A stretch of 60,781 nucleotides of DNA, taken from the NCBI GenBank assembly GCA_032718475.1, contig JAUCBJ010002494.1, positions 1-60,781 of the forward strand, in the 5' to 3' direction. The notes under the pieces are model-generated. The model was given only the letters and a program-made list of their open reading frames with translations, did not search any database and was not told the DNA's origin. The stretch comes from Nemertoderma westbladi. Taxonomy: Eukaryota; Animalia; Xenacoelomorpha. This document shows, in pieces, positions 1-60,781 of the stretch (position 1 is the first letter of the stretch; every line of letters starts with the position of its first letter). The position numbers and the translations under genes were made by a program.

Positions 1-789
1 TCGGCAAAAGATCAGAAAGGGAACCTATGATTGTTTAGACAAACCTAGTTTACATCAACAAGTCCAAGCGGTAAAATAATTAGCTTTACCTCAGTTCAAT
101 CGCGAAATCGAGAATCTAGAGGGAGATATTGAAATTGGGCGTACATATTCCTTACAAGAGTTCTTAGATGAACGTTTTCAAAGACAAGCAGAGAAGTATC
201 AGTTAGAGGAAAAACATATCTTAATACCAATGGTCCATAATGTGAATAGTTTCCCCCGGGGTGCAGGTGCTCGCAGGCAGTCTCTTTCGGGAGTCTATAA
301 CTTCCTCTTACCCCATCCTCTTCCTGCAATCATTGTGATCAGTGTCACAATAAAAGCGTAGGAATGAGTAATGATGCGAAAGGAAACACGTCCATTGTGG
401 TATCTTATAGATACTATCCTTCCATACCCTTTCTCCTTCCTCCCACTCCTCTCCCTCTACCCAACACAATCGAGGATACGAGACGTTGATAGAGACATAC
501 TTTTCCTCCCAACTTCTCTACCCAGCATACTTGGAACTTCATGGAGAATATCGACCAATCATAGCTGTATCGTGGTATTAACGTACCATCCCTCATGAAA
601 CCTCCCCATCATCCCCTTACTGTTTATTTGGATGCTTATATTGATATCCATATCTCCTGTCCATGTATCACCGTGTTGATATTTACAATATCATCCTCTG
701 TATCTCTTTACGTTGGTTGGATAATCAACTGACAACAACTTCTAATCACAGCCATTGTCACAAGGACTGAAAGGACGCAAGAAACTTCG

Positions 790-1960
790 GTGAACAACTG
801 GTACCATTACGTGTCTGGTTGTTCACACCCCTTAGTGCTTGGGACTAAACTCGCTAAACTAGATGAACACAATAAATTCATCCGATTCGAATGCTTTAGA
901 CACTTTCTGAGTCAATTCCGTAACGTTGATAGTCAGTTTAAAGACCGCGCATTAACCAAACTCAGCTTGAGAGATTCCGCCACTGAGAAGTTAGATAGCG
1001 CTGGATTTGCCATTGTTAAGGACGTTTGCGTACAAAATATACATTCATCTGTCATGCAAAGACCCAGAATCCCCACAGGATACTCTATTGTGGAAGTTCA
1101 AATGGTGGGTTCCGTAGAGAAAATGGCTACATCCGTCGAAGCTCTGCTAGTTGAAGAAGAACCAATTTGCTTAGAATCTGAAGAAATTCAACCAATAACA
1201 CCCAGGAGTAGTGATAATGATTATGTGTTGGAATGGTATCAAGGTCCACAATGTCTAACGGCATATGATTATCGGCATGCAAATTACATTTCTAGGAAAC
1301 GTTGTCGATTATATGCATCACGTGACCACTTTACCGCTTTAGACTCCAACGAACTCTGCTCCTACTTTAAAGATCAACCTTCTATGGAAATTTATTGTGC
1401 TTATTGTCGACTTAACAATCAGCATATTTTCGCTGTTTGTCCTCAATTCATGACTCAATGTCACTACTGCCAATTCAAAGGACAGCTAGTTTTGATTGCC
1501 CTTTCAACTGAGACCTAGAAAGCGTGGACGAAATAATTGCCTTATGGTATATCAGATCTTGGGAAGCTATTGCGGATCTCCATTGTGAATCCCGCCACCG
1601 ATATTATCCAGGACGTGCATACGAAGGAGTTTATGCGTTTCACCCATCCCTCTTTTCCTCAGTTGAACAAAAATCTCGCACTCCCAGTTATGAACTGATG
1701 AAACGTGTTGGCGAGAGTGTTTCAACCAAATACGTGAATTATTCATAAACGCACTCCCTGAGTTGCAAGAAGTTCATAGACGACCATATGAATACAAAGC
1801 AAGGGTACGCGAATTAGAAAAAGCGATTAAACCTAGAAAGTTCCTCACTACATATGGTCAACCTACCGCTGTCGTACAGACAACCAATCAAGGACCAGAG
1901 CCAAGGTTGTTCAATAATCCAGATCCACCGATATCGATATTGATCAACCGGGTACCTTGA
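790..1960 (+). other. Unassigned decayed ORF series (242+74+65 aa) with Cys/His clusters; possibly a 3' accessory ORF of an LTR element
   Basis: CAYCRLNNQHIFAVC and CHYC motifs; followed by purine-rich GGGAGCAG|TGT at ~2194-2204, resembling a PPT/LTR boundary. No family recognised. Confidence 0.25.
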
Positions 1961-3904
1961 CCGCCGGATACACCGTCTGCAATCCTAATCCTTCTGATGC
2001 AATTGTATTGCACCCTTCCCCCAGGAGTTGTAGCCCTCCTAGTAAAGTGGCTCGCCTTAAAGAGAAAAGGATTCTCACAAGTCTTAAGAAACTCCGTAAA
2101 TGCCATTCGCGAAAGAAGGACTGATAATTTAGAGTATTTTTATATTAGAAACTGTGATTTTATATATATTTTATAGACTTAAATCCCATTTTCTGGGAGC
2201 AGTGTAAAAGCTTTTGCGGACAAAATAAGTCATTTTGCGTAATGCGCTAAATACTCTAAAAGGCTTATAATTTATGCAACTACGTGTCTGTCAAAAAACT
2301 CAGAGTTGGGATGACAAAATCTACCAGAAGTTTCTTTGTGTGAAGAATCTGCTTTGTTGATGTATATTTCAGCCAATCAGAGCGATCTCCCTTCCCCTGT
2401 GCACAGTGGCCTATAAGAAATGACGCAATGCGGCAAATTCTGAGAATTCCTTCATTCAGAATTCATCCATTCTGACATTCTGACTGTTCTGACTTTTGCC
2501 CTAACATCAGTGGCCTAGAGAGTCATAAGAACGCAAATCTATTAACGTAACACCGTAACTCATTGCATATTTCTCATTTCATACATACACTTTGTTCTGA
2601 ATTCTGATACTGCAACACTGCTGTTGTGCCATTAACACCGTGTTTACTGTTTTATACTATTGTTAATTGATGTTATATATTGATGGATGTTATGTTTGGA
2701 GAATACTGATGAATAATCGTTAAACCCCCCTTAACTTTCTTAATTACTGAGGTAAGCAGAAGGGTGTATCAGTAGCAATTGTGGCTCAATTTATAGTGGT
2801 CTGTGTGAATTTAATGCTATTTCATGACCCCCAATGTATGTGAGTCGCAATCCTCCTTATATATGATTAAAATCAGTGACAGATGGCAAAGCAGTGTGCG
2901 TTAGTGTAAATGTTAGTGCAGAAATTTAGTGTGAAGTTTAATAAAGCATTCCTAAGAATGCACTATTTGCGATATACTATAGCCTCCAGTTGTGATTAGT
3001 GTAAGTCATAACTCTGTTTGATACTTAAAGCGGCACGTCCCAAAGGAACTGTTAATATTTCCCCGAAAGTAAATATAGTTGTCGGAGATTATGTAGTAGT
3101 GATTAATCAAATATTACAAAGTACCCTACTGCTCTCACTTATAACCAAATCCAGTCTCCCACACCCGTGAGTCATACGCCGTGCTAGGCTGGCTTCAGCT
3201 GATGTCAATTAGTATGGGCAATAGTCAATTCATAAGACACTTAAATTAGCAGGTTAAACTGTTAAAGGTCTAAAAGCGCGAACACTCCTACTCTGGTGTT
3301 GTCTTTCACTGAAAACCATTTGTTCCTGAGTTGTATGCTGGGAAGATAAAATCAGTCAAAGTGGTTTGCGAATCGGCTTGACAGCAGTTGAGTCATCTTC
3401 CAAGTCTGTCGCAATAACTCGTCACCGTCCTCGGGTGTCGAGACTGGTAACAACACTACTTTCTTCTTCATCAGAAATCAAAGTGGGCTGGTGTAAGGGC
3501 CTCTATTGCTTTGGGGCTGGCCGAAACAGTAGAAACATAGGTCTCTCAGTTCAACATGTTCGGAGAATTTACACGTCATGGACAATGTAATGTTTCAAAT
3601 CCCTTAACAATTTGTCGATAAAGCATTCAGTTCACAATATCAAGCAAAACAAAACTATGTGCAAATAACACAACACTAGTTCAGTAGTTTACTTACACGG
3701 AAACTGCTGAGTATAATAAATTGCGCAGTTTTATTATAGCCCACTACCCAGCACATATTGGTGTTCAAGATGTTAATGTAATTAATTGTACAGAGGGGGC
3801 GAACACTGTTTTGGGGGCAGTGTTGGAAAATGATATTTCACTGTCAAGGCTTTTACAGGAGGCTAACCCCACATCCGCCGCAAAGTGAGTTCGTTTCCTG
3901 TAGT

Positions 3905-5900
3905 TCAATTACTGTAAGTATATAGCTTCGGCACTATAAATTGCTTCAAGGGAATAAAGTAAAATTTACGTGTAAACCGTTCAGTTACGTTGTGTTGTTG
4001 GCGGGCAAATGTACGTATGACTTATATATATTACAGGTAGGACACTATGTTAGACCTAGTGTGTGGTAAGCGCACAGTTCACTCGTGCTGCATACATCAT
4101 AGTATCAATAAATTATAGTTACTAGTTGGGGAATAATATTGCAGTACTATGGACGCACACACTCGCACTAAATGAACCAAATCTATTACAGACAGGGCAC
4201 AGTCAGCACTAACCGTATTGGAAATCAAGTTGGCGTGATCTCTGGTCTTGTATATTCATCAACAAGGTAAAGCAATAATACTAACTGTAACAATAAGATT
4301 TAATAGGCACGGCAAGTTAATGATGCAATGCAATAAGCAAGCAAGGCGAAATATCATAGGTCCTGCTAGTTACATGACTCGTAACAGGCTTAAGATGTTA
4401 TGAGGTTATGCCTGGGGATAGCGATAGCAACATCAACTATTATAGCACTGTAAGAATAGAAACAGCCAATAGGGCGCAAGAACATTGTAAAATATGGCAA
4501 CCAATAGGAGCTATAGAATTACGGCAACTGATGCTGGGCAACGGACAAACAATCTTAACAGTGATATACAACATGGATTTGAGACGAATATTATGCGCAC
4601 AGAAGTTGAATAGTTCTCTGATAAAAATATAATATTTCGATATGCAGTTAGCGTGTGCAGCAAAAAGATAGGATGGACAGCGAACCGTCAATAGTTAAAG
4701 TTAAGGAGAGAACCGGTGGGGTTGTACTTCGGGAGATTGCCATCACCCCAGAGGAACACAGCCTGGTAAGATATATTACACACCGGGAGAGGGGTATAGA
4801 GTATACCAGGATGAAGAGGAGGAGAGAAGAAGGGATCGAAGGCTAACTTCCTGTCGGAACGTAACTGCTGATCAACGATATGGTAGTTGTGGGGAGGAGT
4901 TCTCAGAATTTTCGATAAGATTAAACCTCGATCCAGAGGACCACATTCAGACTGCAGGACATACTGTAGGTCTTACTGCACATACTATAGGCCATGCTGG
5001 GATAGATAGTGTAGATGATAGGGTAACGCAAATGCGAGGATTGGACCCGGAAGTCACGGCTTACATACCAGTGAGTAGGCAAGAACCCGTTAGGCCTAAA
5101 CTGGTACCTGAACACCAGTATGACAATATATGGAAGGATACAACATATACCCAGCGGAGGGGGGGGGGGGGGTGTATTGCAGATAAGAGTATGGGTCCCA
5201 ATATAATAACATCTACCCCAATGCAGAATATAACAATGGGGGGGGGGGGGCGACAGGGTAATATACTGTGTCCACAATACACGCAACTAAACAAGATACA
5301 ATTTGCAACCCCTTCAGATAAAAATAAGTCGTGCGATACCGAGATATGAAGGGGACCATTGCCCCCAATGATATGTCCTACCCAAGGAAAGTCGACGAAC
5401 CCAGGAGGCAAAGCATCGCCAACATGCAAGGAGCCCACATCCGCACCGTCGAATGCGTTGGAAATTCAAGCAATGGTAATGGCAACACTCATTGATGCGT
5501 TAAAAACTAGAATAGAGTTACCACCAGTGGAACCTTTCAATTTCGACGGTAGCAAACTGGAAGAATATCTACAGTTCCGGAGGATGTATAGTAATGAGAT
5601 TCTTACGAAGAATCTAACATAGGCGGAGTGCCTTAAGTACTTACAAGTTTATACAGGGGGGCCAGCCTATGATATTATGAGGCAATACCAAGGAATCGAA
5701 GGAGGTTTTACAGCAGCGTGGAGTGGAGAGCCCTGGATAGGGAACTTGGCAACCCAGTGAAGATTATCCAACAAACCTTAAGGGGAATAACATCAGGCGG
5801 ACTCGCGGCTAACCCTGTCAGTATTAAAGCTTTCGCGACCAGAATAGAGAAAGTATTGATAGTTTTAAAGACACTAGAAGCACCATACGAACTTAATGCT
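3905..5900 (+). mobile_element. BEL/Pao LTR retrotransposon remnant: leader plus decayed gag
   Basis: IELPPVEPFNFDGSKLEEYLQFRRMY (5359-5622 ORF) resembles the BEL gag DUF1759 LP..FDG..Y..F motif; stops and frameshifts; the leader has a diverged inverted copy at 41408-42190. Confidence 0.6.
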
Positions 5901-5902
5901 TC

Positions 5903-6993
5903 AAACAACAACAACAAAAAACTTCAAGCAACCCGGCTGGAAACCATACTGTTAATAAATCTTCTCCTGAGCTTCTCATCTGGACTTAAATTCATAGTAT
6001 TTTTCCTCTTCCTCGCCTGGAGGGCACGTCCCTCCTGCAAAAGCTCCTTAAAATTACCAGACCTCCAGAGTTCGAGCCGTCTATTAAGTGTCTCACTAAG
6101 ACTTTCAGCATAAGTGCTTGTTGTTGAAGGATTACCTGCACTCTGTAGTAAGAGGGCCGGTGCTGTCATGATGGTGGTCATGGCTACGTTCCCCAGGTTG
6201 ACCTTCTCAGCGAAAGCTTTCAGTAAATCTGTGATCATGGCCTCATATCAACGGCCAGCTGCGGACCTTTGGACCTCAAATAGGGCTGGCCTCCAATATA
6301 GTATTTCACAACATGCATCCCTCAGTTGAGCATGTGTAATATGTATAATCTCCCCTGGAACTCAGTCCCAACTAAAAGAGAAAACACACGGGGTAAATAT
6401 TGGTAATTCGTCTAAGTGGGAGATGGCCCTGGTTCTGAGTTGGGAATGGTGTTAGGCATGTTATCAAAAAGCTGTCCCACCAGCGTATCAGCATTGGCGC
6501 CTGTATGGATAGATGATGATGGAGGGTGTTGGTTGTTCCTGGGCTCCAGGTGAGTTCTCATCACATCAGGGTTATGTATTATGGTTCTCTCAAGGGTAGC
6601 ATCGGTGCTATTGGTGTCCGAGTCAGATTCCTATGTAATATTTAGAATCTCTTATTTCTTACTGTTTTTGTGAAAGCTACAGATAACTTAGGAATTAAGG
6701 ACCAATGCCTTCCCATACACGCATACATATATACCACAATCATGTGAATTTGTTTGTCCAGGATAATGTCGTATTCTTTGTGATGGTCTCCACAATTGTT
6801 TGGTTGAAGAGTTATTATCAAGAGCTCCATAAATTAAATTTAGAATGTTCGCTATTTTAAGAGATAATTGTGAATCAGAAGTTTTCATTATTGAGTCCAG
6901 CGTAATGACTTCCCTTCTAATTGGATCTACCACGTGAAGAGTGTAGTGGTTGTCGGGCGTCTTTTTTGTTACATTTTTTGTTACCGGCACCAC
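5903..6993 (-). mobile_element. CRE/NeSL-like non-LTR retrotransposon fragment with Ulp1/C48 protease domain
   Basis: HYTLHVVD..ITLDS..QTNSHDCGIYVC is a Ulp1-type H-D-Q-C set (6688-6993); LLLQ..LNRRLELWRSG.FKELLQEG (5924-6238) resembles the pre-RT region of CRE-type elements. Confidence 0.6.
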
Positions 6994-7529
6994 CGGGTCG
7001 GAACCCAGACAGAGCCTATCTAGGGATAGACGCTAGGTTTTCACCCGCGTTGAAACCTGTGTTATCCCGCCATAGAGCTTTGGTGAAGGCCATGGACATA
7101 GACCTGTTCCCCGCCACCAGGACTGGCCGCAACCTGGAGAAAACTATCATTAAAAAGAGACCCCTAGCGAGCCTGACAGGAAACCACCCCTGTGAGAAAC
7201 CACGCTGTAAGACATGCCCCTCTATGGCCGATATGTCACAGAGTCCCTGGGGCTCAAAATCACGGGAACGTACGACTGCACATCGCACAACATATTGTAC
7301 CTACTAACGTGTTCCGCACACCCAGACGACTATTACCTGGGATAGACTAACTAAACACAGATCTGCTACCGAGTACATGCTGCTTCGACATTTCCTCACA
7401 TGCCCAATCGACAATCTCAGGATGACAGCATTCCGCAGATTCTACACAGATATAGACAGGATACACGCGGAGTCCGTGTACATTAACAGACACAGACCTC
7501 CCTGGAACAAAATGTATCCCGCCATGTGA
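6994..7529 (+). mobile_element. 5'-truncated Penelope-like element (Neptune-like): Cys linker plus GIY-YIG endonuclease pseudogene
   Basis: HPCEKPRCKTC linker; after a frameshift, YDCTSHNILYLLTC..DYYLG*T..RIHAESVYINRHRPPWN, matching GIY-YIG motifs; stop at 7527-7529. Confidence 0.8.
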
Positions 7530-7685
7530 CCCCGCGACTTCCTCTCTGCAAGTGACAACACCGATCCCTTACCTTTTATCCATATTGGTAATATTGGATT
7601 AATTACGTTAAATGGTGTGCCGGTTTATATTTCTAATGTTTTGATATTGTACATAGTACTTACCTTTGGATGATAACGGTTGGTC

Positions 7686-7895
7686 TAGCGAAATATACTG
7701 TATTAACGGGGAGCGTGCCTGATTAATGCTTATTTATTTTGGTGTATAAATTCCCCTTTATAATATATTTTTTACTTTGTCATTAGTTTTGCTCTAGACA
7801 GCCATCATCGTATTCCGTGGGTTTAGCGAAATATACTGTATAGCGGGGAGCGTGCCTGATTAATGCTTATTTATTTTGGTGCATAAATTCCCATT
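7686..7895 (+). repeat. Direct repeat pair (~70 bp) in the Penelope 3'/pLTR region
   Basis: TAGCGAAATATACTGTAT..GGGGAGCGTGCCTGATTAATGCTTATTTATTTTGGTG at ~7686 and ~7824. Confidence 0.8.
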
Positions 7896-8011
7896 TGTAT
7901 TACCCTTATAAGCCTAGGCCTTCTGCAGTTTCCATACCTTACTGCTGTACCGGTCACATTACGTAGGTTTTAACTATATTTTACTGCTCTTATGTAGTTG
8001 AATTCAATTTT

Positions 8012-8050
8012 GGTCCTGACGATACCCCAACGGGGAGAAATATATTGACC
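8012..8050 (+). ncRNA. Minimal type I hammerhead ribozyme (Penelope pLTR type)
   Basis: GGTC-CTGACGA-TACCCC-AAC-GGGGA-GAAA-TATA-TT-GACC: stem I GGTC/GACC, both core boxes, palindromic stem III. Confidence 0.75.
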
Positions 8051-8626
8051 GTTAATTTACAACAACATTTTAAACTGGGCGATAAAGCAGTATAGGGAGT
8101 ATAGCAGTAGCATCAGGTACTATATCGTTGTCGGGGTATAAACTAATGAGTTCTTCTTGTTGCGATACTGTGAGCTCCAACAAATCAATGTGTTTTGAAG
8201 GCTGCCCCAATGGTAATTGTGTTTGTAGTTATTATTTATTTATTTATATATTTATTTATGTTTGTAGCTACTATATTACTGATATTTATATTACTGATGA
8301 GGCCTGTTAGGCCGAAACGTGCGTATAGCGCTGGTTCAACCCCCGGTGACGCGCTCCCATTTTTTCCACTTCTGAACAAACCCATAATATTACACCTTTA
8401 ATTACAGTTGCAACAGCTCATCTCCAATTTATTTAATTAATATCACCTGGCAGCAATACCGAGCTGAATATTTATTTATTTGTACTTCCCTCCTGTTTCA
8501 CTCTAGCATACTTGAGGCCGTTAGGTCCGCTGTTAGAGATAGAATATTTGCAACTTAAGACTGCCCGTTCAATAGAAGTGGATTAGGTGGGATTGCGAGT
8601 GTCAGGGGCTAGTGGCTGAGCTGGTT

Positions 8627-8672
8627 AGCGCTACTGATGAGGCCTGTTAGGCCGAAACGTGCGTATAGCGCT
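8627..8672 (+). ncRNA. Type I hammerhead ribozyme
   Basis: AGCGCTA-CTGATGA-GGCCT-GTT-AGGCC-GAAA-CGTGCG-TA-TAGCGCT; predicted cleavage after 8665 (GUA). Confidence 0.92.
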
Positions 8673-8966
8673 GGTTCAACCCCCGGTGACGCGCTCCCAT
8701 TTTTTCCACTTCTGAACAAACCCATAATATTACACCTTTAATTACAGTTGCAACAGCTCATCTCCAATTTATTTAATTAATATCACCTGGCAGCAATACC
8801 GAGCTGAATATTTATTTATTTGTACTTCCCTCCTGTTTCACTCTAGCATACTTGAGGCCGTTAGGTCCGCTGTTAGAGATAGAATATTTGCAACTTAAGA
8901 CTGCCCGTTCAATAGAAGTGGATTAGGTGGGATTGCGAGTGTCAGGGGCTAGTGGCTGAGCTGGTT

Positions 8967-9012
8967 AGCGCTACTGATGAGGCCTGTTAGGCCGAAACGT
9001 GCGTATAGCGCT
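8967..9012 (+). ncRNA. Type I hammerhead ribozyme
   Basis: Identical copy; predicted cleavage after 9005. Confidence 0.92.
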
Positions 9013-9306
9013 GGTTCAACCCCCGGTGACGCGCTCCCATTTTTTCCACTTCTGAACAAACCCATAATATTACACCTTTAATTACAGTTGCAACAGCTCA
9101 TCTCCAATTTATTTAATTAATATCACCTGGCAGCAATACCGAGCTGAATATTTATTTATTTGTACTTCCCTCCTGTTTCACTCTAGCATACTTGAGGCCG
9201 TTAGGTCCGCTGTTAGAGATAGAATATTTGCAACTTAAGACTGCCCGTTCAATAGAAGTGGATTAGGTGGGATTGCGAGTGTCAGGGGCTAGTGGCTGAG
9301 CTGGTT

Positions 9307-9352
9307 AGCGCTACTGATGAGGCCTGTTAGGCCGAAACGTGCGTATAGCGCT
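9307..9352 (+). ncRNA. Type I hammerhead ribozyme
   Basis: Identical copy; predicted cleavage after 9345. Confidence 0.92.
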
Positions 9353-9774
9353 GGTTCAACCCCCGGTGACGCGCTCCCATTTTTTCCACTTCTGAACAAA
9401 CCCATAATATTACACCTTTAATTACAGTTGCAACAGCTCATCTCCAATTTATTTAATTAATATTACTGTATAGTAGTCCTTGCAGCTGATCTAATTAATA
9501 CGATCTATAATAATGATTGGTTGAGATAATTCAACTGTCTACGAACTATAATTATACTAGGTTGAGATAATTCAACTGTCTGATCAATAATATCAAGCGA
9601 AATAATTAAGTTGAAGAACATTATTTAAATCGAACAATAATATCATTCGAAATAATTCAACATTGCAAAAATCATTTAAAACGATCAATAATACAGTATC
9701 ACTCGTGTTAAATTATTTACAATTGATACAAAATGTATACCATAATACATTACCAACTTCTTAAATACCAACAG

Positions 9775-9809
9775 CTCTTGGTAATCCGAAAACAAATATT
9801 GCTTACGAA
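9775..9809 (+). CDS. Astacin metalloprotease, propeptide micro-exon (upstream exons not identified)
   Basis: AG|ct-LGNPKTNIAYE|GT; splices to GDI to give the astacin propeptide (F/Y)EGDI motif. Confidence 0.65.
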
Positions 9810-9845
9810 GTATCTCTATAGCACTGATTATCTCTTATATTATAG

Positions 9846-9959
9846 GGCGATATAAAACTGACACCAGAAACCAAAAAAATTATTACCGAGCTCATTAATA
9901 ATCGAGGGACCAGCAGCTACTTGAATGGTCGTTGGATGGATTACAAAGATGAAAGTGGG
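9846..9959 (+). CDS. Astacin metalloprotease exon
   Basis: tatAG|GDIKLTPETKKIITELINNRGTSSYLNGRWMDYKDESG|GTcagt; phase 0. Confidence 0.8.
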
Positions 9960-10273
9960 GTCAGTTTTTTTTACAATTTCGTGTAAATGTAATTATAATT
10001 TACAAATTTGTTGTTATTGTTATCAACTGTAGACATTGATCGGCGAAACGTACAGGCTTAATTAGGTTCACTCAATATTATATAAAGCCAGCGGTAAATT
10101 AAATATTATATTTAAAAGGCTGGATGCTGGAAATTTATAATTTTAAAAGATATGTATATTTAATTTACAAAACATTAACTCTCATGGACTGAGCGGTTAA
10201 TTACGTTAATTTTAATAGTAAATTCAAGATTCTTTCTAGAATTGTTCCTCATTTATTTAATATTTGATTCCAG

Positions 10274-10441
10274 AATTGGGTTGTACCATTTACCTACGGA
10301 TCAACAGCAAACAGTGAACTTGTTTTCGCCGTTGAGTTTGCCAGACTTTGGTTTCAAATAAATACTTGCATCCGATTGGTCCCACGTACAACCCAACAAA
10401 ATTACATCGAATTTATCCTCTCCGATGGGTGTTGGTCATCG
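10274..10441 (+). CDS. Astacin metalloprotease exon
   Basis: ccAG|NWVVPFTY..NTCIRLVPRTTQQNYIEFILSDGCWSS|GTaagt; astacin TCI.F and GCWS motifs. Confidence 0.9.
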
Positions 10442-10543
10442 GTAAGTTAACTATACAATGCAACCTTGATGCAAATTGTATTACAATTGATATATAATAG
10501 TAATTCCATGTAGCACTTTAATGGGAACCCTGATGCTATTTAA

Positions 10544-11273
10544 GGGGGGGGGGGGGGGGGGGGGGGGGGTACACCATTTTCGGACAACTCTTCGATTTAT
10601 CACTCTCAGCGTTTCAAAATTTTTTGTTTTTGGCTATAATTTGGAATATAGGTGCGTAACATGCTATTCTACATGATAGGTTATAAAAAAAATTTTTTTC
10701 GCTATTTAATATTAGTTAATACTAGTTAAAAATAAAAAAAACTTGGCTGCGCTTAAAACCCTAAGGCTTTTACAGTTTTGAATCTAATCACATCAAGGTT
10801 TTTTTATATGATAGATCAAAGATGGGGCAACATAACTATCAGGCGAAATTTTGTGAAAATAATTCTGCACCGCTAGGTGGCGCTTCAAATTTAGGCTACA
10901 TTTTTAGGTTTGTTATAAATAGTATTAAATTTTATTAACATATAATTTCGAAAAGTTGTCTGATACTTTTATGCAGGGTGGCTATGTAGACACCCACAGA
11001 AAGTTTCAGACAAATTGCTCAAATTTATAGAAGTAGTAGGGTTTTGAAGTTGACAATTTAATAAAAAAAATATTTGTAGATAATCGACCTTTCATTATAC
11101 ATAGTAATAGTAATTTCAATAGGATTCCCTAAATGGAAATTGTTATAACATGAAAACTAAAAGAGCTATTAAATAGCGGTTTTCAGATTTGGAAACACCA
11201 TTCAATGGTGCAAAAATAGACCATAAAAAAAATTCGACATATTTTTGACCAAAATGGTGTACCCCACCCCCCC
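10544..11273. mobile_element. Kolobok-like MITE
   Basis: TIRs G(n)TACACCATTTT / AAAATGGTGTACCCCACCCCCCC; TTAA on both sides (10540-10543, 11274-11277); purine termini. Confidence 0.75.
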
Positions 11274-11361
11274 TTAACAGAATTATATTATAGATATGTG
11301 GCAATCGAGATTAACGAGATTCCAGGAAAAGATCTGAAATGTTAGGTTACCGTTTCAGATA

Positions 11362-12420
11362 CAGTCCCGCTCACTAATAGAGTGCCACCGGATCCGATCT
11401 GAACTGATCGGTTATAACAGCTTCAACACTTTCCGACAAACTCCAACAGTTCGATAAGTTCCAACAGATTCGGACAGCTTCAAAAAAATTCAGACAGCTT
11501 CAAACAGAATCAGACAACAAGAACGACCTGTCACTCACTCCACCAAACACAACGGCACGCAGCAAACTTCGCCGCAAGAAAGCTTCGCCCGCGTCCAATC
11601 TTTGTCTGGAGCAATCTTTGCCCTCAAAATAAGCAACAATAGCCCGGCGGAAACCTTCGCCCGCGAGCAACCCTGGCCCAATAAACAATTCTTGTTTTGG
11701 TTAGAAAAAGCGATCTTTGTCTGGAGCAATCTTTGCCCTCAAAATAAGCAACAATAGCCCGGCGGAAACCTTCGCCCGCGAGCAACCCTGGCCCAATAAA
11801 CAATTCTTGTTTTGGTTAGAAAAAGCGATCTCTGCAACCTGCTCCTTTCGCTCAATTAGTTACACCATCGTTTATTGTTTTGGTTAGAAAAAGCCATCTC
11901 TATAACCTGATCTTTTCCCTCAATTTGTAACTAAAATGGTTACTAACACAAATCTTATTGGGCGAAGGTTGCTCGCGGGCGAAGGTATTCCCGGGCGAAG
12001 GTTGTACGCGGATGAAGATTAGACGCGGGCGAAGGTTGTACGCGGGCGAAGATTGCACCCAACCCACTCAACTCCTATCTTCCTGGGCACTATGTAGGAT
12101 ACAACAGAGTGAAAGCGTCTGACACTACAGTACAGTAAACTACATTAACTCCATTCATAAGCCACATAATGGCAGATTGTGCTGGCTAGATTGGGTGCAA
12201 TCTTCGCCCGCGTCCAATCTTCGCCCGCGGGCAACCTTCGCCCAATAAGATTTGTGTTAGTAACAATTCTAGTTACAAATTGAGTGAAAGGAGCAGGTTA
12301 CAGAGAACGATTTTTCTAACAAAAAAATAAACGATGTTGTTACTAATTGAGGGAAAGGAACAGATTACAGAGACGGCTATTTCTAACCAAAACAAAAATT
12401 GTTTATTCGGCGAAGGTTGC
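11362..12420. mobile_element. Partial Tc1/mariner-type MITE (same family as 22404-26842) interrupted by GGGTGCAATCTTCGCCCGCG-family MITEs
   Basis: TA|CAGTCCCGCTCACTAATAGAGTGCCACCGGATCCGATC end; nested element ~11555-12060 and a second partial copy from ~12192, both with CTTCGCCCGCG repeats. Confidence 0.7.
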
Positions 12421-13218
12421 TTTCGAGACGCACTGTATATGGTAAACCAACAATGCTACTGTATACAGCCATGGAGTAAAGAGTCACACTAATATAGTAA
12501 AAAGTAGTAACCATATAGTAAAACGTTTTATGATTGTAAGTACACAGTATGGAAATCCAGTTCTCAGTAAGACATGACTGTATACCAGTTAGCCAACTGT
12601 ACTGTACCGTATTCCATATCGAACTGAAAGTTTGTTATGCACTCTCACTCTATAAGTGATGAATGATGACGTCACAATGCCGTTCATAGAAGAGCTTATT
12701 ATTATTAATTTATCAGCCATCCTATATCAACAGAAATTGAAAAACAGTAAAAGACCAACCACCTAAAAATAATTACCGATATATTGTATCTACAGTAGTA
12801 AATAGTTAGAGTTGCGCTTACTGTATTTATTGCATAAGAAAGTCACTACTGTATATTGAATTGCAACATGACAATAAGTCGAGGTCGCTTGTGCGATATA
12901 ATGCATAAAATTGGAAAAATATCGCTGGACGCTGACACCTCTTAGGCCTACACAGAAAAGGTATGTTTTAAGTCATATAACTGCCATGCCACTTTATCTA
13001 CATTACAGTATGTCTAGTACTTCGTTTTTCTTATCTCGCGTTAATATTTCGTAACAAAATATATTCTAAAATAGATCCCTAGTTCGAATCCCGGTCGCAG
13101 CATTAATATTTCGATCAGTTTATATTCACATGCTTCTAATTAAACTTAACATCAGCCTGCGTCGGCCTTCAACTTCAGCAATATTCTAAATTACAAAATT
13201 AATTATTGTTATCCTTAG

Positions 13219-13388
13219 GTGGGTAAAATTGGCGGGCGTCAAGAACTATCGCTAGGTGACGGTTGCCATAGCTTGGGAACTGCTGTACACGAAGTGTTAC
13301 ATGCCTTGGGAGTCTACCACGAACAGAGCAGACCAGACCGGGACAGCCATATAGTGATACTCTGGGATGTAATCGAAGAGTCAAAAAA
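13219..13388 (+). CDS. Astacin metalloprotease exon with zinc-binding motif
   Basis: [35 protein letters not shown] (HExxHxxGxxHExxRxDRD); phase-2 GT donor at 13389. Confidence 0.92.
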
Positions 13389-14516
13389 GTTCGAAAATTA
13401 CTTATGTACATGTACAGTATAGTACCGGTATTACAACTGTAAATATTTTAAAAATACGAGAAAAGCAGGATTGTTTCAGCCAAAGCGCGACAATCGGGCG
13501 TCCCGCCAGGCATCTCGGGGGGCAGTGGGACAGGGACTCCAAAGCGGGACTGTCCTTCCGAAAGCGGGACGTCTGGTCACCTTATAGTTAAAGGGCAGAT
13601 GCAGAAGTTATGGTATTAATATTAAAGAAAGCAAGGTTATACTGTTGTACTGATGTAGAGCAGTAGTGTCATACCGGTATCATTCTGTCAGTATGGTATT
13701 GGTCATGGCCTACTAGTAGTAGTAGTAGTAATGGTAATGTACTGTAGTAGTAATGGTAAAGTAGTACAGTATTAATGGTAGGCCATGGTATTGGTATGAT
13801 ATCAGGATATTAAATGGTATTCTTAATACTAAATACAGAAATACCCCAAATAACGCAACTTCTGCACTTTAACTGTTCAACATTTAGCAGATGACATGAT
13901 TCAACGAAGACTACTGAGGGAGGCAAGGACTGGCACATGGTAAAGCCAGACTTCGCTAGCGAAGGCCTTGTTGTTTTTGTTACTGGTAACCAGTTGAACT
14001 TGAACAACAGACATTTTCGTTGCAATAACTATGTCAATATTACATTATAATGCCATTCTAGAGTATTATCACTTTTTTTTTTTCGAATGATAATAGTGGG
14101 ATGGTTTTTTTTAATTAGTAGGTGATCAAAGTAGCCCCAGGGTTGGGGCAACTTTGATCACACATTATTATTAAGTAAAAATCAATGTAACCCCTAATTC
14201 CTAAACTACTTGACTAAACTTAACTACCTGACTGGTGAATAACCTACCGACAAAAATACAGTAACTTACTAATAAGGGGCTTCTTTGATCACAATAAAAC
14301 ATTTCACAAGTGTCTCATTGTCTGATACTGGGATATGCATAATGGGCATATTTCTTACGTTCATAAAGATAGGGCATTCCGGCATTTGTTAATGAATCAA
14401 TTCTTCTAAATGCTCACTGATCACCTCACAATCATAAATATGATTATTATTTAGATTGGATTTATTTATTTGTTATTATTATATTTATTATTATTATTTA
14501 TTTATTGCATAGTTAT

Positions 14517-16145
14517 AACTAGAGAGCCAGCAAGCTGGCTGGAAGGAGCCCGGGGGGAAGAATCCTAGCCCATACTAAACTAAACAATTGTCTAAATGGT
14601 GTGATGATACATAGCTGACTTTGTGGCTTGCCCCACATAATAAAAAATGAAACTTTGCTGCCACTAACAACCGAATATTTATAAGAAAATGCCCATGATT
14701 CACAACCAGATAAATAACAAGTTAGATTTACCAGTACAGGTACGGTTACCTTTCTTTTTGAAAACCATTAGATTTAACAATTAATAGAAGTCTAGGTCGC
14801 GGCGAAAAATAATAACGCAAATTAAACAACCATACAATCGGCCTACACACTTTTTTATTATTCGAAATAAATTCGCTAACAGAAAATATCTAAACTAATT
14901 TATTTATTTACTAATTAATCTAAACGAGAAGGTGAACAATTGTTTCTACACAATTAATTATGACGACTTTTATGGGATATGTAATATTTACTGTTCAATA
15001 ATAATTTACAATCTCCCATTCCAACACATTCCCAGAGAGTAATAATATCATCAATATAACAAACTAAGTGGATTATAATTCGATTTCTTCAGCCAAGTCC
15101 GATAGCTATTTTTCTGAAATTTATATTGCTAATTTAATTATTTGGCATATTCTGTTTGTGGCGCAGACTATAATAATAATAACATTGTTGACATACAGTC
15201 TTTGAACCTTTCAGTCTTTCTCAGCAGTACTTTGTGGCTCGTCCCACATAATAAAAACTGAAACTTTGCTATGACAACACACCCGGTTCTTTTAAATTTG
15301 CGTGATTTGATTTATGCTCGCACCACTATTTGTAAGAAATATTAAAACTTATCTTACAGTATGGCAATGTAGTAATGGTATTAAAATATAATTAAATTAA
15401 TTTACACTATTAATGCTTCAGCTAAAAAATCGTTTCAGCTAAAAAATCGTATGTAATAAAAAAAATAAGAATATTTTTAATATGTGTATATGTAATATAG
15501 GTATTACTGCTAAGTTAGGCAGTAGGCCAGAGCGGGCTCCTTAAATACATGCAACTACTGTATTATAGTGTAGGTCAACTATAAAACATTTTGCAATCCA
15601 CAGTGAGTATCGACTGCAATAGGACACAACACACTGCTTTGTGTAACTAAAATTCATTCTCCTGATCCACCCCCTAACATAGCAGAGTGAGTAACCTTAT
15701 TGTAGATATACCCTTAGGAAGCACTGGGAGAGCAATCAGCTTATGGGGTAATACATTAGAAACCAACAGCTTATGTGTGAGTAAACATTGCCTTTCCTTA
15801 TAGCCTACTAGTAAAACTTGGCAACCAACACGTTTTTCTATGACTGTGTATAACATATTAAGCCATATTTCATCATGAACACCAGCTGTTATTTTACCAT
15901 TGCTTTTAATTTCGCGACAAAACAATGTCAAAAAACTAAATATATCGAATACCACACATAGAATCGATCTGAAATTTTGTAACGCGATTATGAACCTCAA
16001 AAGCAATGTACTTGCAAAATTTCATCAAAATCGCCAGGCAGGAAGTGCCTTAACCTAGATAATTATCAGTCAGTCAGTGTCAGTCAATGTAATGTATCCT
16101 GAAGATTCTTACAGTAAGTATCCCGCTGTCAAGCGGGCTCCTAAT
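14517..16145. mobile_element. Non-autonomous Helitron-like fragments
   Basis: Hairpin+CTAG end on - strand (AGCCAGC-TT-GCTGGCT-CT-CTAG, ~14519-14541); hairpin CCCGCT-GTCA-AGCGGG followed by CTCCTAAT at ~16122-16145. Confidence 0.4.
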
Positions 16146-16237
16146 TAAACAATGTAACTGTACCTAAATAGTGTATGATTTCGATTGTATGATGAAATAG
16201 TGTATAAATTTATGTATCTGTACACTGTTGGTACAGC

Positions 16238-17838
16238 CTATTGGCAACAAATGTATGGGGTGTCTTCCTCATAAGAGTCTGGCAGCACGCAATCGCCACA
16301 GTACCAGTTTGCGCACAACTCACACATGACCCAATCTGCCCCATCCAGATCGTGATCAACCCACAAACAGGTACAGGTGCCACAAGCACACGAGGTTGAA
16401 GAGGTGCTTGTTCCTGCACAAGCAGGTTGCAGATCCGAGGGGGTTATGCCCCTTCCAGGTGTAATCTTCGTTCCTCGTGTAACGGTACTCTCCTTCCTAG
16501 ATGCATTCGAGTGGCCTTGTAATTCCTCTCTTAACAGGTTTACAACGACCTCATTCATACAACTGCCGAGCCCACATCGGCGCCGTTGGATGGTTGTGCT
16601 TGTGGAATATGACGTAATCCTTTCTCTGGATTGAATGGCACTATACCTGAGGCTCCAAATCCCTTAACAAGGTTCTTGCTGATGGCAGGTTGTCCGAGGC
16701 TGTTATGGAGACGTTTCAACAGACCGGGGAATTGGGTCTTAGGTATGGCACCCTTTATCCTACTCTCTTTACGCCAAGTGCTGAGTTCCTTTCACCACGC
16801 TGTTTTGGCAGGTTTAAAGAAAGCCACATCTAGGGGTTGAAGGATGTGGGTACTGTTGGGAGGCAGCGGAATGAAAAGTTAATAAGTTAAAAAGTTAAAA
16901 TGTTAATTAAAAGTTAAAAAAAATGAAGCGAATATTATTATCAAGGCAAGATTGCACTACTTGGCAGACATATGTGACCCAAGGTTATCGCCAATCAAGA
17001 CTTTCTTGCCTGGCAAATCCTTTATGGATGGAAGATAAATTGTGGAAAACCATTCCTCAAATTTATCCATATGGAACCAGCCGGATTCTGTTGAACTATA
17101 ATGTGCCCCAACTGGGCCCCCGACTGTCTACCCCTCATACATATGCTTGGCCTTGTGGACAACCATAACTGGATTAAGGGTTCCATCCGCGGAACCACTG
17201 TACATGACTGATGTCATATGTTTGCTGTTGTTTATTGAACGCTCAATGTGTAAAGTGCCTCTGTGGCAAATAACGCGTTTAGACCCAGGATCGTTAGAGA
17301 ATCCAGTTTCATCGTAATTGCCAAGATTTCCTGGTGGCACACCTTCAACTTCAGTCTTCAGTTCGTTATAGAAATCAATTATCACATCTGGAGTGAGTTT
17401 TGCCCTAGCTGGCTTGATATTAGCAGCCATACGTTGTGTTAGGTTATGTCTCTTTAGAAAACCTCGAATCCACTCGATCCCAGGAAAATTATCTTTAAAG
17501 GCAGCAATCACTACACCTTTCTTATTCAAAAACTGTTGCACGATGTGTTGTATTTCACCATAGTCTAGCGGCTTCTTCCAATATACAAATGTGTCAATAA
17601 CATCCAAAAGGCATTTTTCATCTGCAGGGTCTAATGCTACCGGATGACCAACACTGCCACTATGAACTTTGTTTACACTATTCCAAATTGTCCCATATGA
17701 TACTTTGAATTTCTTAGAAGCTTCGCGGATTGAAGCGCCTCTTCCTACAGCTGCAACAGCTTTCATTAATGTCTCACTTGTATAATTCCCATAGGTACGT
17801 GAACCCAGGGGCTTTTTGTAATTCTAATTCCGAACCAT
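16238..17838 (-). pseudogene. pogo-family transposase pseudogene (HTH, CENP-B-like HTH, DDE_1, PHD)
   Basis: SIREASKKFKVSYGT HTH, PGIEWIRGFLKRH, NYDETGF, C-terminal WVMCELCANWYCGDC..YIC; stops and frameshifts. Confidence 0.85.
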
Positions 17839-18309
17839 TGTAGATATATAGTGATAGGCTAGGTGCTAGAGGCCTATCTTAACATTCAAATATTAAATAA
17901 TGGAATATTTTTATTAGGTATATATAGGGCCTACCCCTACCGGTATTATAGGCCTACTACCCTACTTACTATGTACGTACAGGCTATACTATACATACAT
18001 TGCTGATCATTAAGGCCAAATATTTACTTGTAATATGCGTCAAAAAAATACATGATCAAAGTTACCCCAGCCGATCATTGTTGCCCCATGGATCAAAGTA
18101 GCCCCACTTTACGGTAGTTTAGCTCAGAGGTAGCAGTCAGCAGTGACTATATTACTGGCACCGGTCAGCCGGTACCGGTAACCCACCAGCCCATCGAAGC
18201 GTCGTATGTCGTACAACTCGTAGTACGTGTACTAGAGTACTGCCGTAGCCATATCCAGTATCGCTGTATGTATCTGTAACTATTATTTATTTGATTACCG
18301 GTATTAATA

Positions 18310-18591
18310 ATGCTCAATAAATGCTGTGTCTTTGGATGTATTGGAAAGGAAACTACGTATGACATGATACTTTTAATAAAGTCCGAACAGCCAAGCTTCA
18401 CCGTTAGGTTCACCAGAACGCGACCACTGGATTGTCCCATTGCTGCAATGCCAAGGCGACTCGGCGATGATGGTTTGCCATTCATCTACAGGAAGAACGC
18501 AGTCATTTGTATCTCCCACTGGCGAGGGTTTCCCGAGGATGTTCGGCATATCAAGGTGGCCAGTGTAAAGTATGGTAGTAAAATAAAGTGA
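18310..18591 (+). pseudogene. THAP (C2CH) DNA-binding domain, N-terminus of a P-like transposase
   Basis: MLNKCCVFGC...AVICISHW. Confidence 0.65.
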
Positions 18592-18736
18592 TAATATAAA
18601 ATTACTGCCTAATAATAGGCCTATAAAGTAATTATAATATAATGAAATTTGTTGTGCATTTTTAAACTAATAATAAAATAATTAACAGAAACTTTATAAG
18701 GCCATCTGATAAAGACAGTCGAAAGGGACCATACAA

Positions 18737-19036
18737 TGTTAATATTCGCCATAGTTGCTATGAAAGATACTGTAGGTTATTAATTAGGACCTAAGGTCCT
18801 CCTGTTATCAGTAGTCAGTATATCCTTCTTACCATACCGGTAGTAGAAACTATGCAAGTACTGTCAGTACCGGTAGTGGTTAGTTTTTGTGCTACTGCAC
18901 TTTCTGTGTTAACTGCTGACTGCATTATGCAGTTGTGTTTGCTGTTTTGTGTTTATTCTATTATATGAAGGTCTGTAATTGATATTAACCACCTGTCAGG
19001 GTTTTGCTGCCGACTTAAAAACCTAATACTGCAACA
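18737..19036 (+). repeat. Copia 5' LTR (300 bp)
   Basis: TGTTAATATTCGCC..TACTGCAACA; about 9 substitutions versus the 3' LTR by eye. Confidence 0.95.
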
Positions 19037-19374
19037 GGTTATGGGCCCAGTTCATATGTTTGGAATCAGATACTGACTGTACACAGACAGACAGATACGG
19101 TACCGGTACCGGTACCGGGCGGGTGAAGCACTATGGCTATACAACGTAAACCTAAAGAATCGCTTATGTTTAGCGGTAGGGCGGATTATTTTCCTTATTG
19201 GAAGGAGAAGTTCCATGCATACGCGACTAAACGGAAACTGGGAAAACTCCTAGTGGGCGAGGTGGCGGAGCCCAATGTGCCAGAGATGCCGGCAACCGCT
19301 TTCGCAGACGATGCAGCGAGTCAGCAGTTCGAGAAAAGACGAACGAATGCTGAAGCCGAACTCGAACGCTATAC

Positions 19375-19736
19375 GGGGCCGTCCAAGTATGACATCTGCA
19401 CTTTTCCCCAAAATGTTGACCCCCTCCCTCCCCTAAATCAGATGTCATCAGATAGGCATTGACACCCCCCCCCCCCCCCTCCCTTAAATCAGATTAAAAA
19501 AATTTTGCGTCCTAATCACTGAAACATGGTGACTGGTAACTGAAACAGAAGATATGAAACATTAAAATAGGCAAGCTATTTACTCTTCTGCTATATCTCT
19601 TCTAGCACCTATAAATGAACATGCTGACGTCAGATTTTGGCTGACCCCCTCCCCTCATCAGCATGTCATCAGATTTTCCCAACCCCCCCCCCCCCCCCCC
19701 CCCCCTAAAATGCTGACGTCATACTTGGACGGCCCC
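19375..19736. mobile_element. PIF/Harbinger-like MITE in Copia gag
   Basis: 19-bp TIR GGGGCCGTCCAAGTATGAC; 3-bp TSD TAC/TAA; removal restores ERYND in gag. Confidence 0.8.
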
Positions 19737-22700
19737 TAATGACAATATTAGCGATCTCTGGTATGACATGGTGTTGTACTTGGACAAGGAATCTATTATG
19801 TACATAAAAAAACGACTGTCACAGTAATGGGCCAGCAGCCTGGCAGAAGTAATGCTATCGATTTCGAGGTGCTGAAAAACCGCGGATTATGGGGTTGATG
19901 TCTGACCTAATGAGACTTAAGCTAAAGTCTGAGGAGTCTGTGGAGTCTGTGGGTCCGTGTGAGGATTCCTACCTCACACGAGCGAAGGAGATCTCAGTAG
20001 ATCTGGCGGAAAATGGAGAACCTGTTAGTGACACATTGCTAATAAATACAGTTCTAAATGTCCTACTTAAGGATTACGACGAGTTTATCATAGCCCGAAA
20101 CTTCAATGAGCTATCATCTTTTGAAGAAACACGTGCAGCATTGATAAGTTATAGTGATTTTCGGAAGTATAAGGATACGTGCTAAATCTGGTGCCAGCAG
20201 CAGTAAACCGCATGGAAAATGTTATATCTGTAAAAGATCGAGACATTTCAAGGCGGATTGTCCTGAAAGGCGTGGAAAGGATAAATCTGGTGAAAAACCA
20301 CAATCTTTCTGCACCAACTGTAAGAAAACAGGCCATATATTTACTAACTGTTGGGCCAAAGGTGGTGGCTCTGAAAGAAAGTCAAATTGTGGTGGGAATA
20401 CCAGTGAAAATGTTTCGAATACTGCATCAAATACATTCTGTTTTCATTCATATCTCAGAGATCCTGACAATCAATCTAATGTATCTCATTTTCTGTTAGA
20501 TAGCGGGTATACGGATCATATGCTGGTCGACAGGCAATTATTTGTTAGTTACAAGAGTGCTGGTCCCAATGATGTGACTCGGAACCCTGATGGATCCACA
20601 ACGAGGATTGCAGGGTGAGGAACTGCTTCAATTTTGGTAAGGGATAGAAATGGGATGGAGGTGGAAATGAAACTCCAAAATGCACTCCATATCCCGGCTT
20701 ACACAAGAAACCTACTGTCCATCGATGTATGCAGAGGATATGGTTGGACTTGTGTTTTCTCTCCAGAAGAAGCTAAAATCTAAAAGAGAATCTAAAAGTG
20801 GAAATAAAATTGATGTATTCCGACTTTTCGACTTTTCTTTCTTGATGGAAGTGCCAATAAGTCCGAGGCTGAGTGCAATTTTACTTCTGTAGAACAACCT
20901 AATTTGCAACTGTGGCATACGCGTCTAGGCCACTGCAATGAAGCGGATGTTAGAAGTCTACTGAAGGATATGGGTAATATCCAATGCAAGGATCTATCTA
21001 AACCAATGCCTTTCTGTGAAGTCTGCCCTCAGTCAAAGATGCAGCGACTGCCAGTCTCTAAAAAGACAGAAAGAGTGGCTACAAAACCACTAGAGTTAGT
21101 GTATACAGACGTCACTGGGCCTATAGAGCCAGCGAGTTTCAATGGTATGCGGTATGCATTATGTCTCATAGATGCATACAGCCGTCTAGCAAAAATGTAT
21201 TTTATGGTACGCAAGAATGAGGTTATAGATAAATTCAAAATTTATACGGCAGAAGTTGGTATACCAGACAAAGTAATAAGGCACATACGCAGTGATGGTG
21301 GTGGTGAGTTTGCGTCAGGGGAATTAAGGGAGTTCTGCGCAAACAATGGCATTCATCATGAGTTTACTGTGCCTTACACACCTGAGATGAATGGAGTCAT
21401 AGAGAGATACTTTAGGACATCAGTCGATATGGCAAGGGCTATGTTAATTGATTCATGTTTATCAAAGAAATACTGGGTTCGGGCTCTCCATACTGCAGTC
21501 TATATAAGAAACCGGTGTCCATCTGGTGCTTTGGCAGGGAAAACACCATACCAAGTATTCTATGAGAAGAAGCCGGATATTAACAAGCTACATGTATTTG
21601 GTTGTGAAGAATTCGTTCGCATTGAACGACAGTTTAGAAAGAAACTGGATCCGAAAGCCTCATGTGGAATTTTTCTAGGTTATGACGATTCATCACCTGC
21701 TTATATTGTTGATGTCAATGGATCACTGAAACGACTGAGAAATGTTGTCTTCAATGAGAATTATCAACCTGTAGAGGCAGAGGATAGGGGCAAGGGGAGC
21801 ACTATAATTGGTGATAGTGAACTCGAACTGTCAAGTGACGATGACAATGATGACCTGGAATTTCCAGATGGTAGTATTAATAGTAACCCTGTAAGTGGCA
21901 TAAATAGTGAAATAATGGGGGCAGATCCTGTGGCTCAACATGAATCAGGTGAAGAGACTTCTAGGCCACGGAGACAGGTACAAGCACTACAACGCTATGG
22001 AGAATGGCTGAATGATATAGACATTGAGGCTCTAAATGCGTATAATGTAACACCATCACCAAATGGAGAACCAAAGAGCTACAGAGAAGCTGTAAACAGC
22101 ATTGAATGTTCTGAATGGAGACATGCCATGAAGGTAGAATATGATGCTCCAGTGCAAAATAATACTTGGGAACTTTCAACCATTCCATCAGGCCGAAAGC
22201 CAATAAGTGGAAAATGGGTTTATAAATTAAAACGCAATGAAAATGGTGACGTGCTAAAATACAAAGCTCGTTATGTAGCTCGTGGATTTTCGCAAGAAGC
22301 AGGAACTGATTATGAGGAAACATTTGCCCCAACTACTAAGAGGGAAACAGTGCGGGCAATACTCGGAATAGCTGCTCAAGAGAATCTTGTGCTGAGACAA
22401 CTACAGTCCAGCTCACCAACAGAGTGCCATCGGATCCGATCTGAACCGATCGGATCCAACAGCTTCAAACACTTTCAGACAAACTCCAACAGTCCAACAA
22501 CTTCAAACAGATTCAGACAGTTTCAAACAGATTCAGACAGTTTCAAACAGAATCAGACAACTTCCAACAACCTGTCAATCACTCCACCCACACTCAACCG
22601 CAACCCCAACTCAACTCCCATCTTCTTGCGCGCAGATAGAATGAAGGCGTTTGAAACTACTAAAGGAACTCCATTCATAAAGCCACAATAACGACAGAGT

Positions 22701-23484
22701 GGACTGGCCACTGGCGGCTCCCTTGAACATTCACACTGTAACTTAAGCTGACCTGAAGGAACAGCCCATTAGTGAGGTCGGTATTTCTCTTTATTCCTGC
22801 CGCTATCTTTGAATAACACAATAGCAGAAAGCTAACCAGTGGTCTACCCCCAATACAAGAAAGACAAGTTGGCTACCATTGAAATGAATGGGGAATGGAA
22901 TTCTGTGTTCACATACTAATGTTGCTTTGGGTTGGTCTAGAGCCATACAATAGAGCTTTACGGAAATACACTTCCAAAGAGCCAAGCAGTGGCGGTATAG
23001 GTCCAAAATGCCCATGTAGAATTTCTTCGAATAAGGCTCAATTTCTTTAAGTTACATTAATTAAAATACTGATAAATATATTTTGCTTTTCGCAGGAGGG
23101 ACAGTATCCCCCTCTACAGTTAATATAGTGTACGTACATGTGTTAGTTATATAGTTGCGTTTATTTATATTTATACAGGTTTGGATATGATCTCTACTAG
23201 TTTGATTTTTGTTTTGTCAATTAATTAATTGTGCTGTTAATTTGTCAATCACTGCCTTAATTGGCTACATTGCTTATTGTATGAATGAATATAATTAGTT
23301 ATTAAGACATTATTTTAATTAGTATCTGGTGTGATTAGGTCTACCTTTTACATAACAACAGTACGTCAATGGCGGATATACTACTACTACTACTAAGTCG
23401 AGCGAACTTGGACAGTGGAAATGAGATCCTTCCAGGCTTCCCGATTCTCCATAGTTGTCGCAATTTCGTTTCTCCCAAGTTCAG

Positions 23485-25472
23485 AGATGATAATTGATGT
23501 TAACGACATACTGACTAACAGGGGGTTGGTATGTATATATTAAATTAAATTAAAGGAAGAACGGGGAACTGTGTGTGTGCCCTAGCATTCCACCAGTTTC
23601 CCATTGGTAACATATTTACTTACCATAGGCCTATAGGGTTCCTGTGTTCTGTGGTCTGACTTCTGTTTTGGGCTAGGTGGTAACAGAGTTGATGGTGCAA
23701 TTATTTTAGGTCATTGGTGCATTATAGATAGGCTTGGCTAATTCCCTGTCCAGCTGACGAGGTGTCGAGGATTAGCGCGTACTGGTCCAAGACACCGAAA
23801 CGCAACCATATTTTTCACAAATTAATTATTTTTGCCTCAGTCATACCCCTTTCACGGCGACAAAATTGTCATATATTTTCTTATAGAATATAGGCTTAGC
23901 TATTGTGCAGTTTATTAACGGTATCATTTAGTGTATGGCGGGTAGGCTTAGGGTTAGGGTTGCGACACATACCTGTATGTTTAGCTTGTATTTATATTTG
24001 TTTGTGTTTGTGTGTTTGTTGTTCTTTCGATGACCCTAGGGGTCGAGAAATATTTTGGGCTAAATGTCCTGATTCTATATTTTTTATTGGGGGTGTAAGA
24101 CTCCTGTTCTTCCTTTAATTTAATTTAATATATACATACCAACCCCCTGTTAGTCAGTATGTCGTTAACATCAATTATCATCTTATGAAAGTGGAGCAGA
24201 ATTCCGACATTACTGCAAATCATAAAATCTTATTTAAATTTTGTACTGTGTGTGTGCCCTAGCATTCCACCAGTTTCCCATTGGTAACATATTTACTTAC
24301 CATAGGCCTATAGGGTTCCTGTGTTCTGTGGTCTGACTTCTGTTTTGGGCTAGGTGGTAACAGAGTTGATGGTGCGATTATTTTAGGTCATTGGTGCATT
24401 ATAGATAGGCTTGGCTAATTCCCTGTCCAGCTGACGAGGTGTCGAGGATTAGCGCGTACTGGTCCAAGACACCGAAACGCAACCATATTTTTCACAAATT
24501 AATTATTTTTGCCTCAGTCATACCCCTTTCACGGCGACAAAATTGTCATATATTTTCTTATAGAATATAGGCTTAGCTATTGTGCAGTTTATTAACGGTA
24601 TCATTTAGTGTATGGCGGGTAGGCTTAGGGTTAGGGTTGCGACACATACCTGTATGTTTAGCATGTATTTATATTTGTTTGTGTTTGTGTGTTTGTTGTT
24701 CTTTCGATGACCCTAGGGGTCGAGAAATATTTTGGGCTAAATGTCCTGATTCTATATTTTTTATTGGGGGTGTAAGACTCCTGTTCTTCCTTTAATTTAA
24801 TTTAATATATACATACCAACCCCCTGTTAGTCAGTATGTCGTTAACATCAATTATCATCTTATGAAAGTGGAGCAGAATTCCGACATTACTGCAAATCAT
24901 AAAATCTTATTTAAATTTTGTACTGTGTGTGTGCCCTAGCATTCCACCAGTTTCCCATTGGTAACATATTTACTTACCATAGGCCTATAGGGTTCCTGTG
25001 TTCTGTGGTCTGACTTCTGTTTTGGGCTAGGTGGTAACAGAGTTGATGGTGCGATTATTTTAGGTCATTGGTGCATTATAGATAGGCTTGGCTAATTCCC
25101 TGTCCAGCTGACGAGGTGTCGAGGATTAGCGCGTACTGGTCCAAGACACCGAAACGCAACCATATTTTTCACAAATTAATTATTTTTGCCTCAGTCATAC
25201 CCCTTTCACGGCGACAAAATTGTCATATATTTTCTTATAGAATATAGGCTTAGCTATTGTGCAGTTTATTAACGGTATCATTTAGTGTATGGCGGGTAGG
25301 CTTAGGGTTAGGGTTGCGACACATACCTGTATGTTTAGCATGTATTTATATTTGTTTGTGTTTGTTGTTCTTTCGATGACCCTAGGGGTCGAGAAATATT
25401 TTGGGCTAAATGTCCTGATTCTATATTTTTTATTGGGGGTGTAAGACTCCTGTTCTTCCTTTAATTTAATTT
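23485..25472 (+). mobile_element. 677-bp tandem array (~2.8 copies) with 5' inversion and TSD; Penelope-mobilised/retrozyme-like
   Basis: Units start at 23568, 24245 and 24922; 23485-23567 is the reverse complement of 24102-24183; flanking duplication AAGTTCAGAGATG (23477-23489, 25473-25485). Confidence 0.9.
23750..23807 (+). ncRNA. Hammerhead ribozyme core with atypical topology (copies at 24427-24484 and 25104-25161)
   Basis: CCAG-CTGACGA-GGTGTC-[GAGGATTAGC-GCGTA-CTGG-TCCAA]-GACACC-GAAA-CGCAACC. Confidence 0.7.
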
Positions 25473-28119
25473 AAGTTCAGAGATGGCGGATATACATTAC
25501 ATCATAATATGGCATGGCAGTCACGTGAAAACAAGGGCCTTCACATTCCCAATTCTCTATCTAATCTATTATGGTTGTGCGAAATGCTCAATACTACTTT
25601 ATGATATTAATTCATTCACGTTTAACATTAACAGCCACGTTTCATCACCCCCCCCCCCCCCCCCCCCCCCCTCCCCTTCCAATGTGACAAACTATCACGA
25701 TGTGTTGGCGTTGGGCCCCGTCCCTACGTCCACCCTCCCTTGTGAAGGGCTAGGGGGGACTTTCGACCCATCATTACTAAAGGGTAGTGATAATATTCAA
25801 AATAAGTTTTCCCATGTATACGTAATTTTATTCTTAAATAGGTACTTGTTTGTTCCTAAATTCTGCCTAAATGCTGCCTTACTCAATGTTAAATAATTTA
25901 TTGTTCTCGAATATTTATTTCGTAACTAGGGAACCGCTTAACTACAAACCAATATTGGATATGGAGTTCCGTTTCGAAGTTCGCCTTGCAGAGACTAAAG
26001 TTGCAATAACTTTTGAGTGTGTGAATGTAATTTACTCAAATAGGGTAGGTGCGCGAAAAAATAATTGGGCTAGAAGTATTACGTGCAAACCTTTTAATTT
26101 CGATGCTCTTTCAACACAACTAATAAAATTAACCAAAAATATTTTTTTTCACTCATTGTAATTATATTTACTGTTTGCTTAATCTGTTTGTGTTTATATC
26201 TGTTTATGTGCAGTATTTAGTGCCCTACGTCAAAGAAACTAATATATTTATAGCATTATTTACATTTCTAATTAAATTAAGTTGGTGTTATTATATTCAT
26301 TTATCGGAATTTATATTATTGGAATTTATTATTCGTTTATGCATTCTAGTTAATTAATTGATATAATTAACGACATAATTATGTAAATAAAAATTGTTAA
26401 ATGAAACAAATCTTTGTTTCGGTTTATAATTGACAATTGCACACCCTCACAATCACTTCAAATTGAGAGTTAAAGTGATTGACATTTTGTTAATGAACTA
26501 CGCTTTTGTAAGGCATTGGCAAATTCCAACAAATTCCGATGGCGTCAAACATCTTCAGACAATTTCAAACAGTTTCAGACAATTTCAAACAGCTTCAGAC
26601 AACTTCAAACAACATCAGATAGCTTCCAACAACATCCAACAGAAATTTCAAACACTTTCAGACGGATTTCAGACAGATTCAGATGGGCTCCAACAGACTA
26701 AACTTGTTGGAAATATTTTCTCCAACAGAATCAAACAGTACTAAATCTCCGTAGGTTAGGGTTAGCATTGTGCTTGTTTGAAGCTGTCGGAGTGTGTTGG
26801 ATCCGATCGGATCCGATGGCACTCTGTTGGTGAGCGGGACTGTAGATGTGAAGTCATCTTATCTGCAGAGCAGCGTGAAAGAGGAGATATACGTCGATCA
26901 ACCAGAAGGGTTTGAGAAAGTTTGCCAAGATAGTGAGAAACTTTATTGTAGATTGAAGAAATCGCTTTATGGATTAAAGCAAGCTGGGGCTAACTGGAAC
27001 CAAGAGTTAAATGCTTTTCTTGTTGGATGGAGTTTGACAAGGTGTAAATCAGACTACTGTTTGTATACAGATAACCATCCTGATGCTGAGAGACTAATGG
27101 TAGTGGTTTGGGTGGATGATATTGTGATAGCAGGAGCTATTGCGGCTGTGGATAATTTCATTATATCTTTAACAACAAAGTTTGAAACTGATGATAGAGG
27201 CGAACTCAGGTGGTTCTTGGGAATGCGAGTGCTTCGTCCCAGTGCTGAACTAGTAACGATTGACCAAACAAATTATATTGAACGTTTAGTAAGGCGTTTT
27301 GGACTTGGAGACTGCAAACATGTCGGCACACCTTTAGCCGAGGGTAACATACCTCAAAAGAACACGGGATCAATCAATCCACAGTTAGCCGCAAAATATA
27401 AGGCATTAGTTGGGGGGGTTTGTTGTTCATCGCTACAAATACGAGACCCGATATTAGCTATACAGTGAGTACATTGGCTAAGTTCTGTAGCAACCCGACT
27501 GATAACCACTGGACTGCAGCAAAACGATGTGTTAGTATCAGATCAAAGGATGATAAACTGACATTCAGACGAGATCCTGGAGGTTTGGAACTATGAGGGT
27601 TCAGTGATGAGGATTATGCCGGTGACGTTGATGATAGAAAGTCAACAGGTGCATATGTATTCAAGTTAAGCGATAACAGTGGGGTAATATCGTGGGCTTC
27701 TAGGAAACAACAAAGCGTAGCACTTTCAACAACAGAGGCCAGATTTGTGGCGTTATCTAATCAGGAGACTACATCATTAAGAACACTATTGGGGGAGATG
27801 GGAATCCCACAGAGAGAACCAACAACTGTCTATGAAGACAATCAAGCCGCGATCTCTATGAGCAAGAATCCCGTAGTGCATCGAAGATCGAAGCACATTG
27901 ATGTAAAGCATTGCCATCTACGGGAACTCGTCAGTGAGGGGGTGATAAAAGTTGTTTATTGCCCAATGGAGTATATGTTAGCAGACCCACTTACTAAGGG
28001 TCTATCTAAGACTAAGACTGATCATCATAGAACTGTCCTATTGGGAAAAAGAGTAAACTATGATTTAGATACTGATTTAAATACTGTAAATAAGACTGCC
28101 ACATTATGGCGAGTGGGGG

Positions 28120-29316
28120 TGTTAATATTCGCCATAGTGGCTATGAAAGATACTGTAGGTGATTAATTAGGACCTAAGGTCCTCCTGTTATCAGTAGTCA
28201 GTATATCCTTCTTACCATACCGGTAGTAGAAACTATGTAAGTACTGTCAGTACCGGTGTCACAAGGAAATCAGCCCCCCCTAGAATATGCCCCCCGGGGC
28301 ATTATTTCCTAGGATATTATGTCCCCCCGGGCAATTTTTCCTAGGAAATTTAGCCCGGGGGGGCATTTTCTCCTTAGGAAATAATGCCTCCCCTCAGGAA
28401 AATTAGCCCCCCTCAAAAGTCTGAAAACTGGTACGATACCGGTCTGCTGGTAGCCACTTTTAATCTACCAACTGCAGAACTTGTAATAGTTGGAAGAATA
28501 GTACGGTACCGGTCTGCCGGTAAGTAAGCAGGTAAGGCAGTAAGGGATGTAGAACAGCATACTGAAGTATCTAAGTCAGTAGGCTACTGTAGTAAGTACT
28601 GGTATAACAGCAGTGCGAGTGTGTGGTGTTGTGTGGGCGCCGAGCAGCTCCAAGCTTTTTTAAGTCTGTAACCTGCTCCTTTCCCTGATTTGGTAAAGTG
28701 ATTGTTTATTGTTTTGGTTAGAAAATCCCGCCTCTGTAACCTGCTCTTTTCTCTCAATTGGTAATGTTATCGTATGTTGTTTTGGTTAGAAAATCCCGTC
28801 TCTGTAACCTGCTCCTTTCCCTGATTTGCTAAAGTGACTGTTTATTGTTTTGGTTAGAAAATCCCGCCTCTGTAACCTGCTCCTTTCCCTCAATTACTTA
28901 AATGATCGTTTATTGTTTTGGTTAGAAAGGCATGCCTCTGGAACCTGCTCCTTTCCTTCATTTGGTAAAGTGACTGTTTATTGTTTTGTATAATTTTTGT
29001 AAGTTTTAGTAGTAATAAGTTTTGTTTATTGTATAATTCAGGGGGGGCATAATTTCCTAAGGGGGGGGCATTTTTTCCTAGGGAAATTTGCCCGGGGGGG
29101 CATTTTTTCCTAGGAAAATATCCCCGGGGGGGCATATTTTCCTGTTACACCGGTAGTGGTTCGTTTTTGTGCTACTGCACTTTCTGTCTTAACTTCTGAC
29201 TGCATTATGCAGTTGTGTTTGCTGTTTTGTGTTTATTCTATTATGTGAAGGTCTGTTATGGATATTAACCACCTGTCAGGGTTTTGCTGCCGACTTAAAA
29301 ACCTAATACTGCAACA
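28120..29316 (+). repeat. Copia 3' LTR interrupted by a MITE
   Basis: Matches the 5' LTR on both sides of the 28257-29149 insert. Confidence 0.95.
28257..29149. mobile_element. Non-autonomous TIR element, Ginger-like
   Basis: TGT..ACA termini, CCGG duplicated (28253-28256, 29150-29153), GC-rich subterminal inverted repeats, internal ~68-bp tandem repeats (~28666-28990). Confidence 0.65.
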
Positions 29317-30402
29317 CACAATTTGTAAACATAAAAAATATAGAAAACAATTCATGAAAGCAACAGATAATTGAAAAACTAATACCAGAAATAGATTCTC
29401 CATAATTTTTTACCCCAGAAATGTGTATGTTTATCGTTCAAACTGGTTACCAGAAACAAAAACAACATGGTCTTCGCTAGCGAAGTCTGGTTTTACCCTG
29501 TGCCAGTCCTTGCTTCAGTAGTCCACCATGGATTCAACACTAACAATACTGGAATACACTACAATACCAGAATAGAGCAATACTACTGTGGCCTACTGTG
29601 CCTCTACCAGTGTACAAGAGGCTGACCATTAAAACAAGGATAGAGCTGAGCTGCATTCTGATTGGTTTCTGTTCCTTGGATGCCCGGCAACAATGCTTTC
29701 TGCCTAGAAGTACACTATCAATTTATTATTCGGCAGCATAATAGGTAAAATTGAATCCTGATCATTTTTTCACGGTTTTCCGGGGGTTACGGTGTTTTAT
29801 GACTGCCAATTCAGAGAAATACATGTCTTAAAGTTCCTGCTGATCAATATTTTCACTGTTTTCCGGGTGTTTTACACTGTTTTTCATATGTTTTCCTAGT
29901 GTTTTACTGTTTTACTAATGTTTTCCGAATTTAGAATCATCCCAAGTTTAAAAGATGCCGCCCCCGCTAAAATGCATATTAAAATCTATATTTTGAACTA
30001 TATTTTCTATAAATTTTTATTTATTTATTTATATTTTTTTATATATTTGAACTATATAATTTCGAACCCATATTTTAACGTAAAACACGGGAGACTATGG
30101 GAATGGTTGAATTATTATGGATTTTTGCACACATAGGGCCTACATTTCTTATGATGTTTTGCAGACACCCTACAGACAGAATTTCAAATTTTAGATGTAA
30201 ACTTGTTTAATAACAAAATATGTTCCAAATTTGGGTGTTTTTTGACAAATTTTGAGTTACCAATTTGAAAAATCACAGCTAAAATCAAAACGAAACCAGT
30301 TATAAAAATGTTGTCTGTACGGATGTTATATATTACTCTTCTACACGTTTATTATATTTATACTGTATATATTTATGTAACTAACAATATTATACTTTTT
30401 AG

Positions 30403-30601
30403 GCACAATTTCAATATCAAGAACATAGATTCTTTGGGAAGTCCATATGAGACAAAATCAATAATGCATTACCATAGTTTCGCGTTTTCTGCATATGGAA
30501 ATTTGCCTACTATGATTACTGTAGATTTGTCGTTGATAGATTGGAATGATGAACCGACTGAAGAAGACCATCGTCAGTTAAATTTGTACTATGGATGCTA
30601 A
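30403..30601 (+). CDS. Astacin metalloprotease terminal exon
   Basis: tttAG|g-HNF..LGSPYETKSIMHY (Met-turn)..LNLYYGC*; phase matches the previous exon. Confidence 0.9.
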
Positions 30602-31170
30602 ACTCAACTATCCTAACGGTTGAAATCCCAAAATGGTGATGGGAAGTTGTACATTTAATTAAACTATTCTGTACAAGTATAATACTTTCTGTGCAGCATA
30701 TTTTTAGAGTAAATGTGGGTTACAAAGAGAACGAAAAATATTTAAATTATATACATTATTAGTGTATAATATTATGAAGCCATACATCAGTAATACTGTA
30801 CGTCACAAAGGCACAGAACTCCACTTCAGCAACAGCACTTCACAGTAACAGAGCCAACAAAAGAGCACCCTTTTTAGACGCAAGACCCACCAGTCACATA
30901 TCAGAGTACTTGCCATTGAATGATTGGCACTTTATAACTTTAGTATATTTAATCAATTAACTGTACCCAATTAAGGGTCTACTTAAAATTGCACAACTCC
31001 AGTATACAGTACTTAAATTAGACTAGACATGAATTTATAATTATTAAATACAATTACCGGATTATAATATAACAGAATGGCCCAGCAGAGCAAATATAAA
31101 CAATAAACCGTTCAACCATTATAATAGTAATAATATCGATTATTTAGAAATTGAAATTTATAACAAGCAC

Positions 31171-32131
31171 TTAATTAATTAATAAAGTGTTTCTTCTCAA
31201 AAAAGCATAAATTATAAATAAGCCTATATTCACCATTTTTTTAGCAGAGTCTTTATATAAACATGCATATAATTCGGATAATTTTATTTTGGTGTGGTAC
31301 CTTGAGAAGTAATTTCCAAGATATTTTACTCTCAACTCTGAGTAAGCACTGCATTCTAAAAGGAAATGAAACTCATCTTCTATACTATCGTTATTGCACA
31401 TTTGACAAAATCGGTTAGAGCGTTCTATATTGTACCAACGACCACGCTCAACTTCTAACTGATGAGATGAACACCGAATCTGTGAGATGCGTTTGCGCAG
31501 TATTATGTGATTACGTAATGTATCAAGGTACGGTATTGCACCAAAATGTGAAACAAAATAAAGGTTACCCTTCGAGCTATTACCAATTTCACTCCACCGC
31601 AATTGTTTGTATTGGTCCTGTAGCCGCAATTTGATTTTCGAAATAAAATGTCTTGCCGGCACATCAACTGATTGCTGATCCCACACATAGTTATAACCAG
31701 TGGTGTATAAAATATCACGAAGATTTGACACCCAATTTTTAACTAGATTGTTGATTGACAGGTCATTGTACAAAACAGTGTACGCAACTTTCGGTAATCT
31801 ATCGCTATTCATATTCAGTACCTTTAACCATTATTTTATCGTTCTTAATTTTCTGTCAATAGATAATGGAAACGAACCGGTCTCGCAGTAAACTGCAAAA
31901 TTTGGAGTAGACATTTTTACACCAAGAAAATTTTTCAAAAAATTTAGTTGAGTGCGTTCCACTTCTATTGCAGTGTGGTGTCCCCACACTCCGTATGGGT
32001 TTAATTAAAGTATCAAATAAAAAACGACACGTATAACGGTAGTTTGCTAGCTTTGATGAGCGCCGCTGTCCCCCCATAGGACTAATGTTAAAATACTCTC
32101 TCTTGTAAGCCGATTTTCTGAGTAGATGCAC
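31171..32131 (-). mobile_element. CR1/L2-group LINE 3' fragment
   Basis: IRCSSHQLEVERGRW..RSNRFCQMC..IEDEFHFLLEC..Y..LR C-terminal CCHC motif. Confidence 0.8.
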
Positions 32132-32704
32132 TTGGACCCATATGTACCAATGTGGGTCCAGGGGAATGGATAATTAAATTCGTACTGTAAGTAATACTTT
32201 CTGTGCGACTTTTTTAGAGTAAATGTGAGTGAGAACAATTATGTTTACATTTAAAAGTTGTTTCTTATCCAATATACATCTGTCTACTTATAGCTGATAG
32301 TTTATGATTAGGAACACATTCAATGATATAAATATTGTAGAATGATTTGTATTAAATTGGGCTCTCTTTCTTTTAATTAGATACAGTAATGGGATATATT
32401 TCTTCGATTTTACTTGTATAGTCCGGAAATATTTTCAGTTAGTATACTGTACAGTATTACACCGTCTCCCTTAATATAACAACCATTTTAGCAAGTCGTT
32501 GGAGTCATTTTAGTTATTGGAGACCCCCCTTTCAAAAAAAATGTTTGTTTCAAATTTCAATCATATGTTCCGAGAAAGCACTGTGAGAAAAAAGAAAGAA
32601 AAGAAAGCACCGAGAGAAAACACTGTCGCACAGGATGGAATTATACATAGGATTTTAGCACTTCCGAATATAATACATTACAACTGCTGTGGAAACGGTG
32701 ATGT

Positions 32705-35070
32705 CTACCCATTAGGGGACATTTGTGATGTTGTACCTTGAATACAAAGGAAGTTTCCTCTGATCACGGCGATGTTTAGCCTCTGTTTTAGCCAGAATGT
32801 TTTGCGTGGCTCTCCTGTTGCTGCTGATATCTTAGCGTCTATCTCATGGATCATGTTTATTGTAGAGGGGGCCATATGACCCCGAAGTCTCGAAAGCCAA
32901 TGACTCAAAAGTGTACTGCTGGCCAATGCTGTGATATTTCAGCCGTTTCAGCTCTTCAGTAGATGCAGCCACCGATCCAGGTTCAACGGTGGAGTGGATG
33001 ACATTGCTCGTAACAAATGTGTCAGTACAAGTGGCATCCCAGACAAGACAGTGACCCTGTGAGTAAGGGAAAATGGTCATCCCATCTGGGCGTTTGCCAT
33101 CTCCTCTGTCAAACCCGTTGGGCTCCAATACAGAGAGGAAACCTGCGCTGGTCAGAGCCTGACGAATGGTATCATTAAGGGCTGCATGCCGAGATGAATG
33201 GCCAGCGCCGAATCGTCATTGGAGGGCATGGTGGCCATATATGTCTACGATAGACCCACACTTACAGCTATGTTGCGGATATACAGGGGCCCCTATCCTC
33301 AGGGCTGCTCCGATGCGTAACGACTCGGCATCGAGGTTTGTTCCCAATGATGGGATGGGGATTGTGTGTAGCCAAATGCCGCTTTTATGGCGAGATGCAG
33401 CCAGGAGGTGCACCATATCAACCTGGTTTACCTGCAACAGTAGATCCTGCTGGACTTTTGTAGCTGAGATGGTATTCCCATGCTTCCCATGCGTGCATTG
33501 CCTGGTGGTTCTTCACTGACTTGTACCTCTCTTTCCAGGTGGATATGGCATCACCCAGCTCACACGAAGTCTCCAATCCGGTTGTTTTAGAGATGATGGA
33601 GTTTATGAGATTGCAGGTCGAAAGGAGAGAGGAGATGAAACTTGGTGGAGACATGTCTTCAGCCTTACGGGCACTGAGGCCTCTGAGTCTGAGTGGCAGA
33701 GAAGCCTGGGACCAAGACTTGCATTCAAAATGTATGTTAGTGATTCTGGATAAGGTTTATTTGATTGTGAAATCCAGTTCTTAAAGGCCCGAAGCATTAT
33801 TGAATGTAGCAGAAGTAGGCTGGAGATATTGGAGCATCATCCAGAACACAGATATTAGGGAGAACTTTTCGAAATCCACTTATGGTACAGGGTATGTTCT
33901 GGTGAGTGGTTTAGTAGAATTAACTCAAATTTGGAATCATTTATTGTGAACCCCATCCTGGCAACCTCAGGAATGATTCTACTTATTCTCAGCCAACACG
34001 GTATCAACCAATAGTTCCATCATCCAAGAACCAAACATTAAGCTCTGATTCTACCAGTTGCGTGACAGGTACCTCTCCTAGGGCAAATAAAGCTGGACCT
34101 GATGGGTCACCCTGCTGCATGCCAGTGGCTGATGTGATAAAAGACCCACCGAAGAGGAGAGATGTCGGGCTGATCAGATAATGGCCTGAGGCCCACTTTG
34201 GTTACCAAATGACATAGAGTCTATTACCAACAGCAATTTGACAATGCCACCATCCTTATTGAGGATGGCATATAGGGATGCTACATAGAATACTGAAAGG
34301 GCAAATTCTGGTACATCACCATGCAGTGCCATGTTTGTGAAGTACGTCAGCTTGTTGAGTAGCCTATCACATGCAACTGATGTGCAATGACTTATCTTAT
34401 CACGTAAATGGCCAGGATGGAGGCCATCTGGTTCTGCAGCAGAAGCCAGGGGAAAAGATCTAATGTCAGCAGAAACCTCCTCCTTTGTAGAAATTCGGGG
34501 CTACATTATTGAGATATCAGGAGGGGGAGGGAACTCGATTCGTCTGGGGTTGGTGGGTGCTTCACCTTGTAGCATTCAAAAATCAGCAGTATGTTCTGTG
34601 AAGCTCCCTTGAGATGAAAGGATCCTAACTTCGCCCTTCACATCACCATCCATGAACTTAGCAGAAACCCATCTCTTAAGGTTCTCTAATTCCTCAGAAG
34701 CTGATACCTTCCCATTTTGTTTTTTGGTTGTTTGGGATGGGCAAACTAGAGCTGTCTGACATGTATTCCCTAATCTGGTGCTTAACCTTTGTAGCCAGCG
34801 ATGACTGTTTGTGATCCTGGACTTCTTTAGGTGGTTTGATCAAGGCACCATAGGGAAAAGCTAATCAACACAACCAAGGGATTGGTGATTGTTTCTCCTG
34901 GGCCTCTGTCAATAGTGTTGCTAGGGCATCAGCACCTGTAATTCTTACCCCTTTGTGGATTTCGGCAATTACGTGAAACAATTGCTTCAGCTTGGAGAAG
35001 TACTCTGGAAGATCATGTATAAGGGCATCTGTATCTATGGAGATTGTCAGGTTGGCCTTGGGTCCTTTGC
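32705..35070 (-). mobile_element. CRE-clade non-LTR retrotransposon (RT plus restriction-like endonuclease), decayed
   Basis: GMQQGDPSGP and WFLDDGT RT motifs; CKCG..D.YGHHAL zinc finger; RH..LN, RPDG, LVWDAT, E..K..KY, FET.G endonuclease motifs. Confidence 0.85.
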
Positions 35071-35189
35071 AGCTACCCTAACAAGTTCCATAGAACCAAG
35101 TAACCAGATTGGCTGCATCATGTCTCTGGAGACTGACACAAAAGAGATGGTGCCGGGTATTACAATGAGCAATGAGATTCCTACGAACG

Positions 35190-38100
35190 TTATTAGTTAA
35201 TTTTCTTACAAATTTTGCATTTTTAAACAACCTTGATTTTTTTTTAACCTTATATGTATTTCTTTGAGTAACTTTTGCTGCTCGAGTTAGATATAGACGT
35301 GTACGGTTTGGATGAACGATGTTATGTTTATCTGATTGATTTGTCTTTATAACATTGTTATCATGTGGTTGTATGATGTCCTTGGTTGATTTGACATCTT
35401 CACTGGCGTCTTTGTTTTCTAGGTTTATATTTTTTAATTCATCAGCGTCTGTTATTTCCAATGGAATGATCTGTTTCACAGATGTTGTTAAGGACCTAGA
35501 TCCTTTCTTTCTCCCGCATACTGTAATTTTCACTGCTCTGCATTTACCATCTCTACTAATTATCATCTCCTCCACACGACATAATTTCCACATGCATTGT
35601 GGAAGCTGTCTGTCCACCAATAGACATATATCTCCTTTTTTCGGAATCCTGTGACCTACTAAGGAATGTGCTGGAGTTAAGCACTGATAGTTAGTTGTCA
35701 CTGTTATCATCTGATACAAAGATTAATGGACGACTATTCACTGAGGCTTCTACTGACACAATGAAGGTTTGTAATTCTTCATACGTCAATATGCTTCATC
35801 CGATAACCTTCTTCAAACACACTTTCATGGTTCCTACTAAACGCTCGATGAAACCATAAGCTGCAGGATTTAAAGGAACATTGAACTCCCAATCAATGCC
35901 TAATTTGCCAAACTCATCAATAACTGTTTTGTATTTTTGGACCTTTTGTATTGCTTCGATTTCTTTCCATGACTTTTTAAATATCTTGGAATTATCCGAC
36001 AAGATTAGAGATACACCATCTCTAATCTTGTCCCTCTTATACCTATAAATCTGTGGAATGCGGCTATAAATGATTGATGACTTAAATCATACATTAACTC
36101 TAAATGGATGGCGCGAACTATTGCGCAAACAATTAAATATATATATACCTTTGTAGTTATAGTGTCAGTAATTGAATGAGTTACCGTTAAGGGACCACAA
36201 AAATTAATAATAAAAATTAAAAATAATAAAATTCCAACATGTTCGAATACACCAACTTCTTGCGTAATTCTTTCCAATGGCAAAGGGCTAATTGCAGGAC
36301 AAGTATATGTCTTTCCTTGAACATATTTGCATGGTATACAACCTTTGATTATTGTTTTGATTTATTGACGACCTCGAGGGATCCAAAATTTATCCATAAC
36401 TTGAACCAATGTTTCACGAACCCTAGAATGCATTACCATTTCGTGAGCCTCTTCAATGACTAGTTTTGTGAAGTCATGATTTGTCGGTAAAACAATAGGG
36501 TTATTTGTTTGCCATGACCCAAATCGACCTTGTATACAACCCTTGGACCGAATTATGTGGTCGTTATCCATGAAAAGATTCAGTTGTTGAACCAAATTTG
36601 GACATTTTGTTTTTGCTTTGCTCCTCGGAAATTTAATTTCCTGTGGAAAACATTCCTGTTGTATTAATTGGAGATTGTTTTTTCGGCGTTTTTTAAATCT
36701 CTTGAAGTCAACATTGGGTTACTAATAAATTCGAATGACTTGTCCCTTTTAGATTTTATGTTCTTGACAAACCTTAACACCCAGGATAACTTTCGAATTA
36801 ATCCTATTTTGTGGCTTGAATCGTTACAACCTAAGATTGATGTAGCTGGGGGTGAGACGGAAACTTCTCTATCCAACAGTGCCAGTGTTGTAATATAATG
36901 TATTTCCACTAAACTTGATTTTGACACATTATCTCTCGATATTATTGGATTATTTGGCCAGGTCTCTATCGGCGTTTTTAAAAATTCAGGTTCATTGAAC
37001 CATAATTTCGAATTGAGTAATGATTCTGCAGAAAAACTTATTGTTGGAAGATCTGCAGGGAAGATCTGGTGCTGGTTAATTGGTCCTGGAACATAACGCC
37101 AATTGATTGATATTACGGTAGAAATTTCGCGAATTTCCTTTACACGATTGTGCACAAATTGGTTGTATTTATTGCTGGACCCTACCAACCAATACAAAAC
37201 ATCCATTGCATCCATCCACATGTAGATCTTAGAGATTTTCAATCGTAATGATTTGTGTACAAATATTAGTAATCGCGCTAGAAGTAAAGATCCCATTAAT
37301 TCCTTTCTTGGTGTTGAGTGGCCCATTTTTGTGGTTTGCTGTGGGCACACCTTTGATTTTACGGTCAATAATTATACAGTAGTTGCTTAATCAGTGTACT
37401 GGTCTTTCACATAAACAACACCAGCATATAACTTATCACTGGCATCTGAGAATCCATGTAACTCAATTTGACTAATTTCTTTGCCTTTGTCAAATAAGTA
37501 CCAGGGTATAGAAATTTTGTTAACACTAACAATCCTTTCACCCACTTTCCCATTTTTCTTCGTTTGATTTAGGTAATGGATCATCCCATCCTAATTTTGC
37601 TTGACATAATGCCTGAAATGCAGGTTTGAATTGACTGGTGAATGGTATTAGTATTCCCATTGGATCATATATCCTTGTAGACAATTGTAATACGGCTTTG
37701 AATGTTTTCTTAAGGGAGTTCACAAATTCAAATACTGATGTCAGATTGAAACAAAGTTTGTCTGGTTCTATATCCCATCCTTGTCCTAAAACTCGTTTCA
37801 CCTTTTCTGTCTGAAGATTTGGAAGATTCATTGCCACTTTTACATATGTTTCATCATCTTCTCTTACATCAGTTTTATTCTTGGTTTCAAGGTGAACCTT
37901 TGTTGAGCTAATTGATATGTCCTGCAACTGTGCTTGTAATTGGTCTGAGTTTGATATCCATCTGCGGAGATTAAATCCACCTCGGCCAAGAATTTGTCTC
38001 GCTTCCTTAACGAATTGAAGACCTTCTTCTACTGTTTCTGCTCCCAAATTTAAATCATCTACATATAACTCTCTTAATTTTTCTATCACCTGAAATTGGT

Positions 38101-39500
38101 TTTTATTTGCTTCTAATTCTATGTCTAAATGGTGTTGTATTATTTCTGACAAAATGTTCGAAGAGCATGTCAACCCAAATGCTGCACGTGTGTAAAGATA
38201 TGCTTGAATTTTCAAGGGTTTACTATCATTGATGTTGCTGACCCAAAGGAAACGGAGACAATCTCTATCTGTTTCATTAATTTTGCAGCGCATGAAGGAT
38301 TGTTCCACGTCTGCGGTTAGTCCAATGCGATTTAAACGGAAACGATATAGGTTTCCAACCAAATTTGGAAGGCGATTGGGACCGCGAATGAGACAATCAT
38401 TTAATGACAAATCAGTGGGGTTGACTCGCGCTGAGGCATTATAAACTACTCTTAGTTTTGTCGACTCCTTTTCTTCTCTTAAGACCCCGTGGTGTGGAAT
38501 GTAATGTAACTGAACTATTGTGTTCTAACCGTTGCCCATTGTGTTCTAACCGTTCCCCAACATTCACTTTTTCTATGTACCCTTTCGCATAATGTTCTTT
38601 AATTACCTTGTCATAGCGATCCAAAATCCCTAATTTCTGTAGCCGTTTAACTAATGATAACAATGCTTGAAACACATATTGTAATGATCATGTAATTGAT
38701 TGGGATTCAGCTTCCATGTTAAACTGACTGAGTACATACAGTACCTTCTTATAATGTATATGTTCCTATTATATTTGCTGATAGCTCACTATGGTACTCT
38801 TTTGGACTAATACCCATACTGTCTAAAGAAAAAAATGCTTTTAAAATTGTCGCTAGTAAATCTGTTGAGTTGTTCTCGCTATTGTTAGAGGAATCGACCT
38901 CCATAGTTGAAACAAGCATGCACATATTACCTTGTTGTGAGATATTTGCACATAATGCAATTTCATTGTTGTGAAATTGTCCTGTGTTTCCTGAAAGTAA
39001 CCAACCTATTCCAGTTCCAGAGTGTAATGCAACAAGGCCTGTATCAGAGACTCTAATTGATCTTCCAGTTACTATTTCCCAGTAGAAATCACTTCCTACT
39101 AAGAGTTGAACCGAAAACACAAATTCTTGTGTTGATTTTTTATACGAAGAATTAGCTAATTCTATTGATTCAAATGAAACTCGAATTTTTGCATATGTTT
39201 CTAACGGAATGTTATTGTGTATTGGATTGCAAATTGTGTCTACTACCAATGCTGACATTGTAAATATTGAGTTGTCCTTCAGGGTAATTTGAGCTACATT
39301 TAGAGATGTAAATTCACTTTCCTTACCACCAAATCCGTTTACACTAATACTTTCCTTTCCTATAATCGGTAAGTTGTTATCCTTCACAAACTTGTTGATA
39401 ACAAATGACTTTTGACTCCCTTAATCGAAAAATTTATTTGTTTTGCTTATACCATTTTTGGTCTGTTTGGCAGTCAATAGTCGCGGTTTGAAGTAAGGCA
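35190..39500 (-). mobile_element. BEL/Pao retrotransposon pol (protease, RT, RNase H, integrase), decayed
   Basis: LLQTA, LLVGSDFYW, SLNDCL..GPN, ADVEQSF, LYVDD, LHGFSDAS, PRKEL, RAIHLEL, GFIERLV. Confidence 0.92.
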
Positions 39501-39516
39501 TTTATTATTTTCAACC

Positions 39517-39950
39517 ATTTCAACCAATGTATATTATAATAATATTATATATACTAAACAGGTCTTCATCAGTGGCGGCTCAGAATCGATCTACTGACTA
39601 AGAAACTAATAACTAAGAACTACTAGCACAGGAGTAAGCACAAAAATGAAAAATGGATTTACCGGTAGTGGTCAACTGTCTGACTGTGTGGAAAAATGGG
39701 GCCTCTTTATAATACTAACAATAATATTCAAAAATTCATATTTTAATAATTTTTATTTTGTGTCCGAAAGGTAGAAATGCGAATATAATTGGGGTCCAAA
39801 AACGTACAGTATACACCAAAAACAATAATAACAAAAAAATAATAATAATAATGTGACATACACAACCAAATACTCTCAACCGACTATTATAATGTTGTCT
39901 ACCATACCGGGTTAAATTCAAGCATGTATTGCGTAGGCCTATTGAGTGTG
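39517..39950 (-). repeat. ~440-bp HHR-bearing repeat, inverted copy
   Basis: Reverse complement of 45103-45548; HHR truncated just after GAAAT. Confidence 0.85.
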
Positions 39951-41023
39951 GGGTGCTCATGTGTAATGTAATGCTTCTCGCTGATTTTACGATCGGCCCA
40001 GTCCCTACATCACCGTCTGATCTTAATACTGAAAGGGTGTGGGTAGTACATGCACCACATAAGTCTTTAAGTGCTAACGCGGGATTTCCTTGGTAAAGTG
40101 ACACCATACCAGTGATATCTGAAAGTACCAATGTGCTAACTCAGTAACAGACTTTAGCAACATTTAGCAACACCAATTCTGCAGCACCCTCAAGAGGACT
40201 CAAGAGTTCTAAAGTGCTAACTTACTAAAAACACCAATAACAATAGTAATATTAGGCAAAGGTAGGAGTTTGAAGTGATGGTATCTGTAAATCTTGAAAG
40301 ATAATGATTAGGTGTTTTTGTGTGGAATATTTCAAGACACCACACATCATAAAATGCTAATTCATTATTCGTTCTTTGGGATGTGAAAGGATATTGAATT
40401 ATATTATAATATTAAATATTTAATCATTTGTTTCAAAAATATCAATATTTATTTAGTTTCAACAACGTCAATAGAATCAAAATATTTATATTAAAATTTA
40501 AGTAAAATTACACAACATAGTTTGTCTAATGATTCTTATAGTGTTATTGATTGTTTGAAAATCAAGATGTTCAGAATAAATTTAAATTCCATTATTTGAA
40601 CGTTAAAAATTGGTTGGTAACATTATTTCAACGTTTCAAATTGGTTACAAACTGAATTGGGGGGTGGGGGGTGTACACACCAAATTTTATACTACTGTAC
40701 CAAGTTTTTGCAAATTTCATTTGTGAAAATGTTCTCAAACATAAAATATATTAAATTAAAATATATTGTAACGTTCTATATTTTTCGTTTTCAAAATAAA
40801 ATAGAGAATCTTAAAAAAAATTTTCTCTTTTTTAAACAATAGAACATTTCTGCATTTCCAATCGCTAATTTCTCAGGCTACCAAAGGGGATCAGAACCTT
40901 AATGCGCATATAAGACAATGAATGCTCGTATTTATGGATGTATGTTACCACTATATAATTTCCACTGACTGGAATTATTTATTTCAGAAATACATTGTCA
41001 TCTATATTGTGATGTATGGTTGA

Positions 41024-41405
41024 TTAAAAAGCAATAAACACAATAAACGCTATAAATAGAATGCTGTACCGTCGCCACCACAACTCCCTATCACCCATGA
41101 CATTTGCTAGATCATCCGCATCTTCAAGGCCAGTGTCCTTTAAGATGCGTCTCAAGAAAGTCATGGGCTGTCCACCATGCTTATTCACTCCATGAAGCTG
41201 CCAAAGCACAAGATTGTGCACTGACTGGTCTAAACGGCGAAAGCAATGTCCTGCAAAGCGGAGGCGAATTTGTTCTAGTGTCAAGCCTGGGGGTACCAAT
41301 GAGACACCTCCAATGATATATAGTGTCTGGTTGGAGATGTGTGGATTGTACTTGACACTATGAACTCGGCGTAGCATTCTTGTGAATGTGCCATTCAGAG
41401 ATTTG
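41024..41405 (-). mobile_element. RTE LINE 3' fragment
   Basis: RLRFAGHCFR..LVLW..KDTGL..MGDRELW. Confidence 0.8.
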
Positions 41406-41407
41406 GT

Positions 41408-42190
41408 GTTTTTGCTACACATGCTAACTGTATACAGAAATCTTATATTTTTATCAGATTATCATTCAATTTCAGTGCATATAATATTTGTGTCTCACGT
41501 GTATTGAATAGTCCATAAAGTTGTTTATATGTTGCCTAACAGCGGTTGTGGTATTACTGAACTCTCATTGGTAACTACAGAAGCCGGTATTCTTGCGTCT
41601 TATTGGCTGTTCTACTTCACTGAGCCTTGTTTGTACCCATATATAATCAGTGTCCACCCTGACACGATAGGCTTAACCTGATACCATCTTCAGGTACTTT
41701 ACATCAATTTTATAGCCTAGCAAGTCACGTTAATTACAACGGCTTGCAATATTTTACCTTATTACTTGCAACTTATCACTTGTCATTTGCAATTTAACAT
41801 CTTATTGCTTATTATTTGTGTTTACTATTATTGCATTACTTGTTAATGAATATACTGGGCCAGAGATCAAACCAACTCGATTTCCACACGGTAAGTGCAT
41901 ATTGCGCCCTGTCAGTAATAGATTCGGTTCATTTAATGCGAGTGTGTGTGTCTATAGTACTGCAATATTATTCCCAACTAGTAAACATCATCTATCAATA
42001 ATGCAAGTGATACGAGTAAACTGTGCGCTTATCACGCACTAAGCCAACGTAGTGTCCTACCTGTGATATATATAAGTCATACGTACATTTGCTAGCCAAC
42101 AACACAATATAACGGAACGGTTTACACGTAACTATCGCACCCCCTTGAAGCAGTTTGTAAGTGCTGAGGCTTTATACTTACAGTAACTAA
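41408..42190 (-). repeat. Diverged inverted copy of 3905-4665 (BEL leader)
   Basis: Colinear blocks such as CGTGTAAACCGTTC, GCAAATGTACGTATGACTTATATAT and ATATTGCAGTACTAT are shared. Confidence 0.8.
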
Positions 42191-42246
42191 TTCTAGATCC
42201 CGTTAAGATATATATATATTAGATAATATATATATACCCCCACACT

Positions 42247-45102
42247 TTCGTGAGTGTTCCTGCTGTGTGGCAGGTATCCCAAGGCATTGATAGCACTCAT
42301 AAGAACTACACAAAGACTTGCTGTGGCATCTTCAGGTTAGCCTCCCATAAACGCCTTGAAAGGTGTCCTCTCCTCAGCAGTTGTTTAAGAATGCTGTGCC
42401 GGCTTGTCGACAAAATTGCGCTGCCACAACTCCCTATCACCCATGACATTTGCTAGATCATCCACATTTTCAAGGCCAGTGTCCTTTAAGATGCGTATCA
42501 AGAAAGTCATGGGCTGTCCACCATGCTTCTTCACTCCATGAGGCTGCCAAAGTACAAGATTATGCAGTGGGCCCCATGGTCCCACGACCTTTACGGAACC
42601 CATTCTGATTTCCACGGAGCAGTCTCTCAATGGGATCCCTGATGCGATTTAACAGAATCCTATTATATAGCTTTGCAGCAATCGAGATCAATGAGATTCC
42701 CCGAAAAGAACCATAGAGTGTTAGGTTGGCCTTCTAGGGAACTGGCACCAACTTATTTGTTTTCATTTCTTGTGGGACTCTTGTTGTTCGGTACATGTCT
42801 ACTCTGATGGTATAGATGAGCTTTAAACACTCAGGTATTTTAAAGACCTCAGGGGGAACACCATCTACTCCACTGGCACGATTGGTCTTAATGCTCTTTG
42901 CAGCAGCCTTCACTTCTGCAAAGGAGATATCGCCAATGGGAATATCTGGGAGTACAGACTCAGACACTTTTACTTCTATAAAGTTATCAGGCAATACCCT
43001 GTCATTATTGAGGAGCTTTTCAAAGTGGGCTTCCAACCATTTAGGCGATCGGCTGGTGATTCAGCCTTAACGTTGGTGGTTGGTTGGCTTTTCCGCCCAG
43101 TAAGCAAGTTGATCGATTTCCATGCCTGGGATGATTGCCTGCTGTCGTCAGCATCATTGATGGCATCAACCTGTTGGTTTATTAGCTCCTGTAGATTAAC
43201 AGAGTACTGCCTGTTCAGGGACCTAGATGCAGCCTTATCTGCATTCTTGGCTGCTGTAGTCTGTTTGAGTCAGGACTCTTTCTGCGCCTTATAGAGGTCA
43301 TTTCGGCACTTCTGAATTTTGTTGTCAGTACAGGGGGTCATTTTCCTGTTTCGAGGGTATACAGGAACTGTTTCTGCAGCTGCTAACTGAACTGCTTCTG
43401 TAAAGGCAGTATTGCCCTCACAGTGATCTGCCGCCTCAGAGGCAAGAACCTCGTACCTACCTGTTGCTCAGCTATAGTGTGAAGCTGGATCTCACACTTG
43501 GCTGTTGCAACAGAGAGGACCAGTCATGCCGCGGCAAGGCAGATTTCGTTGTTCTGCTAGCACGCAGACTAAGTCTTACCCTGGCTGCAATAAAGCGGTG
43601 ATCACTGGAGAAGGGTCGAAGTGTAAATGCATTACAGTCTTGTATAGAGCTCCTGACTTCCTACGAATCAGAATATGGTCTATCTGGGACTTGTGACCAC
43701 TGGGTCCACATGAGTCCATAGCTTTCCAGTTCGCTTTTTGAACTGGGTTCCAGCCATAAACAACACATTTCCAGAGATAAAATCCTGAAGATGGAAGGAA
43801 TTTCGGTTAACACTATTGCTATAGACCCAGGGCGATGTAGGTGATTGATGCAGAGTTGCATTAAAGTCTCCCAGGAATGTTAAGAATGCAAGCTGATCCA
43901 CTCCATCAGTAGCTGCTTGTAGATTGAGGTAGAAGTTTTCCACCTCCTCTATAGAGGCAACACTAGTTGGAGAGTAGCACACAATCAGAACCACCTTAGG
44001 AAACTTCTTAGCCAGTCTTCCAGAACATGAGAAGTGGCAACGGATGATGCGATTAGAGATTTGGTCTATTTTGTCCAATGCTGCATGTGCAGTTGGATTC
44101 ATAAATGATCATCAATTCCTCCATTGCCACTATCATCTTCTGACGCGAAGGCGAGTCGCCAACCGCCCCCATGTCCTTAATCGGAACCTCATCAGTCTGT
44201 CCAGTCCTTATTCGGTGCTCTTGAACACCCACTGCGCTAAGAGAAAGCTTATCTGTCAAGGCAGTCGGCTCACCTTGTCGCATTGGGGACCCGAGTGTTA
44301 GGGTGTTTACTGAGGCTAGTCTAGTGACTTGCCTCAGATTCACCAATGGCTTTGTTGGTCGGGGTGGAACATGAGAGTAGCCTCCAACTCCAGAATCCCT
44401 CTCCCCCTCACAATCTGGCCTCCCTGGTGACCCAGGGTTTGGGCCAGAAAGGTCATCAGGAAAGGGACTCAAAGAATTGTTTGCCGCTCTCTCTCCAGTA
44501 GGGGGTGAGACAGGCAGCCGGTCAGTAGATAACTGACGCCTGTGAGGCCGATTGTGTCCAGTCATTCCATTGGCCTCTAGTGGCTGGACCTCCGTTTACT
44601 AATGTAATCCATAGTGGGGGTTGGGGGGTGCTTTTTTGCCGAGTCAGCTCTCGGGGCAAATACCATACCCTGGTTTGCCATTCCACAGGGTGGGTATCGC
44701 TGTGGAGTCAGATATGAGGCCCATCACCCATATCTACTCTGGCGCACATGACCCACCATTGGCTGTGCAGCTCATCTGCTGGGCCACGCCCTTTACCCCT
44801 GCTTCCAGGTGCAGGTCGCAGTGAAGTGCACTCACAGTGCACATGAGAACACTCTACTCCTGACCAGCCATTGGTAGATCACCATCTGCCTGGCCAGGCC
44901 ATATACCCCTGCAGCCAAGTATATCTGTCCTTAATCCAGGACCAAGGGCGTCCTTATTCAATAACGAAGGGGGTCCTAGTTACAGGACCACATTTTCCCT
45001 AGTAAGAGGGTCTATGCAGCTACAGGTGGCACCTCCTTTATGCTGCATGGAGGGGGCAAGTTTTCTTGATCAATGACCTAGAATACCTGATCTGACCTAA
45101 GA
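42247..45102 (-). mobile_element. RTE-clade LINE with 5' UTR and APE endonuclease; RT core internally deleted
   Basis: VGVQEHR, CYSPT, LGDFNA, ASGVDGVPPE, NQNGFRKGR joined directly to the C-terminal LHNLVLW; CACACT duplicated at 42241-42246 and 45103-45108. Confidence 0.85.
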
Positions 45103-45555
45103 CACACTCAATACGCAATACATGCCTGAATTTATCCCGGGATGGTAGACAACATTATAATAGTCGGTTGAGAGTATTTGGTTGTGTATGTCACATTATT
45201 ACTATTTTTTTTGGTTATTATTTTTTGGATATTATTGTTTTTGGTGTATACTGTACGTTTTTGGACCCCAATTATATTCGCATTTCTACCTTTCGGACAC
45301 AAAATAAAAATTATTATTTACGTTTCTTCCTTTTTGAATATTATTGTTAGTATTATAAAGAGGCCTCATTTTTCCACACAGTCAGACAGTTGACCACTAC
45401 CGGTAAATCCATTTTTCATTTTTGTGCTTACTCCTGTGCTAGTAGTTCTTAGTTATTAGTTTCTTAGTCAGTAGATCGATTCTGAGCCGCCACTGATGAA
45501 AACCTGTTTAGTATATATAATATTATTATAATATACATTGGTTGAAATATTTGGC
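45103..45555 (+). repeat. ~450-bp HHR-bearing repeat
   Basis: Inverted partner of 39517-39950. Confidence 0.85.
45489..45555 (+). ncRNA. Minimal type I hammerhead-like motif with long AU-rich stem II
   Basis: GCCA-CTGATGA-A-AACC-[AU-rich hairpin]-GGTT-GAAA-TA-TT-TGGC. Confidence 0.65.
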
Positions 45556-45559
45556 TATA

Positions 45560-46200
45560 GTACTACTTACTACTTTCTAGATCTACCTGAGAAAGATCGC
45601 AACCACGATATTGAAAGTCCCGCTACTACTTATTTCGCTTCACCAGTTAAACTTTGTATTAAATGTTGTAGTTTTAATACGTCTGGTAATCCAGAATCAT
45701 GGAATTGCGGAGCGAAAAGAATCTCGCCACCCGCAATATTCTAATAAATTTCCAGAATATTTTGGGGCTAATTTAGGTAACACAGATGTAGCATAATTAC
45801 TACTATTAGCATAAAAACTACTTCTATGAGAGGTTAATTCAATTGCAGCATCACCGGTATCTTGTTCTACTCTAGTTTCTGATAAGTTGTTTCTGATAAT
45901 GACAGTTGTAACTGAGTTATTGCGTTTGTGAGTCTAACCTTGTAGGTCATTGAATGTTGTATGTCGCGTTGATTATCTTCTTCGTCCATAATTGCCCAAA
46001 TTGCAATGTCCATTTCGTCTAGTCGATTGACATAGCCTTGTAAGATTGACACCTGAGACGTTTTTCTCTCGATATTGAAAGACTCCATATCGTCAGAGTC
46101 TTTGAGTGCGATTGTTGCTGCGGCTTGAACGCCGCCTCGGGATAACTCCTCGCTTTATTGAATGGATAGCCCAAACTGCAGAGAAGTATATTACTTGCCA
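45560..46200 (-). mobile_element. BEL/Pao gag 5' part, probably the same element
   Basis: PKLAPKYSGNLLEYCGWRDSFRSAI (DUF1759-like) and upstream coiled-coil RLDEMDIAIW. Confidence 0.7.
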
Positions 46201-46250
46201 AATTTATTACTATAACTTTTTGTTCAGCACAGCTTTTGCAAAGTCGGCAA

Positions 46251-46324
46251 TGACGTCCAGGTGGGATCGAACTAGTGACCTCCGAGTTGGAAGTCTGACG
46301 CTCTAACCATTCAGCTAGCGGCTC
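46251..46324 (-). pseudogene. tRNA-derived sequence (SINE head or tRNA pseudogene)
   Basis: A box TAGCTGAATGG, B box GTTCGATCC, D and T arms present; acceptor and anticodon stems mispaired. Confidence 0.7.
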
Positions 46325-46352
46325 AGGTAAAAGGTAGACCTGGAAATACTAT

Positions 46353-46626
46353 CTGATACCTTGATGTCCGCAATTTACCTCCTCATGACCTCCCAACTGT
46401 CAATACCATCATATGCTGCCACTGTGCTCAACCCTATCGTACTTGGCCGTCTTTAACCACTCGCTACTTTAAAGTAGTTGTTCATGGTTAATATACCCTA
46501 CCCTTTCATTGTACATCGTGGTTAAAGACGGCCAAGTACTGTAGGGTTGAACACAGTGGCAGCATACCATGGTATTGACAGATGGGAGGCCATGAGGAGG
46601 TAAATTGCGGACATACAAGGTATCAG
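46353..46626. mobile_element. Palindromic MITE with ~108-bp arms
   Basis: 46353-46460 is an imperfect reverse complement of 46518-46626. Confidence 0.8.
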
Positions 46627-49600
46627 GAAGTAGGCCTATGTTATTGCTTTTGTTGCATCTATTGTAGCACTATTACTTTGTTTACCAAGCTACATCGATG
46701 AATAGAATATTCCTTTTGAGAATAAAATTAACACGACATCTGACGACAACGTTGGGAACTGAAGAATATTCCGCAAACTGACATTACACTTGAGGAATTG
46801 TTAAAAGTATCTCATATTTGTGTCAGCCAATCAGACAAGTTGTTCTTTACCCCCAAGTTATTTTGATATCCAATAGTTTGTAATAATACTATTTTACGTA
46901 TCATTTCTGGTTCATTCACTATTATACTTTCTGCAACTCCGTAATGCTTCTGTACTGGTTATGATAACTGACATTTGTAAATTTAAATTCTTTAGTAAAT
47001 AATTAGGATCGTAGTGTATCCAATCCAATAATTTGTCTATGTAGTAAATTTGCGCTAGAATTAGTTTCCGTGTGGGTATATAAATCTTTAATTTCGGTCA
47101 GTAATTAATTGTGTAGTATTAAGGAGGTACCACAGTTGTTGGGGGAACCTGTACATACATACTTACACAGTATAATGGGGTCATTATACAATAGGCCTAC
47201 TACAAAACGCATTATTACTTAGGATAAAACCCTGCGATGTGTTAGTTCCGTTATAGAACCCCAAAAAATGGCACACTCCTACAGATTGGACTTTTGGAGT
47301 TAAATATTTGAAAGTACTCCCATTTCAATTATTGTTCCTGAAAACCAAATAAAATTTCTATGTCACTATGTCAACAGAGAGTTGCTTTTTATTAAATCTT
47401 GGAACCAAGGGGGGGGGGGGGGGGGGGGGGGGTTGACGCAAATCCCATCTTTTCGAATTAATTTCTCTCTCAATGTTATATTCTCAATTTAGGGAAAGGA
47501 GCAGATTATAGTGGCACGTTATTTTAACCAAAACAATAAACTAAGCACAATAAAACAGGTTCCAGTTTTATTTTTGAGAGTAATCAGCTGTTATTTGCGT
47601 CGAATTTCCCCTGGAGAAGGATTAATTTTTATTGCGTCGAAAGTCCTCTCTCACTATCTGAAATTTTTTAAAATTCAAAATTTTGACAATCTCGCTCATC
47701 ATTATGACGCTAAAAATGACATTCAACTTAAAATAAACGCACTAAATGCCTAGCCATTCGTTTTGACAATCTGCCATATCCAATTATACAACTTCGGCGA
47801 AATGTCATTTCATATGCGTAGCTGTGAAGCACAGTGATTTACTATTTTAAGAATCTTCATTTTTTTTTATAAATTCTAGCTGCTTTTAGTTTTTAAATTC
47901 CCTTTAATGAATGCTTTCACCTCAACAGCATCATAGATACTATTATGTAAATCCATTAAATCGCAAATAGTAAATCTCAACGCTCGTACGATATAAGGTG
48001 ATTAAAGTATCGATGCGTTGTGGCTGGACTGGCTGTCAATGGTTTGACCCATGATAGCCCTAATCTGAGCTTATTTATTCTCATATTAGCCTTTTACTTC
48101 CCAACCTATGGAAATATGAAGGATAAGACGACTTTTAGTAAATTTTATCCCACATCTTAACAGGATGATGATACGCTATTGAACACATGCTATTTATGCA
48201 TCTTGCATTCATTACGCATACACTGTTTGGCACTCAAATATAGGGGTTATGCGGGGGTAGATAAATGATTGTTGTTACTTAAAATTGTTTGCGGGAAACT
48301 CGTACCTCCAGGCAATTCGTGTCCGGCAAACACGTGCCCGGACAAGTCGTGCCCGGGATACTCAAGTCAGTGTCACTTATTCCTTTACCAGTTTTGAATT
48401 CAGGGAAAAAAAGGAGCAGGTTGCGGTGCGAAAGTTCCTATCCAAAATTCAATAAACTACTAAGTACACTATTTTCAGATATACATGCCTATAATTCTGG
48501 ACACAAGTTGCTATTAAGAAAATCAGCGCCCACCGCCACCACATGCGATAGTAGGCGTCGTAGGCCCTATGCTAGGCCTCTACGCAGACAGACTAGATAG
48601 ATTCATTTAGGCGGGGTAATTCTTACCAAATTCAAAATTCGACAAAATTATAACATGTTGTTGTGCTGAGTGAATAAGGTAATAATAATGATTATTGTAA
48701 AATGGTTTCGTTTTAGCATAATGAGGACGCGTGGCGTGCTAAGCTAGGTATACCCATTTACAGTAGTTTCCATAGGAAGAGATCAGGAATACAATCAGGG
48801 GAACTGCAAGTCACATTTTGATTGGTGGTGAGACCATTTGATATATACAGAGATTTGATGCTTTCCTTGAATTTTATATTGTAAGCTCTTAGAAAGTTTT
48901 ACAGTAATTTAGTAGGATATAACTGGTGCTAATGATTATTTTACTATGAGATTGTCCTGTAAGTTCAGGATTAAAAAAACATGTGTTCCCCTTGGTATTT
49001 GCTCCTTTTGGGTTGCATATCGCAAAGATTTTTCTTATACAAGACCAAATTATGGCCTAGAAAATATGTATGACATTGCCACTAAGTCAGGTATGTAGAT
49101 TGGTTGTTGCATAAGGTTGAAATGTATAGGTTGGAAAGAGTTTTTAACATTTTTACTTAAAATCGATAAGTAGGTCGGTTTGATAAATGTTGAATGGTGA
49201 GATCTCTCCAGCGAACACCACATTGTTGTGCATAACCCCATAATACCACCCCCCCCCCCCCCCCCCCCCTCCCCCTTTTCTACAAAAACTAATTATTATA
49301 GTTAATAACTCATGAATTTGAAGAAATTGAAACTATTTTGCTTGATTCACGGCACCTTGTTATTCAATAAATTATTTCCAAATAAGTTTCTGAACCCTAA
49401 TCAATAGAGACAGAAAAGTGAAACCATTAGAAACATCCTCCCACACCCACTACAGTACACGCATCTGCTAAAGCTGATCTATCTATTAATAATCGGGTAG
49501 AGTAAAGCTATGTCATTACTCCTGGTATATAATCCTATCTCTTTGTCAGATTTAGTATACTGGAGACATAAGCCCACAATAAATTGGTTTTGCTATGAAA

Positions 49601-50424
49601 TCAAAAAGCACTTACGGGTAAACCACAAGATGGTTGTAGTAATGTGAATGCCCCAAGAGAGGCCTGATGTCTGGAATGCCTTTGAGTGATGTACATCAAA
49701 TATTTCTCGGTGACATTTAGGTTAGCTAATCCCATGGGGATTCCTAAGTGGTATTTTATGTTGAAATTATGTTTTTCATGGTCATTGAATAGCCTGACTG
49801 CTGAAAAAAAATCAATATATTTCCAGACGTTAGAAACACGACTCTTTTTTAATTAACCCCATCATCAAAGGCAGTGATATGCCGTCTTGTAATATATTTT
49901 ACAAAATATATATTTTAGTAATTTCTTTCATCAGTCTGTTGATGTGTCAATGTTTTTGATATAAAATAAACCTTAGTAAATGATGTACAGTATACATATA
50001 CAATAATGTTTAGATATTTCGTATTTCGTTTTAATGTATTATTTTTGTGTTACTCACCTACTAGACATTCTCACCTACTCTACATACTAAGATTACATAT
50101 TATAGTTAAAGTGTGACACCAACAGCAGACAGAACATGACCTGACCATAGCGCATATGCTGTAATAATGGGATATAGACAAATCCTGTATAGAATCCTTC
50201 TGTAAATCTATAACCACTGTACTTTGAGTTTATTGTTTTGGTTCATTACTCACGCCCCTCTAACCTGATCCTTTCCATTCATTCAGCAATTATTAAAGGA
50301 AAAATCAATTTTAGGCGGAGCTGATATACCAACATCGACCACCTATGTATGATACAGGCAAAATTGTTCTGGTCAATAGAAACTGTACAAAGGATAAGTT
50401 GAGGGAAGGCCACATATAGCAGAT

Positions 50425-51251
50425 TCATTGGTTTTCATTGCCATCACCTCCTTTTTTTGTTTGCGGGTTGTACTTCCCCACTATTGGTGTTCATTGCCGT
50501 CACCTCAGTCCTTTTTTTGTTTGCGGGTTGTACTTCCCCACTATTGGTGTTCATTGGCATCACCTCAGTTCTTTTTTTGTTTCTGGGTTGTACTTCCCCA
50601 CTATTGGTGTTCATTGCCATCACCTCCTTTTTTTGTTTGCGGGTTGTACTTCCCCACTATTGGTGTTCATGGCCATCACCTCAGTTCTTTTTTTGTTTCT
50701 GGGTTGTACTTCCCCACTATTGGTGTTCATTGCCATCACCTCCTTTTTTGTTTGCGGCTTGTACTTCCCCACTATTGGTGTTCATTGCCGTCACCTCAGT
50801 CCTTTTTTTGTTTGCGGGAATTGTACTTCCCCACTATTGGTGTTCATTGCCGTAACCTCAGTCCTTTTTTTGTTTGCGGGTTGTACTTCCCCACTATTGG
50901 TGTTCATTGCCATCACCTCCTTTTTTTGCTTGCGGGTTGTACTTCCCCACTATTGGTGTTCATTGCCATCACCTCAGTCCTTTTTTTGTTTGCGGGTTGT
51001 ACTTCCCCACTATTGGTGTTCATTGCCTTCACCTCAGTCCTTTTTTTGTTTGCGGCTTGTACTTCCCCACTATTGGTGTTCATTGCCGTCACCTCTGTCC
51101 TTTTTTTGTTTCTGGGTTGTACTTCCCCACTATTGGTGTTCATTGCCGTCACCTCAGTCCTTTTTTTGTTTGTGGGTTGCACTTCCCCACTATTGGTGTT
51201 CATTGCCATCACCTCAGTCCTTTTTTTGTTTGCGGGTTGCACTTATCCACT
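50425..51251. repeat. Minisatellite, 57/60-bp unit, ~14 copies
   Basis: CTATTGGTGTTCATTGCCATCACCTC(AGT)CTTTTTTTGTTTGCGGGTTGTACTTCCCCA; no unique spacers. Confidence 0.95.
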
Positions 51252-51294
51252 GAATTCTTAGTGAAATATTCATTAAAGCTACCAATAGCGTAAA

Positions 51295-51650
51295 GACATC
51301 TTCCAAAACGGCTACTGATGATACTTCATGAAGCCACCCGTGTCCAGCTGTTGGTGATTGGATCGTAATGGTTCATGGTTTTGATACATTTCCCCTAACC
51401 ATGTCATACCATTGGTCTACACCTGGATCATAACACCCGCTGATATAGAGTATCGATCCCTTGTTGGAACATCCAACCGAATAGAAAAATACATTGACAA
51501 AAGCGACTCCAGAGCTGATCCTATTCATTTGTTTAACCAATTGCCACTTATTAGACTCTGGTATGTATTGCTACCATGACAGAGTCCAGCAGATTATAAA
51601 TAGTGTTGTTTTTTCCGACCATAAAAGCAAACAAATGTGTACAGGGCTGG
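51295..51650 (-). pseudogene. Kelch-repeat (KLHL-like) pseudogene fragment
   Basis: Manual translation: YIPESNKWQLVKQMNRISSGVAFVNVFFYSVG..CYDPGVDQW..; HYDPITNSWTRVAS; frameshifts and stops. Confidence 0.75.
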
Positions 51651-54600
51651 GGTTTCCGAAGATGGTTCACAACCCAATGGAGGGAGATCAATGTAACTTG
51701 GACTCTGGAAGTAAAGTCTTCCTCTAGAAGTTTTACCGGTATGATTTATGCTCCTTTCATTACTGTTAATACAACTGTAATTATTGGTAATATCTGTATA
51801 AAAACACTCATTAAACATTTCTGAATCAGAAGAAGGAGACATTGTAGAACTCTTGTTACTATTGTTTATAGCATCTTCTACAATACTGCTATCGATAGAG
51901 ACTGCTGTACTACATTGAGCTTGTTGTTCAATATCAGGGTCATTATCAGAAATCAATTCCTGAGTAAAAACAAGCGAATCCTCAAATTTAATTAGAAGGG
52001 ATTCAGATAACTGACTATTGTCAACCACAGGGTATTTGATCGACATATTGATACATATTGGCTGGGAACTGGTTTGGGGAATCTGAAAGCTAAAGGTAGA
52101 TTCAGAAAGAAGTTGATCAGTAACATGTTGGGGTGCCAATAATGGACTATAGACTGGGTGTGGTGGTGGGTATGTAGGAGACAAGGCTGAACAATTTGAT
52201 GATTCGATAAAGCTATTCTTATTGCCATCGCAAAAGCATAAAGAATGATCAGAATTGCTTACAAGTTCATCAATATGTGGATTGTGAGAACTTATCTCAG
52301 AACTGGACAATGATCTATTACCAATACATTCCTCACTTTTTCTAAATTCTTTGCTATTCTGACTCTTGTTGTCATCAGCATGTTGGGAAGACTTCCTTAC
52401 AACATTAGGAGTGAAGTCCAATGAATCGTCGACATTGTCTATTGACTTTGTATTACTGGTATCGCTTTTGTCTTCATTAGGCCATGGGACTGAGTACAAA
52501 TCCGGAGAGACAGCAGACTGGCTCAATTTGTCCGGGGGGTCAGAGATATTTGAGTTATGTGGAGTAATAGATTTAATAGGAAAATTAATGTTTAGATTTG
52601 CAGGAGTAGGAATAGGAAACGGATTATCAAGGGGTGAGAATAATGCTTTTTGTGAAGAAATATTCATACCTTGATTGGGAGTGTCACATTTAATTAATGT
52701 AGATAGCGTTACATGAGAAGTTAAAGAACTATTGACATCATTTATACATTGGATTGGCTTTACAGAAGTGGATGCACTTGTTTGAACTGGAGATGCGGCA
52801 GGATTTGATTGGTGAGTAACTGTCTCTAAATGAGTTTTAATGGAGGATGTATCTTTAATAGATCCAACATTGTTAGAAATAACTGATCCTACTTGATCAG
52901 GAACATTGCAAACACTATTTATATTGCTATCATTGTGAGCATAAATTTGACTTGGAGATATATTTTTGGTACTATTCGTTTCATTCACGACATCGTTCCA
53001 GCTGGGGACAACAAGCCCTTGTACCACAGCATCACTCTCTACTATATGACGTGCTTCTATTATTATTTGCTTGGCAACATCCAATTCAGTAGAACCAACA
53101 GGAAATGCTGACAACCAGAACGCTCTAGATGCCTTCCTTCGGTCGTTGACATCGAATTCATCCTCATCAAGATGAGTTCTTTTACTTGCGAAGGGAGTCG
53201 ACATTATCACAGCCTTTTCAAGTTTATCCAACATTTCGTTAGCTAAACTGATGATGGTTTTATAACCAGATGAATATAATGACCTCGCTTGCTGGCCATT
53301 GATGCAGTTAAGTCGCACCAAGTCGCACAATTCCCGTTGGACACCATAGCACAACCTTGGCTGAAAGTCTGATAGAATCAGTTCGAGATTGGTCCAAGAC
53401 AAACGATTACAAAACACAGACACAACACCTGCAAAAGATGCTGCACTTTGCTGAAGAGACTGTAGTTGACCTCTAGGGATTTTGTACTTAAGAGAAACAA
53501 CATTCAAAGGAACTTCATTGATTAAATCCGTAAGAATTAAAGCAGTATAGAATCTTCGATGTACCGCTGCTGTGTGAATATCTTTTACAGTTTTTGTAGA
53601 GAATTTTCCTTGGACTGCCCGAGCAATATAAGACTCCTTAACACCTACCAGGTCAGCTACCCGTCGGTAATTAGCAGACATGTTGCTGTACAAACACATA
53701 TAATGGTACCAATCTATAGAACTAGCTACGTCGTAGGCATATATAGGCGTTACTTGATATACAGTGTGTAACTCACTGTCAAGAACAAAACATCTCCTAG
53801 CCCTCTGTAACTCAACAAACACCTTGATAGCTTCATCAGGGTTCATAGATGAAGCTAATACAGCTTGACCTAGTTGAGTAGGGTAATAAAGAGATTCACT
53901 ATCTCCAGCTCTTATAAACTCATTCTCAATCAAAAACCTCAAACAATTATCAACGCATTTCCCTATATTATTAGCTCCATGAGTTTGACTTGTAGTACTA
54001 GTACCGGTAGCTAATAATGTGCTTGAAACATATTGGGAAACATCTTGCTTGGTAGATGCAACGCCGCTTACAATAATCTCTAGAATGGCTCGTTTGAGAC
54101 TTGTACTCACATTATCATTATCTATAACCAGACAGCTTTTAACAGGTTGTAATGGTTTCGTTAACAACTGCATCGCTTTAGCTTTCTCTGTAGGTTTACA
54201 AATCAATATACTCTCCCCTGCACTGTCCACTCCTTTCCTTCCAGCTCGCCCCACCATCTGTTGATAAGATAAAGTGTCGATGACACCACCATTAAACGAT
54301 GTTGGAGTTCTAATAATAACTCTACGAGCTGGAAGGTTTACTCCGGAACTAAGAGTAGATGTTGCAACCAGAACTCGGATTGAACCATTACGGAAACCAC
54401 GTTCGATAATATCTCGTTCTTCAGTAGATAACCCAGCGTGGTGATAACAAACGCCAGACTGAAGACAAGTAATGAGAGATTTGTCTAAACCAACAGGGGA
54501 ATGTTTTAGATTATCCACCACATGATATAACTCTTCTAGGTTCACTGCTTCTAAAACCGAGTTCTTTCTCAAGCATATCAAGCCAGAAGCAACTATATTA

Positions 54601-55757
54601 GCTACCTTCTCACAACGGGCTTTACTGGGACAGAACACCAGCACAGAATGTCCATTTATTAAAGTCTCAACACAAAGACTAACAACATTATCTTCATCAT
54701 TAGTCAACCCAGTCTGAACTACCACATCTGATACTTTCTTCATTTCGGAAGAGTAGAGATATTCACCTAACTTTACAAATTGAACTAAAGGAACCGGTCT
54801 AAATGTAGTTGTATACAGAGCAGCATTCAACCATTTGGATATAACATTTAGGTTAGGAAGAGTAGCACTCATTCCAACAATTTGTATTGGGTTTGAGTTT
54901 TTCCCCACTTTGCTGATATACAATAGTTTAGTTAGCAATAATTCCAACAAATACCCCCGACTCGAGTCCCCTACCATATGTAATTCATCAGCAACGACTA
55001 CAGCCAACTCATTCAAGGTCCCAGACTCAAGCATTTTATTAACGAGGCTATTGGCTTTCTCGATTGTACAGACAGCTATGTTACAAGCAGCAAACCCTCC
55101 TGCTGGCTGTTCCCCTCCCATAAACCCACCCACCCGCAACCCAATACCTCCATACACACCACGCAGAGATTTGCTCTTCTCTTTAGCTACCGATACGTAA
55201 GGCAGAATATACAAGGCTTTTCTATCCAGTTCCAAACAACGTTTCAAAACAATTATATCTGCAACCAGGGTCTTCCCGGCACTGGTTGGTGCAGAGAAAA
55301 CAATATTACGCCCATCTAATACACCATCAAGTGTTAGACATTCTAGCTGCCACTGAAATATTGTAGATATTCCTTGGGCCTCATAGGCTTGTAATACCGC
55401 CTCTGGGAGATTCCAACTACTCAACGAAGTGGAGGGAAGTTCCGAATACTGTGAGGACAAAATATTATTTTGGATATTATCAAAGTCTCTCCTTTCTTTG
55501 CATTGCTGCTTAGGTCCTATACTCGATATATCATGAGCATCTGATGGTAACAAATGAGCAACATATGGGTCTGTAATCCTTTCATTACCATAGAAACCAT
55601 AATTAACATTGGGGTTTAGATTCTCCTTTAATATATCTCCAGAATGTATTAGTTTTTCATTACTAGTTGACTGTATATTTTCTGATTTTCTTAAATAAAC
55701 AGATTTTTGAAAGGAATTTGGTTTCCTTTCTCTCCAAGTATCAGAAAGTTTCTTCAT
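51594..55757 (-). CDS. POLQ: DNA polymerase theta: N-terminal SF2 helicase plus start of the central domain; polymerase domain absent
   Basis: APTSAGKT, DELH, GMSATLPN, ATSTLSSGVNLPARRV, QMVGRAGRKG; POLQ-type RLCYGVQRELCDLVRL; followed by a Ser-rich linker. Confidence 0.85.
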   Translation of the reverse strand: MKKLSDTWRERKPNSFQKSVYLRKSENIQSTSNEKLIHSGDILKENLNPNVNYGFYGNERITDPYVAHLLPSDAHDISSIGPKQQCKERRDFDNIQNNILSSQYSELPSTSLSSWNLPEAVLQAYEAQGISTIFQWQLECLTLDGVLDGRNIVFSAPTSAGKTLVADIIVLKRCLELDRKALYILPYVSVAKEKSKSLRGVYGGIGLRVGGFMGGEQPAGGFAACNIAVCTIEKANSLVNKMLESGTLNELAVVVADELHMVGDSSRGYLLELLLTKLLYISKVGKNSNPIQIVGMSATLPNLNVISKWLNAALYTTTFRPVPLVQFVKLGEYLYSSEMKKVSDVVVQTGLTNDEDNVVSLCVETLINGHSVLVFCPSKARCEKVANIVASGLICLRKNSVLEAVNLEELYHVVDNLKHSPVGLDKSLITCLQSGVCYHHAGLSTEERDIIERGFRNGSIRVLVATSTLSSGVNLPARRVIIRTPTSFNGGVIDTLSYQQMVGRAGRKGVDSAGESILICKPTEKAKAMQLLTKPLQPVKSCLVIDNDNVSTSLKRAILEIIVSGVASTKQDVSQYVSSTLLATGTSTTSQTHGANNIGKCVDNCLRFLIENEFIRAGDSESLYYPTQLGQAVLASSMNPDEAIKVFVELQRARRCFVLDSELHTVYQVTPIYAYDVASSIDWYHYMCLYSNMSANYRRVADLVGVKESYIARAVQGKFSTKTVKDIHTAAVHRRFYTALILTDLINEVPLNVVSLKYKIPRGQLQSLQQSAASFAGVVSVFCNRLSWTNLELILSDFQPRLCYGVQRELCDLVRLNCINGQQARSLYSSGYKTIISLANEMLDKLEKAVIMSTPFASKRTHLDEDEFDVNDRRKASRAFWLSAFPVGSTELDVAKQIIIEARHIVESDAVVQGLVVPSWNDVVNETNSTKNISPSQIYAHNDSNINSVCNVPDQVGSVISNNVGSIKDTSSIKTHLETVTHQSNPAASPVQTSASTSVKPIQCINDVNSSLTSHVTLSTLIKCDTPNQGMNISSQKALFSPLDNPFPIPTPANLNINFPIKSITPHNSNISDPPDKLSQSAVSPDLYSVPWPNEDKSDTSNTKSIDNVDDSLDFTPNVVRKSSQHADDNKSQNSKEFRKSEECIGNRSLSSSEISSHNPHIDELVSNSDHSLCFCDGNKNSFIESSNCSALSPTYPPPHPVYSPLLAPQHVTDQLLSESTFSFQIPQTSSQPICINMSIKYPVVDNSQLSESLLIKFEDSLVFTQELISDNDPDIEQQAQCSTAVSIDSSIVEDAINNSNKSSTMSPSSDSEMFNECFYTDITNNYSCINSNERSINHTGKTSRGRLYFQSPSYIDLPPLGCEPSSETPALYTFVCFYGRKKQHYL

Positions 55758-56312
55758 ATTAAGACAATACTTTACAATGTATTGAACACAATAAATATTT
55801 GTATATTACAATGTATTGTATATTGCAAATTAGCATTTAACAACATAGTTAATAGGTAAGTTATTGTAAGTTTAGGCCAATATGTAATGATATGCGATAA
55901 TAATACAGGTTACTGTATTGTACAGTCGGGGAGAAGTAATATTTTCAACTGAGATGAAATTTCAACTTTATTTTTTAAATTTAACTTTTTATTAAAATTC
56001 CAACTTTTGGAGCAGTGTTCAAAATTCAACTTTTTTAAATTCAACTTTTGGGAGTAGGTTTTGAAATACTGAAATTTGGAGTTGGAATCCATTACTGGTA
56101 CCGGTATTCCATTGTATAATAATTATGACTATGCATACAGCGGTAATTTAATGCATCTAATAAATTCCCATAGTATTTAAGCTAATTTGCAAATGTAGTC
56201 ACCTAAAATGTTTAAAAAAAGTAATCCCGACGGTGAAAGTTTTTATTCCATCGGTAATGATGGTTAATTTTTCGAGTTGCATCCATAGAAACAATAAAAA
56301 CACCCGCTCTGT

Positions 56313-57400
56313 ATGTCTGTTACATCTTGGGGATCTTCTGGGCCTCCTGCCATTTTAGAGTTGAATTTACAACATCCGCTAGATCATCCGCATCTTCAAG
56401 GCCAGTGTCCTTTAAGATGCGTCTCAAGAAGGTCATGGGCTGTCCACCATGCTTATTTACTCCATGAGGCTGCCAAAGCACAAGATTACACAAGATTAAG
56501 CAATGTCCTGCACAACGGAGGCGGCTTTGTTCTAGGGTCAAGCTTGCGGGAACCAATGAGAGATCTCCAATGTTATATAGTGTCTGGTTGGAGATGTGTG
56601 CATTGTACTCGTACTGTAAGTGCAGTGTAATGTGGCATTGCATTGTACTGTACATTGGGCATTCTTGTGAATTTGCCATCCAGAGATTAGGTGCCCTCAA
56701 CAGTTAGCGCCCAGTATGGACTCCCAGAGGAGTACTGGAACTACTGCTGCTCTAAATAATCGGACCTTACAGCCTTAAGTTTCCGATTAATTCTATGTGA
56801 CTTCCAAATCCTGGAAAGTCTATTCAAGGCTGCCCATGCCTTGGCCCTTACGTTTTCGAAGTTCCTCGCCTGACTTCCAGATTCATGACCCCAGGTAACA
56901 GAAGTCGTCCACATGCTCAAGCATACCATCCTTTGAGCTTATGCTCATCCGGTCAGAGACTTGCTGAGGACTTTCAAAGTTAACTGTCAAAATTTTGGTC
57001 TTTTTGGAGTTAATAAAAAGACCAACACTAGAAGCAGCCTGTTCTAATGAGCTGAGGAGCCGTTCCGTTGGGCTCCCTCTAGTGATTCTGAGAGTACTCC
57101 TAAGTCATCAGCTAAGTCTAGATCAGTTAGGTACTTGGCAGTATTTCCTCGACTTCTGGAGCCAGTAGGTGGAGTTACCATCACCCCATCATAATTATGA
57201 TGATTTAAGGACATGCGTAGCACTAGCACATAGTCAACGTGTCGAACCATCGTATACTGATCTGATTGCTGTGATAATTTCATCAAGAATCCCATATAAT
57301 GAAAGTACTCTGAACATACGTGAGCGAGAGATTGAATCAAAGGCCTTGAATAAGTCAACAAAGATAACAGCCAGACTGCCAGATGGCTGTCTTTCTTTTT
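56313..57400 (-). mobile_element. RTE LINE fragment (RT core plus 3' end)
   Basis: FVDLFKAFDSI, DLDLADDL, KAWAALNRL..IWKS, RLRCAGHC. Confidence 0.85.
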
Positions 57401-58007
57401 TGATAACTAGAGGTCGTGGTTCCAGGTTCACTCCACGCACCCCGTGGGTGCAGGGATCCTGCCCCGATGGGCGGGGGCAGTATTTGTCTCTGCACGAATG
57501 CTTTGAAGGGACCAGCCCAGGGCCAGATTTAGGAATGGGCAAATGGGGCGGGGGCAGCTGCCCACTGCAGTATAACATATAAAATAAACATATATTTTTA
57601 GCTTTCAACCTGTCAATTACAGGATTATATTATCGATTAATTTCTCCCCCTTCTGCCCTTGGCCTTGGCACTTGGGTTGGGGAATTATCAGGATATTAAA
57701 TAAACAAATAAATTAATATAGATTACCGTAGGTACCGGTACATAATACAGTAATAATAAAACAACACTGCCTTATAGTCCCACTACAGCCCTACTCCCCT
57801 ACTGCACTACAGCACTAGGCAAGGCACTAGGTTCCCCTCCCCGACCTGTTTCCTCATGTCGGCCTACCACAGTGGGCCTACTGAAGTACTCGTACTAAGT
57901 ACCAACCAAGGCCAATTGAAATTACCAATGACCAGACCATACACCATACCATGGACCAATCGCAGGAGACATCTACCATCTACCTTCTCACCTGTGATAC
58001 CTTCACA

Positions 58008-58655
58008 TGTATGGCATCATATCTGGCTCAAAATTAAATATTTGAAGTGGGGTTGCAATATTTAAAAATACTGCAAAATATTAACACAGTACAGTTTAAA
58101 TATTGACACAGTACAGTATAATATTAACACAGTACAGTTTAAATATTGACACAGTACAATATGAAATGACAATTAAATTCCCTCTACCCACACACATCCC
58201 ATTTGATTGGATATAAAGTGGAATTGTACTTGTACTGTGTAGTATTGCTGTAACTAAATCACTGTACTCCACTGTAGTATGCCTTAGTACAGCACTATAG
58301 GCCTACTACTATATTAAGGCAGTAAGGATAAGGAATGGTGTAGGGCACTGACATCTGTGTACTGGTGAGGTACATTGGATTAACTCCAATCAAATACAGT
58401 AGTATGTGTGGAGAGGGAAATTTGAATTGTCATTTCATATTGTACTGTGTCAATATTTAAACTGTACTGTGTCAATATTTAAACTGAACTGTGTCAATAT
58501 TGTACTTTGTCAATATTATATTGTACTGTGTCAATATTATATTGTAGCCTACTGTGTCAATATTTAAACTGAACTGTGTCAATATTTTGTAATTTTTTTA
58601 AATATTGCAACCCCACTTCAAGTATTGAATTTTGAGCCAGATATGATGCCATACA
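58008..58655. mobile_element. Foldback-type MITE with long TIRs containing ~20-bp repeats
   Basis: TGTATGGCATCATATCTGGCTCAAAATT.. inverted at both ends; AATATTGACACAGTACA subrepeats. Confidence 0.8.
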
Positions 58656-60781
58656 CATGTGCAATGTGGACAGTGCTGAAAGGCTAGGCAACCAATACAG
58701 AACCAAACTACTATGTTTGTATGTTGGATTGACTAAATTTCTAGTATCAATACTGCAATAAGCTAAACTTGGAACACCCCCCTTCTGCACGCCACTGCAC
58801 GGTGGAGAAGACGTTTCGGAAACGAAGCTACAGTTTGTCGCAGCCCCCAATGAAAAAAAAATAAACAAAAAGAAACAATAAGAAACATTTCCCGATTTTT
58901 ACCCGAATTCCCAAAGTTCCAGAATTTTACAAGAATATCAGAGTGTTTTATAATGGAGACCGCCGTGTAGTAACTAAATTTTGAAAAAAATAGAAGTCTT
59001 TTCCCAGAGAGGTCTGTTTTCGAGCAAAAGTCGGTACCCACTGGTACGTATTTAGCACATTACCTTTCACTAGGGAGGGGGCAAGCCCCCCCCCCCCAGA
59101 TGCCTGGGGAGGGGCAGATGCCCCCTTGCCCCCCCCTCCCTAGAACCGCCACTGATTCTACTCACAGACACAGACTTTTATAGTTCCTGTCTGTCTGCCG
59201 CTAGGGGGCGAATTGTTAGAGCTCCAGTCATAGTGCTTAGCACGGTTTAATAAACTCTAAATTCATTAGGCCTATTTATTCATTACAGTCTGACAGTAAT
59301 ATTATAACAGTAAATGCAATGTATTCTATTTTCTAGTGAAATCAAATACCAAAAATATATTTATAATAGGTAATAATGTAATATTAATATAATATAATAG
59401 GTAATAAATATAATACTTGATGATCTTTTTTGGTGCCACATGTGGTGCTGCACCAAAATTAAAAATTTTCAAATTTTGGATGAAAATTACAAAAGTTGCC
59501 ATAACTCGAGAACGAAACAACTTATCGAAAAACTGATTTCAGTCACTGACTATTATTCATAATATAAGTATCATCGTGGTCTCTTTGAATACATAAGTAA
59601 TAAGACATAAGACCCCCCTTCTGCCCTTCACTTCAATTCAGTGTTCAATTCAGATTGTGTGTTACGCGTTAATTACTTCATCAAGGAAGACTTCCTCAAC
59701 CAGACAACCTCAGCCGGACAGCCGGACCGCTGCAGTTTATTCCCGTAGAACAGTAGAATTCCCGCAGCTTCAGCTTCCGACCCAATTCGACAACGAATTG
59801 CATTCACACTTTCGCGTCGCAGATACCGTAATCCGGTGCGATACACGTCTGCCCGACGTTCAACGCTTTCATTCCAACCCCAACATTCCAAGCCCCAATT
59901 TTTATGATTTGGCCCCCAAAGAAACCCTTTTCCTTGGGGAAATTCCCCCAGAACAAACACAATACAGTTGCAAAATGATTTAGAAATAAGTGATTGCCTA
60001 TATACTACTGTACTGGTATTTGGTCTTGCCTAATGCTTTCCAATGTAAAATTTGTAATGGAAGCCTATAGGAACGGACCAACTATCGGTAGTATCATACT
60101 CCTGGTATTTGGTCCGGTCTTAAGCAATCAGTTGGTTGTAAGTCATACTGATTGTACTGTAATGGAGCAAATACTTTTCGTGTTTCAATACGGCTTCATT
60201 AATTGATTTCATTCATTGGTGTGTTGAGGTAATCAGATGTGGTATTGGCAGATTGGAAGATCAACAGCTGGCCTTGCAGTACTGTAGGTACAGTTCATCT
60301 GGCACTAGCTAGTCATGTTCAGTACTACTAATTTTTAGCTGGATCAAATCATTAATTACAGGTCCTGACAGTTTGAATATGTGGACGAGATTAATTACAG
60401 TAAGTGTACAAGCAGGTAGTCTTTGCTGTAAGGTCAGAAGTTTTAATAACATTGCCATCCCCAGACCCCCCGAAAAAGTATTTGGTCCGCGGACCAAATA
60501 CCAGTATATGGCCACGAAAAGCGCGCCAGCCATGAATTTCATTGCGCGCCAACCATTCACCAAGAAATTTTGCAATTACTACGTACGAGTTTAACGTACT
60601 AATTACTAATGACTGTATTATATTGTAATAATTTATCAGTTTATACTGCAGCGGACCTACAGTACAGTACTGCTGCAGTATTAAAATATTAAAAGGCGAG
60701 CGTAGCGAGCAAAGAAATTTTGCAGAAATATTAAGATTAATACAGTATTAGTCAGATAGTAGGTCATAGGTCAACCAACTC

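What the first reader, a model, noticed from the sequence alone, without database searches (positions are those of the whole stretch)
23750..25161. Hammerhead core whose cleavage strand appears to lie inside its own stem II loop (outside types I-III), repeated in a 677-bp array
Seen: three identical copies of CCAG-CUGACGA-GGUGUC..GACACC-GAAA-CGC with perfect core boxes and a 6-bp stem II. The only strand I could find in the unit that supplies both stem III (GCGU with ACGC) and stem I (CUGG with CCAG) around a valid NUH triplet is GCGUA|CUGG at 23777-23785, nested in loop II with 10- and 5-nt linkers. Known: natural types I, II and III differ only in which stem is open, and the substrate strand lies outside loop II. 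Inference: either a doubly pseudoknotted cis hammerhead or one that cuts the neighbouring repeat, releasing 677-nt monomers. Alternative pairings (GGAUUAG/CUGGUCC, and CGCAACC with GGUUGCG at 23958-23964) could hold it off, suggesting a conformational switch. Standard HHR descriptors would miss it.
Basis: partly seen in the sequence, partly recalled or inferred. Interest (0 to 1): 0.85.

Follow-up and report, generated by a model that had tools for sequence, protein, structure and literature searches.

The report
Out-of-order hammerhead in Penelope-like repeat
Each 677-base unit of a repeat in what is likely an animal genome carries a complete hammerhead self-cutting-RNA motif with its three parts in a rare order that I found published from only two soil DNA sequences; it is predicted to cut repeat transcripts into unit-length pieces, which a Penelope-type jumping gene would likely copy back into the genome.

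Summary
Three identical motifs carry every hammerhead core base, with Watson-Crick stems I, II, III (4, 6, 4 bp) in block order C-S-G; none arose in 300 window shuffles. This order is not new: it is type CSG of Eckert et al. 2023, two soil-metagenome sequences that cleave in vitro. The array (2.83 units, no ORF) has a 13-bp target duplication and an inverted 5' piece, the anatomy of Penelope-like insertions, and is multicopy in sequencing runs. By eye, six Naiad retrotransposon consensus tails, published as lacking canonical hammerheads, show the same four-helix CSG layout. Best reading: a cis-cleaving CSG hammerhead in a retrozyme-like, non-autonomous Penelope-type element (about 0.7). Against: short stems I and III, a competing 7-bp hairpin, no clean covariation, no RNA or cleavage data. 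This scan already noted CSG hammerheads on three other pieces of this genome and permuted ones in other genomes; the Naiad lead came from those notes.

The parts
23477..23489 (+). Left copy of 13-bp target-site duplication
   Evidence: 0 of 396 random 51x51-nt window pairs share 13 nt
23485..23565 (-). Inverted 81-nt piece of the unit (matches 24103-24183, 80 of 81); its outer 56 nt run past the point where the direct array ends; 5 nt overlap the target duplication
23568..24244 (+). Repeat unit 1 (677 bp, no ATG ORF of 40 aa or more wholly inside it)
24245..24921 (+). Repeat unit 2 (2 substitutions against unit 1)
24922..25474 (+). Partial unit 3 (unit positions 1-561, one 8-nt deletion)
25473..25485 (+). 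Right copy of 13-bp target-site duplication
23737..23744 (+).
   Evidence: 8 bp with 23769-23776, one G-U; matched by 674 of 20000 shuffled and 194 of 8366 other window 20-mers
23750..23766 (+). Block C: stem I 5' strand, CUGACGA, stem II 5' strand
23769..23776 (+). 3' strand of the fourth helix; 23769-23771 can instead pair with 23786-23788 (3-bp extension), and 23769-23775 with 23782-23788 (rival, inactive hairpin)
23777..23785 (+). Block S: stem III 5' strand, GUA triplet, predicted cut between 23781 and 23782, stem I 3' strand
   Evidence: cleavage untested
23786..23790 (+). 5-nt linker from stem I to stem II (4 nt in published CSG-1/2); holds one of the two common variants
23791..23803 (+). 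Block G: stem II 3' strand, GAAA, stem III 3' strand
23958..23964 (+). 7-nt complement of 23801-23807; could sequester stem III
   Evidence: 3% by chance
24414..24480 (+). Second identical motif, predicted cut after 24458
25091..25157 (+). Third identical motif, predicted cut after 25135

Best explanation
The motif has the full core and strand order of a type-CSG hammerhead and is predicted to cut its own RNA in cis after A23781 and the matching sites 677 and 1354 nt on, inside a protein-free tandem element that was likely inserted by a Penelope-type (possibly Naiad) reverse transcriptase acting in trans. Shown in sequence: core, four helices, tandem array, inverted 5' piece, 13-bp duplication, many copies. 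Inferred: during transcription the 8-bp helix forms first and ties up the linker before the rival strand is made, then stems I, II and III close into the pseudoknotted fold; cuts in neighbouring units release 677-nt monomers; these would be ligated into circles as in type I retrozymes; copying round a circle, or template jumps on linear RNA, gives the 2.83 units; endonuclease-primed insertion gives the duplication and the inverted piece.
For: Perfect core and Watson-Crick stems, far above chance. Same order and same four helices as CSG-1/2, which cleave at the predicted site at 0.004 and 0.026 per min (PMC10085705). Fourth helix is the predicted fold of transcripts ending at 23776-23788. Stacking sums -39 to -41 kcal/mol for the active helices against -23 for the rival, loop costs not included. 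Insertion anatomy matches the description of Penelope-like copies (PMC8557442). The two common variants in the motif keep the fold: one in the 5-nt linker, one turning a stem II U-A into U-G. A diverged contig keeps block S, the stem II strand and GAA while both linkers change (X5 loose end behind 23769). Six Naiad records show the same four-helix CSG layout by eye; the paper had flagged 2 named ones as 'HHR_half_core', with core halves 35-50 nt apart; the spacer here is 36 nt.
Against: No cleavage or RNA data. Stems I and III (4 bp each) are as short as or shorter than in CSG-1/2 (6, 5) and in the Naiad motifs. The fourth helix sits 5 nt from stem I (0 in CSG-1/2) and alone is only p 0.01-0.04. 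The nested ensemble is fully in the rival hairpin (pair probability 0.997) and 23801-23807 pairs with 23958-23964 at 0.99. No two-sided compensatory change was seen in this family. Depletion of variants is weak: 2 seen against 2.2, 3.3 and 6.9 expected in three runs, p 0.63, 0.37, 0.03. Other loose ends look decayed (an extra base before GAAA, a deleted block S, a stem II mismatch). The circular monomer folds no better than shuffles (z -0.27), unlike the highly paired circles described for retrozymes. No sequence link to any Naiad was shown, the target is not a (TA)n microsatellite, and the element's ends do not lie at the cut site. Two whole Naiad records showed no CSG motif by eye.
Confidence: 0.7

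Rival explanations
1. The motif is a real CSG hammerhead by descent but is mostly held off, or has decayed, in this family: the 7-bp extension of stem II and the distal 7-bp pairing win, so transcripts are cut rarely or only under some condition, and the element spreads by Penelope-type template jumps without needing cuts.
For: Nested minimum-energy fold is the rival hairpin. Two diverged contigs also let the two linkers pair with each other with different letters (X5, X4 before 23790), so that pairing may be kept by selection. Short stems I and III. Craig et al. hold that canonical hammerheads are dispensable for Naiad spread.
Against: ViennaRNA cannot score pseudoknots, so the active fold is excluded by construction. 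In the X4 contig the linker-linker helix does not overlap block S, so it can coexist with the active fold. All core bases are intact in the abundant copies.
Confidence: 0.17
2. Cleavage is real but happens between units or molecules: the core of one unit takes block S of the next, as in dimer-acting minimal hammerheads of Penelope-like elements.
For: Tandem layout. GAAACGC and CGCGUA overlap in CGC, as if derived from a minimal type I motif with a palindromic stem III (inference; dimer action of such motifs is described in PMC7229834 passages). Zero-nt link between the fourth helix and a 4-bp stem III may strain the cis fold.
Against: CSG-1/2 cleave as single short transcripts; zero-nt links occur in predicted type-SGC ribozymes. 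A 4+4-bp substrate 650 nt away, itself buried in loop II, is a poor target. The fourth helix only makes sense in cis.
Confidence: 0.1
3. A broken ordinary hammerhead or chance: the core plus a long stem II survives and block S inside the loop is a coincidence.
For: No homologues outside this organism were found.
Against: Block S by chance in under 1 of 1000 shuffled loops, times about 0.03 for the fourth helix; same layout in published and Naiad motifs.
Confidence: 0.03

Closest known systems
Type-CSG hammerhead ribozymes CSG-1 and CSG-2 (Eckert, Friedrich, Weinberg, Weinberg 2023, PMC10085705; text parts 1-6 of 8, supplement part 2 and passages read; figures not seen)
   Same: Block order C-S-G; full core; stems I-III; 8-bp helix between the 5' flank and the strand after stem II; short linker from stem I to stem II; found in DNA.
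   Different: Unrelated sequence; CUGACGA and GUA here, CUGAUGA and GUC there; stems I/III 4/4 bp against 6/5; 5-nt offset before stem I; extra possible linker-linker helix; in a multicopy mobile repeat of a likely animal genome, where the published two are soil-metagenome contigs of unknown origin and role.
Metazoan non-LTR retrozymes (Cervera and de la Pena 2020, PMC7229834, passages; Li, Clavereau, Pollet 2026, bioRxiv 10.64898/2026.07.22.740005, parts 1-2 of 5 and passages, supplements not seen)
   Same: Head-to-tail non-coding units with one hammerhead each, GC under 50% (0.384), target duplication longer than 4 bp, presumed mobilisation by Penelope-like elements.
   Different: Both papers define them by a type I hammerhead; this has type CSG. 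Unit is 677 nt (170-400 in the 2020 paper; within 51-972 in the 2026 one). Circular RNA not shown; monomer not unusually self-paired.
Naiad clade of Penelope-like elements (Craig et al. 2021, PMC8557442; section 6, passages, supplement parts 13 and 16 of 59 and search passages)
   Same: Partial tandem plus adjacent inverted 5'-truncated copy, extension at one end only; core halves 35-50 nt apart ('HHR_half_core'), which in six records read by eye is a four-helix CSG motif.
   Different: No RT or endonuclease ORF here; extension 56 nt against 30-40; clear 13-bp duplication, not a (TA)n target; no sequence homology tested or shown.
Type-SGC hammerheads (HRIMA-1; same 2023 paper)
   Same: [quoted passage not shown]
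   Different: Other block order; found in metatranscriptomes, not genomes.

Membership tests
Type-CSG hammerhead | Blocks in 5'-3' order C, S, G | tested here: met
   definition
Type-CSG hammerhead | Core CUGANGA, GAAA, NUH with A15.1-U16.1 | tested here: met
   CUGACGA, GAAA, GUA
Type-CSG hammerhead | Stems I, II, III pair | tested here: met
   4, 6, 4 Watson-Crick pairs
Type-CSG hammerhead | [quoted passage not shown] | tested here: met
   8 bp, one G-U; published layout; chance 1-4%; offset 5 nt from stem I
Type-CSG hammerhead | Covariation in the stems | tested here: inconclusive
   One one-sided U-A to U-G change in stem II; partner strands of diverged contigs not visible
Type-CSG hammerhead | Self-cleavage at the predicted site | not testable with these tools
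   needs in vitro transcription
Hammerhead types I, II, III | Circularly permuted order (CGS, GSC, SCG) within about 90 nt | tested here: not met
   only CSG found at these sites; no other 4+4-bp substrate in the unit
Non-LTR retrozyme | Tandem units, each with a complete hammerhead | tested here: met
   2.83 units, 3 motifs
Non-LTR retrozyme | Hammerhead of type I | tested here: not met
   type CSG; so filed as working like a retrozyme, not as a member by the published definition
Non-LTR retrozyme | Non-coding, GC under 50%, target duplication over 4 bp | tested here: met
Non-LTR retrozyme | Expressed as linear and circular monomer RNA | not testable with these tools
   no RNA holder on record; only contigs could be laid
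Penelope-like element (Naiad) derivative | Partial tandem with adjacent inverted 5'-truncated copy | tested here: met
   description
Penelope-like element (Naiad) derivative | 30-40-bp tail at one end only | tested here: inconclusive
   one-sided extension is present but 56 nt
Penelope-like element (Naiad) derivative | RT and GIY-YIG ORF (autonomous element) | tested here: not met
   no ORF in the unit; not an autonomous element
Penelope-like element (Naiad) derivative | Sequence homology to the 3' end of an autonomous Naiad of the same genome | not testable with these tools
   no genome held; no homologue in the window

The most novel reading that the evidence does not exclude
Type-CSG hammerheads are the overlooked ribozymes of Naiad retrotransposons and their parasites, and this array is a CSG retrozyme: it cleaves in cis into 677-nt monomers that circularise and are spread by a Naiad enzyme, using a five-helix form in which a short linker-linker helix both braces the active fold and, when extended, switches it off. 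The two published soil sequences would then be tails of soil-invertebrate Naiads.
Probability: 0.4. Interest if true: 0.82.

Novelty: new variant of a known kind. Interest (0 to 1): 0.68.

Why it matters
Type CSG rests in print on two similar soil sequences with no known host or role. A multicopy genomic family would give it a biological setting, a source of covariation and material for a structure. It would also mean that retrozyme surveys, which use type I descriptors, miss a class, and that the statement that Naiads spread without canonical hammerheads hides a rearranged one, which reopens whether all Penelope-like elements need self-cleavage. One short in vitro transcription tests it.

Tried and rejected
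No genome is held for this window, so no genome-wide alignment. Rfam: 0 matches at gathering score in the window; 2 chance matches at E 2.9 in 23400-24400. Pattern scans for relatives: metagenomes 0 and 3; viral contigs 0 and 0; prokaryote genomes 2. All 5 hits (L001-L005) are GC-rich sequence without the nested fold and were dropped as chance. Sequencing runs: no RNA holder listed; X3 is only guessed to be RNA and has depth 3-6, so it is not used. Pile-up of copy ends at the cut site: some loose ends lie at 23774-23783, but only 20 of 53 rows were shown and table 6 is empty: inconclusive. Depth falls near 24189 in three runs, close to the inverted copy's end at 24183, but an edge effect of the stretch cannot be excluded. 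Minus-strand ribozyme: none. Long-range type I or III readings: no 4+4-bp site elsewhere. Pol III boxes (consensus recalled) and tRNA: none in the unit; the bacterial promoter scan was at chance level and is not relevant. Published CSG and Naiad sequences were compared by eye only, so those pairings have no script or shuffle control. I did not place the organism below 'likely animal'.

Full report
Observation. The sequence at 23750-23803 holds CCAG, CUGACGA, a 6-bp stem II, GAAA and CGC, with GCGUA|CUGG inside loop II. The motif is identical at +677 and +1354. A descriptor of my own for all six block orders found 6 hits in the window, both strands: these 3 as CSG and 3 type I motifs in another array; 300 shuffles gave 0 CSG and 2 others. 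With the core fixed, 157 of 200000 shuffled loops held such a strand. It is the only 4+4-bp substrate in the unit. Rfam does not see it.

What is known. Eckert et al. 2023 (PMC10085705) split the hammerhead into blocks C, G and S, name the six orders, and report type CSG from two similar sequences found only in soil metagenome DNA; both cleave at the predicted site, at 0.004 and 0.026 per min, with modest covariation. The published alignment has an 8-bp helix between the 5' flank and the strand after stem II. Looking for it here gave 23737-23744 with 23769-23776, 8 bp with one G-U; 674 of 20000 shuffled flanks and 194 of 8366 other window 20-mers do as well by length, 857 and 117 by energy. 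The CSG descriptors that I saw in the supplement require CUGAUGA and at least 4 stem III pairs beyond the core A-U, so they would not match this motif.

Folding. The nested optimum is stem II plus a 7-bp extension that buries the stem I strand, and 23801-23807 pairs with 23958-23964 in a longer window. ViennaRNA cannot form the pseudoknots, so this does not rank the active fold. Stacking sums favour the active set (-39.3, or -41.1 with a 5-bp fourth helix plus a 3-bp linker-linker helix) over the rival (-22.9), without loop costs. In transcripts ending between 23776 and 23788 the fourth helix is in the optimum, which suggests a folding path that avoids the rival (inference).

The element. The direct array runs 23568-25474 (2.83 units); an inverted 81-nt piece precedes it; a 13-bp duplication flanks the whole. 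There is no ORF of 40 aa wholly inside units 1 or 2; a 51-aa one in unit 3 arises with the 8-nt deletion. Partial tandems with an adjacent inverted 5'-truncated copy and a one-sided extension are described for Penelope-like elements (PMC8557442). The array lies in a stretch with inverted ends (22397-22471 and 26775-26849) that itself splits a copia-type RT (Pfam RVT_2 positions 1-84 and 80-242), so it is the youngest of three nested layers (inference). Copia, Pao and POLQ domains (7 of 14 ORFs had Pfam matches at E 0.01 or better plus one more with weak ones) point to an animal; that Pao elements are mostly animal is recalled.

Copies. Six of 11 listed runs hold the unit, 5 labelled organism A and 1 organism B. 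In 4 runs laid, 1167, 431, 59 and 53 contigs fit it. One contig identical over 23771-23825 has word depth 9346 where 2.6-3.5-kb contigs in the same run have 12-14; depth is no copy number, but this suggests hundreds of copies. At a 1% threshold only 23789 (linker) and 23794 (stem II, U-A to U-G) vary in 23735-23825 in all 4 runs. That is not clearly fewer than expected: p 0.63, 0.37 and 0.03 for X1, X2, X5. Loose ends from single contigs show one diverged copy that keeps block S, the stem II strand and GAA while both linkers change (X5), and one with a changed stem I strand whose partner is not visible (X4 before 23790). In both, the two linkers still pair with each other with other letters, which hints at a kept fifth helix. 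Three further loose ends look decayed. No compensatory pair could be read, since the tool prints at most 30 letters.

Naiad link. Earlier notes of this scan said CSG motifs lie in Naiad tails. I checked this by eye in the supplement of PMC8557442. Six records show order C-S-G with stems I-III and the fourth helix: Naiad_Parc and the record before it, the records ending before the Naiad-3_Nbra and Naiad_Hcon headers, one in part 15 and the record before Naiad_Lpol. By the order of the metadata sheet these are likely all nematode elements (four or more headers not seen). Naiad_Lpol and Naiad_Ptep, read whole, showed no such motif, and core motifs in parts 17 and 19 have other layouts that I did not work out. 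I read 2 of 59 parts and 39 search passages, so 6 is no fraction of all Naiads. The authors report no canonical hammerhead in Naiads but flag 'half cores' 35-50 nt apart, among them Naiad_Parc and Naiad-3_Nbra; here the distance is 36 nt. This shows the layout recurs in Penelope-like elements; it does not show that this array derives from a Naiad.

Mechanism. Most likely (0.7) a cis-acting CSG ribozyme cuts tandem transcripts into 677-nt monomers, which would circularise as reported for type I retrozymes (PMC7229834 passages) and be reinserted by a Penelope-type RT and endonuclease. Rivals: held off or decayed (0.17), trans or dimer cleavage (0.10), chance (0.03). Cleavage, transcription, circles and the partner enzyme are all untested.

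Novelty. I found no paper placing a CSG or other non-circular hammerhead in a genome repeat, retrozyme or Naiad: searches 'non-circular permutations'+'hammerhead' (8 papers, 6 listed), 'type-CSG'+'hammerhead' (1), 'type-SGC'+'hammerhead' (1), hammerhead+non-circular+permut+retrotransposon since 2023 (4), Naiad+hammerhead (4, 3 listed), hammerhead+permuted+Penelope-like+pseudoknot since 2021 (6, 5 listed). Apart from the four papers named above I saw listings only, and the library lacks most subscription papers. The 2026 retrozyme preprint uses type I models only; its supplements were not seen. Within this scan the finding repeats three notes on other pieces of the same genome; I had reached the CSG reading before opening them. 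Verdict: new variant of a known kind, interest 0.68.

Noticed in passing
window 8292-9466: A second tandem array, period 340, 3.4 identical units, with a canonical type I hammerhead (3 complete, first copy lacks its stem I 5' strand): an ordinary non-LTR retrozyme. No similarity to the 677-bp unit; 9 nt shared at its ends.
   Followed up: partly
window 8012-8050: Minimal type I hammerhead with CUGACGA, just downstream of a broken frame at 6921-7530 that looks by eye like a GIY-YIG end of a Penelope-like element (no Pfam match for 6921-7304).
   Followed up: partly
window 23568-23569 (equal to 24245-24246): The direct array begins at a weak GUA|CUG site that gives only 3-bp stems I and III with the core 190 nt downstream; one of 5 such weak sites per unit, so possibly chance.
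   Followed up: partly
window 23776-23781 and 23797-23803: Block S is preceded by C, so blocks G and S overlap in CGC; joined in type I order they would form a minimal hammerhead with a palindromic stem III, a possible origin of this CSG motif by local rearrangement.
   Followed up: no
window 23944-23960: Two TTAGGG repeats, telomere-like, just before the 7-nt complement of stem III; one run shows a 7-nt deletion here.
   Followed up: no
window 22397-26849: Stretch with 75-nt inverted ends and 10-nt subterminal repeats that splits a copia-type RT and hosts the array; a related end lies at 11360-11518.
   Followed up: partly
window 51594-55805 (-): A 1403-codon open frame with DNA polymerase theta helicase domains and no intron in this stretch.
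   Followed up: partly
window 50427-51251: 14 copies of a 56-61-nt unit, open in several frames.
   Followed up: no
PMC8557442 supplement, parts 16, 17, 19: Several other records hold hammerhead core motifs in layouts other than CSG (GAAA upstream of CUGANGA), not worked out.
   Followed up: no
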